Of a stretch of DNA of 64,000 nt, positions 1 to 64,000 are shown piece after piece. The DNA lies in assembly GCA_045578385.1 (NCBI GenBank), contig JAZNKD010000024.1:44774-108773 (forward strand). The letters run 5' to 3'. This DNA is from Eubacteriales bacterium (GTDB taxonomy: Bacteria; Bacillota; Clostridia; Oscillospirales; CAG-272). How positions within the stretch are numbered: the first letter of the stretch is position 1; every line of letters begins with the position of its first letter. Made by a program: the position numbers and the translations under genes. The notes under the pieces were generated by a model. That model worked only from the letters and a program-made list of their open reading frames with translations. It had not been told where the DNA came from and searched no databases.

Positions 1-198
1 ACTGCCCGTATAAATATGACCTATGTAATAAAGCGGTATCGCGATGACGAATATCAACGCGTACATACCTCGCTTAAAGCCTCGGAAAAACTCAATTCGC
101 TCTGCTCTTGAGCGAAATACTATATTCATAACGATTGCAATCGCTTCTACAAGCAAAAGTCCCAGACAAATCAATGATACAAGATTATAATATATCAC
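1..198 (-). CDS. Partial membrane protein of unknown function. Only the N-terminal 66 codons are present; the gene runs off the window start.
   Basis: The reverse frame is open for all 66 codons from GTG at 196-198. It is preceded by GGGAG 7 nt upstream. The translation VIYYNLVSLICLGLLLVEAIAIV... is hydrophobic. The supplied ORF track does not list it. Confidence 0.35.
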   Translation of the reverse strand, partial: MIYYNLVSLICLGLLLVEAIAIVMNIVFRSRAERIEFFRGFKRGMYALIFVIAIPLYYIGHIYTGS

Positions 199-437
199 CG
201 TACAGCTCCCATAAATTTATTTTAAATCAGTTATCTAAATTGTACTACTTTTCGCTTTGTTTGTCAAGAAATCTGAAATTTTCGCTGTTTCAGGCGTTAA
301 AAATATAAAATAAGTATTTTAATGCGTTGATTTTAGCGTTTCTTTGTGATAAAATATATCCGTTGAAAACAAAGCTTGAAAGAAACTTCGAAAGCCTGCA
401 ATAAAATTAGACTTAGACGCTCTAAAGGAACAGTACT

Positions 438-1180
438 ATGAAAAACAAAACGGGTATAGTTTCGATATCCTTCAGAAAGCATACTCCGCGTCAAATTCTT
501 GAAGCCGCAAGGGCTGCAAAACTTGACTCAGATGAGTGGGCGCGAATATTCACGCTTCTCACGTCGATATAAAAGCGGCAAACGAAGTAAAGGTATTATC
601 CGCCTTATACGAAATAAAAATTGCTGAATACGGCTCTTATTACGTAATAGGAAAAAGCAATCCGGAGCTTTTTTGTAAGGTGCTTTCATCTGCGCGAGAA
701 CTTGGCACCGATATCGTAATAGTCTGACCCGGACAGAATAAGCCAAGCGGCACGTATACAGCCGAGGAATACGACTTAGCCGCAGCCGACACAAAAAGGA
801 TATGCCGAGAAGCAAAAAGCGTCACGGTTGCCCTTGAATGCCGCCAGAACTCTCTTACCGACGAATACCATACAGCATTGAAATTCTTAAAGCGCGCAAA
901 CGAACCTAACCTAAAAACATTTTGGCAACCGAATCAGCATAGACCTCTCGAACATAATCTAGATGCAATAAAATCACTTCTCCCCTACATAGTCAGCGTT
1001 CACGCGTTCTCGTAAATAAGAGGTCAAAGGCTGCCGTTTTCGGCACTTGAGGACTATTGGCGTAAATGCATAAATATCCTCTCTCAAAAAGAGTTAAGCT
1101 ATATGCTTGAATTTATTTACAACGATAATATTGATACGCTTAAAGAAACCGTAGAAACGCTCAAAAAACGGCTAAACTAA
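438..1180 (+). pseudogene. Disrupted sugar-phosphate isomerase/epimerase (xylose isomerase-like TIM barrel family)
   Basis: The reading frame MKNKTGIVSISFRKHTPRQILEAARAAKLDSDEW shifts by one nucleotide in a G-run near 533-537. It continues as GANIHASHVDIKAANEV..., then meets an in-frame TGA at 725-727 and an in-frame TAA at 1014-1016. The family-like sequence continues to LEFIYNDNIDTLKETVETLKKRLN. Confidence 0.65.
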
Positions 1181-1304
1181 GCACAAATGCAAGCTTTTGT
1201 TGTCATTAATAAAAACAACGCACAGCCTAAAACTTTTCAGCGCACAAAATGCTACACTCCAAAATCTTAAACAAAAAACAATACATATCGCAAGGAGAAA
1301 GAAC

Positions 1305-2813
1305 TTGAACTCTCAGAACTATAACCTCGGATTTTCTCGTGCATCGGGGATTCTTATGCCGCTTTCCTCTCTGCCCGGAAGCTACGGAATCGGAAATATG
1401 GGGCGAGAAGCGTATAAATTCGTTGATTTTCTCGAAGCCTGCCACCAAAAATGCTGGCAGGTATTGCCTCTTAACCCCACGTCTTATGGCGACAGTCCGT
1501 ATCAGTCGCCCGCTTCCTTTGCGGGAAACCCGTATTTTATAGACCCCGAAACCTTACACGCCAAGGGACTTCTTACCAAAGATGAACTTAAGAGTGCAAA
1601 ATTTAAATCCAACACGGTAGACTACAGCTGGCTTTTCAGTACGCGCTACGAGCTTCTTCGCCTTGCATATTCAAGATTTAAAAGCGACGCGTCCTTCCGA
1701 GCATTTTTACGGCGTGAGAGTGAGTGGATAGACGATTACGCGCTCTTTATGTCTCTTAAAATCAAAAATTCTTATAAAGCCTGGCCAGAGTGGGGCGAGG
1801 ACGAAAAGGAATATAAAAACGCGAAGATAAAGCTTAGCGAATATTCCGAGGAATGCGGCTTCTGGCGTTGGGTACAGTATGAATTTATGAGCCAATGGAA
1901 AAAGCTTACCTCTTACGCTCATAAAAAAGGTATACTCATCATAGGTGATATGCCGATCTACGTAGCTCACGACAGTATGGACGTATGGCGCGCGCCCGAT
2001 GAATTCCTTCTCGACGAAAATTATAATCCAATAAAGGTTGCGGGCTGCCCTCCCGATGCATATTCCGAGGCCGGTCAGCTTTGGGGCAATCCCATATACA
2101 ACTGGGAGCATATGAAAGAAAACTCGTTTGAATGGTGGTGCAACAGAGTAGGCGCAGCCTTCAAGCTTTACGATATTCTCAGAATAGACCACTTCCGCGG
2201 CTTTGCAAGCTACTATTCAATACCGTTCGGAGATATAAACGCCAAGCGCGGTGAATGGGTAAGCGCGCCCGGCGCCGAGCTTTTCGACCGCATAAAAGAG
2301 GTATACCCGAAATCGAAAATAATCGCTGAGGACCTCGGATTTATTACCGACGACGTAAGAGAGCTTCTTTCATATACGGGATTCCCCGGAATGAAGCTTC
2401 TGCAGTTTGCGTTCTTTGAGGAAAACAACGAATATCTGCCTAGAACCTACACCACGGATAACTGCATAGTCTACACCGCGTCTCACGATTCCGACTGCAC
2501 GAGAAGCTGGGCGCTCTCGCTTGAGGGCGATACCCGCGCAAGATTTATTCGCGAATGCAAGCGCGAGCGTGGCGAAAGCTCGACTGCAGCTCTTATAAGG
2601 CTCGCTATGACCAGCATTGGAAAGCTCGCCGTTATTCCAATACAGGATTACCTTGAGTTAACCAATGAAAAAGGCAGAATGAACACCCCCTCTACCGACA
2701 GAGGAAATTGGTGCTTCAGAGCACCTAAAGGCTACGCCTCGGAGAAAAACGCAGAAAAAATAAGGAGCATCACGAAAAAGAGCCGACGCTCTTACGTGAA
2801 AAACAAAAAATGA
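1305..2813 (+). CDS. malQ: 4-alpha-glucanotransferase (amylomaltase, GH77)
   Basis: Family motifs are present: RASGILMPLSSLPGSYGIGNMG, GDMPIYV, RIDHFRGF and WGNPIYNW. The preferred start is TTG at 1305, with AAGGAGA 6 nt upstream, which gives about 502 aa. The track ORF begins further upstream at 1197. Confidence 0.9.
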   Translation: MNSQNYNLGFSRASGILMPLSSLPGSYGIGNMGREAYKFVDFLEACHQKCWQVLPLNPTSYGDSPYQSPASFAGNPYFIDPETLHAKGLLTKDELKSAKFKSNTVDYSWLFSTRYELLRLAYSRFKSDASFRAFLRRESEWIDDYALFMSLKIKNSYKAWPEWGEDEKEYKNAKIKLSEYSEECGFWRWVQYEFMSQWKKLTSYAHKKGILIIGDMPIYVAHDSMDVWRAPDEFLLDENYNPIKVAGCPPDAYSEAGQLWGNPIYNWEHMKENSFEWWCNRVGAAFKLYDILRIDHFRGFASYYSIPFGDINAKRGEWVSAPGAELFDRIKEVYPKSKIIAEDLGFITDDVRELLSYTGFPGMKLLQFAFFEENNEYLPRTYTTDNCIVYTASHDSDCTRSWALSLEGDTRARFIRECKRERGESSTAALIRLAMTSIGKLAVIPIQDYLELTNEKGRMNTPSTDRGNWCFRAPKGYASEKNAEKIRSITKKSRRSYVKNKK

Positions 2814-3571
2814 GTTATATAGTATTCGACCTTGACCAGACGCTCCTTAATGATAAAAGCGAGGTAACAAATTACACGCTCGACGTTTTATCCGAGGTTC
2901 GCGCACGAGGGCACAAGATAGTCATAAATACCGCGAGAAGCAGGTTTTTTAATCAGAAATATTTTGACAGAATAGCACCGGACTACGCAATTCTCTGCGG
3001 CGGCGCTGGAATACTTGACAAAAACGGCGCTTACGTTTATAAAAAGGAAATTCCGAAAGAAAAGGTTAAGGAAATCGCCCGTGAACTCAGCTCCCAGGGA
3101 AAGCTTTTCTCTATCCAGGCAGACCCATATATTTATTCAAACAATCCGACCTTTACGCGCTTTGACGTTGTAATGTTCAACCCGGACAGATTTAATTACA
3201 GCTTTGATTCACCGAAGCTTATCGTAAAACTTGAGGCCGGAGAGGACAAATATTTCAAAGAAAAATACGACCTTGACGTAGTTCCATATTTTGACGGCCC
3301 TCTTTACAGATTCACTCATAAGGACGCAACGAAAGCAAAGGGCAACGCTGCCCTTGCCGAGCTACTCGGAGGAAGCCTTCACGATATAATAGCCTTCGGT
3401 GACGACGTCGGTGACGTTGATATGCTAAAGGAGGCGGGCATAGGTGTAATTATGAAAAACGCAGGTGAGCGTGTAAAATCGCAGTTTCAGCATATCACCG
3501 AATACACGAACGACGAAGACGGAGTCGCAAGATTTTTAGCAAAGCATTTCGGGCTTTACACCGAAAAATAA
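2810..3571 (+). CDS. Cof-type HAD-IIB family hydrolase (sugar phosphatase-like)
   Basis: Motif I is FDLDQTLL. The C-terminal motif is GDDVGDVDMLKEAG. The start overlaps the malQ stop in an ATGA arrangement. Confidence 0.8.
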   Translation: MSYIVFDLDQTLLNDKSEVTNYTLDVLSEVRARGHKIVINTARSRFFNQKYFDRIAPDYAILCGGAGILDKNGAYVYKKEIPKEKVKEIARELSSQGKLFSIQADPYIYSNNPTFTRFDVVMFNPDRFNYSFDSPKLIVKLEAGEDKYFKEKYDLDVVPYFDGPLYRFTHKDATKAKGNAALAELLGGSLHDIIAFGDDVGDVDMLKEAGIGVIMKNAGERVKSQFQHITEYTNDEDGVARFLAKHFGLYTEK

Positions 3572-3595
3572 TGATTTAAGACATCGGAGTTTATT

Positions 3596-4321
3596 ATGTT
3601 TTCAACCAATCATTTTATATGGCTAGGCATATGCGCGGCTTTCATCTCGGGACTTCTAGTTGCCGCAAAGAAATTCAAATTTTCATTTAAAACTGCGACG
3701 CTGATTACAGCAGGCTTAAGCCTTACGAGCGAGCTTTGTAAAATATTCACGCATATTGAGGAAACAAAAAACGCAGACGGAAACGTTATAAGCGGATTTC
3801 TTGATCCCGGAGCGCTCCCCTTTCATCTCTGCTCGCTTCTTATATTCGTAACATTCTACCTTGCATTTTCAAAGAATGAAAAAAGAATTGAGGTTATGAA
3901 AAGCTTTTTCGTACCCGTAGCTATACTCGGCGGCACAATGGCGCTTCTGATACCCACAAGCGGAGTTGATTTCAAAGAACCGTTTGCTTATCAATGCTTT
4001 GTTTACCACTCGGCTATAATATGGTACTCGTTGTATCTACTCTGCTCGAAACAGGTAAATCTCAGCTTTTGCTCGTATAAAAGAAATATGCTTATCCTTT
4101 CCTGCTTGGTTTTAGTTATGATATGGATAAACAGCATATTAAGCATCTACAATACCAACTTCTTATATCTTGTCAGACCGCCTATGGAGAATTTACCCAT
4201 TTTAAATCTTAACAACGGTTGGTTTGTTTATTTCCTGTCGCTCGTTAGCGTTGCGCTTACGCTTTTCACGTTATTCCACTTGCCGTTCATTATTAAAGCT
4301 ATAAAATCAAGAAAAAAATAA
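3596..4321 (+). CDS. Polytopic integral membrane protein, YwaF/TIGR02206-like by size and topology
   Basis: 241 aa with about 7 hydrophobic segments. GGAG lies 6 nt upstream of the ATG. The family assignment is from memory only. Confidence 0.45.
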   Translation: MFSTNHFIWLGICAAFISGLLVAAKKFKFSFKTATLITAGLSLTSELCKIFTHIEETKNADGNVISGFLDPGALPFHLCSLLIFVTFYLAFSKNEKRIEVMKSFFVPVAILGGTMALLIPTSGVDFKEPFAYQCFVYHSAIIWYSLYLLCSKQVNLSFCSYKRNMLILSCLVLVMIWINSILSIYNTNFLYLVRPPMENLPILNLNNGWFVYFLSLVSVALTLFTLFHLPFIIKAIKSRKK

Positions 4322-4462
4322 AAAACTTAATAAAACGAAGAAAAAACAAGTTTTAAATATAATTATATTCGAAAAGCAAAAACGAGATAGAATTGCATTG
4401 TAAATTTGCAAGAGCTGTCTCGTTTTTGATTTGGTTATGCGAAATAAAACAGGCAGTAATAT

Positions 4463-4492
4463 AAAAAGCCGACTTTTCCGAGTCGGCTTTTT
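4463..4492. terminator. Bidirectional rho-independent terminator
   Basis: The stem GCCGACT (4468-4474) pairs with AGTCGGC (4481-4487). It is flanked by an A-run on one side and a T-run on the other, and sits between the plus-strand membrane protein gene and the 3' end of the minus-strand tRNA operon. Confidence 0.6.
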
Positions 4493-4499
4493 ATATTAC

Positions 4500-4575
4500 T
4501 GGAGCGGATTACGGGGCTCGAACCCGCCACCTCCACCTTGGCAAGGTGGCGCTCTACCAAATGAGCTAAATCCGC
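4500..4575 (-). tRNA. tRNA-Gly (anticodon GCC)
   Basis: The reverse complement folds as a cloverleaf: GCGGATT / TA / GCTC-ATTTGGTA-GAGC / CCACC-TTGCCAA-GGTGG / GCGGG-TTCGAGC-CCCGT / AATCCGC-T-CCA. CCA is encoded. Confidence 0.9.
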
Positions 4576-4640
4576 ATATTTTGGCGAATCGAATAGTTCT
4601 CGACTCGCGAGGCGACGCTTGCGCTATTGCTTTTTTGATT

Positions 4641-4717
4641 TGGCGACTCGGATGGGGCTCGAACCCACGACCTCTAGCGTGACAGGCTAGCGCTCTAACC
4701 AACTGAGCTACCAAGCC
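4641..4717 (-). tRNA. tRNA-Asp (anticodon GTC)
   Basis: The reverse complement is GGCTTGGTAGCTCAGTTGGTTAGAGCGCTAGCCTGTCACGCTAGAGGTCGTGGGTTCGAGCCCCATCCGAGTCGCCA. The anticodon loop is CTGTCAC. The acceptor stem has two G-U pairs. Confidence 0.85.
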
Positions 4718-4923
4718 ATAATCAGCGCCCCGAGCAAGAGGGGCGCTGAAAGGTGGAAAATGTATAGGCATATCGAAGCAGACGTCCGACATCTCACAGC
4801 AACAAGCAAAAGCTTGATACACCGTCACGTCGCTGAACGCACTCGTTTGCACCGACTAATCACCGATACATTTAAAAGGAAGGTACAGAATCCAATTTCG
4901 CGCGACTTGAACACTATAACCTT

Positions 4924-4948
4924 TCTTGGTGGAAAGTACAGGGCTCGA
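4924..4948 (-). repeat. 25-nt exact copy of the tRNA-Val 3' end (acceptor 3' strand, part of the T-arm and 3 flanking nt)
   Basis: TCTTGGTGGAAAGTACAGGGCTCGA occurs at 4924-4948 and again at 5067-5091, where it is inside the intact tRNA-Val. The sequences diverge immediately afterwards. Confidence 0.85.
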
Positions 4949-5069
4949 TTCTCGCGCGAACTACGCGCTCGGTCTTCCACGGTCGCGAACGTCCACCGGA
5001 AGTTCGCTCTGCACCGTTTCCCCTTCGAGCCCGCCATTTGCGTATCGAATTGAGTTCCTTATACTATCT

Positions 5070-5145
5070 TGGTGGAAAGTACAGGGCTCGAACCTGTGAC
5101 CCTCTGCTTGTAAGGCAGATGCTCTCCCAACTGAGCTAACCTTCC
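5070..5145 (-). tRNA. tRNA-Val (anticodon TAC)
   Basis: The reverse complement is GGAAGGTTAGCTCAGTTGGGAGAGCATCTGCCTTACAAGCAGAGGGTCACAGGTTCGAGCCCTGTACTTTCCACCA. The anticodon loop is CTTACAA. Confidence 0.9.
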
Positions 5146-5159
5146 GTATCTGCCCTAAC

Positions 5160-5188
5160 ATTATAGCAGATATTATTATATTTGTCAA
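5160..5188 (-). promoter_or_regulatory. Consensus sigma-A promoter for the minus-strand tRNA operon (Val ... Asp-Gly)
   Basis: On the minus strand the sequence reads TTGACA (5188-5183), a 17-nt spacer, then TATAAT (5165-5160). It lies about 14 nt upstream of the tRNA-Val 5' end. Confidence 0.7.
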
Positions 5189-5248
5189 GCATTTTGAAAT
5201 ATTTCGAATAAAAATATGTGTACGCGAGAAAATATTGTTAAAAACCTA

Positions 5249-5277
5249 TTGACAAACCTATTTTTTTGTGATAGAAT
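5249..5277 (+). promoter_or_regulatory. Sigma-A promoter for tRNA-Gln
   Basis: TTGACA (5249-5254), 17-nt spacer, TAGAAT (5272-5277). Confidence 0.65.
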
Positions 5278-5307
5278 ATAGACCGTTCAGCGAAAAACGA
5301 ATAATAT

Positions 5308-5381
5308 AGCGGAATTGTGTAACGGTAGCACAGCAGACTCTGACTCTGTATGTTGGGGTTCGAATCCCTATTCCGCTGCCA
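5308..5381 (+). tRNA. tRNA-Gln (anticodon CTG)
   Basis: Cloverleaf: AGCGGAA TT GTGT-AACGGTA-GCAC A GCAGA-CTCTGAC-TCTGT ATGT TGGGG-TTCGAAT-CCCTA TTCCGCT G CCA. Confidence 0.85.
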
Positions 5382-5387
5382 AGAAAA

Positions 5388-5423
5388 GCAGACCATCATT
5401 CGATGGTCTGCTTTTCTTTTCTT
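5388..5423 (+). terminator. Rho-independent terminator after tRNA-Gln
   Basis: The stem GCAGACCATC pairs with GATGGTCTGC across the loop ATTC, followed by TTTTCTTTTCTT. Confidence 0.75.
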
Positions 5424-5476
5424 GATGGCGGAATAGGCTCACGAACCACAGTGCCGCAAGGCACGGGGTTCGCATA
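5391..5476 (+). repeat. Copy 1 of an 86-nt direct repeat (terminator hairpin plus a GNRA-capped hairpin)
   Basis: 5391-5476 and 5587-5672 are identical except for a 4-nt block (GATG versus AGCA) and one G/A difference. Confidence 0.85.
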
Positions 5477-5586
5477 TGTTTGCTATGCAAACATATCTGG
5501 CGTACTGCGTGGGAATACCTTACTGCCTCACTGCAACGGAACGGTCTGTTACCAAGTAATCGCACGCTAGCCATATCCCTATTCAA

Positions 5587-5672
5587 GACCATCATTCGAT
5601 GGTCTGCTTTTCTTTTCTTAGCAGCGGAATAGACTCACGAACCACAGTGCCGCAAGGCACGGGGTTCGCATA
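5587..5672 (+). repeat. Copy 2 of the 86-nt direct repeat
   Basis: Same comparison as copy 1. It is preceded by ATCCCTATTC (5575-5584), which duplicates tRNA-Gln positions 5365-5374. Confidence 0.85.
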
Positions 5673-5854
5673 CCCCGAACTAAAATATCTCACAAAAGCT
5701 AAACAACCCTCAAAATACTCCCCCATCTATTGAAAAAGCTACATTTTTGTGCTATCCTAAAGAAAACGTTTTTGTTATTCGAGATTTGAATAATAACAGC
5801 GCCGTAGAAATCTCCTATTCTACGAAAAAATACCAAAGATACGGTGGATAAAAT

Positions 5855-6712
5855 ATGACTTTCAAAAGATGGTTTAGGCGTTGGTTAAAGTCCATACGAA
5901 AAATGTTTTTGGTGATCTCCCGGAAAACGTTAAGCGAAAAGGAGCGGGAAGAAGCACGGCAAAAAAGACTTTTGAAAAAACTTCATCCGGATCCGTTTCC
6001 CGAATTTAATAGAAAGCCCAAAAGAGAAATAAAAACATCGCCGAATTCAAGATTATTTGCGTCAGCCTTAGACTTTTTTATTGCAACGGTTGCTATTATA
6101 CTTGTTCCGTTCGGTATGTTTGATTTTACCGCAAAAAAGAGAAAGAGCAAGGCGGCAAAAGTTGAAAGGGCTAAGCGCGCCAACAATACGTCAGGCAAAT
6201 CTCTTAAGATAAAAGCTTGCGCCTGCAACAATATAAGTCCCGCGCCGGTAAAGCGTGAAAGCTGCGGCACCGTGATAAAAAGCGCCGCTTGCGATGATGA
6301 TGCTGAGTGCTATGACGGCGCGTTTGACACCGATAAAAAGGAAGCGCACGCAAAGAGCGAATCCCGCGTGGCTAAAATGCCCACTGCCGCCGATCATCTC
6401 TCAGCGCCAAAAAGCAAGAGCGACAAATTCATTCGCAAATCAATGTGTTTTACACCCAATTATGAAAGTAAAGAAACCGCGGAAAAACTTAACACGGGTG
6501 AATATTTCAAAATAGAATTAAAGCAAGTAAACGGCATAGACCGCCCCGTTTTCGTATATGACGGAAAAATCATCGGGTACGCAAGCGATGATGATACCCA
6601 CCTTTTACTCACCTGCCTGATTCTCGGAGATAAGCTCTACGGAGCGGTCACCGAAATATCCGAGGACAAAAATTGCGTAAAATACGAGGCTTGGATCAGC
6701 CGCGCAATTTAA
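5855..6712 (+). CDS. Hypothetical single-pass membrane protein. It has a basic N-terminus, a Cys-rich low-complexity middle and a compact C-terminal domain.
   Basis: 285-aa ORF with one hydrophobic segment (LFASALDFFIATVAIILVPFGMF). The C-terminal ~80 aa vaguely resembles a HIRAN-type fold, but I cannot verify that. Confidence 0.45.
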   Translation: MTFKRWFRRWLKSIRKMFLVISRKTLSEKEREEARQKRLLKKLHPDPFPEFNRKPKREIKTSPNSRLFASALDFFIATVAIILVPFGMFDFTAKKRKSKAAKVERAKRANNTSGKSLKIKACACNNISPAPVKRESCGTVIKSAACDDDAECYDGAFDTDKKEAHAKSESRVAKMPTAADHLSAPKSKSDKFIRKSMCFTPNYESKETAEKLNTGEYFKIELKQVNGIDRPVFVYDGKIIGYASDDDTHLLLTCLILGDKLYGAVTEISEDKNCVKYEAWISRAI

Positions 6713-6999
6713 AATAAACGTCAATTATAACGATAGACTGCAGCTTTTAATTATTGGATATAAAAATAGTCTACAGGCGAGTAGAATTTAACTTTTTGTG
6801 AGTGCTCGAGTCAATGAAAAGGGCTTTCAAAACTAATGCTATGCAACAGTAAAACCGGAAATTTTAAGAGCTGTTGCGAGGTCTGTTTGCAACAGTCATC
6901 AATTCTTTTTCGAAAAAACTTTACAAAATGGGCTTTATATGCTATAATGTCACAGGGAAAAGGAATCTATCTAATTTAAAAACAAAAGGAGTAAATGAA

Positions 7000-7701
7000 G
7001 TGTACTTATACGAAACGCATCTTCATACAAGTCCTGTCAGCAGATGCGCCAGAGTGGGCGTAAGAGAGACTGTTGAATTTTACAAATCGCTCGGTTACTC
7101 AGGTATTTTTATAACGAATCATTTTCTTGACGGAAACATAAATATTCCCAGTGAAGCAACCTATGAGGACAAGATAAACTTTTACTTTTCCGACTATGAG
7201 AAAGGGAAAAAAATAGGCGATGAAATCGGACTTGACGTATTTTTTGGCGCAGAAATATCCTACGGTGGAACAGATTTTCTCATCTTCGGACTAGATAAGG
7301 AATGGTATATCTCGCACCCGGAAATCGTGGGAATGAAAAAGACGGACGAGCTGACTCTTATGGCAAACGCAGGTGCTCTGATAATCCAAGCGCACCCGTT
7401 CCGTGAAGCATCGTATATCGACCATATAAGGCTTTTTCCGAGGCACGTGCACGGTGTTGAAGTATACAATGCCTGCCGAACAGATTTTGAAAATGCTATG
7501 GCGAAATCCTACGCAAAAAGCTATTCTCTTTTAACCTTTGCCGGCTCGGACAATCATATTGGCGGCGATCAGAAGAAGCTTGGCGGAATAAAGCTCTCGT
7601 CAAAAATCACCGATGAGCGTGACTTCGTACGTCGCATAAAGAACGGCGAATTTAAAATCTTTCACAGGAGCTTGGCGAATAACAAAGATTTTCCCATTTA
7701 G
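7000..7701 (+). CDS. PHP-domain metal-dependent phosphoesterase (histidinol-phosphatase-like)
   Basis: The N-terminal motif is ETHLHTSPVS, followed by AHPFRE and GSDNH motifs. The preferred start is GTG at 7000, with AAAGGAG 8 nt upstream. The track ORF starts at 6874. Confidence 0.75.
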   Translation: MYLYETHLHTSPVSRCARVGVRETVEFYKSLGYSGIFITNHFLDGNINIPSEATYEDKINFYFSDYEKGKKIGDEIGLDVFFGAEISYGGTDFLIFGLDKEWYISHPEIVGMKKTDELTLMANAGALIIQAHPFREASYIDHIRLFPRHVHGVEVYNACRTDFENAMAKSYAKSYSLLTFAGSDNHIGGDQKKLGGIKLSSKITDERDFVRRIKNGEFKIFHRSLANNKDFPI

Positions 7702-7748
7702 GTTATAAAATAAACCAAGAAAAAACAAATCGCAGGAAAGCAAAATAA

Positions 7749-7800
7749 AGCGGCAGCTCAATACCTCTTTATCGGTAAAAAGCTGCCGCTTTTTATTTTT
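7749..7800 (+). terminator. Rho-independent terminator
   Basis: AGCGGCAGCT (7749-7758) pairs with AGCTGCCGCT (7781-7790), followed by TTTTTATTTTT. Confidence 0.7.
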
Positions 7801-8218
7801 AGGTTGGTCGATTTTTTGTAAATTCACGGCCAAAAAATATATTTGTAAATATTTGTTTACTTCTGTGATTTATTTTTTGATAAAAACGTTTGTTTTGCGC
7901 CTTAAGACTTGCTTTTGAATGTCGAGTTTAATACGCTCACATACGGTAGATTTGTCTAAGAACACGTGAGTATTTACGCCCTGGCAGTTAGTCTGATATG
8001 TGTTTTCTGCAAAGGACGTTTAATCTTGGCGGTTTTATCAAGCCTAACGAAATATCTGGAAGTTAACTTCGACTGCTCGTGCTTGTTATATCGCCGATAA
8101 CCGCATTTCCAAAATTAACTCTATTTTAAAATCAGATAATAGAGTCTCGGTAGAGCTGCGGCACCGTGGCGAATTCCGTCTTTGTGAAGCACTTACGTTT
8201 TTCTCATTCCAATTATGC

Positions 8219-8662
8219 TTATTCAACCTCAACCACACCGTCAGCCTTGACGGTGATTTTCATACCGTCCTTAACGTAATTCAAAAACTCGTCGCCAAGT
8301 GAATCGATAACCGGCATCGTCACTCCGTCTACCCACACGTCTGCAAGAACTGCGCCGGCAGCGGCAAGCGAATCTATATGATTGGCGAAAAGCATACAGG
8401 CGGGGTTTTTGCCCATTGAGCAAGCGCAGTAAAGAACGAGGCCACCCGTAGTCGAGCCTATAGTCTGAGGCAAGCAAAGCGCCTTATTTATAAGTGGCTT
8501 GCCGTAAAGCTCCTTGTTGCTCTGGTCACCGCACTTAACCTCTTTATCTCCGAACTGCAACGCCATCTGAAGCGAAGCAAGGGTGTTAAATCCCTCCTTA
8601 GTTACTACGGCCTCAGCCGTTACCTCGCCGGGGGTGATAACTCTACCTTTAAACTGTTTCAT
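8219..8662 (-). CDS. Aconitase X swivel-domain subunit (DUF126 family)
   Basis: 147 aa beginning MKQFKGRVITPGEVTAEAVV. It also has the GGLVLYCACSMGKNPA region. Its start overlaps the stop of the upstream DUF521 gene. Confidence 0.75.
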   Translation of the reverse strand: MKQFKGRVITPGEVTAEAVVTKEGFNTLASLQMALQFGDKEVKCGDQSNKELYGKPLINKALCLPQTIGSTTGGLVLYCACSMGKNPACMLFANHIDSLAAAGAVLADVWVDGVTMPVIDSLGDEFLNYVKDGMKITVKADGVVEVE

Positions 8663-9936
8663 TAATTTTTACCTCCCGTAATAGCAGTAAGGATTTCTGC
8701 ATCCGTGTAATATCTTGCGCTCGTGTAAGTACGAAGCTTATTTGACGAGGTTATAACCGGCATCTTCTTACAAAGAGGGTTATTCATGTACATAAGGGGG
8801 CAGATATACGAGGTTATAACACCGGTAGCCTTAAGTCTTGTCGCATACTCGGTTTTCTCAAACGCTTCAAGAACGCCGGGAGCTGCGGTAAATACCGTCT
8901 TGATTGTAACTTTTTTCTTGCCATTTTCAGCGAGAGATTTTTCAAGCTTAACCGTCCAGTCCTTAAGCTGCTCAAGAGATAGATGGGGGCAGCCAACGAA
9001 GCAAAGCTTCGGCGTTGCATCGGGATTCTTCCAGATAACAGGATAATTGTTCTTTACTCTTTCAAGCTCGGCATCGTCAATGATGTATTCTCTTGCGCCC
9101 TCTGCTATAAGGCTCTCGCCAAGCTCTTTTGCCTCGGGAGTAAGATTTGCGATATGATAAAGTCCGACAGCGCCGTTAGAAGCTGTTGCCGCTCCGAAGT
9201 CCTTAAGATAAGCGCAAGCGGCATCGGTAAGCTCCTCGCCTATCCACTTATCAAGTCCTACGACGTAAGGAACGTCCTCCATAACCTTCATACCGATAGC
9301 GGAGCCTAGGAGCTGCGCTTCGGGCTTATTCGTGGTTTCTACCTTTATTACCCAGGTAGCTTTTCTGCCCTCGTCGGTGAGCAGTCCGAAATAAGGAACG
9401 TAGCCGACGATAGAGCCCATAATATCAATAATACCAGAATTGCGGTTGCATCTTGCGCCAAGCACCGAGTTTGCGTAAACTACCGCGCTCGACTCAGCCC
9501 AGGAGAGAACGTCTCCCTTTTTAGGCTTATTTCCTACCTCATCCATATAGCACGCGCAGGTGAAAGCGTTTTTATCCATAAGACCAAGCTTTTCAAGCTG
9601 ACCCTCGTAGAAGTCCTGCTTTGTATACATAAACTTGTTGAATACGAGATTCTGCAAGAAGTTAGCGGGAACGTTCTTGTCTAAGGGACGGGGGTCAACC
9701 GAGAACTTCTGTCCTGACGCAACGCCCGCTTCGAGAAGTATCTGCATAAGGTCGTATACGGGGGACATAACCTTAAGTCCGAAGGACGTTACGAGATGAT
9801 TGTAATCCGAAGTGATAGGTACGAGCTTCTCGGCTTCAAACGCATCGCCGTACATCACGAGAGTTTTCATAACCTTAGCAAGCGTTTTGCCCTTTTCGCC
9901 GTCGTAAATCGCCTGCTGTTCTTTAGTAAGAATCAT
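8662..9936 (-). CDS. Aconitase X catalytic-domain subunit (DUF521 family)
   Basis: 424 aa. It contains the family signature SWAESSAVVYANSVLGARCNRNSG. Confidence 0.8.
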   Translation of the reverse strand: MILTKEQQAIYDGEKGKTLAKVMKTLVMYGDAFEAEKLVPITSDYNHLVTSFGLKVMSPVYDLMQILLEAGVASGQKFSVDPRPLDKNVPANFLQNLVFNKFMYTKQDFYEGQLEKLGLMDKNAFTCACYMDEVGNKPKKGDVLSWAESSAVVYANSVLGARCNRNSGIIDIMGSIVGYVPYFGLLTDEGRKATWVIKVETTNKPEAQLLGSAIGMKVMEDVPYVVGLDKWIGEELTDAACAYLKDFGAATASNGAVGLYHIANLTPEAKELGESLIAEGAREYIIDDAELERVKNNYPVIWKNPDATPKLCFVGCPHLSLEQLKDWTVKLEKSLAENGKKKVTIKTVFTAAPGVLEAFEKTEYATRLKATGVITSYICPLMYMNNPLCKKMPVITSSNKLRTYTSARYYTDAEILTAITGGKN

Positions 9937-10090
9937 ATTTAAAGCCTTTCTTTATGATTGAATTTCATTTTTTCGGCAAAACGAAAAAATATTCCTTAAA
10001 TTGCCGGGAGCAAATTTCGCGTTGCGTAGCAAAATTTCTATAAGCGAATTTCACTTCGGCATCGCCGAAAGTTCACTGCAACGAAGCTCA

Positions 10091-12160
10091 TCAGAGCTTC
10101 ATTGCGATATCCCACGCACCCCAGATAACCGTACGGAGATTTCCTACCTTTGCGGCGTCGCCTATAACGTGAACGCGGCGTCCCTTTACCGCAAGAGGCG
10201 CAGGATTATAGCCTACGGAGAGAATTACGGAATCGCAGTCAACTGTGAAGCTGTTTCCGTCCTTACCTTTAAGTGTAACGCTTCCCACTCCTATCTCGGA
10301 AAGCGCGGTTTCAAGATATACGGGAACCTTGTTCGTCTTGAAGAAATCGCGCAGATAGCTTGTATTTGCAAGGCAAACGCCCTTGGTCGTAATAAGGTCG
10401 TCCTGCATCTCTACGATAACCGGCTTCTTACCCTTAAGATAGAGGTCGTATGCAATCTCACATCCCGTAAGTCCGCCGCCGATAACGACTACGTTTTCAC
10501 CTACGGGCTTTTTATCAAGAAGATAATCAACAGCCTCGATAGCAGTTTCGGCTCCCTTAACGGGTATTCTCTTTGCTACAGCGCCGGTTGCAACTATAAT
10601 TTCATCGGTGTCTAGAGCTTTAACATCGGTAACCTCGGTATTCATTTTAACGTCAATGGGGTATTTCGAAAGCTCGCGGATATACCAGGCTATAAGCGCT
10701 CTGTCCTTTTCCTTGAAGGACGGAGCTGCAGCCGCGATAAATACGCCGCCAAGCTTATCGGACTTTTCATAAAGAGTTACGCTGTGTCCTCTCTTAGCGC
10801 AGAGGATAGCAGCCTCCATACCGCCGATACCGCCGCCGATAACGGCAATCTTTTTCGCCTTTTTGGCAGGTTCTACGTGATATTTTCTCGACTGCATCGT
10901 CTCGGGATTGAGCGCGCAGCGCGCAAGTCCCATAGTATCCGAAAGGTCCTGGGTATTCGCGTGTCCCTTAGCCGATGAGAAATTGAAGCAACCACTATGG
11001 CAGCAAATACAGGGCTTGATATCCTCAAGTCTGTCATCAATAAGCTTGGTTATCCACTCGGGGTCAACGAGGAACTGACGCGCGACGCCGATTGCGTCTA
11101 TTCTTCCATCGGCAACAGCCTTTGCACCGACCTCAGTATCCATTCTTCCCGCGCACACCACGGGAATATCAACGAATTTCTTTATATGAGCTACATCATC
11201 AAGGTTGCAGTTCTCCGGCATATACATCGGGGGATGAGCCCAATACCACGAGTCGTAGGTGCCGTTATCAGCGTTAAGCATATCGTAGCCCGCGTCCTGA
11301 AGATACTTTGCAGCTCTTTCGGATTCCTCCATATTACGTCCTACCTCGACGTAATCCTCACCGGGAATAGCTCCCTCGCAAAAGCCCTTCATCTTTGATT
11401 CAACAGAGTAGCGGAGCGAAACGGGATAGTCGTTTCCGCAAGCTTCTTTAATTGCCTTAACTACCTCGGCCGCAAAGCGATAACGGTTCTCAAAGCTTCC
11501 GCCGTACTCGTCGGTACGCTTGTTGAAGAACTCGATTGCAAACTGGTCGAGAAGATATCCCTCGTGAACAGCGTGAACCTCAACGCCGTCTACGCCTGCA
11601 TCCTTGCAGAACTTTGCGGTCTTTGCAAACGCTTCGATGATCTCGTGGATCTGCTCTACGGTCATCTCGGGACATTCGATATCAGGTGCCCAACGCGCAG
11701 GCTGAGGAGAGGGACAAGCGAGCTCGTGAGAGGTATCAATAATAGGCTTTATCAAAGCACGGGTAAACTTGTTTTTATGTAATGGAGCAATGAGGTCGGT
11801 TATAGCCCAGGAGCGTCCCATACCTGCGGTAAGCTGAATAAAGAGCTTTGCTCCCGTCTTATGAATCTCGTCCATAAAGACCTTAAGGTCTTTAAACATC
11901 TTTGGATTCTGCCATAACCACTTGCCCCAGAAGGTATCGCGCAGAGGCGCGATACCGGGAATAATAAGTCCTACGTTATTTTTTGCTCTCTCTAGAAAGA
12001 GCTTTGCCGCCTCTTTATCAAAGTGGCAACCGGTAAGCTCAAACCAACCGAAAAGCGACGTGCCTCCCATAGGGCACATTACTATACGGTTTTTGATTTC
12101 AACGTTACCGATTTTCCAAGGCGTAAACAACGCCTCGAATCTTTCGTCAGTTCTGCTCAT
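10091..12160 (-). CDS. 2-enoate reductase / 2,4-dienoyl-CoA reductase-type flavoenzyme (OYE-like TIM barrel, Fe-S motif and FAD/NAD(P) domain)
   Basis: The OYE N-terminus is FTPWKIGNVEIKNRIVMCPMGG. A Cys cluster IKPCICCHSGC and a dinucleotide fold KIAVIGGGIGGMEAA follow. The preferred start is ATG at 12160 (MSRTDER), with AAAGGA upstream. The track ORF starts at 12178. Confidence 0.8.
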   Translation of the reverse strand: MSRTDERFEALFTPWKIGNVEIKNRIVMCPMGGTSLFGWFELTGCHFDKEAAKLFLERAKNNVGLIIPGIAPLRDTFWGKWLWQNPKMFKDLKVFMDEIHKTGAKLFIQLTAGMGRSWAITDLIAPLHKNKFTRALIKPIIDTSHELACPSPQPARWAPDIECPEMTVEQIHEIIEAFAKTAKFCKDAGVDGVEVHAVHEGYLLDQFAIEFFNKRTDEYGGSFENRYRFAAEVVKAIKEACGNDYPVSLRYSVESKMKGFCEGAIPGEDYVEVGRNMEESERAAKYLQDAGYDMLNADNGTYDSWYWAHPPMYMPENCNLDDVAHIKKFVDIPVVCAGRMDTEVGAKAVADGRIDAIGVARQFLVDPEWITKLIDDRLEDIKPCICCHSGCFNFSSAKGHANTQDLSDTMGLARCALNPETMQSRKYHVEPAKKAKKIAVIGGGIGGMEAAILCAKRGHSVTLYEKSDKLGGVFIAAAAPSFKEKDRALIAWYIRELSKYPIDVKMNTEVTDVKALDTDEIIVATGAVAKRIPVKGAETAIEAVDYLLDKKPVGENVVVIGGGLTGCEIAYDLYLKGKKPVIVEMQDDLITTKGVCLANTSYLRDFFKTNKVPVYLETALSEIGVGSVTLKGKDGNSFTVDCDSVILSVGYNPAPLAVKGRRVHVIGDAAKVGNLRTVIWGAWDIAMKL

Positions 12161-12418
12161 TTGAATAGTTCCTTTCAAATTTGTTTTTTTCTATACCTTT
12201 TTATACCTTGCTTTTCATTAACAGTATAACACAACGGTTATGGTATGTCAACGCATATCGTGATATTTTTACCGTTCAACCAGTCTGGAATAATCTTCGT
12301 TATAATGGCCAAAAACGTGTGGAAAACAAAATAAAAAATCAAAGGGATTGACATTGAAAAAAGATTATGTTAAGATATCGTTAATAAATATTTTTAATCA
12401 ATCGGAAAGGATAAGTCT

Positions 12419-13312
12419 ATGGAAAAAAACAATCTTAAGGGTTGGCTTTATCTTTTACCCGCTTTCCTATTTCTCGGCGTATTTATGGTCTATCCACTGA
12501 TAGACGTTTTTATCTACTCGTTTGAGGAGGGCTTCAACTTCGCTTCGGGAACGTATTTCGGAGTCGGATTTTATAACTATTCCTACGTCTTAAACGACCC
12601 GTATTTTCTGCAGGCTCTCAAAAACACCTTTATTCTGGTTATGATAACCGTTCCCGTTTCTACCCTGCTCGCGCTCGGTATATCGGTCGGTCTTGCGTCT
12701 ATAGAAAAGCTGAGACACGCTTTTCAGACTATATTTTTCCTTCCCTACGTTACCAATACCCTTGCCGTAGGTCTCGTATTTATGATACTCTTTCAGAAAA
12801 CAGAATATACCGACGGTCTTGTCAACATCGTTCTCAGCATATTCGGGATGTCTCCGATAGACTTTATCGACGGTCCGTACTGGGCTAAAATGTTGGTGCT
12901 TTGCTTCTACACGGTATGGGTGGTTCTCCCTTTCAAAATTCTGATTCTGACAAGTGCGCTTGCCTCGGTAAAAAAGGACTACTACGATGCCGCAAAAATA
13001 GACGGCACTCCGAGATGGAGAGTGTTCACAAAAATAACCCTCCCGATGATATCACCTATGCTCTTTTATCTTATTATCACGGGATTTATCGGTGCATTCA
13101 AGGCGTACAGTGATGCGGTCGCTCTGTTCGGAACTGAGCTTAACGTAGCCGAAATGAACACAATCGTTGGCTATATCTATGATATGCTGTACGGAGACGG
13201 CGGCGGGTATCCCTCCTTTGCATCTGCTGCTGCGGTAATACTTTTCGTTATCGTTCTCGCCATAACGACTATAAATCTTATGGTCAGCCGAAAGCACGTA
13301 CACTACTCGTGA
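12419..13312 (+). CDS. Carbohydrate ABC transporter permease (MalF/UgpA-like)
   Basis: 297 aa with 6 predicted TM segments. The EAA-like loop is DYYDAAKIDGTPRWRVFTKITLP. Confidence 0.85.
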   Translation: MEKNNLKGWLYLLPAFLFLGVFMVYPLIDVFIYSFEEGFNFASGTYFGVGFYNYSYVLNDPYFLQALKNTFILVMITVPVSTLLALGISVGLASIEKLRHAFQTIFFLPYVTNTLAVGLVFMILFQKTEYTDGLVNIVLSIFGMSPIDFIDGPYWAKMLVLCFYTVWVVLPFKILILTSALASVKKDYYDAAKIDGTPRWRVFTKITLPMISPMLFYLIITGFIGAFKAYSDAVALFGTELNVAEMNTIVGYIYDMLYGDGGGYPSFASAAAVILFVIVLAITTINLMVSRKHVHYS

Positions 13313-13325
13313 AAGGAGTTAGCAT

Positions 13326-14195
13326 ATGGAAAACAGCTTGATACAAAAGAGCCGAGAACGCGAAAGAAATCAAAAAATCGTAAAGGGAATCACCTATGCC
13401 GTACTCACCGTATGGGCGCTTGTAGTTCTCTTCCCTTTTTTCTGGATGATACTTACTTCTATAAAAAGCTATGGCTCGTATAACTCAGAGGGCGTACCGA
13501 AATTTTATCCTACAGACCCTACCTTTGACAACTATATAACCGCGTTTACAAGCGTACCGCTTTTCGATTATTTTATAAACACATTTATATTCACCGTGTC
13601 TACAACGGCACTTATGCTCGTAGTTACAGTTCTCGCCGCGTTCGGCTTTTCAAGAATCAGCTTCAAGGGCAAAAAACTTGCGTTTACGCTGTTTTTATCC
13701 CTTATGATGATTCCCTCGGAGCTCGTCGTAATAACAAACTTCGTGACGGTTACGAATATGGACCTCCGAAATACCTTTATGGGACTTATTCTCCCCTCGG
13801 TAACGTCGGTATTCTATATTTATCTGCTCAAAGAAAACTTTTCAACCATTCCCGACGAGCTTTATTATGCCGCCAAGGTAGACGGAACAAGTGACCTCAA
13901 GTATTTGTGCAAGGTTATGATACCTATCTGCCGTCCAACTATCGTTACGATAACCATTCTTAAGGTAATCGAGTGCTGGAACTCTTACGTATGGCCCAGA
14001 CTTATTACCGACAACGAGAGATATTTTCTCGTTTCGAATGGTATTCAGGCAATACGTGAGGGTGGATTCGGACGTGAAAATATCCCCGCTATGATGGCAG
14101 CAGTTACCGTTATTTCGATACCTCTTATAATACTATTCTTGGTATTCCGCAAAAAGATTATGGAGGGCGTTGCAAGAGGAGGTACAAAGGGATGA
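13326..14195 (+). CDS. Carbohydrate ABC transporter permease (MalG/UgpE-like)
   Basis: 289 aa. The loop is ELYYAAKVDGTSDLKYLCKVMIP. Confidence 0.85.
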   Translation: MENSLIQKSRERERNQKIVKGITYAVLTVWALVVLFPFFWMILTSIKSYGSYNSEGVPKFYPTDPTFDNYITAFTSVPLFDYFINTFIFTVSTTALMLVVTVLAAFGFSRISFKGKKLAFTLFLSLMMIPSELVVITNFVTVTNMDLRNTFMGLILPSVTSVFYIYLLKENFSTIPDELYYAAKVDGTSDLKYLCKVMIPICRPTIVTITILKVIECWNSYVWPRLITDNERYFLVSNGIQAIREGGFGRENIPAMMAAVTVISIPLIILFLVFRKKIMEGVARGGTKG

Positions 14196-15757
14196 AAAAA
14201 TCGATTTCATTACTCTTAATTGCAACACTCGCTCTTTCGCTTTTATCTCTCACGGGCTGCCACGGCAGGCGCGCTCTTGACCCATTCGTTATGCCCGATG
14301 AGCTTGACACTTCAAGGGAGATAGAAATCAGCTTCTGGGCAAAAAATGACACCAATCAGACGCAGGTGAACGTTTACAGAAATGCAATTTCCGCATTTGA
14401 AAAGGCTTACCCGAGCATAAAGGTAAGCCTGAAGCTTTACAACGACTACGGAAGAATTTACAGCGACGTCATAACGAATATCACGACCGATACGACACCT
14501 AACGTCTGCATCACCTATCCCGACCATATAGCCACTTATATGACGGGAAAGAACGTCATAGTTCCGCTTGACTCGCTTATGGGCGACGAAAAATACGGTC
14601 TTGGCGGAAGCGAAGTAAACTTCGACTCTGTAAAGGCCGACGAGATAGTGCCCGAATTTCTTGCCGAATGCGTCATAGGTGAAAATCATTATGCTCTGCC
14701 GTATATGCGCTCGACCGAGGCGTGCTATGTAAACAAAACCTACGTTGAGGCGCTCGGCTATACGCTCCCCCCCGTTCTGACATGGGACTTCATATGGGAG
14801 GTATCCGAGGCGGCGCTCGCGAAGAATCCCGACGGCACTTATAAGGTCAACGGACAGAAAACGCTGATTCCCTTTATCTACAAATCCACCGATAATATGA
14901 TGATACAGATGGTGAAGCAGAAGGGTGCGGGATATTCGAATGAAAATGGCGAGATACTCCTCTTTAACGACGACGTAAAGGATATCCTTTTCACCGTTTC
15001 GGAGCACGCCGAAACCAGAGCCTTCTCCACTTTCAAGATTTCAAGTTATCCCGCAAACTTCTTGAACGCGGGGCAATGCATATTTGCGATAGATTCCACC
15101 GCAGGCGCAACCTGGATGGGAAGCTCTGCACCGAATATCGATATTCCCGATGATAAGCTCGTGAAATTCGAGACCGCCGTTATGACTGTTCCTCAGTATG
15201 ACACCGAGAACCCCGTTATGATATCTCAGGGCCCCTCGATGTGTATTTTCAACAAGTTAGACAGTCAGGAGGTTCTCGCGTCCTGGCTCTTTATGCAGTT
15301 CCTTTTAACCGACGAGGTGCAGTTTGCATACTCCACGACCGAGGGCTACGTTCCCGTAACGACAAAGGCGCAGAACAGCGAGGATTACAAGACTTACCTT
15401 TCCGGCAAGGGCGAGATAAGCGAAGGATATCTGAACTATCTTTTCCAGGACGGCGCACCCCCGAAAAGCTATCTCACCGACGGTGGTGATTTCGATAAGG
15501 AAGCATTCTACGCTGACTTTTACTACAAAACCAAACTTGAAGCAACCGAACTTCTGATTGAAAATACCGAAAACACCTTCGTTACACCTGTATTCAACGG
15601 CTCCGCATCCTTAAGAAACGCAGCGGGACAGCTTATCGAAGAAGTAACTAAAGCAGAACGTCGCGGCAAGGACGTCAACGATAAGTTTATAAAGGACCTC
15701 TACCGCGAAATGATATCGCTCTACAAGCTAAACAGACCTATACCCAAAGCAAACTGA
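14192..15757 (+). CDS. Extracellular solute-binding lipoprotein of the sugar ABC transporter
   Basis: The signal peptide carries the lipobox LSLTGC. The protein is 521 aa, and its start overlaps the permease stop in an ATGA arrangement. Confidence 0.8.
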   Translation: MKKSISLLLIATLALSLLSLTGCHGRRALDPFVMPDELDTSREIEISFWAKNDTNQTQVNVYRNAISAFEKAYPSIKVSLKLYNDYGRIYSDVITNITTDTTPNVCITYPDHIATYMTGKNVIVPLDSLMGDEKYGLGGSEVNFDSVKADEIVPEFLAECVIGENHYALPYMRSTEACYVNKTYVEALGYTLPPVLTWDFIWEVSEAALAKNPDGTYKVNGQKTLIPFIYKSTDNMMIQMVKQKGAGYSNENGEILLFNDDVKDILFTVSEHAETRAFSTFKISSYPANFLNAGQCIFAIDSTAGATWMGSSAPNIDIPDDKLVKFETAVMTVPQYDTENPVMISQGPSMCIFNKLDSQEVLASWLFMQFLLTDEVQFAYSTTEGYVPVTTKAQNSEDYKTYLSGKGEISEGYLNYLFQDGAPPKSYLTDGGDFDKEAFYADFYYKTKLEATELLIENTENTFVTPVFNGSASLRNAAGQLIEEVTKAERRGKDVNDKFIKDLYREMISLYKLNRPIPKAN

Positions 15758-15962
15758 GAGTCTCGCTTTCGCTTCAATGCACGTTCGGGTTTTGCTATAT
15801 GCACAATTAACCGACTTATAAAGCCTTCTTTAATATAGTAAATCACGAAAAACTGCTCAAAGCAAAAGTAAACCTTGACTTTTTACAAAAAAAGTTTATA
15901 ATAATATTAAACAAGAATATTTTCTTGCCAATTTTTTAAAAACAGAAAAGGAAGAAACAAAG

Positions 15963-16643
15963 ATGAAGAAAATCGTAAGTGTACTTTTACTCTTGGTTCT
16001 CGCTCTTTCCGTATCTCTCGTTTCCTGCGATATGACTAAAACTATGTCGTACGACGAGTACGTAGCTGCAGAGCTTGATGCGGAAGTAGTTGTTGACGTT
16101 TACGTTCAGGCTACTCAGTCCTGGTGGGATAACAAGATCACCGTTTACGCAGCTGACAAGGACGGCGCTTATTTCATTTATGAAATGGCATGCTCCGAAG
16201 AAGATGCGGCAAAGCTTACCGCGGGTACTAAGATCAGAGTTACCGGCGTTAAGGCTGAATGGGCAGGTGAGGTTGAAATCACAGAGGCTACCTTTGAGTT
16301 CCTCAAGGGCGAATACGTAGCACCCGTCAAGGATCTTACCGACAAACTTGGAAGCGATGACCTCATTAACTACCAGAACCAGTTTGCAGCATTCAAGGGT
16401 CTCACCGTTAAGAGCGTTGCTTATAAGAACGATGCTCCCGGTGCCGGCAACGATATCTACGTTACCGTTACCAAGAACGGCGCTGATTACGACTTCTGCG
16501 TTGAGGCTTACCTCACCGCTCCCGGTTCCGACGTTTACGATGCTTTTGCTGATATAAAGGCAGGCGACGTTATCGACGTTGAAGGCTTCGTTTACTGGTA
16601 CGAGGGCGTTAATACGCACATCACCAAGGTTACCGTTAAGTAA
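15963..16643 (+). CDS. Hypothetical lipoprotein
   Basis: The signal peptide MKKIVSVLLLLVLALSVSLVSC carries a lipobox. The acidic 226-aa protein has two internally similar halves. No family was recognised. Confidence 0.6.
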   Translation: MKKIVSVLLLLVLALSVSLVSCDMTKTMSYDEYVAAELDAEVVVDVYVQATQSWWDNKITVYAADKDGAYFIYEMACSEEDAAKLTAGTKIRVTGVKAEWAGEVEITEATFEFLKGEYVAPVKDLTDKLGSDDLINYQNQFAAFKGLTVKSVAYKNDAPGAGNDIYVTVTKNGADYDFCVEAYLTAPGSDVYDAFADIKAGDVIDVEGFVYWYEGVNTHITKVTVK

Positions 16644-16687
16644 TCTTCCTATAACATATTTTAAATCGTGTTGCTCAAGCGCAACGA

Positions 16688-16730
16688 AAAAAGAGGGAGT
16701 ATCGGTTTCGATGCCCCCTCTTTTCGTTTT
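16688..16730 (+). terminator. Rho-independent terminator
   Basis: AAGAGGGAG pairs with CCCCCTCTT across a loop, followed by TTCGTTTT. Confidence 0.6.
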
Positions 16731-16921
16731 GTTAACCAACACAACAGATAGTATTGTTTAAAAGCGCATGTTATAAACCACCCATTTGATAAATCAAAGT
16801 CCGAGTTTTTGTAAAGTGTGTCAGAAAAGGCACAAAGCCACCAAGAAAAGACAAAATATTTTGTTGACTTGACGAAAAATATATGATACCATTTATGTGT
16901 AAAAACATTGCGGAGGCTATT

Positions 16922-17794
16922 ATGATAACCGAGAAGGATATACGAATAATTGAGGAATACGAGGATATTCACGATATTCTCGACTTCACGCCGGGTAAAT
17001 ATTCCGTGCCGCCCGATAAGCTTGAAGATGAACTTGAAAAGGCCGGAATGTTAAAGATGTATAAAAAATGGGACAAATATCTTAAAAATTGCGGATTCAG
17101 ATTCGCTTATCCGATGCCGATGAATCTTCGAACCGGAGCTTTGATTTACTATCTTGAGACCAATCTGTCCGTCGAAGGCGATCATTCTCAGGACTGCGTT
17201 GTAATGTACGCATATCTTACGGCGGAAAAGGTACTTTTCCTCTACGACAGCACGAAGATTAACCACTATTACACCGATTATCCCATCGACCTTGACGCAA
17301 AGCTTCAAAAATTCTACGATAAGAATTACGACTACATAAACTTCTATCCGCCAAACCATAAAATAGAAATAAAAAACGTAGGTTACACAACCTATTTCAT
17401 AAGCGAGCAATGCGATTCGCTCTACTTCCGCTTTGACGATTTTGCAAGGCTGGCTATATCGCTCGACCGCGAAATGCACAAAAGATATCCCTTCCTCGAG
17501 CTTCACGAATACGAGCTTTTTGAGAATGCGTACCTTAATCGCACGCTTTCGGGAGACGAATACGTTCACCCTGCCTTCGAGCAAATGTCCTTCGAGAGCA
17601 TTCTCTACTCGTTTATAGGCTCGTCCTTTGCCGAGACGAGAGAAGAATGCCTTAATCGCGCTAAAGGCGAGCTATATAAGCTTACAGAGAAAAACAGCGA
17701 GCTTATGCAATATATCGTTGACGCTGTTTGCAAGCTTGAGGTTATGAGTGACGATGAATTTCGCAATATAAAATATAAAGTATTTGATATTTAG
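16922..17794 (+). CDS. Hypothetical cytoplasmic protein (about 290 aa), no recognisable domain
   Basis: The ORF is in the same orientation as the downstream RNA ligase and ends 77 nt upstream of it. The preferred start is ATG at 16922, with GGAGG 5 nt upstream. The track ORF starts at 16883. Confidence 0.5.
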   Translation: MITEKDIRIIEEYEDIHDILDFTPGKYSVPPDKLEDELEKAGMLKMYKKWDKYLKNCGFRFAYPMPMNLRTGALIYYLETNLSVEGDHSQDCVVMYAYLTAEKVLFLYDSTKINHYYTDYPIDLDAKLQKFYDKNYDYINFYPPNHKIEIKNVGYTTYFISEQCDSLYFRFDDFARLAISLDREMHKRYPFLELHEYELFENAYLNRTLSGDEYVHPAFEQMSFESILYSFIGSSFAETREECLNRAKGELYKLTEKNSELMQYIVDAVCKLEVMSDDEFRNIKYKVFDI

Positions 17795-17871
17795 TCAGAA
17801 GTTTTTTAAACTACTATTTACATATTAAAGCATTTTTATAAATTTGCATCTATTATACCAAGAGGAAACAA

Positions 17872-19038
17872 ATGAATAAAAACTCATATTTATGCAATTT
17901 TTTATCCAAGCATCCTGACGATTGGGAAAAGCTTCTCACCGAAAAATATTTTATAAAGATAAAGCACGACGGTGCGTATTCTATCTTTGTTTACGATATT
18001 GGATGCGATTTTTCTCTCGACTTGGTGCAGGAAGCGCGCGGAATTATCATCAATACCGAAAAGCTCTCTGTAGCGTGCTGGCCGTTTCGCAAATTCGGAA
18101 ACCACAACGAAAGCTACGCTGACGAAATCGACTGGAACACAGCGCGAGTTCAGGAGAAGATTGACGGCTCAATAATCAAGCTCTGGTACGACGAAACGGC
18201 GGGAGCGTGGCAATTTTCGACCAACGGAACGATACGTGCGGAGCGTGCTGCGATAGACGCGTACCCCGGAGTAAAATTCTCCGAAATTATAAAGCGTGCC
18301 GATAATTACAGCGATATTAATTTTGACACGCTTGACAAGGAAAAGACCTATATTTTTGAGCTTGTCAGCCCTGAAACCCAGGTAGTTATAGATTACGGCA
18401 TAACCTCGCTCTACCACATAGGTACAAGAAGCAATATAACAGGAGAGGAATATGACGAAAACATCGGTATAAAAAAACCTCTCTCATATCCGCTTCGTAG
18501 CCTTGAAGACTGTCTTAAGGCGGCATCCGTGTTAAACCGAACTGACGGAAAAGATGAATCAGAGATAAAAAAAGAGGGATTTGTAGTAGTAGACAGTGCC
18601 TGGCGCAGAGTCAAAATCAAATCGCCCGATTATCTAGTTCAACACCGTATAACAAACATTTCAGCAATCTCAAAGCGCGATGCCGTTTTTATACTTATAA
18701 ACGAAAAGGAGAAGGTTGAAAATCTGACCTCGGCAAGTCCTGCTTTAATTCCATACTTTAAATTTTACGACTTTAAGCTTTCAGAGCTTTGCTATACCGC
18801 CGACAAGCTCAGCGTCATAGCCAGAAGTCTTTTCTCAGAATACAGCGCTGACAGAGCGGCGGTTGCAAAAATAATATCTAAACACAGGCTTTCAGGAATA
18901 GCATTCCGCGCTCTTGACTGTACAGATACGGGAGCTGAAATTCTGCTTTCCACACCGATAGAAAAGCTTATAAAGCTTATCCCGACCTATGAGCCTGAGG
19001 ACCTTTATTCACTTTTTTCATCTAATAGCAATAAATAA
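17872..19038 (+). CDS. ATP-dependent RNA ligase, T4 RnlA (Rnl1) family
   Basis: The nucleotidyltransferase motifs are collinear with T4 Rnl1. Motif I is QEKIDGSIIKLW (T4: TKEDGSLVS), motif III is FELVSPE, motif IV is EGFVVVD (T4: EGYVAVM), and motif V is RVKIKSPDY (T4: HFKIKSDWY). Confidence 0.8.
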   Translation: MNKNSYLCNFLSKHPDDWEKLLTEKYFIKIKHDGAYSIFVYDIGCDFSLDLVQEARGIIINTEKLSVACWPFRKFGNHNESYADEIDWNTARVQEKIDGSIIKLWYDETAGAWQFSTNGTIRAERAAIDAYPGVKFSEIIKRADNYSDINFDTLDKEKTYIFELVSPETQVVIDYGITSLYHIGTRSNITGEEYDENIGIKKPLSYPLRSLEDCLKAASVLNRTDGKDESEIKKEGFVVVDSAWRRVKIKSPDYLVQHRITNISAISKRDAVFILINEKEKVENLTSASPALIPYFKFYDFKLSELCYTADKLSVIARSLFSEYSADRAAVAKIISKHRLSGIAFRALDCTDTGAEILLSTPIEKLIKLIPTYEPEDLYSLFSSNSNK

Positions 19039-19164
19039 AATTTAATAAAACCTATAAAATCGCGACTCTTCTAATTTCCGTAAGACTTAACACAAAAATA
19101 GGCACTGTGCTTGTGACACAATGCCTATTTTTTATTCGATTCTATCAAAATGCGACATCACTTG

Positions 19165-19959
19165 TTACCCGAGTATCGCTCTGTCGCTCGAGAATTCATC
19201 TCCGCTTGCGCGACTGAAAAGGCCAAGGAGGTCTTCAACCGTGAGCTTTGATTTTTCTTCTCCCGAAACGTCAACAACAACTCTGCCCTCGTGCATCATT
19301 ATAAGGCGATTGCCGTATCTGATAGCATCACGCATATTGTGAGTTATCATAACCGTCGTGAGCTTACTCTCATTTACGATTTTTTCGGTAATTTCAAGAA
19401 CCTTTGCGGCGGTTTTTGGGTCAAGTGCCGCGGTATGCTCGTCAAGAAGAAGGAGCTTAGGTGCTTTGAGGGTTGCCATAAGAAGCGTTACCGCTTGCCT
19501 CTGTCCACCCGAAAGAAGTCCAACTTTCGAAGAAAGTCTGTCTTCAAGACCAAGCTCAAGCTTTGCAAGAACTGCCTTGTAGCTTTCTCTTTCCTTCTTG
19601 GGAAGTCCCCATATAAGCCTGCGCTTGCTTCCTCGCCTTGCAGCAATCGAAAGATTTTCGGCAATTTCCATATCGGGCGCAGTTCCCTTCATAGGGTCCT
19701 GGAAGACTCGTCCGAGATATTTTGCCCTCTTATATTCAGGCATATGCGTTACGTCAACTCCGTCAATTTCAATAGTTCCGAAATCGGGGGTAAACACACC
19801 GGAAATGGCGTTAAGCATCGTGCTTTTTCCCGCGCCGTTTCCGCCAATAACCGTTACAAAATCTCCGTCCTGCAGAGTGAGATTCAATCCGTTAATGGCT
19901 TTTTTTGCATTTACAGTACCGGGATTAAAGGTTTTATGAAGATTAGTTATCTTAAGCAT
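19165..19959 (-). CDS. ABC transporter ATP-binding protein (putative aromatic amino acid uptake system)
   Basis: Walker A is GGNGAGKST, the signature is LSGGQRQA, and Walker B is LLLDEHTAALD. It overlaps the permease gene by 8 nt. Confidence 0.85.
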   Translation of the reverse strand: MLKITNLHKTFNPGTVNAKKAINGLNLTLQDGDFVTVIGGNGAGKSTMLNAISGVFTPDFGTIEIDGVDVTHMPEYKRAKYLGRVFQDPMKGTAPDMEIAENLSIAARRGSKRRLIWGLPKKERESYKAVLAKLELGLEDRLSSKVGLLSGGQRQAVTLLMATLKAPKLLLLDEHTAALDPKTAAKVLEITEKIVNESKLTTVMITHNMRDAIRYGNRLIMMHEGRVVVDVSGEEKSKLTVEDLLGLFSRASGDEFSSDRAILG

Positions 19960-20887
19960 TTTCCTCTACCTCCTCGGCTTTGTTTTCAACTGCGGATTTT
20001 GCATCCTCAAAAATTCTCTGCTTTGTGAAATATTTACTCTTAAGGTAAGGAATTGCAAGGAATCCTGCAACTACGAGTGCGGAAAGCATCTTAAGAAGGT
20101 CAGTGTCAAGACCAAGCCAGATTACGAACGTATAAACAAGATAATAAATGATTCCGCCGCCAACAACGCCGATAAGCGATACGACGAAATTCGGCTTAAT
20201 CTTAAGTGATACCGAAAGACCGATGATTATAGCGGCAAGTCCGATAACTATAGCGCCTCGTCCCATATTTATATCCGCAAAGCCCTGATACTGCGCAAGA
20301 AGCGCACCGGAGAGAGCTATAATGCCGTTTGAAATGGCAAGACCGAGAACCTTATTAAAATTAACGTTAACGCCCTGAGCGCGACTCATATGCTCGTTAT
20401 CGCCCGTGGATTTCAGAGAAAATCCTATTTCAGTATAGAAGAACAGATAAAGTCCTACTATTATAAAGGCGCAGAACACAAGTGCAACTATTATGGATTT
20501 AACGTTGTCCATAGAAGAAAGAAGAACCGCATACTTTCTTGCACTTATCGAAAGATTTGCCTTGCCGAGTATTTTAAGATTGATGGACCACAGCATTAGC
20601 TGAGTAAGAATACCCGAAAGTATCGCGGGAATTCCCATCGCTGTATGGAAAATTCCGGTGATCATTCCCGCAATAGCTCCGGAAAGGAATGCTGCCACAA
20701 GACAAACAGCTATATTTATTCCGTTTGACAGCATAACCGCAAACACACACGCGCCGGTGCATATCGATCCGTCAACCGTAAGATCAGCAATATCAAGTAT
20801 TTTGTACGAAATATAGAGTCCTATTGCAAAAAGCCCCCATATAAGTCCCTGCGCAACCGCACCGGGAATTGCATTTAAAAATCCCAT
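19952..20887 (-). CDS. ABC transporter permease (putative aromatic amino acid uptake system)
   Basis: 311 aa and polytopic. It lies between the binding-protein and ATPase genes of the same operon. Confidence 0.8.
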   Translation of the reverse strand: MGFLNAIPGAVAQGLIWGLFAIGLYISYKILDIADLTVDGSICTGACVFAVMLSNGINIAVCLVAAFLSGAIAGMITGIFHTAMGIPAILSGILTQLMLWSINLKILGKANLSISARKYAVLLSSMDNVKSIIVALVFCAFIIVGLYLFFYTEIGFSLKSTGDNEHMSRAQGVNVNFNKVLGLAISNGIIALSGALLAQYQGFADINMGRGAIVIGLAAIIIGLSVSLKIKPNFVVSLIGVVGGGIIYYLVYTFVIWLGLDTDLLKMLSALVVAGFLAIPYLKSKYFTKQRIFEDAKSAVENKAEEVEENA

Positions 20888-20916
20888 TTTAACTCCAAAA
20901 AACAGTTATTGTAATA

Positions 20917-21939
20917 TTACTCTGCCTCGGTACCAGCAATAACAGTGTAGCCTGCAGCCTTAAGTGCCTCAACGTCAACTCCGAGATTTACGCAAGCCAA
21001 TTCGTTATACTTTTTAATGGGAGCCGAGTCGTACTGTATAGCAAGAGTGGTTATATCAGCTTTACCGAGAAGTACCTTTGCTGCCATCTCACCCGTAACC
21101 TTACCGATATTTTCATAGCTTATAGAAAGCGTTGCATAACCGCAACCCGCGCAGGTAGCCTCCTCTCCGGCAAATACGGGAACCTTCTTGGCCTCGCATA
21201 CGTTATTGATTATAGAAGTGTTTGACGCAACTACGTTATCAGTGGGAACGTAAATTGCATCTACTGCATCAGCAGCGTTGGTTACGATATTCTGAAGATC
21301 GTTAGAGTCTGTGAACTTATAATCCGTGCAGGTATAACCCTTTCCGGTAAGATACGCCTTAACAACGTCTACCTGATACTGAGAGTTAGGCTCAGCGGAG
21401 CAGTAAAGAAGTCCTACTTTTGCACCCGCCTCAAGTCCAAGAGTATCAATCATCATCTGAGCCTGGGTTTCAAGGGGAGCAAGGTCGGAGGTGCCGGAAA
21501 TGTTACCGCCGACAACACCGTCGAAATCATCAATTTCAAGCGCTACGCCGTACTCGGTTATGGAAGTTCCGAGAATCGGAATAGAAATTGTTGCATTCGC
21601 AGCAGCCTGAAGAGCTGCCGTCGCGTTAGCCATAATGAGATCCACGTCATCTGCAACAAAGCTGTTGACTATAGTAGTACAAGTATTAGAATCACCTGCC
21701 GCATTTTGTTCTTTAAACACAACCGTTCTTCCTTCCTTTGCAAGTTCGGCCGTAAGAACTTCCTTGAAGCCCGCGGTAGCAGAGTCGAGCGCAGGATGCG
21801 TTACAAGCTGGCAGATACCTACAACGTATTCTTTTTTGTCGGGATTAACTTTGATTTTGTCCTTCTTGCAAGATACAAGAGACGCGCATACTCCGACACA
21901 AAGAGCAAGTGTAAGAATAAGTGATACGATTTTTTTCAT
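20917..21939 (-). CDS. ABC transporter substrate-binding lipoprotein (ABC_sub_bind / putative Trp-Tyr transport family)
   Basis: Signal peptide with lipobox LVSC. It is the first gene downstream of a T-box leader. Confidence 0.75.
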   Translation of the reverse strand: MKKIVSLILTLALCVGVCASLVSCKKDKIKVNPDKKEYVVGICQLVTHPALDSATAGFKEVLTAELAKEGRTVVFKEQNAAGDSNTCTTIVNSFVADDVDLIMANATAALQAAANATISIPILGTSITEYGVALEIDDFDGVVGGNISGTSDLAPLETQAQMMIDTLGLEAGAKVGLLYCSAEPNSQYQVDVVKAYLTGKGYTCTDYKFTDSNDLQNIVTNAADAVDAIYVPTDNVVASNTSIINNVCEAKKVPVFAGEEATCAGCGYATLSISYENIGKVTGEMAAKVLLGKADITTLAIQYDSAPIKKYNELACVNLGVDVEALKAAGYTVIAGTEAE

Positions 21940-22040
21940 TTTTGTTTCCTCCGGAAATAAGTTTATATAATCTGCACTTCTTACCTTAAAGATAAGTTAA
22001 TGTAAATTAACAATTTAATACTACATCTATTTTTTAGCTT

Positions 22041-22347
22041 AAAAAAGAAAAAGCCCTGATCTATCACATTGATAGAATACAGGGACAGCAATAAAATATT
22101 ACCGTGATACCACTCTGATTCACCCTTACTTCACAGTAAGAGCCTCATCGGGTGCAAGCACACCCTTGGCGATATAACGGTCGCTCCCGGTCAAACCTAA
22201 TCATAACGGAAAAGCCGCTATTTTCAGCCCACAGCTCGCAAAATGAATTCGACTCGGTCTATACCACTGCCTCGCACCAAACGGCAGCTCTCTGAAGGCA
22301 AAACGTGAGGTTACTATTTTTTGCTCAAACGCTTTTTGATGTAGATA
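22041..22347 (-). promoter_or_regulatory. T-box riboswitch leader, specifier UUC (Phe), with an intrinsic terminator
   Basis: On the minus strand, Stem I carries AGAGAGCTGCCGTTTGGTGCGAGGCAGT and the specifier region is GAATTCA (the UUC codon is at 22247-22245). The T-box motif is AATCAGAGTGGTATCACGG. The terminator pairs CCCTGAT with ATCAGGG and is followed by CTTTTTC. Confidence 0.85.
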
Positions 22348-22353
22348 TTGCAT

Positions 22354-22382
22354 ATTTTAGCAAATGATTTTTGATTTGTCAA
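22354..22382 (-). promoter_or_regulatory. Sigma-A promoter for the T-box/ABC operon
   Basis: On the minus strand: TTGACA (22382-22377), 17-nt spacer, TAAAAT (22359-22354). Confidence 0.65.
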
Positions 22383-22592
22383 GCTCTTTTTTGAAATTTA
22401 TTCATTTTTTCGAATATTTTTTCGAATTACAATTAAAAATAGCATTTTAACCTGCATATACGCTGCATAAATGCAGGTTTTGGAAATTTTTACAACTCAG
22501 CCTTCTTCGAAATATGAAAAAAATCTTGACCGAATAGCATAAATGTGCTAAAATATCCTTATTAATCTACGCATAAACCGAAAGAGGTAACT

Positions 22593-23813
22593 ATGAAGGC
22601 ATACGAAAGACTTTTGAAATATGTAAAAATTTGCACGCAAAGCTCGGACGAAAGCGGACTTCATCCAAGCACAAGCTGTCAATTCGAGCTTGCAAGGCTT
22701 CTAAAAGACGAGCTTACAGCCCTTGGTTGCACCAACGTAATACTTAACGATTCCTGTTATTTATATGCGAAGCTTCCCGCAACCGCAGGCTACGAATCCA
22801 AGCCAAAGATTGGATTTATAGCTCATATGGATACTGCTCCCGATTTCTGCGGAAACGGCGTAGATCCTGTAATCCACGAAAATTATGACGGCGGCGTGAT
22901 AATTCTTTCTGACAGCGGCCGCTCGCTTGACCCCGAGCAGTTTCCCCACTTAAAAGCTCTTACGGGAAGAACGCTTATAACTACTGACGGAAAAACGCTT
23001 CTCGGTGCAGACGATAAAGCCGGTATAGCAGAAATCTTAACTCTCATAGAAAAGCTTCAGGAGAGCAAAACACCGCACGGATGCATACTTGTTGCTTTTA
23101 CCCCCGATGAAGAAATCGGAGAGGGAGCAGACGGATTTGACGTTTCAGGCTTTGAAGCAGATTTTGCGTATACCGTAGACGGCGGCCCGGAAGGCTCGCT
23201 TGAATACGAGAATTTCAACGCGGCAGCTGCAAAATTTGAGGTTAACGGTTTTAACGTGCATCCAGGATCGGCAAAAAACACTATGATAAACGCATCGCTT
23301 GTCGCTATGGAGATAAATTCGCACCTGCCAACGCTTGAAACCCCATCCAAAACCGACGGATACGAGGGCTTCTATCATCTTACCGATATGAAAGGCTCTG
23401 TTGAAAAAGCAACCCTTGATTATATTGTAAGAGATCACAACGCAGAGCTTTTCGAAGCAAGACTTACCACGCTCCGCCATATAGAAAAGATAATGAACGA
23501 AAAATACGGTGCGGGAACGGTTAAGCTCGAAATCAAAGAGAGCTATCGCAATATGAAAGAAGCTATTCTGCCTCATATGCATATTGTTGACAATGCAAAG
23601 CGTGCAACCGAGATGGCGGGTCTCACTCCCACGGTTGAGCCTATTCGCGGCGGAACAGACGGTGCGCGCCTTTCATTTATGGGCCTTCCCTGCCCCAATC
23701 TCGGAACCGGCGGATACGCTTTTCACGGGCCTTTTGAGCATATAACTGCAGAAGGAATGGAGCTTGCAACGCAAGTTCTTATCAATATCGTTAGGCTTTA
23801 TTCGGAAGCGTAA
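22593..23813 (+). CDS. pepT: Peptidase T (tripeptide aminopeptidase, M20B)
   Basis: 406 aa. It has the typical PepT N-terminus MKAYERLLKYVKI, plus AHMDTAPDF and the C-terminal GGTDGA. Confidence 0.9.
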   Translation: MKAYERLLKYVKICTQSSDESGLHPSTSCQFELARLLKDELTALGCTNVILNDSCYLYAKLPATAGYESKPKIGFIAHMDTAPDFCGNGVDPVIHENYDGGVIILSDSGRSLDPEQFPHLKALTGRTLITTDGKTLLGADDKAGIAEILTLIEKLQESKTPHGCILVAFTPDEEIGEGADGFDVSGFEADFAYTVDGGPEGSLEYENFNAAAAKFEVNGFNVHPGSAKNTMINASLVAMEINSHLPTLETPSKTDGYEGFYHLTDMKGSVEKATLDYIVRDHNAELFEARLTTLRHIEKIMNEKYGAGTVKLEIKESYRNMKEAILPHMHIVDNAKRATEMAGLTPTVEPIRGGTDGARLSFMGLPCPNLGTGGYAFHGPFEHITAEGMELATQVLINIVRLYSEA

Positions 23814-23880
23814 AATAAGCATTATACCCAAATTCGTTAATTATTATTTACATTTATTCTGCTTTTAACGGAGATTTCAC

Positions 23881-25233
23881 ATGAATATCATAATTATAGG
23901 AAGCGGTACTGTTGGTTCGGCAATCTGCTTTCAGTTGGTTAAAGAGGGCCATGACGTAACGGTTATAGACTCGGACGAAAAAAGCCTTGCGGAAATATCA
24001 AATACCTGCGACGTAACGTCTATGCTCGGAAATGGTGCAGATATCAATCTTTTAAGAACTGCGGGAGTGGAAAAGGCGGATTTGCTTATTGCCGTGGCTG
24101 CTATGGATGAAATCAATATGCTATCCTGCTACGCCGCAAAAAAGCTAGGCGCGTCCTATACGGTAGCCAGAATAAGAAATCCCGAGTACGTACCGTTTAT
24201 GAATCTTATGAGATCGGACACAAACCTTTCTCTTACCATAAACCCCGAATATGCAACCGCAAAGGAAATAGCGAGGAACCTCAAGTTCCCCGGTGCAACT
24301 AAGGTGGACACGTTTTGCGACGGCATGGTAGAAATGGCGGAGTTCACCGTTACAAAAAATTCTCCCATCTGTAATCTCTCGCTTCTGGATATGCGAGAGA
24401 AGTTCAATTTTAAGTTTCTTGTATGCGGCGTTCTTCGAAACAACAAAGCGTATATTCCCTCCGGTAACTTTGTTTTAAAAGAGGGAGACTCGATATGCGT
24501 AACTGCATCCGAGGACGAACTTGTGAAGTTCTTTAAGCTTATAAGCAGCCGACGTCGTAAAACCAAGCATTTAATTATCACGGGAGCAGGCAGAACCACC
24601 TATTATCTCGCAAAGCTGCTCGGAAAATCGCTCGCTAACACAACGATAATTGAAAGAGATATCGAACGTTGCAAAGAGCTTAGCGCCGAATACAATATCA
24701 GCGTTACAAACGGAGACAGCACGAGCCAGGAGCTCCTTCTTGAAGAAGGGATCGAATCCTGCGACGCCTTTCTCGCCCTTTCTGACGAGGATGAGGAAAA
24801 TGCGATAGTTTCGATGTATGCAAAAAAGGTCGGTGTTCCGCAGATAATCACAATGATACGCTCGCTTCCTTATATAGATTTCTTTAAAGACGTAGGTCTT
24901 GATACTATTGTTTCTCCGAAATCCTCCACCGTCGACTATATTCTGCGTTTCGTAAGGGGTATGGCAGATGCACAAGACTCTGAGATTGAGTCGCTCCATA
25001 CGGTTCTCGATGGGAAGATAGAGGCTCTCGAATTTATAATAAAAGAGCGGATTGACGGACTTACCGAAATCCCGATTTCCAGAATCAAACGTATACCAAA
25101 CTCGCTCATTGCCTGTATTGCAAGAGACAATGATATTATTATTCCGTCCGGTAACGATACCATAAGGGTCAACGACCGAGTAATAGTTCTCGCAACGGAA
25201 TCAATAAACAATATTAAGGATATATTAAGCTGA
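23881..25233 (+). CDS. trkA: Trk potassium uptake system, NAD-binding subunit TrkA
   Basis: Two Rossmann/RCK repeats (IIIIGSGTVGSAI and LIITGAGRTTYYLA). 450 aa. Confidence 0.9.
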   Translation: MNIIIIGSGTVGSAICFQLVKEGHDVTVIDSDEKSLAEISNTCDVTSMLGNGADINLLRTAGVEKADLLIAVAAMDEINMLSCYAAKKLGASYTVARIRNPEYVPFMNLMRSDTNLSLTINPEYATAKEIARNLKFPGATKVDTFCDGMVEMAEFTVTKNSPICNLSLLDMREKFNFKFLVCGVLRNNKAYIPSGNFVLKEGDSICVTASEDELVKFFKLISSRRRKTKHLIITGAGRTTYYLAKLLGKSLANTTIIERDIERCKELSAEYNISVTNGDSTSQELLLEEGIESCDAFLALSDEDEENAIVSMYAKKVGVPQIITMIRSLPYIDFFKDVGLDTIVSPKSSTVDYILRFVRGMADAQDSEIESLHTVLDGKIEALEFIIKERIDGLTEIPISRIKRIPNSLIACIARDNDIIIPSGNDTIRVNDRVIVLATESINNIKDILS

Positions 25234-26684
25234 TGAATTATAAATTACTGGGTCGATTTTTAGGCTTGGTGCTTCTTATAGAAGCGGGACTCCTTTTCTT
25301 CCCCTTGGTTGTCGCTTTTATTTACGAGGAATCAACGCTTCCGTATCTTATTACGGTAGGAATTCTGATTCTCCTATCTATTCCGACAAGATTTATAAAG
25401 CCTAATAATAAGCGTTTTTATGCAAAAGACGGCTTCGTCTGCGTTGCGCTGAGCTGGATACTCCTCTCGTTTTTTGGCTCGTTGCCATTCGTATTCAGCG
25501 GCGCAATACCAAATATAATTGATGCGTTCTTTGAGACGGTATCAGGCTTCACAACTACGGGTGCTTCCATAATTCCCGTAGGCGGTATTGAAGCCTTACC
25601 TAGAGGAATTTTATTCTGGCGCAGCTTTACGCATTGGGTCGGCGGCATGGGAGTTCTCGTCTTTATGCTCGCTATTATGCCGAATACCGACGGAAACGTC
25701 ATTTTCCTTATGCGCGCAGAGGTTCCGGGACCGCAAAAGGGCAAACTTGTTCCAAAGCTTAAGGACAGCTCTCTTATTCTTTACGTAATATACCTTGCCC
25801 TAACCTTTATTCAGGTTATAGCGCTTCTTTGCACAGGTATGCCGATTTACGATTCGCTCGTCAACTCTTTCGGAACGATGGGTACGGGCGGTTTCTCAGT
25901 ACTCAATGATTCTATTGCAGGATATAACAATCCCGCAGCAGAAATTATTATCGCAATTTTCCTTATAATTGCCGGTATAAATTACAATATTTTCTTTTAT
26001 GTTCTTATCAAAAAATTCCGTGATATAGGGAAAAACGAGGAATTAAGACTTTATTTGGCTATAATTTTTACGTCAACGATTCTTATATCAATAAACATAT
26101 TCAACGCAGCAAGTCTACTATACGATTCGTACGGACATGCCCTCAGAGATGCGCTCTTCCAGGTTGCATCTATAATTTCCACGGCAGGCTTCACGACCGC
26201 AAGTTTTGACTTATGGCCTTACTTCTCGCAGTCGATACTTATTATCCTTATGTTTACAGGTGCGTCCGCAGGCTCAACGGCGGGCGGACTTAAGGTATCA
26301 AGACTCATTATTCTTTTCAAAAGTATGAAACGCGAAGTACGTAAAATTTTCAAGCCTAATTCTATCAAAACATTACGTCTCGACGGAGACACCTTAAGCG
26401 AAGACACTGTAAAATCCACATTTATTTATTTCTCCTTCTACGTTACGGTAGTAGCCTTTTCATTTATGGTTCTCTCTATTGAGGGGAAGGATTTTCTTAC
26501 TACCTTTACTACGGTAGTATCCTGCTTCAACAACATCGGACCGTCATTCGGTGAGGCATTTCTGACGTATGCGGATTTTTCAAGCTTATCTAAGATATTC
26601 CTATCGTTCGTTATGCTCTTTGGAAGACTTGAAATAATGCCTATGCTTGTACTTTTCTCTCCAACGACCTGGAGGAAAAACTAG
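25233..26684 (+). CDS. trkH: Trk-type potassium transporter membrane subunit TrkH
   Basis: 483-aa polytopic protein with selectivity-filter-like TTTGAS / GTGGFS / STAGFT / STAGG repeats. Its start overlaps the trkA stop. Confidence 0.9.
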   Translation: MNYKLLGRFLGLVLLIEAGLLFFPLVVAFIYEESTLPYLITVGILILLSIPTRFIKPNNKRFYAKDGFVCVALSWILLSFFGSLPFVFSGAIPNIIDAFFETVSGFTTTGASIIPVGGIEALPRGILFWRSFTHWVGGMGVLVFMLAIMPNTDGNVIFLMRAEVPGPQKGKLVPKLKDSSLILYVIYLALTFIQVIALLCTGMPIYDSLVNSFGTMGTGGFSVLNDSIAGYNNPAAEIIIAIFLIIAGINYNIFFYVLIKKFRDIGKNEELRLYLAIIFTSTILISINIFNAASLLYDSYGHALRDALFQVASIISTAGFTTASFDLWPYFSQSILIILMFTGASAGSTAGGLKVSRLIILFKSMKREVRKIFKPNSIKTLRLDGDTLSEDTVKSTFIYFSFYVTVVAFSFMVLSIEGKDFLTTFTTVVSCFNNIGPSFGEAFLTYADFSSLSKIFLSFVMLFGRLEIMPMLVLFSPTTWRKN

Positions 26685-26730
26685 TTTTATAATTGAAATT
26701 AATTATTTTTTACTTTTTTTAAAAAAACTC

Positions 26731-26759
26731 TTGCTTTTTTCTCTCCGGTGTGATAAAAT
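26731..26759 (+). promoter_or_regulatory. Sigma-A promoter upstream of secG
   Basis: TTGCTT, 17-nt spacer, TAAAAT. Confidence 0.5.
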
Positions 26760-26810
26760 TACCATATATTTTAATGCCCTTTTGGCAAAAATCCCAGAAA
26801 GGAATAAATA

Positions 26811-27113
26811 ATGGAGTACGTTCTTCTCAGCATACTTCTTGTATGTGCAGTTGTTATCACTGTAGCGGTAACCTTACAGAAATCTAACGAGGGTCTTTCC
26901 GGAACTATCGCCGGAGGCTCTGAAACATATTATGGCAAGGACAAGGCGTCGCAGACCGGTAAGAAGCTTTTCAAGCTCACCCTTATCCTCTCTGTTGTAT
27001 TCGCTGTTGCGGTACTTGTAGCTTATGTTATTCAGCCTGATTACAGCACCTCGACGGCTAACGATTGGACTCAGCTTTCCAAATACGTAGAGTCTCTTCC
27101 CAAAAAATCCTGA
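26811..27113 (+). CDS. secG: Preprotein translocase subunit SecG
   Basis: 100 aa with two TM segments. The typical motif is LQKSNEGLSGTIAGGSETYYGK. Confidence 0.8.
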   Translation: MEYVLLSILLVCAVVITVAVTLQKSNEGLSGTIAGGSETYYGKDKASQTGKKLFKLTLILSVVFAVAVLVAYVIQPDYSTSTANDWTQLSKYVESLPKKS

Positions 27114-27265
27114 TTTCTATAATCTCACATAGAGAGGAACTTTTCTGAAAGCTCCTCTCTATTATTTTTTATTCTTGAATAATATTATCTATAAAAATAC
27201 ATATCATAAATTCACTATTCTTTAAGCGTTATACCGATATGCAAAAACAGATAAAAAGGAAATAA

Positions 27266-29374
27266 ATGAAAAATAATAATAAAAATTTCAAAAAATTCTC
27301 ATCGCGCTCATCGCTGCGCGAAAAAAGCAGACGCGAGCTATTGCGTATTGCCGAAGAGGTTAACGTCGGAACAAAAGCGGCGAAAATAAAATTTACGGAA
27401 GAGCCCTATCCGAGAAGCTTTCAAAAGAGAAAGGATATTTTTGCCGAGGGTATATTCAGAGAATCCTCGGGCGGATACGGCTTCTGCCGTCTCGAAAACG
27501 GTAAAAGGGACGTTTTCATTCCCGAATCTCATACCTTAGATTCGCTTGACGGGGATCGCGTTAAAATTAGATACCACAAGTTTTTGTCCTCCAACGGCGA
27601 GGAAAAGACAGAGGGCAGAGTCCTTGACATACTTGAATTTGGCAAAAAGACGATTACGGGTACTGTCGAAAACGATTTATACCGTATAGGCAAACGCAGG
27701 ATAAACCGTCTTTTCGTCATACCAGATGACGGAAGTATAAAAAAACGCATTTTTTTGAATTACGACGGAGGGGCAAAGGAAGGCGATAAGGTGCTCGTTA
27801 AGCTCAACAGATCGGCACATTCTTATACGCTGACAGCCGACGTAATTTCTAATTTTGGTGACAGCACGTCACGCGAAGCAAATTACGATGCCATTCTTGC
27901 AGAATGCGAAATTGATACAGAGTTTTCTAAAGAAGAGCTCAATATGGCAGAATATGCTGCATCCGAAGTAATAGATACTCAAAACAGAGTCGTAAGAGAT
28001 GAAATAATCTTTACTATAGACAGCGAAAGCGCTAAAGATCTTGACGACGCAATATCGTTAAAAATTAATACGAACGGCACTTATACCCTCGGAGTTCACA
28101 TTGCCGACGTCTCGCACTATATAAAGGAAAAGACCGCGCTTGACAGACTTGTTATGTCTCGCGGCACAAGCGTTTATTTCACGGATAAGGTTGTTCCTAT
28201 GCTTCCACCCTCGCTTTCCAACGGAGCGTGCTCTTTAAATCCCGGAGAGCCTAAATATACACTTTCCGCGATTATGACGCTTGACAAAGACGGAAACATC
28301 ATAAATACCTCTATCGAACCTTCGGTAATAGTAAGCAAAGTAAAGGGCATATACTCGGAAATCAATAAAATTTTCGATAAAACCGCAGATGCACAGCTCT
28401 TGGAAAAGTACGCCGAGTGTTTAAATACTATTGAAAAAATGCACACGCTATACGGTGTTCTTGCAAAAAAATCCGAAAAGCGCGGGTCTATTGACCTTGA
28501 AAGCGCCGAGGCAGAAATACTTCTCGGACAAAACGGAGCGCCTGTTGATATAATAAAACGCGAACGAGGCGACGCTGAAAAAATGATAGAGCAATTTATG
28601 CTTACGGCTAATGAAGCCGTTGCCACTCTGATGCTTAAAGAGTCAATTCCTTGCGTATTCAGAGTTCACGAGGAGCCGCCCGCGGATAAATTTTCGGACT
28701 TCCTGAATTATGCTCATAACCTTGGCTTTAAGACCGATTTTATAAATGCGGAAAAGTGCAATCCGCGCGACCTCTCAAGGCTTATTGAAGAAGCCAAGGA
28801 ACGCGGTATAGGAGAAGCTGTTTCATATGCCTGCTTACGTTCTATGTCGAAAGCCGTTTATTCGGAAATTCACCGTCCGCACTTCGGACTCGGTATCGAA
28901 AACTACTGTCATTTCACCTCTCCTATAAGGCGTCTTTCAGACCTTGCCACCCATAGAATTATTCACAAGGTTTTACTGGAAGGCGCTCCGAAAGAAAAAT
29001 ACAAATCATACGCAAAGCGCGCAGCAGCTGCTGCAACCGACGGAGAAATACGCGCACTTACCGCTGAAAGACGCATTGAAAATCTCTATAAGGTAATTTA
29101 TATGGAGAAGCACGTCGGCGAAGATTTCACTGCTATGATCACATCGGTAACCTCTTTCGGAATTTTCGCAACCCTCGAAAACACGTGCGAGGGGCTGATA
29201 CCGATATCCACTTTAGAGGGCGGCTCCGTATACGATGAAAAGAACGTTACCATAAGAAACAACAAAACTTATTACAGAATCGGCGACGTTATTGAGGTCA
29301 GACTAGAAGAAGCCGATATTACCCGAGGAAAGCTAAGATTTTCTCTACTGTTTAAAAGGGGTAACGAAAATTGA
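27266..29374 (+). CDS. rnr: Ribonuclease R (RNB family 3'-5' exoribonuclease)
   Basis: It has a cold-shock-like N-terminal region and the RNB motifs DSESAKDLDDAIS, HIADVSHYI and HFGLG..YCHFTSPIRR. The C-terminal S1 domain ends in RGKLRFSL. Confidence 0.9.
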   Translation: MKNNNKNFKKFSSRSSLREKSRRELLRIAEEVNVGTKAAKIKFTEEPYPRSFQKRKDIFAEGIFRESSGGYGFCRLENGKRDVFIPESHTLDSLDGDRVKIRYHKFLSSNGEEKTEGRVLDILEFGKKTITGTVENDLYRIGKRRINRLFVIPDDGSIKKRIFLNYDGGAKEGDKVLVKLNRSAHSYTLTADVISNFGDSTSREANYDAILAECEIDTEFSKEELNMAEYAASEVIDTQNRVVRDEIIFTIDSESAKDLDDAISLKINTNGTYTLGVHIADVSHYIKEKTALDRLVMSRGTSVYFTDKVVPMLPPSLSNGACSLNPGEPKYTLSAIMTLDKDGNIINTSIEPSVIVSKVKGIYSEINKIFDKTADAQLLEKYAECLNTIEKMHTLYGVLAKKSEKRGSIDLESAEAEILLGQNGAPVDIIKRERGDAEKMIEQFMLTANEAVATLMLKESIPCVFRVHEEPPADKFSDFLNYAHNLGFKTDFINAEKCNPRDLSRLIEEAKERGIGEAVSYACLRSMSKAVYSEIHRPHFGLGIENYCHFTSPIRRLSDLATHRIIHKVLLEGAPKEKYKSYAKRAAAAATDGEIRALTAERRIENLYKVIYMEKHVGEDFTAMITSVTSFGIFATLENTCEGLIPISTLEGGSVYDEKNVTIRNNKTYYRIGDVIEVRLEEADITRGKLRFSLLFKRGNEN

Positions 29375-30192
29375 CACAAAAAATCAAATTCATAACGATA
29401 ATCAACTTCTTGTTTTTGTTTATTTTGGGATTTGCGGGAGCTATCGAAAACGAGATATTGTCAAACACGGTGTACTACCTTGCGTTTTTAATTCCTATTG
29501 CTTTAGGATTAAGCTATATATTAGGAGAAGGCACAAAATTATCCGGCATCGCACTTCGAAAATCAACGCTCGACGATTTTAAAATAAACAAAAAGGACAT
29601 AGCCTTTTCGTTACCGCTGATAATTCCCGAAATGGCTGTTGTTGCTTCTATATCCGTTGGAACAACGGCATTGATGCGTTTTTTCGGTCAGGAAAACAAC
29701 GCATCGTATAATGAAAGCTTCGTATTTGCTGTTTTGCTTCACGCACTTATACCCTCTGTGCTTGAAGAGCTGCTTTTCAGGTTTATCCCCGTAAAGCTTC
29801 TCAAAGATAATGCAAAAAGTGCAATAATTATATCCTCCATAATGTTCGCTTTTGCTCACGCGAATATTTTTCAGATACCCTATGCGTTTGCAGCGGGCAT
29901 TATTTTCGCTTCGATTTATATATGCACGGGCAGCATTTTCCCCTCTGTTATTATGCACTTTATGAATAACTTGTTCTCGCTTATGTCGATATACGGCATT
30001 CCTTACATGTGGATATGGACGCCATTTGCCGTTCTTCTTGTTATATCAGTCACGGTTATAATAATACGGAGAAAAGAATATCTTAGAGCAATTAAATTTC
30101 TCACATCGGGAGAAAAAGCCGAAATAGGCTTCCCGCCTATTTTATTCATTTTACTTTCGCTTGTTTTATCAATATCTGTATTTTTTGCTTAA
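29371..30192 (+). CDS. CPBP family intramembrane glutamic endopeptidase (CAAX protease/Abi-like)
   Basis: Motifs are EELLFRF, FAFAHAN and HFMNN. The start is a TTG that overlaps the rnr stop, and its position is uncertain. Confidence 0.75.
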   Translation: MTQKIKFITIINFLFLFILGFAGAIENEILSNTVYYLAFLIPIALGLSYILGEGTKLSGIALRKSTLDDFKINKKDIAFSLPLIIPEMAVVASISVGTTALMRFFGQENNASYNESFVFAVLLHALIPSVLEELLFRFIPVKLLKDNAKSAIIISSIMFAFAHANIFQIPYAFAAGIIFASIYICTGSIFPSVIMHFMNNLFSLMSIYGIPYMWIWTPFAVLLVISVTVIIIRRKEYLRAIKFLTSGEKAEIGFPPILFILLSLVLSISVFFA

Positions 30193-30223
30193 AAGCTAAC
30201 TATTATTTGCTTTTGGAGGGATT

Positions 30224-30682
30224 ATGAACGAAATTGATGATTTAAAATATATGGATGAAGCAATTATCGAAGCGGAAAAAGCCGAAGAAATCGACGAGGT
30301 TCCGATAGGCGCTGTTATCGTTCATAACGGTAGCATTATTGCCAGAGCCCACAACACGAGAGAAACCTCAAAATGCGCAACGCACCACGCGGAGATTCTT
30401 GCCATAGAGGAAGCCTGCCGCGCTCTCGGTGGATGGCGTTTGCCCGAAACTGCGATTTACGTCACGCTTGAGCCTTGCGCTATGTGTGCAGGCGCTATTA
30501 TCAACGCAAGAATTCCGACCGTAGTATACGGTGCTTCGGATTTGCGTTTCGGAGCATTCGGCTCTCTTATAGACCTATCCGAAATACCGCTTAATCACAA
30601 GCCTGAAATAAGACGTTGCGTGCGACACGATGAATGCCGAAATCTTCTTAGCGAATACTTCAGAAAAAAAAGAAAAAAATAA
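30224..30682 (+). CDS. tadA: tRNA adenosine(34) deaminase
   Basis: The deaminase zinc motifs HAEILAIEEA and PCAMCAGAI are present. 152 aa. Confidence 0.9.
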   Translation: MNEIDDLKYMDEAIIEAEKAEEIDEVPIGAVIVHNGSIIARAHNTRETSKCATHHAEILAIEEACRALGGWRLPETAIYVTLEPCAMCAGAIINARIPTVVYGASDLRFGAFGSLIDLSEIPLNHKPEIRRCVRHDECRNLLSEYFRKKRKK

Positions 30683-30753
30683 ATACATAAGGCTCCTCGG
30701 ACAAGACGCGTCAGGGGGGCTTTTTATTAACACTAAGCAAAAGAGGTATTCAA

Positions 30754-31908
30754 ATGAAAATAACACATGTAATAAGCGATACTAATATAGGCGGCGCAGG
30801 TATTCTTTTAACGTCTGTTGTAAAAAATCTAAAAAACGAATTTGATTTTGAAGTAGTTTTGCCGAGAGGCTCGCTTCTCTACAATAAAATGCCCGACGGA
30901 ATAAAAATCACCGAGCTTCAGGTTTCAAAGGATAAAAGCTTTTCAAGCACGGATTTCCCTACCTTTTACAGTTATTTTACAAAAACAAAACCCAACGTAT
31001 TACACACTCACGCGTCTTTAACCGCAAGGCTCGCGGGAAAGCTTGCATCGGGCGCGTTCTGCATATCCACAAGACATTGCGCAAAACCAATGGAAATCCA
31101 AAATAAATATTCGCTTCTAAAAAGCAAGCTATATAACTTCTGCACCGACATAACCGTATCCACTGCAGACTTTGCAACGAAAAATCTGGTATCCGAAAAT
31201 ATACCAAGAAATAAAATAATCACCATAAAAAACGGCTCGCCCGATTTAAAAAGGCGGGGTACGTGTGATAAGAAATCGGTTTTTGAGGCGCTCGGACTAC
31301 CCGAGAATACAATGATAATTGGCTCTGTTGCAAGACTTGAAAAGGTAAAAGGCCAGGATCTGATTTTAAGGGCTGCGCCCGAAATACTTATGCACTTTGG
31401 CAACGTGCATTTTCTGTTTCTCGGCGCGGGTAGTATGATGAACGAATATAAAAATCTCGCGGCAAGCCTCGGAATTGAAAAGCACGTTACCTTTCTTGGA
31501 TTTATTGAAAATCCAGAAATATATCAAAGATGTTTTAAAATCAACGTCAATTCGTCGAGAGGCACCGAAACATCCTGCCTTGCAACCTCGGAATGCCTAT
31601 CTCTTGGAATACCTACGGTCGCTTCGGATTTTGGCGGAAACACCGAAATGATAAAGGATTTTGAAAATGGGTTTATATTTTCATCGGATAACCCTCATAT
31701 ACTTTCGGGAATCATAATAAGACTCTTAAAAGATAAAGCTCTGTATAAAAAGCTATCTTTGGGTGCAAGAGAGAGCTATCTATCCTCATTTTCTCTTGAC
31801 AGAATGATAAACGAATACCGACGGCTCTACAAATCGGTTGAAGCGGCAATCGAAACAAAAAGAAATCAAAAATTTTTTAAAAGCTTTTACCCCGAAATCA
31901 ATTTCTAA
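30754..31908 (+). CDS. Glycosyltransferase family 4 (GT-B fold)
   Basis: N-terminus KITHVISDTNIGGAG. The C-terminal motif is SSRGTETSCLATSECLSLGIPTVASDFGGNTEMI, an E-x7-E-like region. Confidence 0.8.
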   Translation: MKITHVISDTNIGGAGILLTSVVKNLKNEFDFEVVLPRGSLLYNKMPDGIKITELQVSKDKSFSSTDFPTFYSYFTKTKPNVLHTHASLTARLAGKLASGAFCISTRHCAKPMEIQNKYSLLKSKLYNFCTDITVSTADFATKNLVSENIPRNKIITIKNGSPDLKRRGTCDKKSVFEALGLPENTMIIGSVARLEKVKGQDLILRAAPEILMHFGNVHFLFLGAGSMMNEYKNLAASLGIEKHVTFLGFIENPEIYQRCFKINVNSSRGTETSCLATSECLSLGIPTVASDFGGNTEMIKDFENGFIFSSDNPHILSGIIIRLLKDKALYKKLSLGARESYLSSFSLDRMINEYRRLYKSVEAAIETKRNQKFFKSFYPEINF

Positions 31909-31949
31909 GCTTTCTTACAAGCACAGCTTATACATTATTTATAAAAAGA

Positions 31950-31979
31950 TTGACAAAAGTTCTGAATTTATGCTAAAAT
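31950..31979 (+). promoter_or_regulatory. Sigma-A promoter abutting the rimM start codon
   Basis: TTGACA (31950-31955), 18-nt spacer, TAAAAT (31974-31979). The conserved RimM N-terminus begins at ATG 31987. Confidence 0.5.
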
Positions 31980-31986
31980 GGTATGT

Positions 31987-32499
31987 ATGAAAAGAGAATT
32001 TTTGGAATGTGGTAAAATAGTGGGCGCTCACGGCGTCAAGGGACTTGCCAAGGTTGAAAGCTGGTGCGATTCGCCTAAGATTCTTGCTGTGCAAAAGCAC
32101 GTTTTCCTCGCCGAAAAGGACGGCAGCTATAAGGAAATCAAGATAGAATCCGCATCGGTAAACGGTCAGATAGTTCTTATGATGCTCTCGGGTTATTCCG
32201 ACAGAGAGCAGGTTCAAGGTATGAAAAATACAGTTCTGTATTTAAAAAGAGAAGATATACCCTTGAAAAAGGGCGCTATGCTTCTTGCGGATATTATTGG
32301 GCTTGACGTAGTAGATATTGATACGGGCGTTACCTACGGTAAGGTGAAGGATATAACGGATGCTCCAAGATCGCGCATATACGTCGTAGAATGCACAGAC
32401 GGAAAAGAGGTTCTAATTCCCGACGTAAAAGAATTTATCAAGGAGATAGACGCCGAGAGAGGCGTGCTTATACGCACGATACCCGGTTTCTTTGACTAA
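31987..32499 (+). CDS. rimM: 16S rRNA processing protein RimM
   Basis: MKREFLECGKIVGAHGVKGLAKVESW matches the RimM N-terminus. The track start at 31978 lies inside the predicted -10 box. Confidence 0.85.
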   Translation: MKREFLECGKIVGAHGVKGLAKVESWCDSPKILAVQKHVFLAEKDGSYKEIKIESASVNGQIVLMMLSGYSDREQVQGMKNTVLYLKREDIPLKKGAMLLADIIGLDVVDIDTGVTYGKVKDITDAPRSRIYVVECTDGKEVLIPDVKEFIKEIDAERGVLIRTIPGFFD

Positions 32500-32500
32500 T

Positions 32501-33268
32501 ATGAAGTTTCACGTTATGACGCTTTTCCCCGAGCTTATTGAAAACATACTCGGAGAAAGCATTATAGGCAGAGCCAGAAAAGAGGGATATATTTCCCTTT
32601 CGTGCTATAATATCAGAGATTTTTCGAATGATAAGCACAGGAAAACGGACGATACTCCATTTGGAGGTGGAATGGGTATGGTAATGACCTGCCAGCCGAT
32701 TTTCGACTGCTTTGAAGAAGTTAAGAAGAACGTTTCGAACGGTGCGCGCACCAGAGTTATATATATGTCGCCGAAAGGACGGCATTTTACGCATGAAACT
32801 GCAAAAGAGCTTTCGGAATATGACGAGCTTGTTTTCCTTTGCGGTCATTACGAAGGCGTCGACCAAAGAGTTATCGACAGCATTATCGACGAGGAGCTTT
32901 CTATAGGCGATTACGTTGTTACCGGCGGAGAAATCCCCGCTTGCATCGTCATAGACGCTACATCACGTCTTGTTAACGGAGTTCTTGCCTCAAAGGAATG
33001 CTACGAGGATGAGTCTGTGGCCTCGGGTATTCTCGAATATCCGCAATACACTAAGCCGAGAAGCTACAACGGTATGGACGTTCCAGAGGTGCTTCTTTCG
33101 GGAGACCATAAAAAAATTGCACGCTGGCGTCTTGAAGAATCAGTAAAAATCACAAAAGAAAGACGCCCCGAGCTTCTTCTAGCTCATCCTGAATTTGAAG
33201 AAGCTCTTAAGCCGCGCGAGAAGAAAACCAGAAAAAGAAAGGTAAAAGACGAACCAAATGAAATCTAA
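32501..33268 (+). CDS. trmD: tRNA (guanine37-N1)-methyltransferase TrmD
   Basis: N-terminus MKFHVMTLFPELIE, plus the GGEIPA motif and LEYPQYTKP. Confidence 0.9.
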   Translation: MKFHVMTLFPELIENILGESIIGRARKEGYISLSCYNIRDFSNDKHRKTDDTPFGGGMGMVMTCQPIFDCFEEVKKNVSNGARTRVIYMSPKGRHFTHETAKELSEYDELVFLCGHYEGVDQRVIDSIIDEELSIGDYVVTGGEIPACIVIDATSRLVNGVLASKECYEDESVASGILEYPQYTKPRSYNGMDVPEVLLSGDHKKIARWRLEESVKITKERRPELLLAHPEFEEALKPREKKTRKRKVKDEPNEI

Positions 33269-35135
33269 GTTTTTGGATTTTATCTTTGGATACGAAGTAT
33301 CCGAAAAGCGTTTTGAAGAAAGTACGCTCGTAAAAACAGAGAAAAAATTTTCAGATAAAATTATAAGCGGTCTCGGTTCCGTCTATTCCAAGAGGGTTTT
33401 ATCGAGTCCCGCGGCAGCTTTTATTTCCAATTTCAGAAATGCTCTGGCACAAGCTTCTCTTAAAAGCTACGGAATTCTTTTCTTGGCTTTCGGACTTCTT
33501 ACTATGCTTGCAAACTTCGCTGAGTACTATTTTCGCGCATTGCCCGAAAGTCCCGCATTTGAGCTTGCGGTAGGTATAGTTTTTGCGATTGTCTCAATTC
33601 CTCTGCTTTTTGCGGATATGCCGCTTGAAACATCGTTAAAAAAATTCAGATTTATTGAATTAATTCTCTTTGATTTCCTATGCATACACAGAAGCCGCGA
33701 GGTTGCAAAACCTAATAACAAGCAAGAGTTCGGATGGCTTATTCCGCTTTTTGCGGCTATCGTGCTTGCTACGTTCGGTTTCATATTTCCGCTCCGCATA
33801 ATTCTTATCTTAATAGCCGTTACAGTTCTTTTTGCACTTGCAATATCATCTCCCGAGTTTTCGCTGATGATGACGCTTATTCTTTTACCCATAGTCCCTA
33901 TTCTGCCAAAGCCGTCACTCATACTGACTGCTCTTGTGGGAATAACCGCGTTATCTTTTTTAATTAAGGTATTGCTCGGAAAAAGACTGTTCCATTTTGA
34001 GCAATACGACGCAGTCATGCTGATGTTTATGCTGTTCGTTATTATAAGCGGAATATTCAATAAAGGTATCGTTTCTTTTGAAAACTCCCTTATTATCGTT
34101 GCTCTCGGATTCACGTACTTTTTGATAAGCAACATTCTCGTAAACCGCAGACTTGCGGAAAACGCAGTAAAGATAATCGTTTTTTCATCAGTCCCCACGG
34201 CAATATACGGAATAATAACCTATTATTCCACGTCCGTACGTCCCGAGTGGGTGGACCCTATGTTCGATAACATAGCCTCGCGCGCTTATTCTACCTTTGG
34301 GAACCCGAATATATATGCTGTTTTTCTGATAGTTACCACAGTCTTTTCCGTAGCATTGACACTTGAGAAATCAGAGAGAAAATATGCTCCGATTTATGCG
34401 ATAATTACAGCCCTCAACGTCTTTACTTTGGTGCTTACCTGGACACGGGGTGCATGGCTTGCGATAATAATATCGGCTATCGGCTTTGCCGTAATCAGAA
34501 GCCGACGCTGCCCGAAGATACTTCTCTTCCCCGCACTTCTTGCGCCTGTATTCATCGCTTTTATTCCAAAAGATATAATCGAGCGCTTTCTTTCTATTTT
34601 CAATATGCAGGATTCCTCTGCAATATCTCGTCTTTCAATATGGCGTTCATCGCTCCGTATGTTCTTCAACAATTTCTTTATCGGAATCGGAGTTGGTAGC
34701 GACGCATTTTCGGAAGAATTCCTTAAATATGCCGAGGACAGCGTTACAGCTCCGCACAGTCATAATCTTTTCCTCGAAATCGGCTGTGAGATGGGTGTAT
34801 TCGCGCTGATTTTGTTTATGTTTATGCTCCTTATAAGAATAAGACACAGAGCTACTTATGCAAAATACGTCCGTAACTCATCAGTTGATAATCTCTGTAC
34901 GATATCGGGCACTGCTCTCTTCGCCCTTCTGGTTTTCGGGATGACCGATTATATATGGTATAACAACACTATGTACGTTCTTTTCTGGGCAGTTTTCGGT
35001 ATTGGAAGCGCAACACTCCGTATATCAAAAAAGGAGTATGACGACTCTCTCGTTGCAACCCCGACAGAAGCAGAAGATTATTCCGCCGAAATAAACATTA
35101 CGATTGATACGCAAAAGATGAAGCGCGACGCATAA
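33258..35135 (+). CDS. O-antigen ligase/polymerase family membrane protein (Wzy_C-type)
   Basis: 625-aa polytopic protein with the characteristic loop LTWTRGAWLAIIISAIGF and HSHNLFLEIG. Confidence 0.7.
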   Translation: MKSKFLDFIFGYEVSEKRFEESTLVKTEKKFSDKIISGLGSVYSKRVLSSPAAAFISNFRNALAQASLKSYGILFLAFGLLTMLANFAEYYFRALPESPAFELAVGIVFAIVSIPLLFADMPLETSLKKFRFIELILFDFLCIHRSREVAKPNNKQEFGWLIPLFAAIVLATFGFIFPLRIILILIAVTVLFALAISSPEFSLMMTLILLPIVPILPKPSLILTALVGITALSFLIKVLLGKRLFHFEQYDAVMLMFMLFVIISGIFNKGIVSFENSLIIVALGFTYFLISNILVNRRLAENAVKIIVFSSVPTAIYGIITYYSTSVRPEWVDPMFDNIASRAYSTFGNPNIYAVFLIVTTVFSVALTLEKSERKYAPIYAIITALNVFTLVLTWTRGAWLAIIISAIGFAVIRSRRCPKILLFPALLAPVFIAFIPKDIIERFLSIFNMQDSSAISRLSIWRSSLRMFFNNFFIGIGVGSDAFSEEFLKYAEDSVTAPHSHNLFLEIGCEMGVFALILFMFMLLIRIRHRATYAKYVRNSSVDNLCTISGTALFALLVFGMTDYIWYNNTMYVLFWAVFGIGSATLRISKKEYDDSLVATPTEAEDYSAEINITIDTQKMKRDA

Positions 35136-35239
35136 ACGTCTTTTATCTGCATAAAATCAATATAGACTTAATCTACGTTAAGTCTAAGACTTTTAAAGGG
35201 TGTCCTAAATTGGACACCTTTTTGTAAAGCAGGATAAAT

Positions 35240-35617
35240 ATGCGATTTAGTAAACAATTATTGTCTGTTTTCGTGGATTTTTTGTTTTTAACTTTTTTAT
35301 TCTTTATGATTGCCGCTTCGGCAATAGCATTAAGATTTCTTTTTTATCCAAAAGGCGAAACCAGTGAAATTATTATTTGCACAACCGAAAAACTGCCTTT
35401 GTCGTTTGAAAATACACTCTCTGTAAACGATACGGTTTACGACCCTATTTCAAAAAGAAAAATCGGAGAAATAAAAAACCTAAAACCTATTTATGACGGA
35501 GAGCGTGTTAAATTTATCATAGAAATAGATGCAAAATTCAAACCAAAATCCGATAGCCTCAGGACAAGGTCTCTTTGGTTCAGATATTATATAAATTCGG
35601 AGGGTACAGAAGCTTGA
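35240..35617 (+). CDS. Small N-terminally anchored membrane protein (possibly DUF4330-like)
   Basis: 125 aa with one TM segment. It lies downstream of the O-antigen ligase-like gene and is paralogous in layout to the next ORF. Confidence 0.45.
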   Translation: MRFSKQLLSVFVDFLFLTFLFFMIAASAIALRFLFYPKGETSEIIICTTEKLPLSFENTLSVNDTVYDPISKRKIGEIKNLKPIYDGERVKFIIEIDAKFKPKSDSLRTRSLWFRYYINSEGTEA

Positions 35618-35979
35618 AAAAGCTATTCTTTTTTGATGCTTTTTATATTCTTTCCTTTATTGCTGTTCTTTTCGTTCTGGGTTTTCATATAGGGAAGGAA
35701 AAAGACGGTTATATACCGATTGAATTTACCGTAACTATACGTCCGGAAAAGATTTCCGGCATCCCCGATGAAAATAAAACCGCGCTTGTAGACGGAAAAT
35801 ATGAAACCACCGTTTTGGAATTTTGTGACGAAAAAATCGTAATTTTATGCAAAGGATATTATTCAGAGGCGGGATATATGCTGTGCGGAGCAAAATACAT
35901 TTCCCAAAATCAGCCCATAAAGGCAAATCAAAATTGGGGATATTTTGACGGTAGGATATATGAAATAAGCGACTTATAG
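35614..35979 (+). CDS. Small N-terminally anchored membrane protein (possibly DUF4330-like)
   Basis: The preferred start is TTG at 35614, with GGAGGG 9 nt upstream. It has one TM segment. The track ORF starts at 35575. Confidence 0.45.
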   Translation: MKKLFFFDAFYILSFIAVLFVLGFHIGKEKDGYIPIEFTVTIRPEKISGIPDENKTALVDGKYETTVLEFCDEKIVILCKGYYSEAGYMLCGAKYISQNQPIKANQNWGYFDGRIYEISDL

Positions 35980-36094
35980 CGTTTTTTAACTAAAAAGCCT
36001 TATTTTCTATAATTATTTTCAAAAAAGTATTGATTTTTATTTTTTTATTTGGTATACTTGTACTACTAATCGAATTCCCCAAGGAGTGCAACTA

Positions 36095-36358
36095 ATGATT
36101 ACTCGCAACGTAACAATGGAGAATGGTGTAGGACTTCACGCAGGTCCCGCTTCCCTCTTTATTCAAAAGGCAAATTCTTACAAAAGCTCTATCTGGGTAG
36201 AAAAAGACGATTGCCGCGTAAATGCTAAGAGCTTGCTTGGCATTCTTTCTCTCGGCATCTCAAAAGGCGCTACTATCACGATTATCGCTGACGGTAGTGA
36301 TGAGTCTGAGGCTGTTGACGGTCTTTCCGAGCTCATCTCGGGCGGATTTAAGCACTGA
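36095..36358 (+). CDS. ptsH: Phosphocarrier protein HPr
   Basis: With a start at ATG 36095 (AAGGAG 8 nt upstream), His15 falls in GVGLHAGPA and Ser46 falls in NAKSLLGILSLG. Confidence 0.85.
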   Translation: MITRNVTMENGVGLHAGPASLFIQKANSYKSSIWVEKDDCRVNAKSLLGILSLGISKGATITIIADGSDESEAVDGLSELISGGFKH

Positions 36359-36448
36359 TTTTACATAGCTGTCAGATTAGGTTTTAAGGGGCTGTCTCTA
36401 CGTGTTTGAGACAGCCCCCTGCCTTATTAACAGAGAAAGGAGTAGCTC

Positions 36449-38281
36449 GTGACTATTATACAATCACTTAGAAATAAAGCAAATTCACTGCCTGAAGCGC
36501 CCGGAGTTTACATAATGAAGGACGCATCGGATAACGTAATTTACGTAGGCAAATCGAAGAAGCTTAAAAACCGCGTTGCCAGCTACTTTTCCTCTCATCA
36601 TACCTCTGTGAAGACCGCCAGAATGGTAAGTCTCGTGCGCGACTTTGATTTTATTCTATGCAAAACCGAAATTGAAGCCTTAACGCTCGAAAACGTGCTT
36701 ATCAAAAGGCATTCTCCGAAATATAATATAAAGCTTAAGGATGCAAAATCCTATCCGTATATAAAGATTACCTCAGAAGAATATCCGAAGCTTATTGTCA
36801 CACGCGAAAGAAAGAGCGACAAAGGCAGATATTTCGGACCGTACCAGAGCGCATCTATGGCTTATACCGCGCTCGAAACAGTCAAAAAAATCTTCTCGCT
36901 CCCCACCTGCAAAAGATGCTTTCCGAAGGATATAGGAAAGGAACGCCCTTGCATCTATAAAGATATGGGACGGTGCATAGCGCCCTGTGCAGGCGGTGTC
37001 AATGCCGAAGAATATTCTTACCTCGTAAAGTGCGCCTCTCACGTTCTTGACGGGAACATCAAGGAAACAGAGAGGAATCTCACCGATGAGATGACTATTG
37101 CCGCAGAGGAGTTGAATTTTGAACGCGCAGCGGCTCTGCGTGACAGTATATCGGCATTAAAACGCCTTTCCGACAAGCAGAAGGTCGTAGCAGACACTAA
37201 AATCAATAGAGATGTTTTTGCGTTATACACATCCGAAACCGAGGGCGTTCTCGCAACGCTTTCGATACGCGAGGGCTCTCTCGTCGGCAAAAACGAATTT
37301 CTTCTTTCGGCGGAAGCGCCGACCTCCCCCGAGGATATGCTCAACCTCATTCTGAATTATTACGAGGGCGGTATAAGTATACCTCGTGAAATTATGATAG
37401 ACTTCAAAGCAGACGAGGACGACACGGCGCTTCTTTCGGAATATCTGACGCTTTTAGCGGATAAAAAAATCACCGTAAAAACACCCGAGCGAGGCGACGG
37501 GCGTGCGCTTTGCGATATGGCTTACGAAAACGCAAAAGAAGCCGCGCGTCAATATCGGCTTGACGGAGAAAGAGATAATAAGAACCTTACAAGACTCACC
37601 TCGCTTCTCGGACTTGAATTCGTGCCTCACAGGATAGAGGCGTACGATATATCTAACGTCGGAGACCAATGTATAGTTGCGTCAATGGTAGTATCTATCG
37701 ATGGAAAAATGAGGAAGAGCGAATACCGAAGCTTTAAAATAGTCTCGACCGACGGCAGAGACGACTATGCGTCGATGAGAGAGGCTCTCTCGCGCAGACT
37801 TTCCCATATAGGAGACGGAACGCAATCTCTCGGAGAGCGCCCCGACCTGATACTCCTCGACGGCGGAGATACGCACGTCGGAGCCGTGGCATCGGTTCTT
37901 AAAAAGATGGAGCTTGATATCCCCGTTTTCGGAATGGTCAAGGACGACTATCATAAAACAAGAGCCATAACCGACGGCAAAAACGAAATTTCCATAGCAT
38001 TTGAGACGAATGTGTACGCTTTTATTTACAATATTCAAGAAGAAGCGCATAGATTTGCTTATATTAACTCTCAAAGCTCAAAGCTAAAAAGCTTAACGAA
38101 ATCCTCGCTCGAGAAAATTCCCGGTATTGGCAAAAAGAAAGCCAAGCTTCTGCTTTCCGCGATACCGTTTTCCGATTTAAAAACAGCTAACGCCGAGAAT
38201 ATCGAGAAAATCAAGGGTATTTCGAAAAAAGATGCCGAAAACATTTACGAATATTTCAAAAATATAGCAAACGAAAGCTGA
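36449..38281 (+). CDS. uvrC: Excinuclease ABC subunit C
   Basis: The GIY-YIG domain is GVYIMKDASDNVIYVGKSKKLKNRV, followed by the UvrBC motif LNFERAAALRD and a C-terminal HhH region. The start is GTG with AAAGGAG upstream. Confidence 0.9.
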   Translation: MTIIQSLRNKANSLPEAPGVYIMKDASDNVIYVGKSKKLKNRVASYFSSHHTSVKTARMVSLVRDFDFILCKTEIEALTLENVLIKRHSPKYNIKLKDAKSYPYIKITSEEYPKLIVTRERKSDKGRYFGPYQSASMAYTALETVKKIFSLPTCKRCFPKDIGKERPCIYKDMGRCIAPCAGGVNAEEYSYLVKCASHVLDGNIKETERNLTDEMTIAAEELNFERAAALRDSISALKRLSDKQKVVADTKINRDVFALYTSETEGVLATLSIREGSLVGKNEFLLSAEAPTSPEDMLNLILNYYEGGISIPREIMIDFKADEDDTALLSEYLTLLADKKITVKTPERGDGRALCDMAYENAKEAARQYRLDGERDNKNLTRLTSLLGLEFVPHRIEAYDISNVGDQCIVASMVVSIDGKMRKSEYRSFKIVSTDGRDDYASMREALSRRLSHIGDGTQSLGERPDLILLDGGDTHVGAVASVLKKMELDIPVFGMVKDDYHKTRAITDGKNEISIAFETNVYAFIYNIQEEAHRFAYINSQSSKLKSLTKSSLEKIPGIGKKKAKLLLSAIPFSDLKTANAENIEKIKGISKKDAENIYEYFKNIANES

Positions 38282-38293
38282 AAGGACAGTACC

Positions 38294-38857
38294 GTGTTAA
38301 AAATAATAACTGGAGCAGCAAAAGGAAAGGTTCTTAAAACCCTTGATGGCGAGGCAACGAGACCCACCTCCGAAAGAATAAAGGAAGCAGTATTTTCATC
38401 AATACAGTTTGATATAGAATCAAGACGAGTCTTAGACCTTTTTGCAGGCTCGGGGCAAATGGGACTTGAAGCCCTCTCACGCGGCGCAGAATCCTGTATG
38501 TTCATAGATTCATCAAGAGAAGCTATGGAGATAGTTAAAGCAAACGTTGTATCTACGGGTTTTTCAAAGCAGTCGAAATATCTCGTCAGCGATGCGAGAA
38601 ATTATATCAGAAAAGCATCGGGCAGAGAGATTTTTGACCTCGTGTTTATAGATCCCCCCTACTCTCTTGAATGCTCTGGCGAAATTATTCGTAAGCTTAT
38701 CACGGGTGGTCTGCTTGCAGACGGTGCGATAGTCGTTTCCGAAACCGGAAACGAGATTATAAACCCCGAGGATTTCCCCGAGCTTGAGGTAACAAAATCC
38801 CGTCAATACGGCAAAAAGACAGCCATCAATATTTTCCTTTACCACAAGGAAAAGTAA
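38294..38857 (+). CDS. rsmD: 16S rRNA (guanine966-N2)-methyltransferase RsmD
   Basis: Motifs are RPTSERIKEAVF, DLFAGSGQMGLEALSRGA and IDPPY. Confidence 0.85.
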   Translation: MLKIITGAAKGKVLKTLDGEATRPTSERIKEAVFSSIQFDIESRRVLDLFAGSGQMGLEALSRGAESCMFIDSSREAMEIVKANVVSTGFSKQSKYLVSDARNYIRKASGREIFDLVFIDPPYSLECSGEIIRKLITGGLLADGAIVVSETGNEIINPEDFPELEVTKSRQYGKKTAINIFLYHKEK

Positions 38858-38871
38858 CAAGAGGTCAATCA

Positions 38872-39357
38872 ATGCAAGATAATAAAAATATACGCTCTGT
38901 TATTGTTCCCGGAAGCTATGACCCGGTAACCTTCGGGCATCTTGATATTATAAAACGCGCAGCGAAAAAATACGATGAGGTGTATGCGGTTATTTTCGTA
39001 AATCCCGAGAAAAAATACACATTCTCCCTCGATCAGCGCATAAAGATGCTTATGCTGGCAACGGACGACCTAGATAACGTTCTCGTAAGCTACTCAAACG
39101 GACTCGTTATAGACTATATGCGAGAGCACGATATCGAGCTTATCGTAAAGGGTTACAGAAACGACGCTGACCTAGAATACGAAAAGAAGCAGGCAGCGTG
39201 GAACCTCAAACGCGGCGGGTACGAAACCGAGCTTCTGAAAGCTGAGGCTTCCCTTTCAGACATAAGCTCAACAGCGGCAAGAGAAAAAATAAAAAACGGT
39301 GAGAATCTTAAAAAAATTCTCCCCGACGCCGTTATAGACTATATAAATTCAATCTAA
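38872..39357 (+). CDS. coaD: Pantetheine-phosphate adenylyltransferase
   Basis: PGSYDPVTFGHLDIIKRA (T/HxGH motif) and ISSTAAREK are present. Confidence 0.9.
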   Translation: MQDNKNIRSVIVPGSYDPVTFGHLDIIKRAAKKYDEVYAVIFVNPEKKYTFSLDQRIKMLMLATDDLDNVLVSYSNGLVIDYMREHDIELIVKGYRNDADLEYEKKQAAWNLKRGGYETELLKAEASLSDISSTAAREKIKNGENLKKILPDAVIDYINSI

Positions 39358-39438
39358 CAGAATAGGCAGTAAGCTTTATATCAAAACCGAAGCTCACTGC
39401 CTTTTTTATTTGGTGAATATTAAATTTCGAATCAAGTC

Positions 39439-39493
39439 TTGACTTTATCTTTAGTTTATGATAAAATAACATTTGTTATATAACGATTGTTAT
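39439..39493 (+). promoter_or_regulatory. Promoter plus two abutting 14-bp palindromic operators upstream of the TetR/ABC operon
   Basis: The promoter is TTGACT (39439-39444), 17 nt, TAAAAT (39462-39467). Operator 1 is ATAACATTTGTTAT (39466-39479) and operator 2 is ATAACGATTGTTAT (39480-39493). Confidence 0.55.
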
Positions 39494-39506
39494 TCGAGGA
39501 GATTAT

Positions 39507-40070
39507 ATGGCACCTAGAATTAAAATTACAAAGGAAAGCATCATAGACGCGGCAACCGATATAGTTCGTAAGGAAGGCGCGGCATCTTTGAACGCGAGAG
39601 CTCTTGCAGCTTACCTCAAATGCTCAACGCAACCCATATTTTTCAATTTTTCATCTATGGACGAGGTGTGGTTTGCCGTTATAACAAGAGCTTACGAGCT
39701 ATGTAACGAGTATATAAGACTTGAAATAGAAAAACGCGAAGTAACTCCATATAAAGCCAGCGGCTTAGCCTACATAAGATTTGCGCGCGAGGAAAAAGAG
39801 CTTTTTAAGCTTCTCTTTATGCGCGACAGGTCCGGCGAGCGTGCGGACGACGACGGTAATGAGCTTAACAGACAGATGGAACAAATGGTAACCAACAACA
39901 CGGGACTTACAGATGCAAATGCAAAACTTTTCCATCTTGAAATATGGGCGTTCGTTCACGGAATCGCGGTAATGGCAGCTACCGGATTTTTAGACCTGGA
40001 ATGGAATCTTATAAGCAAAATGATAAGTGATAATTACTTAGGACTTAAAGGCCGTTTTTGCGAGGAATGA
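39507..40070 (+). CDS. TetR/AcrR family transcriptional regulator
   Basis: The N-terminal HTH region is ESIIDAATDIVRKEGAASLNARALAAYLKCSTQPIF. 187 aa. Confidence 0.8.
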   Translation: MAPRIKITKESIIDAATDIVRKEGAASLNARALAAYLKCSTQPIFFNFSSMDEVWFAVITRAYELCNEYIRLEIEKREVTPYKASGLAYIRFAREEKELFKLLFMRDRSGERADDDGNELNRQMEQMVTNNTGLTDANAKLFHLEIWAFVHGIAVMAATGFLDLEWNLISKMISDNYLGLKGRFCEE

Positions 40071-40073
40071 GTT

Positions 40074-40802
40074 ATGGAAGCTATAAGAACCGAAAATCTA
40101 ACCAAAAAATACAAAAATCTGACTGCCGTAGACAATTTAAGCGTAACGATAGAGAAAGGCGAGCTTTTCTCGCTTCTCGGCGTTAACGGCGCAGGAAAAA
40201 GCACCACTATAAAAATGCTCTCCTGCCTTACCGAGCCATCTAGTGGCGATGCCTTTCTTCTCGGAAAAAGCATTTCAGACGATAAAGCCGAGGTTAAAAA
40301 GATAATAGCCGTTTCCCCGCAGGAAACCGCTATTGCTCCCGGGCTTTCGGTAATGGAGAATCTTAAATTTATCGCCAGAGTTCACGGCTTATCAAAAGAA
40401 AAAACCGTCGAAAAAACAGCCGAAATTATGGCTGACTTAAAGCTCTCGGATATGTCGCAAAGAAAAGCGGGAAAGCTTTCGGGCGGCTGGCAGCGCAGAC
40501 TCAGCATAGCGATGGCGCTTATAAGCGAGCCCGAAATACTTTTCCTCGACGAGCCGACGCTAGGTCTTGACGTGCTTGCGAGAAGCGAGCTTTGGGATAT
40601 TATCCGTTCTCTTAAGGGTGAAGTAACAATAATACTGACAACTCACTATATGGAGGAGGCTGAAGCCCTTTCCGACAGAGTTGGAATAATGGCTGACGGA
40701 CGCCTTATTACGTGCGGAACACCAGAAGAATTAAAGAGATATGCAAATACAGACAAGTTTGAAGAAGCCTTTATCCGTATCGTTAAGGGGGTGACGAAAT
40801 GA
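40074..40802 (+). CDS. ABC-2 type exporter ATP-binding protein
   Basis: Walker A is GVNGAGKSTT, the signature is LSGGWQRRL, and Walker B is LFLDEPTLGLD. Confidence 0.85.
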   Translation: MEAIRTENLTKKYKNLTAVDNLSVTIEKGELFSLLGVNGAGKSTTIKMLSCLTEPSSGDAFLLGKSISDDKAEVKKIIAVSPQETAIAPGLSVMENLKFIARVHGLSKEKTVEKTAEIMADLKLSDMSQRKAGKLSGGWQRRLSIAMALISEPEILFLDEPTLGLDVLARSELWDIIRSLKGEVTIILTTHYMEEAEALSDRVGIMADGRLITCGTPEELKRYANTDKFEEAFIRIVKGVTK

Positions 40803-41530
40803 AAATGCTGACGCTTGCAAGCAGAAATACAAAAGAAATCCTGAGAGACCCCTTAAATCTTGGCTTCGGACTCGGATTCCCTCTCGTGCTGCTTCTTCTC
40901 TTAAGTGCAATTCAGGCAAGTATACCCGTAAGCCTTTTTGAAATTTCGCATCTTACTCCCGGTATCACGGTTTTCGGACTTTCGTTTATGACTCTTTTCT
41001 CCGCAACTATCATTTCAAAGGACAGAGGAAGCTCGCTTCTCCGCCGTTTATACACCGCGCCTCTTTCCCCCTCGGATTTTATTCTCGGCTATGCGCTTCC
41101 GATGATTCCGATTTCGGTGGCACAGTCCGCGATTTGCTATCTTGCGGCGATAATACTCGGATTAAACGTTACCGTCAATATTCTCTACGCAATTATTACG
41201 GTAGTGCCGATATCACTGCTTTACGTTGGGCTGGGATTACTCTTTGGAAGTATTCTTAACGACAAGCAGGTAGGCGGCATATGCGGCGCTCTTTTGACAA
41301 ACCTTTCCGCGTGGCTTTCGGGCATCTGGTTTGATTTAAAGCTTGTCGGTGGCGTTTTCGAAAAAATTGCATATATGCTTCCATTTGTTCACGCCGTTGA
41401 AATGGAACGCGCCGTGATTGCGGGCAATTTCAATCAGATACTCCCGCACTTTTGGTGGGTTTTGGGATATGCGATTGCTATTTTCGCCACAGCAGTTCTG
41501 CTATTCTTACGACAGATGAAAAAGCAATAA
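40799..41530 (+). CDS. ABC-2 type exporter permease
   Basis: 243 aa with 6 TM segments. It overlaps the ATPase stop. Confidence 0.8.
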   Translation: MKMLTLASRNTKEILRDPLNLGFGLGFPLVLLLLLSAIQASIPVSLFEISHLTPGITVFGLSFMTLFSATIISKDRGSSLLRRLYTAPLSPSDFILGYALPMIPISVAQSAICYLAAIILGLNVTVNILYAIITVVPISLLYVGLGLLFGSILNDKQVGGICGALLTNLSAWLSGIWFDLKLVGGVFEKIAYMLPFVHAVEMERAVIAGNFNQILPHFWWVLGYAIAIFATAVLLFLRQMKKQ

Positions 41531-41690
41531 AACAGTTAACTAATAAGCAAATAGAATATAATTCAAGAAAACAAGAAAGTATCAAAAAAGCCAAACAGAA
41601 CCCTATATCTATGTGTTCTGCTTGGCTTTTGTTAGTAATAGTTTACTTTTTGTTGTTTTCGGAATATACTAAGAGTTGTTTTGCGAGATA

Positions 41691-44123
41691 TTATCTTCTT
41701 TCTGCGCCAAACGTCTTCTGGAGCTTCTTCACAACTCCGTTAGCAACTTCCTCTATTTCCTGAGAGGTAAGAGTTTTTTCATCAGAGCCTACGGCAAGAC
41801 GGATTGTGACGGATTTCTTACCCTGCGGCACCTGCTTGCCCTTATATTCATCAACAAAGGATACTCCGCGAAGAAGTCCGCCTTTGGCCTTTTCCATAGC
41901 AGCAGTGTAAATTTCTTCAAACTTAACCATAGAATCAACAAGGAAGGAAATATCGTAATCGTTGATAGGATATTCCGCAAGATGAGTAAACTTGTTTGTT
42001 CTTGATTTGAAAGGTACAAACTCATCAATATTAAGCTCTACAAGAACTGCGGAAACCACCTTGATTCCTGCTGCAAGCGCGTTCTTTTTGGAAAGAAGCG
42101 CGATATCGCCTATCTTCTTGCCGTTAAGGCAGATATTCTGCCATACCACGTCATCTGCCCAATAAGGCTTCTCATCTCTTGTGAAAGTAAAGCCTTCCAT
42201 ATGAGTGTAAGACGGCATATCCGCGACAATTCCCTTTGCATGACGGTAAAGATACTGAATATCCTCGGTCTTTGCAACGAACGCGCATCCAAGGTGTCTT
42301 TCCTGCGTGGGAAGTGCTTCGCCCTTATATTTTTCGGTATAGTTCTTGTCAATAAATACGAGCGACTCCTCGTAAATATCAAATTCGTCAAAATTACGCT
42401 CATTCTTAACTATAGCACGGCAAATGTTGGGAAGAAGCGAGCTTTTAACATACTTCTCTGTGGGAGAAGGAGGCGTTGCAAGCGCGAGAATTCCATCGGT
42501 TGACGGCATAATTGCAGCTACACAGTCGTCGCTCATCCAAGGATAAGTAAATATCTCCTGCATTCCCGAACGGAACGAAAGATACTCTTTAACCTTTCTC
42601 GTAAGATCGTAGTCAAGCTGATTTATAGCAGAATCAAATGAAGTAGTAATGGTGGTTGCCTCGAAGTTTTCATAACCGTACATACGAGCAACTTCTTCCA
42701 TAATATCTGCCTTTATGGAAACGTCACCCGTAGAACGCCAAGTAGGAACTACTATGTGCATCATAGTATCGGTAAAGCTTACCTCGTATCCCATTATACC
42801 GAGCTTTTTGGATATAACCTCTTTAGGTATGCTCTTCCCGAGGCGTCTTTCAAGCCAATTAAGCTCAACGTCGATTTCGTTGCGCTTTGTCTTAGTAGGA
42901 TAGACGTCGCTGAATGCGATAAGCTTCATATCAGGATAAAGCTCTGCAAAAAGCTTCATAGCGAGCGAGAGTGCCTGGTCGCAGCGCTCCGCGTCAATTG
43001 CTTTTTCATATCTCGAGGATGCTTCGGTACGGTTATCATATCTTTGAGCCGTTCTTCTGACACCTCTTGACTCGAAGTTTGCAATCTCGAGAATTACGCT
43101 ATCGGTAGTCGGAAGCACCGAGTCCTTAGCTCCACCCATAACGCCCGCAAGAGCAACAGCGCCCTCTGCGTCTGCAATTACGAGGTCGTCCGAGGAAAGA
43201 GCGAGATCCTTATCATTGAGAAGCTGAAGTTTTTCTCCGTCTTCCGCGCGGCGAACAGATATATGATTAATAATATGGTCCGAATCAAATACGTGCGTAG
43301 GCTGCCCCACTGCAAGCATTACGTAGTTTGTAATATCTACGAGCGCATTAATAGGACGCATACCTACTCTCCATATACGGCTCTGCATAAGGAACGGAGA
43401 GGGCTTAACGCCAAGGCCTTCAATTTTTGCGCCGATGTAGCGCGGACATCTTTCAACATCTTCAATTCTTACGTCATACGCTTCTTTAACGTCGGGAACG
43501 AACTTATCAAATTCTACGAGAGGGAGATCATAAAGCGCCGCAAGCTCTCTTGCTATACCGTAATGTCCCCAAAGGTCAGGACGGTTGGTCATAGACTTAT
43601 TGTCTATCTCTAGAATTATATCGTTAAGATCGAGAGCATCTGCAACAGGTGTTCCAGGGGTAGCAGCAAAGGCGGTGATATCCATAATCTCGTGATCGTC
43701 TCCGGCAAGGAAAAGGTCTGCAAGACCTACTTCAACGGAAGCACAAATCATACCGAAGCTCTGCACGCCTCTGAGCTTTGCATTTTTGATTTCAACGGGA
43801 TCGCCCTCGCCGTGCCAACGCACCATAGCTCCGGGACAGGCAACCACTACCTTCATACCGGCTTCAAGATTTGAGCCGCCGCAAACGATATCCTTTATAT
43901 CCTCGGTTCCTACGTTCACCTTGCAAACGCGAAGCTTATCCGCGTTGGGATGAGGAAGAACCTCAAGTATCTCGCCTACGACGATGTTTTTAAACTGATC
44001 CGCAAGATTCTCAGCACCCTCGACCTCAACGGTTGACATAGTGAGATCGTACGCAAGGCGCGAAAGATCCATATCGTCGGGAATTTTAACGTAATCCTTA
44101 ATCCAATTAAGAGATAATTTCAT
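41691..44123 (-). CDS. pheT: Phenylalanine--tRNA ligase beta subunit
   Basis: 810 aa. The N-terminus is MKLSLNWIKDYV. It has a tRNA-binding OB domain plus B3/4, B5 and FDX-ACB regions. Confidence 0.92.
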   Translation of the reverse strand: MKLSLNWIKDYVKIPDDMDLSRLAYDLTMSTVEVEGAENLADQFKNIVVGEILEVLPHPNADKLRVCKVNVGTEDIKDIVCGGSNLEAGMKVVVACPGAMVRWHGEGDPVEIKNAKLRGVQSFGMICASVEVGLADLFLAGDDHEIMDITAFAATPGTPVADALDLNDIILEIDNKSMTNRPDLWGHYGIARELAALYDLPLVEFDKFVPDVKEAYDVRIEDVERCPRYIGAKIEGLGVKPSPFLMQSRIWRVGMRPINALVDITNYVMLAVGQPTHVFDSDHIINHISVRRAEDGEKLQLLNDKDLALSSDDLVIADAEGAVALAGVMGGAKDSVLPTTDSVILEIANFESRGVRRTAQRYDNRTEASSRYEKAIDAERCDQALSLAMKLFAELYPDMKLIAFSDVYPTKTKRNEIDVELNWLERRLGKSIPKEVISKKLGIMGYEVSFTDTMMHIVVPTWRSTGDVSIKADIMEEVARMYGYENFEATTITTSFDSAINQLDYDLTRKVKEYLSFRSGMQEIFTYPWMSDDCVAAIMPSTDGILALATPPSPTEKYVKSSLLPNICRAIVKNERNFDEFDIYEESLVFIDKNYTEKYKGEALPTQERHLGCAFVAKTEDIQYLYRHAKGIVADMPSYTHMEGFTFTRDEKPYWADDVVWQNICLNGKKIGDIALLSKKNALAAGIKVVSAVLVELNIDEFVPFKSRTNKFTHLAEYPINDYDISFLVDSMVKFEEIYTAAMEKAKGGLLRGVSFVDEYKGKQVPQGKKSVTIRLAVGSDEKTLTSQEIEEVANGVVKKLQKTFGAERR

Positions 44124-44147
44124 TTTATATCCTCCTTACAACGCTTC

Positions 44148-45185
44148 TTAACGGAACTGCTTTAAGAAGCGGAGATCGGTGCTATGGAAAAGTCGCACGT
44201 CATCAACACCGTAACGCATCATAACAAGTCTGTCAAGACCGATATTTACGTAGAAGCCCGTATATTCATCGGGATCAAGCCCTGCCGCGCGCAAAACGTT
44301 TGGATGAGGAGTTCCTCCGGGCATTATTTCTATCCAACCCACGTGCTTGCAAACGCTACAGCCCTTACCGCCACATACAAGGCAGCCCATATCAATTTCA
44401 AAGCCGGGCTCAACGAACGGGAAGAAGCCTGCTCGCATTCTGACGGGCACGTCGCGTCCGAATACCTTTTGAAGAATACTCTTAATCATTACCTTACCTG
44501 CGGTATAGGTAAAATCTTTATCTACGATGAGAGCTTCATACTGGAAAAATGCTCTTTCGTGACGGGCATCGGTGGTTTCATTTCTGTAAACTCTGCCGGG
44601 ATAAACGAATCTGTAAGGTGGCTTATGAGTCTGCATATAACGCACGCTGTCACCGGTAAGATGAGGACGGAGACAAAGCTTCTCGTTAGCCTCTCCCGAA
44701 TCGTGACCTGCAAGCCAATAGGTGTCCATACTCTCTCTTGCCGGATGGTTCGGAGGGAAGTTAAGATTGTCAAATGCGTAATATTCGCTGGTTATTTCGG
44801 GGCCTGAGAACACCTCAAAGCCCATTGAGCGAAAAGCGTCGTTAAGGTCATAACACATCTGTGTGATAGGATGAAGTCCGCCTATTTTAGTCTCGATGCC
44901 GGGAAGGGTAAAGTCAAAATCGGGAGAAATCTCGGACGCCTTAAGCTTAAGCGCTTCGCGTCTTCCCTCTATCTCTTCAGAAAGCAGATTTTTAACGTTA
45001 TTTACTGCCTTTCCCATTTCGGGACGGAGAGCAACGTCAAGCTTGGGTATCTCTTTAAGAAGCTCGGTTACGCTTCCCTGCTTACCAAGGAGTAAAACCT
45101 TTACTTCCTGAAGCTCGGCTTCACTCTGTGCAGCTTCGATTTTCGCTGTTCCCTCTCGGAGCAGCGCTTCAAGTTTTTCTTTCAT
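44148..45185 (-). CDS. pheS: Phenylalanine--tRNA ligase alpha subunit
   Basis: 345 aa with the class II motifs HPARESMDTYW, FRNE-like YRNETTDARHERAFFQYE and GFAFGIG-like YVNIGLDRL. Confidence 0.92.
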   Translation of the reverse strand: MKEKLEALLREGTAKIEAAQSEAELQEVKVLLLGKQGSVTELLKEIPKLDVALRPEMGKAVNNVKNLLSEEIEGRREALKLKASEISPDFDFTLPGIETKIGGLHPITQMCYDLNDAFRSMGFEVFSGPEITSEYYAFDNLNFPPNHPARESMDTYWLAGHDSGEANEKLCLRPHLTGDSVRYMQTHKPPYRFVYPGRVYRNETTDARHERAFFQYEALIVDKDFTYTAGKVMIKSILQKVFGRDVPVRMRAGFFPFVEPGFEIDMGCLVCGGKGCSVCKHVGWIEIMPGGTPHPNVLRAAGLDPDEYTGFYVNIGLDRLVMMRYGVDDVRLFHSTDLRFLKQFR

Positions 45186-45225
45186 TTTTTAATCCTCTTG
45201 TATATATTTTTTATTATCCTCAAAA

Positions 45226-45541
45226 AATAAAAAATCCCGCATTCTTCCCACTCGGGAAAAACGCAGGGACGGCATAAGCCGTGTTACCACTCTGCTTCGC
45301 TATCGCCTCACAGCAACAGCCTTATCAAGTGCAACGACGAATACAAAAAGCTTTCTTCGCACGACTACACCACAGCAATATAACGGTTGCCTGCCGGTAA
45401 AGCCTACTTGCAATTATAATGCTTTAAGCCTACAGCTCACGAAATGAATTCGCCAAAATCCACCTACTGCCTCGCACCAAACGGCAGCTCTCTTTAAGGC
45501 TTGCTTTAGGTTACTACTTTTCGTTCAAACGCCTTTACAAC
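45226..45541 (-). promoter_or_regulatory. T-box riboswitch leader of pheST, specifier UUC (Phe), with terminator
   Basis: On the minus strand, Stem I carries AGAGAGCTGCCGTTTGGTGCGAGGCAGT and the specifier region is GAATTCA (UUC at 45448-45446). The T-box motif is AAGCAGAGTGGTAACACGG. A terminator hairpin followed by a U-run ends near 45226. Confidence 0.85.
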
Positions 45542-45547
45542 ACTGGT

Positions 45548-45576
45548 ATTCTAACAAAAAAACGTATTTTTGTCAA
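45548..45576 (-). promoter_or_regulatory. Consensus sigma-A promoter for the pheST leader
   Basis: On the minus strand: TTGACA (45576-45571), 17-nt spacer, TAGAAT (45553-45548). Confidence 0.7.
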
Positions 45577-45602
45577 GCATTTTTTGAAATATTTTAGATA
45601 CA

Positions 45603-45642
45603 AGTAAAACAAAAGGCTGCCCGTTTTTATCAAGGCAGCCTT
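45603..45642 (-). terminator. Rho-independent terminator of the phosphoesterase gene
   Basis: On the minus strand, AAGGCTGCC pairs with GGCAGCCTT and is followed by TTTGTTTTAC. Confidence 0.6.
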
Positions 45643-45717
45643 AAAAGCTATAAAGCAATTATTGTTTTTCGGTGTTTATCTCAAGCTTGGTAAGCAAAGA
45701 TACCGAAAACCGTGTGT

Positions 45718-46869
45718 TTAGAAATCTATATCGCGGTTTTCAAGCGCTGCAAGACCTACTCTGAACGCTCTTGCGGCAACAAGCCTGTCTTCCTCATTAT
45801 CGTGCTCCAGCATAGGCAAGAGATTTCTGAAAAGCTCGCCCTTGACACTCATATCGCGACGAAGCTTCTCGGTGTCGTAAAGCGGAAGTGTCTTATCTAT
45901 CATATCAAAGGAATAAAGCCCGAACGCCTCGGAATCAAGATTCTTGGGAATAATGAATCTCGGATCGATATTTCCTACAAGCTCAACTCTGAGCGCGGTT
46001 TCGATACCATATTTTTTCTCGCTTATAAGACGGCTGATTCGGTTGATTATTTCGTTATATGCGTTGACCGCAGTAACGTCTATCTGCTCTGTATGGAACG
46101 TAAGATGACCAAACGTGAGCTTTCTTACGTCTATCGAAATTCCACCGTTCTTATCGTCTACTATGATGAGATTCGCGCCGCCGATACCGGGATTATCAAA
46201 TCCCGTACATTCAAGAGAACCGCAATAGGTATAGAACGAAGCTCCGACTCGTTCGGTGTTACCCGCCTCGTGACGCGAGCCGAATGCGTAATAATCCGCG
46301 CCGAAGCGCTTAAGCTCGTCGGTAGATATCGGGCAACACTCCGAATCAAGACGTCCGTCGAGGTCGGCGTAACCGCAAACGATATTTATTCTCGAAATAT
46401 CGTCAACGTGTCGGTCGTAGAGAGGATTCTCCGACATTTTGGGAGTGCGAAATCCCCATCCGTAAACGGTTACGTTAAGCTCGTTTATATCCACTCTCGA
46501 AAGATTTTCATCCATTATAACGTGGCAATTTGCCGGAAGACGACCGGAATTGTAAATAGGATTATTCTCATAAGAATCAGTGCTTCCGGGCGTGATTATA
46601 AAGGTAGCATCGGGGCAATTTCTGAATTCTCTTATAAGAACCTCAGCCGTGGTATTGGTAGCGTACACCGTATCAAAAATATCACCGCACATAAGCACGA
46701 CGTCAATACCTCTGTCACGTACGTACTGCATCATCCTGCTGAATGATTTTCTCAACTCACGGCGTCTTTCCTCGCTTTTTTCCGCAGAAAGACCTGTATA
46801 CGGAGTGTCGAGATGAATATCTCCGCACTGCAAAAATTTAATATGTCTTTTTTCAGTTGTCTGACCCAT
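45718..46869 (-). CDS. Calcineurin-like metallophosphoesterase, SbcD/YhaO-like DNA repair exonuclease family
   Basis: Motifs are FLQCGDIHLD and LMCGDIFD. 383 aa. No SbcC/YhaN-type ATPase gene is adjacent. Confidence 0.75.
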   Translation of the reverse strand: MGQTTEKRHIKFLQCGDIHLDTPYTGLSAEKSEERRRELRKSFSRMMQYVRDRGIDVVLMCGDIFDTVYATNTTAEVLIREFRNCPDATFIITPGSTDSYENNPIYNSGRLPANCHVIMDENLSRVDINELNVTVYGWGFRTPKMSENPLYDRHVDDISRINIVCGYADLDGRLDSECCPISTDELKRFGADYYAFGSRHEAGNTERVGASFYTYCGSLECTGFDNPGIGGANLIIVDDKNGGISIDVRKLTFGHLTFHTEQIDVTAVNAYNEIINRISRLISEKKYGIETALRVELVGNIDPRFIIPKNLDSEAFGLYSFDMIDKTLPLYDTEKLRRDMSVKGELFRNLLPMLEHDNEEDRLVAARAFRVGLAALENRDIDF

Positions 46870-46967
46870 GTCAAACCTCCGTGTAATTTTTTAAATATTT
46901 TTCTACGGTAAGTATAACACTAAAATCGTTCTTTTGCAACATTTTTTGAAAAAAATATAGAAAACTC

Positions 46968-46996
46968 TTGCAAGAATCGTAAAAATATGCTACAAT
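46968..46996 (+). promoter_or_regulatory. Sigma-A promoter for the methyltransferase-like gene
   Basis: TTGCAA (46968-46973), 17-nt spacer, TACAAT (46991-46996). Confidence 0.6.
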
Positions 46997-47103
46997 ATAC
47001 TCAAATAAAGCGTGGCAGAATGAAAAATCTTTGAAAATCTTGGCTTTTTTCATTTTCCGCGTTTTTTAGACGCATAGGAAAAATTTGAGAAAGGAGTAGG
47101 CTT

Positions 47104-48624
47104 ATGTTAAATCTCGCCGTAAGAAATACGGGAAAGCTTATAAGAGAAAAATCAAAAAGCGAAAACGTACGTCTCGGAAGGCTTTTTACTAAGAAAAATT
47201 CAGCTCGCCTTATGGCTGATATGATAGAGCTTGATTTGGAGAAAACAGCCTATACCGTTCTCGATCCCGGAGCGGGAACAGGCATACTCAGCGCGGCCGT
47301 CGTCGAACATATTTGCAAAAACGCGCCTTCTTGCCGTCAGATATTCCTTACCTGCTACGAGGATGACGTCGATTTTATTCCTATGCTCGAGGATAATCTC
47401 GAGAGAATAAGAAAAAAGTGCCGTCACGATTATAACGTCAGACTTTTTGTTACGGTGTATCATGAGAATTATCTAATTGACGTAAAAAATCATTACACCG
47501 TTACGTTCTTCGATACGGTTGAGGATAAATTTGATATCATCATCTGCAATCCGCCGACAGACCTTATAGCAAAAGGCTCCGAAGAGGCGCTCGCCGTAGG
47601 CGGAGTAACGATGCTTAAGGTATCTGCTGCATTTCTTTTTCTTAAGGTTGCCGCAGAACATCTTGAAAAGGGCGGAAGGCTCGTTATAATGCTTCCCACC
47701 ACTGTTGCCACCGCCGCTTCACTTTCCGAAATAAGAAAGAGGATTTCAGAAACGCTTTCAATAAGAAATATACATCTTTTCGTAGGCAAGCAGAAAAACT
47801 CGAAACGCGCTATACCTCTTAAAAAGTCTTTGATTATATCCTACGAAAACTCCGATAATCATTCGAACATAGAAATTACGACGTCTGCTGACGACGGCTC
47901 GAAAGAAAAGCTCGTTAAGCTTCCCGCGCTTTCGTATGATTTCGTTGTGGACAAAAACGACGGCAGCTTAACTCTGCCGAAAACTCTTGAAGAAACCCGT
48001 ATAGTTAAATACATCGAAAACTTCCCCGAAACGCTCTCCTCCCTCGGACTTAAAATGAGCACGGGTCTTGTAATTGACTCGAAATGCAAGGATATTCTTT
48101 ACGACAAGGAAATACCGGGTACGATACCCGTGATACGTCCGTCAGCTATGATAGCGGGAGGTATTAAAATACCTATGCCGGGCGCAAAAAAGCAATATCT
48201 TATGCCAACCAAGACCTCTCTTTTCCAGAGAAATAAAAACCTCATTATAATCAAACGCGTTCCCGCAAAGAGCGACGAAAGATTTATCAATTCTTCGGTA
48301 TACTTTGCAGGCCAGCGTCCTGCAAATCAGTACATATCAACTCACAATAAGATAAACTTCATAGACACTAAGGATACGAAAGAAGAAATGTGCGCGAGGC
48401 TTGTTTTCGGTCTTTTCGCTATCCTTAACTCGACGATTTACGACAGATACATTTCCATCGTATCCAAATCGAAGCAGATAAATTCTAAAGAAATGAAGCA
48501 GCTTCGTCTACCCCCGAGAAACCTCATTGAAAATATGGGTATGAGACTTATGGCAGGGCGCGACAATTCAGTTGCGGCGTGCGATGCGATAGTCAACCCG
48601 ACCTTGCACATAAAAATCAAATAA
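47104..48624 (+). CDS. Gamma-class N6-adenine DNA methyltransferase-like protein (Eco57I/TaqI-type fold) with an atypical NPPT motif IV
   Basis: The SAM motif I is VLDPGAGTGILS. Motif IV is DIIICNPPTDL, where the canonical sequence would be NPPY/F/W. The C-terminal ~250 aa resembles a TaqI-type target recognition domain. AGGAG lies 7 nt upstream of the ATG. Confidence 0.65.
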   Translation: MLNLAVRNTGKLIREKSKSENVRLGRLFTKKNSARLMADMIELDLEKTAYTVLDPGAGTGILSAAVVEHICKNAPSCRQIFLTCYEDDVDFIPMLEDNLERIRKKCRHDYNVRLFVTVYHENYLIDVKNHYTVTFFDTVEDKFDIIICNPPTDLIAKGSEEALAVGGVTMLKVSAAFLFLKVAAEHLEKGGRLVIMLPTTVATAASLSEIRKRISETLSIRNIHLFVGKQKNSKRAIPLKKSLIISYENSDNHSNIEITTSADDGSKEKLVKLPALSYDFVVDKNDGSLTLPKTLEETRIVKYIENFPETLSSLGLKMSTGLVIDSKCKDILYDKEIPGTIPVIRPSAMIAGGIKIPMPGAKKQYLMPTKTSLFQRNKNLIIIKRVPAKSDERFINSSVYFAGQRPANQYISTHNKINFIDTKDTKEEMCARLVFGLFAILNSTIYDRYISIVSKSKQINSKEMKQLRLPPRNLIENMGMRLMAGRDNSVAACDAIVNPTLHIKIK

Positions 48625-48628
48625 AGAA

Positions 48629-48671
48629 AACGGACTGTTTCAGAAATTATCTTCGAAACAGCCCGTTTTAA
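48629..48671 (+). terminator. Possible weak terminator or attenuator hairpin between the methyltransferase-like gene and the GTPase-NYN gene
   Basis: AACGGACTGTTTC pairs with GAAACAGCCCGTT with one mismatch, followed by TTTA. Confidence 0.4.
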
Positions 48672-48710
48672 ATAATGAACGCCCACAAAGAATTAAGGAA
48701 GGAGTCTGCG

Positions 48711-51302
48711 ATGAAAAGAACGGTAATGGGCATTCTGGCTCACGTTGACGCCGGTAAAACCACGCTTTCTGAGGCGATGCTCTATACCTCGGGTATGAAG
48801 CAAACGCTCGGCAGAGTCGATAAGCGCAACGTCGCGCTTGACACTCACACCATCGAAAAGGAACGCGGAATCACGATTTTCTCAAAGCAGGTAGAAATAG
48901 AATTACCCGACACGGCGCTGACTTTAATTGACACGCCCGGTCACATTGACTTTTCTTGCGAGACCGAGCGTTCGTTATCGGTACAGGATTACGCTATACT
49001 CGTCGTCAGCGCGCCGGAAGGCCCGACGGCGCATACTATGACGCTTTGGAATCTTCTTTCAAGCAAAAAAATTCCCACCTTTATCTTTGTAAACAAAATC
49101 GATATAGCCGAAAGACGACGCGTTGACCTTCTCGGCGAGCTGAGGCGCGCTTTCGGCAACGAAGTTATCGATTTCAACCTTGAAACCGAAAATTACGATA
49201 GATTTTCGGAGGAATGTGCTGCAACAGACGAAGCTCTTATGTCTGAGTACTTTGAACTTGGAAAAATATCCGAAGATAAAATTAAAAAAGCTGTTTATGC
49301 AAGGCGCGTAATTCCTTGCTTTTTTGGCTCGGCTTTAAAGTGCGAGGGTATAAAGCAATTCCTCGCAGCAATAGATAAATACACTATTAAAAAACCCTAT
49401 TCGGACACAATTTTGGGAGCAAAGGTTTACAAAATAAGCACCGACCCCTCGGGAGCGCGCTTAACTTACCTTAAAGTTACAGGCGGTAAGCTTATGCCCA
49501 AAGATACGGTTCACTACATTGGTGACGGCGGAAAGCTATATTCCGAAAAGATAGAAGGTCTCCGTCTTTACTCTGCAGATAAATACAAATCTCTTAAGGT
49601 TGCCGAGGCGGGTACGGTTTGCGCCGTTGTCGGTCTTAGTCACACGAGAGCCGGCGGAGGAATCGGCGTGGAATTCGACTCGGATACGGTTCTTGAACCC
49701 GTGCTAGACTACAAAATGATATTTGAGGATAAAGGCACCGACACTCATCTTGCCTTTATGACACTTCTTCCTCTCGGAGAGGAGGAGCCGGCGCTAAGCC
49801 TTCGTTACGATGCGACAAGCGGCGAAATAAGAGTTAAGCTTATGGGTGATATACAGACCGAAGTCCTTACCCGTGTTATTTACGACAGATTCGGGCTTCG
49901 CGTTTCGTTCGGTGAAGGAAGCATTCTATACAAGGAAACGATAAGAGAAAAGGTATTCGGCGCAGGACATTTCGAGCCTCTGATGCATTACGCTGAGGTC
50001 AGGCTTAGACTGGAGCCTCTGCCGCGCGGCTCGGGGCTTGTTTTCGCCACCAACTGCCCAACAGACAGACTGCGTGCGAATTGGCAGAGACTGATTCTTT
50101 CCCACCTCGAAGAAAAAGCGCACAAAGGAATACTTACAGGCTCTCCGATAACGGATATGAAAATAACCCTTATAGCAGGAAGGGCGCATCCAAAGCATAC
50201 CGAGGGCGGAGATTTCAGAGAAGCGACGTTCAGGGCTTTAAGGCAAGGACTTATGAAATCCGAGCCTGTTTTGCTTGAGCCGGTATTCGATTTTACCATA
50301 AAATTACCCGAAGATATGCTCGGCAGGGCTATGACCGATATATCAAATATGCACGGAGAATGCGAGCCTCCCGAATTTCACTCGGGGGTGGCAAAGCTCG
50401 TCGGCACCTGCCCCGTTTTTACTATGCGAAGCTACGCGAAAGAGCTTCGTGCATACACCCGCGGAAACGGCAGTATAACACTCAACCTTGGCGGTTACCG
50501 CGAATGCCACAACACAGACGAAATTATAGCCGATCGAGCTTACAATCCGGAGCTTGATCCATCGGTGACCGCAGATTCGGTATTCTGCAAGAAAGGCTCG
50601 GGCTACGCTGTTCCCTGGTACGAAGCCGATGATAAGATGCACACCGACAATCCCGAAGAAGTGACCGAATACACCACAAGCGACAGCACCGTCACCTCAG
50701 CTTCCGACAAAAAGAAAAAACAGAGCTACAGCGGTACTATCGAAGAAGATAAGGAGCTTATGCGAATCTTCGAAAGCACCTACGGCAAAATACGTCAAAG
50801 AACAGTTCCTGACAAAATCGAAAATGCGGCAAAGGAAGAAAAACAAAAGCGCAAAAAGCCGCAGGAAAAGGGCGAAGAATATCTTATCATTGACGGATAC
50901 AATCTTATTTTCGCTTGGGATAAGCTAAAAAGACTTGCCGATGCGGAGCTCGCGCACGCAAGAGATACTCTCATCCATATTATGTGCAACTATCGCGGAT
51001 TTAAAAAATGCAATCTGATACTGGTCTTTGATGCCTATAAAAGACGCGATAACGAAGGCTCGGAAGAAATTATCGGCGGTATCACGGTAGTTTATACCAA
51101 AGAAAGACAGACCGCCGATGCGTACATTGAGCGTAGCACCTACACTCTTTCGAATAAAAACATTGTTAGAGTCGTAACTAGCGACTACGAGGAGCAGCTT
51201 ATAGTTCTTGGAAACGGTGCTGCCAGAGTTCCAGCAAAGGAATTTATAAAAGAAGTAGAAACAACTACGGACCTTGAACAATTTGGAATTGCAAATTCTT
51301 AG
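48711..51302 (+). CDS. Fusion protein: TetM/EF-G-like translational GTPase (N-terminal ~640 aa) plus a YacP/Rae1-type NYN ribonuclease domain (C-terminal ~140 aa)
   Basis: The GTPase motifs are G1 AHVDAGKT, G2 ERGITI, G3 DTPGH and G4 NKID. The sequence is collinear with TetM through domains II-V. The C-terminus LIIDGYNLIFAW / LVFDAY / TKERQTADAYIE / VVTSDYEEQLIVLGNGAARVPAKEF matches B. subtilis YacP. The start is ATG 48711, with AAGGAAGGAG upstream. Confidence 0.85.
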   Translation: MKRTVMGILAHVDAGKTTLSEAMLYTSGMKQTLGRVDKRNVALDTHTIEKERGITIFSKQVEIELPDTALTLIDTPGHIDFSCETERSLSVQDYAILVVSAPEGPTAHTMTLWNLLSSKKIPTFIFVNKIDIAERRRVDLLGELRRAFGNEVIDFNLETENYDRFSEECAATDEALMSEYFELGKISEDKIKKAVYARRVIPCFFGSALKCEGIKQFLAAIDKYTIKKPYSDTILGAKVYKISTDPSGARLTYLKVTGGKLMPKDTVHYIGDGGKLYSEKIEGLRLYSADKYKSLKVAEAGTVCAVVGLSHTRAGGGIGVEFDSDTVLEPVLDYKMIFEDKGTDTHLAFMTLLPLGEEEPALSLRYDATSGEIRVKLMGDIQTEVLTRVIYDRFGLRVSFGEGSILYKETIREKVFGAGHFEPLMHYAEVRLRLEPLPRGSGLVFATNCPTDRLRANWQRLILSHLEEKAHKGILTGSPITDMKITLIAGRAHPKHTEGGDFREATFRALRQGLMKSEPVLLEPVFDFTIKLPEDMLGRAMTDISNMHGECEPPEFHSGVAKLVGTCPVFTMRSYAKELRAYTRGNGSITLNLGGYRECHNTDEIIADRAYNPELDPSVTADSVFCKKGSGYAVPWYEADDKMHTDNPEEVTEYTTSDSTVTSASDKKKKQSYSGTIEEDKELMRIFESTYGKIRQRTVPDKIENAAKEEKQKRKKPQEKGEEYLIIDGYNLIFAWDKLKRLADAELAHARDTLIHIMCNYRGFKKCNLILVFDAYKRRDNEGSEEIIGGITVVYTKERQTADAYIERSTYTLSNKNIVRVVTSDYEEQLIVLGNGAARVPAKEFIKEVETTTDLEQFGIANS

Positions 51303-51400
51303 TTTTTTGACTCGTGTTGCTAACCAAAAATTACACGCGCAAATTAATTTTAAAAATCAAGCATATTTCTCGCGTTAAAATCAATACAATTTAACAAGTA

Positions 51401-51429
51401 TTGACATTTTACTACAAAAGTGTTAAAAT
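51401..51429 (+). promoter_or_regulatory. Sigma-A promoter upstream of the GT2 gene
   Basis: TTGACA (51401-51406), 17-nt spacer, TAAAAT (51424-51429). Confidence 0.6.
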
Positions 51430-51502
51430 GTTCATATAAGCAACAGTTTGAGTATGCCGAAAACCTATCCCGTACCTATACACTTTTAAGGATGTATTAA
51501 TT

Positions 51503-52699
51503 ATGAGTGAAAAAATCGATAATTCCGGAAATACCGATTTAGAAAAAAATATATTATCAGAAGACGAAATGCTCGCCGAAAGCCTTAATGCTGAGGTGAA
51601 GGTTTCCGTTATAGTACCGATTTACAACGCCTGCAAGCATCTGCGCCCCGCGCTCGAAAGTATACTCGATCAGACTCTCAGGGAAATAGAGGTTATCTGT
51701 GTTGACGACGGATCCACGGACACTTCCCTTGATATGCTTAAAATATATCAGAAAAGAGACTGTCGAATAAGAATCATCACTGAAACAAACGCAGGTCCCG
51801 GTCACGCAAGAAATAACGGATTGCGCCGTGCGAGAGGAAAATACGTAGCGTTTCTCGACGCAGATGATTTCTTTGAGCCTACCCTCCTTGAAAATCTATA
51901 TACCAAAGCAGAAGAAAACAACCTTGATATAGCTATCGTGAGATACGACATATATGATAACAAAAAAGGTAAATTCGTAGCCAACATCGAAAGCGAGCAC
52001 GCAAAGATATACGAAGGCGGAGTCGTTACGTCTAAGAATGAATATCCCGACTATATTCTTGAATCAACCACAGGCGCTGCGTGGAACAAGCTTTTCAAAA
52101 AGAGCTTCATACTCGAAAAAGGTATTCTGTTTACAACGGAAGCGCTTATATTCGAGGACGTTTACTTCACATCTTCCGCGCTTGCGTTTGCTGAGCGCGT
52201 TGCAAGAATCCCCGATATTCTCGTGCATCACAGAATATACAGTCAGCAAAGCCGCGTCCGTTCCTTTAAGAAATACTATATTCAGGTCCCGGGCGTGTTC
52301 CTTAAGCTTAAAGAATTTCTTATGAAAGGCGGTATGTATCAGCCACTTGCAAAGGGATTTCTGAACCTTTCCTGCAGCCGTTGCTATCACACCTTTAATC
52401 TTTTGAAATCAGATGCAAAAGAGCTGTTCTGGAATATGCTTCACGACGGTATGAACGAGATGCTCGGTTGGGGAGAGCATGAAGCAGAGGATTTCGAAAA
52501 GAAGGAGGTCTGCGAATTCTCGGCGAACGTTGAGATGTATACCTACGAGCAATACGTAAGGCGTCTTGCCATGGGCAGAAAGCTTGACAAGGAAAGACTT
52601 GCCGAGACCTTAAAGCAAAACAAACGCCGCAAACAAATCAGAACCTTCTTTGGAAAGCTTTTCGGAAAGAAAAAGAAAACCACCGACACAAACCTTTGA
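51503..52699 (+). CDS. Glycosyltransferase family 2
   Basis: VSVIVPIYNACKHLRPALESILDQTLREIEVICVDDGSTD and the FLDADD (DxD) motif are present. Confidence 0.85.
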   Translation: MSEKIDNSGNTDLEKNILSEDEMLAESLNAEVKVSVIVPIYNACKHLRPALESILDQTLREIEVICVDDGSTDTSLDMLKIYQKRDCRIRIITETNAGPGHARNNGLRRARGKYVAFLDADDFFEPTLLENLYTKAEENNLDIAIVRYDIYDNKKGKFVANIESEHAKIYEGGVVTSKNEYPDYILESTTGAAWNKLFKKSFILEKGILFTTEALIFEDVYFTSSALAFAERVARIPDILVHHRIYSQQSRVRSFKKYYIQVPGVFLKLKEFLMKGGMYQPLAKGFLNLSCSRCYHTFNLLKSDAKELFWNMLHDGMNEMLGWGEHEAEDFEKKEVCEFSANVEMYTYEQYVRRLAMGRKLDKERLAETLKQNKRRKQIRTFFGKLFGKKKKTTDTNL

Positions 52700-52720
52700 T
52701 ATAAACTAGAGAATATTACT

Positions 52721-53083
52721 ATGAAAACGATTGAGCTTTGGGAAGACTTTCCGGAATTCGAAGCAGGACATCATCATCCCACGCTTGAATACTACAAAGC
52801 GGATGTAAAACGCGGTAAAGGTACCGTAGTTATTCTTCCCGACGGAGTGTATTCTCTCCGCTCCCCTCACGAGTGAGAGGGATATGCGAAATTTTTAAAT
52901 TCGCTCGGACTCGATTGCTTTGTTATGCAATACCGAGTTTCTCCCACAAGATTTCCCTCCCCCTTGCTTGATGCAAGACGAGCTGTGAGACACGTGCGCG
53001 GTCTCGCAGAGGACAATACTGTTGTTTCCCGTTGGGCTCGCGACCTTGAATTTTGGCTTCATATGATGGGATATACAGACTAA
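52721..53083 (+). pseudogene. Decayed alpha/beta-hydrolase (acetyl-esterase/BD-FAE-like) gene remnant
   Basis: The frame reads MKTIELWEDFPEF...VVILPDGVYSLRSPHE, meets an in-frame TGA at 52874-52876, then continues EGYAKFLNSLGLDCFVMQYRVSPTRFPSPLLDARRAVRHVRGLAEDN. It jumps directly to a short C-terminal tail. The nucleophile elbow and the rest of the fold are missing. Confidence 0.6.
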
Positions 53084-53103
53084 GTACCGGTTGATTAAAA
53101 TAC

Positions 53104-53157
53104 AAAAGCAGCAAAAGGGATAAGGACACCGCGCCTTATCCCTTTTGCTGCTTTTCG
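53104..53157. terminator. Strong bidirectional terminator (22-bp perfect stem)
   Basis: AAAAGCAGCAAAAGGGATAAGG (53104-53125) pairs perfectly with CCTTATCCCTTTTGCTGCTTTT (53134-53155). It lies between convergent transcription units. Confidence 0.75.
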
Positions 53158-53218
53158 CATTTAATATTTGAAAAACTAATGTTATTTAAAAAACGTTTGA
53201 ACGGGAAGTTTCTTAAAA

Positions 53219-54619
53219 CTATGCACCCGGAGTTACCTGATTATAATAGTCAAGCGCTTCCTGTATGGCGAGAATATACGGTATAATTTCAGATCTGGTG
53301 CAGTTACGCACAACCTTGAACTCCTGACCGTTATTCATGTTGGTATAGTAAGGTGCCGCTTTCAAGAATGCATCGCGCAAATTATGAACAGCAGGATTAT
53401 CGGAATTCTGATTTTTAACCAATATATCATAAACGTTTTTGAATATTTTTGAGTTATCTATATCGTTGAAGATATCGCTGTCGTTCGTGGACATAATTTC
53501 CTCAATAGTCTTAAGCTTATCGTACTGGTCGCCCTGCTCCTGACCAACCTTATAGGTTATACCGTTCGCAACTTCATACGTACTCGGAGATGCCGTCCAG
53601 CTATTGACGTTAAACGAGCCCTGGTGACCTGACATAGAGCTGTCATAGTCCTGAATATTTGCCGTCCCCTCGTAAAGCTGAGCAAGCTGATACCAATTTC
53701 CGTTTGGATCGCACGTATAGGTTATTGCATAAACCTTAGCCGTTCCGCCCGAGTTGCTGAGATCATCAGTCGTTATGTATACCGTGTACTCACATCCAGT
53801 GGGTGCGTTTGCAGTACCGCTGTAGCTATCACCGGTTAATCTGTCATCAACGTTTTCACGCCTTATCATAATAGTAACCGGTTTTTCGGTACCGTCGATA
53901 TTTACCGTAGGATTGCTTCCGAACAGCTTATCAAATATTTCTTTATCCTCACCTACGTTACCTATAACCGTAGTCCTGTCCTCAGCATACTTATCGTCAA
54001 ACACCTCAGTTATGTAATTATATCCTAAGGTTGATATTTTATCGTTAAGTACAGCTAAGAACTCGTCATGAACGGCGTCCATTTTTATGCCGAATTTGAA
54101 GTTTACAAGCGTAGTAACGTATCCCACCGATTGCGCTCTTGATCCAAACGTATAGGTTACGTAAAAATCACGGCTAGTCATAGGAGGTATCCAGTCGTCT
54201 GTATTAAAGGTTGCTCCGGAATCCGACGCCTTGTCCTTAGTTGTGACGGAAACACCGCCCGAATCTCCAATAAGAGAATTTGACTCATAGCCGTTATCCC
54301 AATCCGGATTTATATACCAATAATGAAGCTCGGTATTGTTATACACGGTAATTTTATACGTTATGCTTGAGCTTGAGGAGGATACTCTTACTACTGAGTT
54401 AAAGTTAGTTGGCTTCAAATAAGAAGCGCTGACGTTTGTCGCCCCTGATGACGAAACGAAGGAAACCTCGGTTATATATACGCCTTCAAAAGGCTTCTCT
54501 TTATACGCAGCACTTCCGGAAATGCTCAGCCTTTCTACAACAGAAGCATAACCTATCAAAAGAGAAATCGACATGAAGGAGAGTCCGAGCCAAGTAAGAA
54601 TTTTCGTTATTCTCGTCAT
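53219..54619 (-). CDS. Secreted or anchored protein of unknown function (466 aa) carrying the shared N-terminal IGYASVVERLSISGSAAY motif
   Basis: The start is ATG at 54619, with AAAGGAGGGTG 6 nt upstream. It has an N-terminal hydrophobic segment and then a Ser/Thr/Asn-rich, beta-rich sequence. It is the last gene of the sipW-like operon. The track ORF starts at 54673. Confidence 0.7.
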   Translation of the reverse strand: MTRITKILTWLGLSFMSISLLIGYASVVERLSISGSAAYKEKPFEGVYITEVSFVSSSGATNVSASYLKPTNFNSVVRVSSSSSSITYKITVYNNTELHYWYINPDWDNGYESNSLIGDSGGVSVTTKDKASDSGATFNTDDWIPPMTSRDFYVTYTFGSRAQSVGYVTTLVNFKFGIKMDAVHDEFLAVLNDKISTLGYNYITEVFDDKYAEDRTTVIGNVGEDKEIFDKLFGSNPTVNIDGTEKPVTIMIRRENVDDRLTGDSYSGTANAPTGCEYTVYITTDDLSNSGGTAKVYAITYTCDPNGNWYQLAQLYEGTANIQDYDSSMSGHQGSFNVNSWTASPSTYEVANGITYKVGQEQGDQYDKLKTIEEIMSTNDSDIFNDIDNSKIFKNVYDILVKNQNSDNPAVHNLRDAFLKAAPYYTNMNNGQEFKVVRNCTRSEIIPYILAIQEALDYYNQVTPGA

Positions 54620-54669
54620 GGTTTGCACCCTCCTTTTTTGCATATTTGTTGACTTATATTTACATTTTA

Positions 54670-56331
54670 TCAATAAAGCAGAAACGTGATTATGGACGAT
54701 CCGTCGTCAGAGTCCTCGTACTTATTTTTATTTACCGCCGTGTTCGAGTCGGAGCTTACGACTATCGATTCAGGTGGCAAAATTACCGGAACAATGGGTA
54801 CAGCATGAATGTGAGGCATAACAACCGGTATTGCCGGCTGCACCGGTGGCTCTGGTTTTACAACTCGTTTTTTCTGTGTTTTTTTCTCTTTTTTGGGAGC
54901 TGCGCTATCCGACTTTTTAACCGTAGTAACATCCGACGCAGCATTTTCCACTTTTGAGCTTTTCACCTCCACAGCTTCCATTTCAAACTTTGGCGCGGAC
55001 TCCTCTGTGATTTTTTTCAGTTCCTCTTTTATGACGACGGTCTCCGGTTCTTTTATCTCCGGTTTGGAAGCGAAGGAGGCATCGAATGATGCGGTTGCCG
55101 TATCGTTTTCATCCAAAAAAGGCTTATCATCAGGTTTCGCGATAAACACTACATCGCCCGCCTTTTCGGACTTTACCTCGATTACAGGCTCTTTTTTATC
55201 TTCCTCAAAAGACTCCGATAAACACTCGTTTTCATTACCCGTACCATATATCTCATCATAATCGTCTACTTTTATCTCATAGAGATAAAGAAGCTGTGTA
55301 TTGGTAGGTATAAAGAACTTAGTACACGTTTTGTCCCTGTTTTCCTCCATAAGTATCGGGGATTCTATAGTATCTCGGATTTCAAGCATCTCCTCAAACG
55401 TATCTATAAGAAGCACCTGATATCCCGAAATGTTAAAATGATTCCTTATTTTCTGAATAAATGATTTGTAGTTTCTTACGAGCCTTGCAACTTTAATATC
55501 ATAAGTGATATCAACGTTTCTCGAAAAATATGCGTACAACATAATAATGAGCGCAAGAATTGCGCCTATCGCCGCAAGCATAAAGGCTCCTATACGAAAA
55601 GCTTCTGCCACGTTCTCCGTTGTGAACGAAAGAATTTTCTGCTCCTCCGGGGGTATTGCAGAGGTAATCTTTACTTCGACCGTGCGAGCGGTCAACGGTA
55701 TGCTGACGGAAGAAACGTAGGAATTCTTATTTTTGTCATTATGGAACTCATCACTCGTTTCCACAATATCTACGTGCATCTGCAAAAGCAAATTAGCGTC
55801 AACGCCCTCAAGGTCGTACGTATCTATGAACTTGCTTGCTATATCGTTATATTTAGCGTAATCAACCAAGGCGGTCTGATTTACGCTAACACCGACTGCA
55901 CTGACCGATTCACGCTTCGGTGCTATCTCCGAATATATGGGGGCGAACAAGGTTTTTCCGCTTGCGATGTCTCTTATCTGCACTACCGCATCAACACGGT
56001 AGGTATAGTCAAATTTGATAGGATTCTTCGATTCCATCGCTATTTCATATTTGAACTTCGCCTGAATCTTATCAATAAGCGATGCTATGTATGCGTAGTC
56101 TTTGCCGAGATATGAATCCTCGTAAAAATCGTTTTCCTTAAGATGAACTCCGTAATCTATCGAGCTTTTTTCTGTGTAATTAACGTAATACGTCTTATTG
56201 AGCGCTACCGCGAACACCGCCGCAATCAGCATTGCAACAACGACAGCCGCTAAAATTACTGCCTGCAGGGTTATCAGGCGCTTACGCTTTATTCTGTAGC
56301 CAAGCCGTTGTTTCTTCTCGTCCTCTGACAT
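54670..56331 (-). CDS. Bitopic membrane protein, DUF5305-like architecture, with a long acidic/Lys/Pro-rich C-terminal tail
   Basis: 553 aa. TM1 is at ~25-45, followed by a ~200-aa extracytoplasmic region, TM2 (FRIGAFMLAAIGAILALIIMLYAYF), a cytoplasmic globular region and a low-complexity tail. The DUF5305 assignment is from memory of the architecture and of its neighbourhood with sipW. Confidence 0.6.
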   Translation of the reverse strand: MSEDEKKQRLGYRIKRKRLITLQAVILAAVVVAMLIAAVFAVALNKTYYVNYTEKSSIDYGVHLKENDFYEDSYLGKDYAYIASLIDKIQAKFKYEIAMESKNPIKFDYTYRVDAVVQIRDIASGKTLFAPIYSEIAPKRESVSAVGVSVNQTALVDYAKYNDIASKFIDTYDLEGVDANLLLQMHVDIVETSDEFHNDKNKNSYVSSVSIPLTARTVEVKITSAIPPEEQKILSFTTENVAEAFRIGAFMLAAIGAILALIIMLYAYFSRNVDITYDIKVARLVRNYKSFIQKIRNHFNISGYQVLLIDTFEEMLEIRDTIESPILMEENRDKTCTKFFIPTNTQLLYLYEIKVDDYDEIYGTGNENECLSESFEEDKKEPVIEVKSEKAGDVVFIAKPDDKPFLDENDTATASFDASFASKPEIKEPETVVIKEELKKITEESAPKFEMEAVEVKSSKVENAASDVTTVKKSDSAAPKKEKKTQKKRVVKPEPPVQPAIPVVMPHIHAVPIVPVILPPESIVVSSDSNTAVNKNKYEDSDDGSSIITFLLY

Positions 56332-56354
56332 ATCAAAAAGCCCTCCTCTCCGAA

Positions 56355-57485
56355 TTACTTAAATATTTTACGCAGCCAGATGCTGGGATATCCTATGTAA
56401 AGTACCTTGGAGCGAACCACTCCGATTATCTGACCTTCGGTAACGTAGCCCGGGTCGGCATCTTCGTTAGCATCGCCCTTAGTTATATACTGTCTTTGTC
56501 CGTTCACGGTGCTTATTTCAATTACTCTGTGAACGTACTTTCTGTTTCCGTCTTTGCTGAATACAATTACGTCATTTTCTTCTATTTCGCCGCAATGCTC
56601 ATACGACTCAAAAACAACGGCATCGCCGACATTTATTTCATCCTCCATACTCGGAGACGCGATGACTAAAATTCCAAACCTGAAGCGGCAGGAAACGAGC
56701 ATAACAAAAGCTACCATAATAATGGCTGCAATACATGGAATAATAAAACCGAATTTGCTTTTTTTATGAGTTGCCATACGTCTTTTCTTTTCAAAGAGCA
56801 AATCAATAAAAAGATAGACGATAATCGGCGAAACCAGACGTGCAAAAGCAGGCAGAACCTGCGGCGCGTCGGGTGCGAAAGGAATTACATACGTATAAAG
56901 CGTTAATATCAAGCGGTAAGATACGTTCGGCAACGTTCCGTAGCGCTTTGATATATAGTGATAAAGAATATTCCCCGTTATCGCAGGAAAGAGTGTCATA
57001 CCGACAAAATCCACGAATTTATACGATGAATTAATACCGTTCACTCCACCTGCGATAAAAACGTCAGATATAACGCATATCACATAAGTAAGCGCGGAAA
57101 CGAGCTTGCTTCCCTGCCCGTGCAACACTGTGCGCACGTACTCTGACGTAAGTACGATAACGACTATGGGGAAAATATATAGCACAAGCTGCGCGATTGA
57201 AAACTTCATATACGTTGCGCCAAATCCAAAGTATAAACCGGAAAGGTAATATAACATCAAGTAAAGCGCGGCTATGACCGTCATAATCAAAAGTACGTTT
57301 CTTTTATGGTAAGAGAGGATGCTTCTCTTTTTGATAAAGAAACCGATTGTAAGAACGGCAATCAAAAATATTGCCGCGGCAACAAATCGGGAATACTTTT
57401 CTTGAAAAGGAATCGCAAGAATGAGAGCCGCAAGAATGAAAAATGTTACCGCATACAACTGTTTTTTATCTGTAGCAAGAGTCAT
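56355..57485 (-). CDS. Fusion protein: polytopic membrane domain (~250 aa) plus a SipW-type (S26B, archaeal/ER-type) signal peptidase I domain
   Basis: The C-terminal ~120 aa carries SPSMEDEINVGD (Ser nucleophile box), KYVHRVIEI (His box) and TKGDANEDADPGYV (GDxN/D box). The N-terminal region has about 7 hydrophobic segments. Confidence 0.8.
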   Translation of the reverse strand: MTLATDKKQLYAVTFFILAALILAIPFQEKYSRFVAAAIFLIAVLTIGFFIKKRSILSYHKRNVLLIMTVIAALYLMLYYLSGLYFGFGATYMKFSIAQLVLYIFPIVVIVLTSEYVRTVLHGQGSKLVSALTYVICVISDVFIAGGVNGINSSYKFVDFVGMTLFPAITGNILYHYISKRYGTLPNVSYRLILTLYTYVIPFAPDAPQVLPAFARLVSPIIVYLFIDLLFEKKRRMATHKKSKFGFIIPCIAAIIMVAFVMLVSCRFRFGILVIASPSMEDEINVGDAVVFESYEHCGEIEENDVIVFSKDGNRKYVHRVIEISTVNGQRQYITKGDANEDADPGYVTEGQIIGVVRSKVLYIGYPSIWLRKIFK

Positions 57486-57550
57486 TTCTTACAGCTCTCC
57501 TTTCTTCAGGCTCCGATCATATCAAAATTATAAAAAGCCTCGTATAAATC

Positions 57551-58135
57551 TTATGATGCACTGCCAAGATCAGCGGTATTATAGTTAAGAGCTACCGAAA
57601 TATTAGCAGTAGTGTTCGAGGCCTGGTTAGTAATTTCGGTTGCATCGCAAGTAACGGTTACGATTACTTCCATCTCTTCTCCGGGTGAGAACATATTTTC
57701 TACCGCAGGCTCGGTAAGATGATTATGATCAACCTTTACGTCAAAGCCCACAGCCGCATCTGTACTTCCGAGAAGGGTAGCAGCTGCAACTGCATCAAGT
57801 GCAACGGAGGGCAAATGCGAATCAGCTGCCGCATCATATTTTACAATGTAGGTTGCTTTTGCCACGAAAGTATCAGCTACGCCTGCATCGTTGAAAATAA
57901 CGGTCATATCTGCGTTATCATCATCTATAACAGTTGCCGAAATACAATAATCTCCGTCAGGATCTGCGGAAATAAACTTAATCGCAGAACTTACGTCGGT
58001 TTCAACAACACTCGTAGGACGGTATGTAGCAGTACCGGTAAGATTAAGAGTTTCAACCAGCGCTGCAAAACCTATACCCATAACGAGAACGGCGAGAAGC
58101 AAGAAAGACGCTATAGCAATTCTTCTTTTTTTCAT
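57551..58135 (-). CDS. Small secreted beta-rich protein (194 aa), TasA/camelysin-like by size and context, carrying the shared IGFAALVETLNLTGTATY motif
   Basis: The start is ATG at 58135, with AAGGAGA 6 nt upstream. The signal-like N-terminus is MKKRRIAIASFLLLAVLVMG. It is the first gene of the operon, directly upstream of the SipW-type peptidase. The track ORF starts at 58174. Confidence 0.7.
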   Translation of the reverse strand: MKKRRIAIASFLLLAVLVMGIGFAALVETLNLTGTATYRPTSVVETDVSSAIKFISADPDGDYCISATVIDDDNADMTVIFNDAGVADTFVAKATYIVKYDAAADSHLPSVALDAVAAATLLGSTDAAVGFDVKVDHNHLTEPAVENMFSPGEEMEVIVTVTCDATEITNQASNTTANISVALNYNTADLGSAS

Positions 58136-58438
58136 AGTTTTTCTCCTTGTTTTATCTTGTGATATATTTAACACGCAGCATCCACGCAGTGTTAACGAAT
58201 ATTATACGAAGCATTATAATCACGGCGCGATGCGTTACCTGTCGCGCTTAAAAATATAAAATTATAACTTCGTATTTTAAAGTTATCACATTTTTTTACC
58301 AAAGTCAATGCCTTTCTTCAAAAAATATCAAAAATGGCCTGTTGTTTTTAAAAAAGGACATATTTTCAATATTGTTTCTGTTATGTCAGCAAAAATCGAA
58401 TCGTATAATACTTACACACATTTTAATCACGCTCTGTG

Positions 58439-58467
58439 TTGACAAACACCGGTTAAAAATGTATAAT
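58439..58467 (+). promoter_or_regulatory. Consensus sigma-A promoter for the 5'-nucleotidase gene
   Basis: TTGACA (58439-58444), 17-nt spacer, TATAAT (58462-58467). Confidence 0.7.
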
Positions 58468-58499
58468 GTCTACATAAAACAAAAAAGGCGAATAAATGT

Positions 58500-60107
58500 A
58501 TGAAAAAGATACTGATTGTATTTATTCTCGTCATCTCGCTTGCTCTATCATCATGCGAATTACTCTTAGAGCTTCCCGGAGACGGGACCGACTCAAATTC
58601 AAGTAACAGCGGAAGCGCCAGCTCCGGAAACGATGATAACAGCACCGGCAGCCAAGATAGCGGCAACGATTCGGGTGCACACACAAATCACTCCGACACC
58701 GACAACAACGGTCTTTGCGACACTTGCAAAGTCTCGGTTCTCATCGAGCTTGATTTTTACGTTATGAACGATCTTCACGGAAAGTTTACCGACGGAACAA
58801 ACCATCCCGGAGTTGACGAGCTTACCACCTATTTAAAGAATGCTTACAAAGACAATGATAACGTTTTTCTTCTTGCCTCGGGTGATATGTGGCAGGGTGG
58901 CGCGGAATCAAATCTGACCAAAGGCTTTATCCTTACCGATTGGATGAACGAGCTTGATTTCGCTTCAATGACACTTGGAAATCATGAATTTGACTGGGGC
59001 GAAAGCCACATTGCAAAAAACGGAGATTTTGCAGAATTCCCTTTGCTTGCAATAAACGTTTTCAGTACTAAGACAAACAAACGCGTGGATTACGCCGAAG
59101 CATCGGTAGTTATTGAGCAGAATGGTGTTAAAATCGGCATTATAGGTGCTATCGGAGATTGTTATTCCGACATTGCGGCTGACAAGGTACAGAACGTCTA
59201 TTTTAAGGTTGGCGACGAGCTTACGGCACTCGTAAAAGCCGAATCCGAAAGATTAAGAAGCGAAGGTGTAGATTTTATCGTATATTCACTTCACGATGGA
59301 CACGGATCGTCCGGCGGATCGGTTATAACCGACAGTAAACTTTCATCGTACTACGATCCAATTCTTTCAAAGGACAAATACGTTGACATAGTTTTCGAGG
59401 GGCACACTCATCAGAATTACGTTCTCAAGGACGCTTACGGAGTATATCACATACAAAACGGCGGAGATAATAAAGCCATAGCACACGCTGAAATTATGTT
59501 CAATTACGTTACCGACAAATACACGGTAAACAAGTCCGAGGTGGTTTCAAATAACATTTATTCAAAACTTTCTTCGGACGCCCTCGTTAACGAGTTGCTC
59601 GAAAAGTACTCGGACGAAATCGCACTCGGAAATGAGATTCTCGGAAACAACGTAAGAAAGAGGTACAGTAGTGAGCTTAATCAGCTCGTTGCAGATCTTT
59701 ACCTTGAAGCAGGTCTTGAAAAATGGGGCTCTGAGTATAACATTTTTCTCGGAGGCGGATTTATCAAAGCCAGAAGTCCATATAATCTTAATGCGGGCAC
59801 GGTAAAATATTCAGACATTCTTATGATATATCCGTTTGACAATGAGCTTGTTCTTTGTTCTATCAAGGGTAGAGATTTAAAATCCAAATTCATCAATACT
59901 TCGAATTCAAATTACTACATTTCCAAAAGCGCCTACGGAAACAGCATTTCTACTATCAATGATAATACCGTGTATTACGTTATAGTTGACAGCTATACCG
60001 CGGTCTACGCTCCGAACAGACTCACGACTATTGAAACTTACGATAAAACAACATTTGCAAGAGACCTTCTTAAAGAGTACATAAAAAATGGAGGACTTAG
60101 CAAATAA
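58500..60107 (+). CDS. Lipoprotein, bifunctional metallophosphatase / 5'-nucleotidase family
   Basis: The lipobox is LALSSC. A Ser/Gly/Asp/Asn-rich low-complexity linker follows. The metallophosphatase motifs are MNDLHG, GDMWQG and GNHEFDWG. Confidence 0.8.
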   Translation: MKKILIVFILVISLALSSCELLLELPGDGTDSNSSNSGSASSGNDDNSTGSQDSGNDSGAHTNHSDTDNNGLCDTCKVSVLIELDFYVMNDLHGKFTDGTNHPGVDELTTYLKNAYKDNDNVFLLASGDMWQGGAESNLTKGFILTDWMNELDFASMTLGNHEFDWGESHIAKNGDFAEFPLLAINVFSTKTNKRVDYAEASVVIEQNGVKIGIIGAIGDCYSDIAADKVQNVYFKVGDELTALVKAESERLRSEGVDFIVYSLHDGHGSSGGSVITDSKLSSYYDPILSKDKYVDIVFEGHTHQNYVLKDAYGVYHIQNGGDNKAIAHAEIMFNYVTDKYTVNKSEVVSNNIYSKLSSDALVNELLEKYSDEIALGNEILGNNVRKRYSSELNQLVADLYLEAGLEKWGSEYNIFLGGGFIKARSPYNLNAGTVKYSDILMIYPFDNELVLCSIKGRDLKSKFINTSNSNYYISKSAYGNSISTINDNTVYYVIVDSYTAVYAPNRLTTIETYDKTTFARDLLKEYIKNGGLSK

Positions 60108-60243
60108 CAGGATAATGTAAATAAAGCGGTACATTTAAGGGTGATTCCTTATGTGTATCGCTTTTCTTTTTGTAAAATTAATGAATTTAGGAATTCAAGA
60201 TTTGCTTTCTGAGTATAATACATAAAAAACAGTTGGAGCAAAT

Positions 60244-61221
60244 ATGTGTACTGCAATTATTTTTGAGCAAAAATGCAATTTTTTAGGACGCACTCTGGAT
60301 CTTGAATATCACTACGACGAGGAGGTCGTAATAACTCCTCGCGGTCATACCTTTTCAAGAAAGAAAAGCTCGGACTTCAAAATCGACTTTGCAATAATAG
60401 GGATAGCAACCGTAAAGGACTCCTATCCGCTTTATTATGATGCTGTAAATGAACACGGTCTTGCCATAGCAGGTCTCAATTTCGTCGGAAATGCCAAGTT
60501 TTCGAAAAATAAAAAGGATAACTTCATAAGCCTTTCGCAGTTTGAACTGATACCTTTTATTCTCGGAAAGTGTAAAACCTTGAAAGCTGCAAAGGATTTA
60601 TTAGAAAATACGTGTTTAATTGACACGCCCTTTGATGTTTCGATGCCCGTATCAGAGCTTCACTATTTCATAAGCGACGGAAAACAAAGTCTTGCGGCAG
60701 AGCCAACGGAGCAAGGATTTAATATTTACGACGACCCTTTTGGCGTTCTGACAAACAATCCCCCGTTTCCATATCACAAAGATAATATAAATAACTATAT
60801 GAATCTCAGTCAAAACGAGGCAGAAAACAAATTCGGAGCAAATCTTCCTCTTAAGCCCTACAGTCGCGGAATGGGAGCATTTGGTATGCCGGGCGACCTT
60901 TCATCCTCATCAAGATTTATCCGCGCGGCATTCGGAGTTGCAAACGCTACGAAAAAGGATAGCGAAAGCCGCTCCGTAAGTCAGGTGTTTCATATTCTCG
61001 AAACGGTAAATCAAACCGAAGGACTTGTAAAAATAGGCGATTTATATGAGAGAACGCAATATTCAATATGCGCAAATCTTGACACGGGAACGTACTATTA
61101 CAAAACGTATAATAATTCCCGTATCACCGCAGTCAAGCTTACAAAAGAAGCAAAGGAAGCGTCCTCACTCTCACGCTTCCCTTTAAAAACAGAAGAAGAC
61201 ATACTCTTTGAAAACAACTGA
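60244..61221 (+). CDS. Choloylglycine hydrolase family protein (bile salt hydrolase / linear amide C-N hydrolase, Ntn fold)
   Basis: The N-terminus is MCTAIIF, with the Cys2 nucleophile. 325 aa. It also has the typical NNPPFPYH region. Confidence 0.8.
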   Translation: MCTAIIFEQKCNFLGRTLDLEYHYDEEVVITPRGHTFSRKKSSDFKIDFAIIGIATVKDSYPLYYDAVNEHGLAIAGLNFVGNAKFSKNKKDNFISLSQFELIPFILGKCKTLKAAKDLLENTCLIDTPFDVSMPVSELHYFISDGKQSLAAEPTEQGFNIYDDPFGVLTNNPPFPYHKDNINNYMNLSQNEAENKFGANLPLKPYSRGMGAFGMPGDLSSSSRFIRAAFGVANATKKDSESRSVSQVFHILETVNQTEGLVKIGDLYERTQYSICANLDTGTYYYKTYNNSRITAVKLTKEAKEASSLSRFPLKTEEDILFENN

Positions 61222-61359
61222 AATCCATTTTGCCAATAATAATCTATTCTTGACCTTTTTGCAAAAATTGGCTTACACCGATTACTGCCGGCATCTCACT
61301 TGACAAAGGTAAAAAATGGTGATATACTATCCACGAAAAAACTGTAGGAGATCGACATA

Positions 61360-62139
61360 ATGCAAAAGATACTTGAAAAACAAGGCTTCATATGCGATAT
61401 GGATGGAGTTATCTATCACGGCAAGAATATTCTTCCCGGGGCTAAAGAATTTGTAAACTGGATGATAGAAAACGGTAAAAAATTTGTTTTTCTAACCAAC
61501 AGTCCCGAAAAAACGCCTCACGAATTAAGTATGAAGCTTGAGCGTATGGGTCTTTCGGTTTCAGCCGATCATTTTTACACAAGCGCTATGGCAACCGCTG
61601 AATTTCTTCACAGTCAGGCGCCCGGTTGCACGGCATACGTCATCGGTGAAGCGGCACTTGCAAAGGCACTTTACGACCAAAAAATATATATGAACGATAT
61701 AAACCCGGATTACGTTGTAATAGGAGAAACCAGAACGTACTGCTTTGAGAAGATAGAAAAAGCTATAGAGCTTGTAAATCGAGGCGCGAAGCTTATCGGT
61801 GCAAACCCTGATACTATAGGTGTTACCGAAAAAGGTGTTATGCCCGCAACGGGATCTCTCGTTGCACCTATTGAAATAGCAACAGGTAAAAAGGCGTATT
61901 TCGTCGGAAAGCCTAACCCCCTGATGCTCCGGCACGGACTCAGAAAGCTCGGGTGCCACAGTGCCGATATAGCCTTCGTCGGTGACAGAATGGATACAGA
62001 TATTATCGCAGGTATAGAATCAAACGTGGATACTGTGCTTGTGCTCAGCGGCGTGACGTCAAGAGATGATATAGATAGCTTCCCTTACCGACCGAAATAT
62101 ATTCTCGACGGAGTAGGTGACATTGTAAAGCGCAACTAG
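61360..62139 (+). CDS. HAD-IIA family hydrolase (NagD/TIGR01457-like sugar phosphatase)
   Basis: Motif I is FICDMDGVIY. The other motifs are LTNS, GKP and GDRMDTDI. Confidence 0.8.
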   Translation: MQKILEKQGFICDMDGVIYHGKNILPGAKEFVNWMIENGKKFVFLTNSPEKTPHELSMKLERMGLSVSADHFYTSAMATAEFLHSQAPGCTAYVIGEAALAKALYDQKIYMNDINPDYVVIGETRTYCFEKIEKAIELVNRGAKLIGANPDTIGVTEKGVMPATGSLVAPIEIATGKKAYFVGKPNPLMLRHGLRKLGCHSADIAFVGDRMDTDIIAGIESNVDTVLVLSGVTSRDDIDSFPYRPKYILDGVGDIVKRN

Positions 62140-62258
62140 CGACCGCATATAACGTGACAAAGTAAACTGATTATTAAAACAAAAAAACGAAGATACAAAC
62201 TACGCCGAATCGCAAGCCGACCTCTGCGTATTCCTATCTTCGTTTTTTATATTCGGAA

Positions 62259-63272
62259 TTACTTTCCACAATCCTCTAAATGATCTATAATAGACTTGAC
62301 TATCGCACGCTCCTCATCACTAAGCTTCTCTGCCGAGGATTCGAGAATTTTTTCAAGCGTTGCGCGCTTTTTGAACTTCTCTACATTAGTTTGAAGCTCC
62401 TTTTGCTCTGCCTTCTGCTTTTCCTTGGCAGCCACCTCATCGATAACGTTTTTCATATATTCGAATATGGGACTGTTCTCGGAATAGTCTGCGGGAGCAT
62501 AAAAATTAAGACGTCCGTCACCGAACAGCTGGTAAACCTTCTTTTTGTTATTCGACACAGGATCGTAAACTCCTATTGAATAACCGCCCTTCTGCTTAAC
62601 TAGAGTCATACAAGGAATATCCGTTGCGCTATCTCCTATATAAACTATATTCTCATAGTCAACATTTCGAGCGTCGTGCGGCATGCTGTCATTAACTCTC
62701 GGATCGTATTCCTCGAGATAGCCCTTTGCTATTCTGAATATAAACTGAGTTTTGGTGGTGTAATTGACAGCCTGAGCAGGCCATTCTGCAATACCGTCAG
62801 CCGAATATAGATAGGAAGACGCATAAACACGGGTTATATACGGAGCAATACGGCTACCCTCTATAATCTCCTTAAGTCCCGAGGAAATGATATAATGTTC
62901 AACCTCAATTCCCCTCTCTCGAGCGTATGCGTTTACGTTCTCAAACCAGCTTTCAACACCCGGATAAAGCTGAACGTCAGCGCCTATCTCTTTGAAATAT
63001 TCTCGTCTTAAGGATTTCCCCTTAAACTTAGAGTATTTTATAAGCACGTACATCCAAGCCAAATTATTGTCCATAAGATTTTCTTCTGCAAGAGAATCGG
63101 ACTCATGCCAGAACTCTTTCTTGTCAACTCCGAAAGACGGAATCAAAGTAAAGGTCTGCATATCGTCGGGAGAAAGCGTACGGTCAAAATCGTAGCATAT
63201 TGCCATCTTAGGCATTTTTTTACCGACGTTAAAATCTATAGCTTCCTGAATTACCGTTTCTTTTTCCATCAT
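62259..63272 (-). CDS. HAD-like hydrolase with a C-terminal coiled-coil extension
   Basis: Motif I is ICYDFDRTL and motif IV is IGDSATDIPCM. The last ~60 aa is Lys/Glu-rich and helical. The start could equally be the second ATG at 63269. Confidence 0.6.
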   Translation of the reverse strand: MMEKETVIQEAIDFNVGKKMPKMAICYDFDRTLSPDDMQTFTLIPSFGVDKKEFWHESDSLAEENLMDNNLAWMYVLIKYSKFKGKSLRREYFKEIGADVQLYPGVESWFENVNAYARERGIEVEHYIISSGLKEIIEGSRIAPYITRVYASSYLYSADGIAEWPAQAVNYTTKTQFIFRIAKGYLEEYDPRVNDSMPHDARNVDYENIVYIGDSATDIPCMTLVKQKGGYSIGVYDPVSNNKKKVYQLFGDGRLNFYAPADYSENSPIFEYMKNVIDEVAAKEKQKAEQKELQTNVEKFKKRATLEKILESSAEKLSDEERAIVKSIIDHLEDCGK

Positions 63273-63465
63273 AAAACCTCCGTTTTTATGTTCGGGGTAA
63301 ATTTATAACCGCGCTTGAAATTAAAAAATTCCCTTTTGTATGTACATTTTACTATATTTTTGCGATTATTTCAATATCAATCATAAAAAATATGGCTCTT
63401 TTTAAAAAGTTTTTAAATAAAATATATATTTTGCGGCTTGCGCGCGTGTAATTCATAGAAATGAA

Positions 63466-63494
63466 TTGAAATTTATCGAAATTTAGTGTATAAT
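63466..63494 (+). promoter_or_regulatory. Sigma-A promoter for the DHH phosphoesterase gene
   Basis: TTGAAA (63466-63471), 17-nt spacer, TATAAT (63489-63494). Confidence 0.55.
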
Positions 63495-63550
63495 ATCTAT
63501 TGTATGAATTGGTAATTTAAAAATCCGTTATAAATTTATAGGAGACAGTA

Positions 63551-64000
63551 ATGTTCGAAAAAGTAATTGATAAAATAAGAGAGTATAATACAATTATCAT
63601 TCACAGACATAAAAATCCTGATGGAGATGCTCTCGGAAGTCAGATAGGACTTAAAAATATTATAATTGATAATTTCCCCTCAAAAAAAGTTTACGTAGTC
63701 GGAGACTCGTCAAAACGTTTCGGTTTTATGGAAGGCTCGGAGATGGACACTGTTGCGGATGACGTATACAAAAACGCTCTTGCTTTTGTTCTCGATACGT
63801 CTGCCACTGCTCTCATATCCGACGAAAGATATAAAAACGCTAAAGAAACCATCAGAATTGATCATCATATTTTTTGCGAAAACATTTGCGATATTGAAAT
63901 AACCGACACGTCCTACGAGAGCTGTTGCGGTCTTATAACCGAGCTAGCTGTAGAATCGGGACTTAAGCTCGGCGAGCTTGCCGCAAAATCGCTTTATACC
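63551..64000 (+). CDS. DHH family phosphoesterase (NrnA-like oligoribonuclease/pAp phosphatase). Partial; runs off the window end.
   Basis: The N-terminal motifs are IIIHRHKNPDGDALGS (DHH motifs I-II), VLDTS and IDHH. GGAG lies upstream of ATG 63551. The supplied ORF track does not list it because there is no stop codon in the window. Confidence 0.75.
   Translation, partial: MFEKVIDKIREYNTIIIHRHKNPDGDALGSQIGLKNIIIDNFPSKKVYVVGDSSKRFGFMEGSEMDTVADDVYKNALAFVLDTSATALISDERYKNAKETIRIDHHIFCENICDIEITDTSYESCCGLITELAVESGLKLGELAAKSLYT

Follow-up and report, generated by a model that had tools for sequence, protein, structure and literature searches.

The gene at positions 48711-51302 of the window (the whole stretch of 64,000 nucleotides analysed here, from an uncultured Eubacteriales/Oscillospirales-type gut bacterium) encodes a genuine, conserved single-polypeptide fusion of a translational GTPase, predicted to bind the ribosome and to be catalytically competent, with a predicted intact Rae1-type NYN nuclease, in line with the initial annotation. 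Translation-coupled mRNA surveillance or ribosome rescue is our best reading of its role. "Tet-like GTPase + NYN_YacP" fusions in Clostridia are on record (Atkinson 2015, BMC Genomics; PMC4342817, Additional file 8), and the same architecture was recorded by Matelska 2017 (NAR; PMC5499597); both give it one to two sentences, proposing an rRNA RNase or resistance role, and neither analysed loops, tether or unfused orthologues. Its sequence places the window protein in this catalogued family as a further member. The initial annotation stated that no experimental description of the architecture was known; this holds across the literature searched, in which we found no experimental study of any family member, but the architecture itself was reported in 2015 and 2017. 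New here are the assignment of the GTPase to a separate, non-Tet subfamily, a conserved tether helix, unfused orthologues and the lack of any conserved neighbour or defence or phage link. The features of the locus are as follows.

48630-48669, + strand: terminator-like hairpin and T-run, 3' of the upstream methyltransferase gene and 41 nt before the start codon
48695-48704, + strand: strong Shine-Dalgarno sequence AAGGAAGGAG, 6 nt 5' of ATG 48711
48711-51302, + strand: whole fusion gene for an 863-aa GTPase-NYN protein; the span includes the stop codon
48711-49400, + strand: G domain, aa 1-230 (Pfam GTP_EFTU 5-225, 2.4e-48)
49422-49916, + strand: domains II and III, aa 238-402 (weak Pfam EF-G_D2 and EFG_III matches; confident in AF2; EF-G by Foldseek)
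49920-50261, + strand: domain IV, aa 404-517 (Pfam EFG_IV, 1.1e-18)
49959-50000, + strand: domain IV loop 1, GxGHFEPL(R/M)HYAEV, aa 417-430, a family signature
50178-50225, + strand: domain IV tip, G(R/K)AHxKHTEGGDFR(E/Q)A, aa 490-505, a family signature
50268-50513, + strand: domain V, aa 520-601 (Pfam EFG_C, 5.5e-18)
50514-50642, + strand: family-specific C-terminal extension of the GTPase, aa 602-644 (helix, beta-hairpin SVFCxxGxGYxVPW, helix, final MH)
50643-50726, + strand: sub-linker 1, aa 645-672, variable, acidic and Ser/Thr-rich; 20-41 aa in the family
50727-50801, + strand: tether motif Y-x-G-T-x-EEDKELMRIFESTYGKI-x-x-R, aa 673-697, with a predicted helix at 677-691
50802-50870, + strand: sub-linker 2, aa 698-720, basic and Lys/Arg/Pro-rich; 20-34 aa, median net charge +3 in the family
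50871-51269, + strand: predicted NYN_YacP endoribonuclease domain, aa 721-853 (Pfam 1.9e-45; PDB 5mq8/5mq9 8e-23)
51270-51302, + strand: C-terminal tail and stop codon, short and variable; the last ~35 YacP-model positions are missing in the clade

The frame is uninterrupted, with 863 codons and no internal stops, as the initial annotation had read it, and the product is 100% identical to an NCBI protein record (P0001). The longest ORF opens upstream, at 48675; because homologues of the fusion protein begin at the equivalent MKR and AAGGAAGGAG lies 6 nt ahead of it, we retain the originally chosen ATG at 48711 as the right start. The hairpin upstream folds with -13.3 kcal/mol in RNAfold, and a search of the relatives' upstream regions did not find a conserved leader equivalent to it.

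Profile and structure comparisons show that the N-terminal 644 residues form a complete EF-G/Tet-type translational GTPase, predicted to be catalytically competent. The four GTPase boxes listed in the initial annotation were all located, within a full series of G1 AHVDAGKT (10-17), G2 RGITI (52-56, including T55), G3 DTPGH (74-78), G4 NKID (128-131) and G5 GSA; these motifs, the catalytic H78 included, show no variation or at least 90% conservation in homologues down to 37% identity. The Pfam searches that it had recommended matched GTP_EFTU, EFG_IV, EFG_C and NYN_YacP, and domains II and III weakly. The AF2 model of the fusion protein has a pLDDT of 82.5, Foldseek aligned EF-G structures across ~690 columns (E = 1e-52), and the protein has the five-domain order G-II-III-IV-V that defines membership of the EF2/EF-G family.

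Sequence comparison also sets this GTPase apart as a distinct subfamily: its domain-IV tip is near-invariant and peculiar to it, and the C-terminus carries an extension of 45 aa. The most conserved segments outside the G domain are the two domain-IV loops, GHFEPLRHYAEV and AHxKHTEGGDFR; loop 1 is nearly invariant (36 sequences, down to 37% identity) and unlike both EF-G GGRGQYGHV and TetM PPNPFWASIGL, and H493 of the tip aligns to T. thermophilus EF-G H573. The extension (~45 aa) is conserved in the family, with AF2 elements H602-609, E623-627, E630-634 and H636-642, and a profile search for its relatives in the PDB returned none. The originally proposed layout of a GTPase running through the domain IV/V equivalents, followed by a linker, is corrected in two points: aa 602-644 form the conserved extension rather than linker, and the linker itself contains a conserved helix motif at 679-694.

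Although the GTPase shares with Tet(M)/Tet(O) the five-domain EF-G-like build, a length of ~640 residues and a short G' insert (TetO 2-598 is collinear with window residues 2-612), the "ribosomal protection/TetM" label given initially fails. The NCBIfam scores are far under the cut-offs and less than half of them (tet_protect 374.5 vs 775; TetM/W/O/S 235.8 vs 1100; Tet(Q) 236 vs 1425; Otr(A) 275 vs 900), identity to TetM in domains IV-V is 27%, the C-terminal extension is different and longer, and the loop III residues Y506, Y507 and P509 of TetM are absent, Y506-S511 (YYSPVS) being aligned to window A492-T497 (AHPKHT) where the family keeps AHxKHTEGGDFR. For this loop comparison we used the sequence of TetM 430-639, validated against PDB 3j9y. 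EF-G is the best structural and PDB sequence match (T. thermophilus EF-G, 231 bits) and the tip His is kept, but the window protein has ~50 fewer G' residues (between query positions 133 and 159), a domain-IV loop 1 with four residues less and an unrelated sequence, and an extra C-terminal extension, tether and nuclease. EF-G proper was rejected on these missing G' residues and on equivalog scores below cut-off (TIGR00484 274.7 vs 659.4; NF009381 316.7 vs 583).

The C-terminal NYN domain is shown by alignment to be a Rae1/YacP-type endoribonuclease, predicted to be intact. PF05991 matched aa 725-853 with 155.3 bits (cut-off 24.6; E = 1.9e-45), and the domain aligned to residues 3-131 of B. subtilis YacP/Rae1 (5mq8/5mq9) with E = 8e-23 and ~40% identity; the block-by-block match described initially is present, for example window LIIDGYNLIFAW against B. 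subtilis LLVDGYNMIGAW. A check of the catalytic Asp residues, which had also been proposed, found all four and the Asn conserved: D728, N731, D774, D803 and D825 align to B. subtilis D7, N10, D53, D81 and D104, do not vary among 19 and 93 close relatives, and keep a conservation of 90% or more across the deep set. The window domain covers Pfam model positions 1-131 of 166, missing the YacP C-terminal tail (132-166), while coverage in other fusions is 1-144 in R. albus and 1-164 in C. thermocellum. The window domain resembles Rae1 of B. subtilis, a ribosome-associated endoribonuclease, in NYN_YacP fold, sequence and all catalytic acidic residues, and would be expected to share its link to the ribosome. 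Rae1 is a free 170-aa protein, encoded in an rlmB-yacP-sigH context, that reaches the ribosome alone and only transiently (PMC13622287). The window domain instead forms the C-terminal part of an 863-aa GTPase; the C-terminal ~35 residues of Rae1 are missing from it, and on its N-terminal side lie a conserved helix and a basic stretch with no counterpart in Rae1.

That helix lies in a tether of ~80 aa, which is length-constrained across the family (66-96 aa). Within the 644-721 linker, the helix motif D-x-E-L-x-x-I-F-E-x-T-Y-G-x-I-K occupies aa 679-694; the tether-motif residues are invariant among close relatives, and most members of the deep family still show a recognisable core, D.EL..IFE.TYG.IK. 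AF2 models the helix with pLDDT 66-76 and the flanking sub-linkers with pLDDT <50 (653-670 and 697-718). The motif is absent from stand-alone C. difficile YacP, and a search with it against the PDB gave no match.

Full-length fusions form at least 150 clusters at 50% identity, with full-length alignments within the family reaching down to 39% identity; the nearest species-level relative is ~70% identical to the window protein. No stop or frameshift splitting the GTPase and NYN into two genes was found: they share one frame across the junction in the window and in 80/80 related species-level genomes. Together with a tether held at 66-96 aa around a conserved helix, this breadth and these junctions argue for selection on the fusion. 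One relative (L021) carries a frameshift positioned inside its G domain. The fusions of Additional file 8 include those of R. albus 7, C. thermocellum ATCC 27405 and E. rectale, which are finished genomes of cultured strains (PMC4342817), and share with the window protein the architecture, the loops GHFEPLRHYAEV and GRAHxKHTEGGDFR, the C-terminal extension and the tether motif (e.g. DEELMAIFERTYGSI in R. albus 7); within this family, the window protein falls in a clade with no YacP C-terminal tail on its NYN. Lactobacillaceae have orthologues of the GTPase that are not fused and are 640-660 aa long. One of them, LSL_RS10690 on pMP118 of L. salivarius UCC118 ("translation factor GTPase family protein"), is 44% identical over window residues 1-646 and retains GVGHFEPLRHYSEV, a GGDFRQA tip and the C-terminal extension, marking it as a member of the orthologous GTPase subfamily. 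Its tip loop is partly altered, GKASNVHTVGGDFR, and the unfused proteins end a few residues past the extension, without tether or NYN. Because stand-alone YacP-type NYN genes also occur in Lactobacillaceae, the unfused orthologues speak for a functional link between GTPase and NYN.

The fusion gene is chromosomal and without mobile-element context, its flanks differ between species, and copies labelled as plasmid-borne occur only on non-mobilizable records of 250-520 kb. Its neighbours in the window are pheST and genes for a phosphoesterase, a DNA methyltransferase and a GT2 glycosyltransferase. Across 78 related loci, no conserved neighbour was found (any one gene was common to at most 8/78), and canonical yacP neighbours of the rlmB-yacP-sigH type were absent; we did see the canonical cysS-mrnC-rlmB-yacP-sigH context around stand-alone C. 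difficile yacP. A PADLOC-DB scan of the fusion protein matched 0 families, and 2.9 million viral contigs held only 2 matches, both at contig edges, i.e. the fusion is essentially absent from them. The lack of a conserved neighbour and of a PADLOC match and the near-absence from viral contigs point to a self-sufficient, housekeeping character, and leave the defence function suggested initially without support. The best explanation is that this chromosomal, stand-alone gene encodes a single-polypeptide, ribosome-associated factor.

Reports from 2025-26 onwards put Rae1 cleavage at the trailing edge of stalled/collided ribosomes (PMC12407103; PMC13622287). Cleavage depends on translation and falls 12 nt upstream of the A-site codon, where the stalled ribosome has its tail, and the laboratory behind the A-site proposal has withdrawn it (PMC12407103). 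The premise of the initial annotation that Rae1 cuts mRNA in the A site is thus outdated, and because the cut is at the ribosome tail, it does not follow that the GTPase places the nuclease in the A site; of its idea of a GTPase coupled to a nuclease we still favour the surveillance or rescue role, but neither the A-site placement nor the defence option. Rae1 cleavage is further tied to ribosome collisions and tmRNA rescue, generating tmRNA substrates collision-dependently, and there is no Rae1-ribosome structure because binding is transient (PMC13622287). A functional analogy exists to SmrB of E. coli and Cue2 of yeast, nucleases that are recruited to stalled/collided ribosomes, cut mRNA and feed rescue (PMC13622287; PMC12407103). 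These differ from the fusion in having the unrelated SMR nuclease fold and in being recruited by the disome interface or ubiquitin, with no GTPase module.

We regard the chances as evenly balanced that the fusion works as a GTP-gated Rae1 which targets itself to stalled or collided ribosomes and cleaves the mRNA on them. The conserved domain-IV loops and the alignment of H493 to EF-G H573 point to ribosome-directed sensing. In such a mechanism, the GTP-bound GTPase module would dock at the factor-binding site of a ribosome unable to proceed, domain IV would probe its 30S A site, and docking would keep the nuclease within roughly 60-100 Å, giving it reach to mRNA at the ribosome edge. From what is generally known of ribosome size and disome structures, the most attractive geometry would have the factor dock on the trailing member of a collided pair, a rotated ribosome blocked in translocation. 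This would put the NYN at the mRNA entry of the trailing ribosome, i.e. the tail of the leading ribosome and the reported cut site of Rae1. Cleavage would yield a non-stop mRNA rescuable by tmRNA, and GTP hydrolysis would then free the factor. Because the YacP C-terminal tail is lost in the window clade and retained in the C. thermocellum clade, we suggest that in the tail-less clade the GTPase may have assumed the ribosome targeting that stand-alone Rae1 performs by itself.

The original, context-based predictions for YacP were rRNA/tRNA processing, which counts against the collided-ribosome reading. Accordingly, the GTPase might dock on the 70S or on late assembly intermediates while the NYN processes or cuts rRNA or tRNA, in maturation, in quality control, or in inactivation/turnover during stress or sporulation. 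Stand-alone yacP does adjoin rRNA processing/modification genes (cysS-mrnC-rlmB-yacP-sigH; PMC5499597), and PIN/NYN-fold rRNA/tRNA cutters such as VapC toxins are well known; still, we consider this unlikely because the fusion gene lies beside rRNA processing genes in 0/78 loci and the nearest rRNA elements, the SRL and decoding centre, would be covered by the GTPase. Far less probable is a tetracycline ribosomal protection protein whose added RNase domain creates a new resistance mechanism. Atkinson 2015 put the fusions in the Tet subfamily and raised the idea (PMC4342817), NCBI labels several members as TetM/TetW/TetO/TetS family, tet_protect is the best-scoring NCBIfam model (374 bits) and the G' region is short and Tet-like. 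Yet those scores fall far under the curated cut-offs, as do those of TetM/W/O/S, the tetracycline-displacing Y506-Y507-S508-P509-V510-S511 of TetM is AHPKHT here, identity in domains IV-V is low, and the gene is chromosomal rather than mobile, its plasmid-labelled copies lying on non-mobilizable records.

We give equally little credence to an anti-phage/abortive-infection effector or toxin that, once triggered, would cut RNA on ribosomes and stop translation. Translation-targeting nuclease fusions are common in defence systems and the upstream window gene encodes a type II DNA methyltransferase (PADLOC MTase_II, 1e-59), but that neighbour is common only to the window and its closest relative (L001), an antitoxin-like or immunity partner is absent, and the fusion occurs in many species and in housekeeping surroundings (pheST in the window), with no PADLOC match or conserved neighbour and only the two contig-edge viral matches. 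An assembly or annotation artefact, in which a sequencing error merged adjacent GTPase and yacP genes, is refuted by the comparative data to near certainty. It is a general possibility in metagenome-assembled genomes, and the L021 frameshift lies in the G domain; against it stand the single-frame junctions in independent species-level genomes, the many clusters, the finished genomes of cultured strains and a tether with its own conserved motif.

As a widespread natural form of the nuclease covalently joined to an EF-G-like GTPase, the fusion offers a direct experimental handle on ribosome recognition by Rae1, being trappable on ribosomes via GTP analogues or a catalytic-His mutant. Rae1 itself has recently been placed centrally in a Gram-positive collision-rescue pathway (PMC13622287). 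Speculatively, and in a form that we rather doubt will hold, the fusion might be a natural 'Rosetta stone' for Rae1-type recognition of problem ribosomes, in which an EF-G-like sensor would read the rotated, collided or A-site-vacant state via the family-specific domain-IV tip, a GTP-gated step would license boundary cleavage, and free Rae1 (Bacilli, cyanobacteria, chloroplasts) would work with EF-G or the unfused Lactobacillaceae paralogue; this would amount to a GTPase-coupled branch of bacterial ribosome quality control. The fusion is common in gut Clostridia that are dominant in humans and animals (Faecalibacterium, Ruminococcus, Agathobacter/Eubacterium rectale, Oscillibacter and Monoglobus), and is also found in tractable cellulolytic species, e.g. 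C. thermocellum and C. cellulolyticum. Many members, and the unfused Lactobacillaceae orthologues, are auto-annotated as TetM/TetW/TetO/TetS or EF-G where the evidence indicates neither, and resistome surveys relying on these labels could overcount tet genes.

The reading frame at 48711–51302 (+) comprises 863 stop-free codons in the translation of the window. In a mechanical list of open reading frames the longest one reaches back to an ATG at 48675 (875 aa). Because all homologues start at an MK(R/K) equivalent to 48711 and a strong Shine-Dalgarno sequence, AAGGAAGGAG (48695–48704), lies 6 nt 5' of the ATG at 48711, we place the start at 48711 and not at 48675, in agreement with the initial annotation. 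The domains initially read from the sequence are supported by Pfam, with weaker matches for domains II and III:

Residues 5–225: GTP_EFTU (Pfam, 2.4e-48)
Residues 404–517: EFG_IV (Pfam, 1.1e-18)
Residues 520–601: EFG_C (Pfam, 5.5e-18)
Residues 725–853: NYN_YacP (Pfam, 1.9e-45)

An AlphaFold2 model (93 homologues) had a mean pLDDT of 82.5 and was confident except at residues 653–670 and 697–718, and its best structural matches were EF-G structures. We conclude that the observation of a GTPase–NYN fusion is confirmed.

The best 120 matches in a protein collection clustered at 90% were all 840–881 aa long with the same Pfam set, at identities down to 57%, and the best 150 among 50%-identity representatives were nearly all full-length fusions of 830–1000 aa that aligned end-to-end, down to 39% identity. 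We scanned one genome from each GTDB species with a profile built on the C-terminal 279 residues and obtained at least 600 pattern matches; tblastn confirmed 587 of these, possibly including stand-alone YacP genes. Among the best 80 of these at least 587 loci, five of the 80 being truncated by contig ends, the extension, tether and NYN domain were covered in all 80, and tblastn with the whole protein placed GTPase and NYN in a single frame over the junction in 80/80; a stop or frameshift splitting two genes, a weakness for which the initial annotation had allowed, was not found at the junction. These comparative data on related loci exclude an assembly artefact, and judged from them the fusion is genuine, ancient and widespread. 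In one locus, L021 (8242–10804, a Ruminococcus MAG), a frameshift at about residue 184 lies within the G domain and not at the junction and represents either an assembly error or a pseudogene. Record titles name as hosts Oscillospiraceae, Ruminococcus, Faecalibacterium, Oscillibacter, Dysosmobacter, Lawsonibacter, Monoglobus, Acutalibacteraceae, Lachnospiraceae and a Peptostreptococcaceae MAG. No second, stand-alone NYN gene was found within the 64-kb window or the 80 related loci.

The GTPase module had initially been labelled as ribosomal-protection-like. The best NCBIfam model was tet_protect, at 374.5 bits versus a cut-off of 775, while the TetM/W/O/S model scored 235.8 versus a cut-off of 1100 and the EF-G model TIGR00484 274.7 versus a cut-off of 659; solved structures score alike (T. 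thermophilus EF-G 231 bits, Tet(O) 217 bits). The sequence of TetM 430–639 was checked against PDB 3j9y before alignment to the window protein, in which A492-H493-P494-K495-H496-T497 stands in place of the tetracycline-displacing loop III of TetM, Y506-Y507-S508-P509-V510-S511. With scores far under the NCBIfam cut-offs and the loop III residues replaced, the ribosomal-protection label has to be given up. H493 corresponds to H573 at the domain-IV tip of EF-G. The G' insert falls short of that of EF-G by about 50 residues. Across 36 sequences, down to 37% identity, domain IV carries the signatures GxGHFEPL(R)HYAEV (residues 417–430) and G(R/K)AHxKHTEGGDFR(E/Q)A (residues 490–505). Every G motif is conserved, the catalytic H78 included, and GTP hydrolysis is therefore under selection. 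Domain V is followed by a conserved 45-residue extension (residues 602–644) consisting of a helix, the beta-hairpin SVFCxxGxGYxVPW, a second helix and MH, for which a profile of residues 594–646 returned only chance matches in the PDB (E > 0.4). By these comparisons, the GTPase module is neither a Tet protein nor an EF-G. A Cys/His zinc site formed by C599, H600, C626 and H644, which are invariant among close relatives, was considered as a defining feature and rejected; three of the four, C599, H600 and C626, are variable in the deep family.

The NYN domain aligns to residues 3–131 of B. subtilis YacP/Rae1 (PDB 5mq8/5mq9; E = 8e-23), and this alignment contains all of the YacP sequence blocks quoted at first reading. 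D728, N731, D774, D803 and D825 correspond to B. subtilis D7, N10, D53, D81 and D104 and are invariant or at least 90% conserved in relatives, so that all four catalytic Asp residues are retained together with N731. The 166 positions of the Pfam NYN_YacP profile are covered from 1 to 131 in the window protein, from 1 to 144 in the R. albus fusion and from 1 to 164 in the C. thermocellum fusion. By sequence, the nuclease module is intact yet trimmed, the YacP C-terminal tail having been lost in the window's clade, which would fit the GTPase having assumed a targeting role. The fusion family as a whole divides by its NYN tail into a C. thermocellum/C. cellulolyticum type, which is full and ends RNYL.DAL..., and an Oscillospirales-type clade including the window protein, which is truncated at profile position 131; R. 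albus is intermediate (144).

The tether (residues 645–720), initially described as a Lys/Glu/Ser/Thr-rich linker, holds a conserved motif and a predicted helix:

Sub-linker 1: variable, acidic, Ser/Thr-rich, 20–41 aa
Residues 673–697: motif Y-x-G-T-x-EEDKELMRIFESTYGKI-x-x-R, with an AlphaFold2 helix at 677–691
Sub-linker 2: basic, 20–34 aa, median net charge +3

The span from H644 to D728 measures 80–87 aa in close relatives and 66–96 aa in the deep family. The stand-alone YacP of C. difficile lacks the tether motif and begins 7 residues ahead of the NYN core. The idea that the motif (D.EL..IFE.TYG.IK) is a relocated, circularly permuted Rae1 C-terminal tail was not supported; single-sequence and profile searches of the PDB with the motif, 5mq8/5mq9 included, gave no match at E <= 10.

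Two features precede the fusion gene:

47104–48624 (+): type II DNA methyltransferase gene, the 5' neighbour (Pfam and PADLOC)
48630–48669 (+): strong terminator-like hairpin and TTTT, after the methyltransferase gene and 41 nt before the fusion start codon

On the other flank lies a family-2 glycosyltransferase gene, with pheST nearby. Clustering of four genes per side at 78 related loci revealed no conserved operon partner: no gene family occurred in more than 8 of the 78, positions varied, and the window's neighbour genes, the methyltransferase among them, recur only in the closest relative, L001. The methyltransferase itself (506 aa, N6-adenine; PADLOC MTase_II 1e-59, Pfam Eco57I/N6_Mtase) has no evident restriction endonuclease beside it. 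No promoter-like site was found between the hairpin and the start codon; because the nearest one (48222–48251) lies within the methyltransferase gene, transcription of the fusion may depend on read-through of the terminator. The hairpin is not conserved in relatives. A tet(M)-like conserved leader or attenuator was rejected, upstream terminator-like hairpins being present in only 20 of 68 loci, where they look like terminators of unrelated upstream genes. PADLOC gave no match to the fusion protein, and among 2.9 million viral contigs only two matched the fusion, both at contig edges. Self-sufficient and chromosomal, the fusion gene behaves like a housekeeping gene and does not resemble a mobile resistance or defence gene. 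Elsewhere in the window, two large open reading frames overlap by 4 nt, 53219–54673 (-), of 484 aa with no Pfam match, and 54670–56331 (-), of 553 aa, which matches DUF5305 (4e-09) and has a long C-terminal region of low complexity, rich in Lys, Glu and Pro.

In tblastn of residues 1–650 against plasmid records, the first matches were fusions from Monoglobus and Agathobacter, carried on large non-mobilizable 'plasmids', and the next were ~44% identical proteins on Ligilactobacillus salivarius megaplasmids. One of the latter, LSL_RS10690 of pMP118 (locus L081, 3986–5920, L. salivarius UCC118), has 644 aa, ends a few residues past the MH and retains GVGHFEPLRHYSEV, the GGDFRQA tip and the C-terminal extension. 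This unfused form (640–665 aa, ~44% identical), with domain-IV loops and a C-terminal extension like those of the fusion, is widespread on Lactobacillaceae chromosomes (database proteins P0270–P0389). Stand-alone YacP-type genes occur in Bacilli, including one Lactobacillaceae member, and in C. difficile, where yacP sits in the canonical cysS-mrnC-thyX-rlmB-NYN-sigH context. Some Firmicutes thus have the GTPase subfamily and the nuclease as separate proteins, while many Clostridia have them fused, a distribution that hints at functional coupling. On pMP118, LSL_RS10690 lies divergent beside an rpsN (S14) paralogue and a 'putative metal homeostasis protein', neighbours that could point to a connection with ribosome remodelling under zinc limitation. 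In PLSDB, a stand-alone NYN gene is borne by twelve C. difficile 'plasmid' records of 97–150 kb. The one examined, L083 (NZ_CP149721.1, labelled plasmid), contains cysS-mrnC-thyX-rlmB-yacP-sigH-tuf-rpmG, a core chromosomal region, and the twelve are therefore probably pieces of chromosome mislabelled as plasmids.

Factors of the EF-G family dock at the GTPase centre of the ribosome and place domain IV in the 30S A site. Rae1 of B. subtilis cuts an mRNA only while it is being translated (PMC12407103). The initial annotation assumed a cut in the A site, a premise that is now outdated, since the laboratory that proposed it has mapped cleavage to the tail of the stalled ribosome, 12 nt upstream of the A-site codon (PMC12407103). 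According to a 2026 preprint, collisions lead Rae1 to generate tmRNA substrates, and there is no structure of ribosome-bound Rae1 because binding is transient (PMC13622287). Our working hypothesis, to which we give about an even chance, is that the fusion docks on ribosomes and cleaves mRNA in a translation-coupled manner, as part of surveillance or rescue. The GTPase module would provide stable, nucleotide-gated docking on the ribosome, and the conserved domain-IV tip would read the state of the A site. On geometry from general knowledge, the ~80-residue tether would reach roughly 60–100 Å; starting at the exit of the inter-subunit space, this may suffice for the mRNA entry of the same ribosome and hardly for its mRNA exit. 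We speculate that in a collided pair the factor would act on the trailing ribosome, which is rotated and blocked in translocation and would thereby resemble the natural substrate of EF-G. The mRNA entry of this ribosome would coincide with the tail of the leading one, the site of Rae1 cleavage. The cut would leave a non-stop complex for tmRNA, and the factor would come off upon GTP hydrolysis. We consider this specific disome geometry considerably less probable than mRNA cleavage as such.

An rRNA- or tRNA-directed role in maturation, quality control or inactivation was the older context-based prediction for YacP and is also Atkinson's suggestion; we regard it as unlikely, though worth keeping in mind. 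Tetracycline ribosomal protection fails every test that could be run and is highly improbable, and we see scarcely any chance of a defence or toxin role, which is without contextual support. Translation-coupled surveillance or rescue, as initially proposed, thus remains the best reading, while the A-site cut and the Tet label proposed with it are dropped and the defence function is unsupported.

Fusions of a Tet-like GTPase to NYN_YacP had already been catalogued (Atkinson 2015, PMC4342817; Matelska 2017, PMC5499597), and the gene itself is therefore no discovery. Additional file 8 of Atkinson 2015 (PMC4342817) includes R. albus 7, E. eligens, E. rectale, B. proteoclasticus, C. cellulolyticum H10, C. 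lentocellum, L. phytofermentans, C. thermocellum ATCC 27405 and two D. hafniense strains, and these sequences share the signatures of the window protein. The initial remark that no experimental description was known holds to the extent that a full-text literature search found no experimental study of the GTPase–NYN fusion; as to the architecture, it had been overtaken by the two catalogues. The family is large, spans many genera of gut Clostridia and is mis-annotated, and given the new collision model for Rae1 it is a promising handle on how Rae1 recognises ribosomes.

The unfused Lactobacillaceae form is deposited as 'elongation factor G', 'TetM/TetW/TetO/TetS family' or 'translation factor GTPase family protein', and fusions and unfused orthologues together are deposited as 'TetM/TetW/TetO/TetS family tetracycline resistance ribosomal protection protein', 'Tetracycline resistance protein TetM from transposon Tn916', 'TetO' or 'elongation factor G' (plasmid-record matches H2–H25; database proteins P0072, P0291, P0312 and P0332). 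The window protein falls far short of the NCBIfam cut-offs for these families, and the conserved tip loop of its own family is unlike Tet loop III; the Tet and EF-G labels on both forms are likely annotation errors, and the Tet mislabels could affect resistome surveys.
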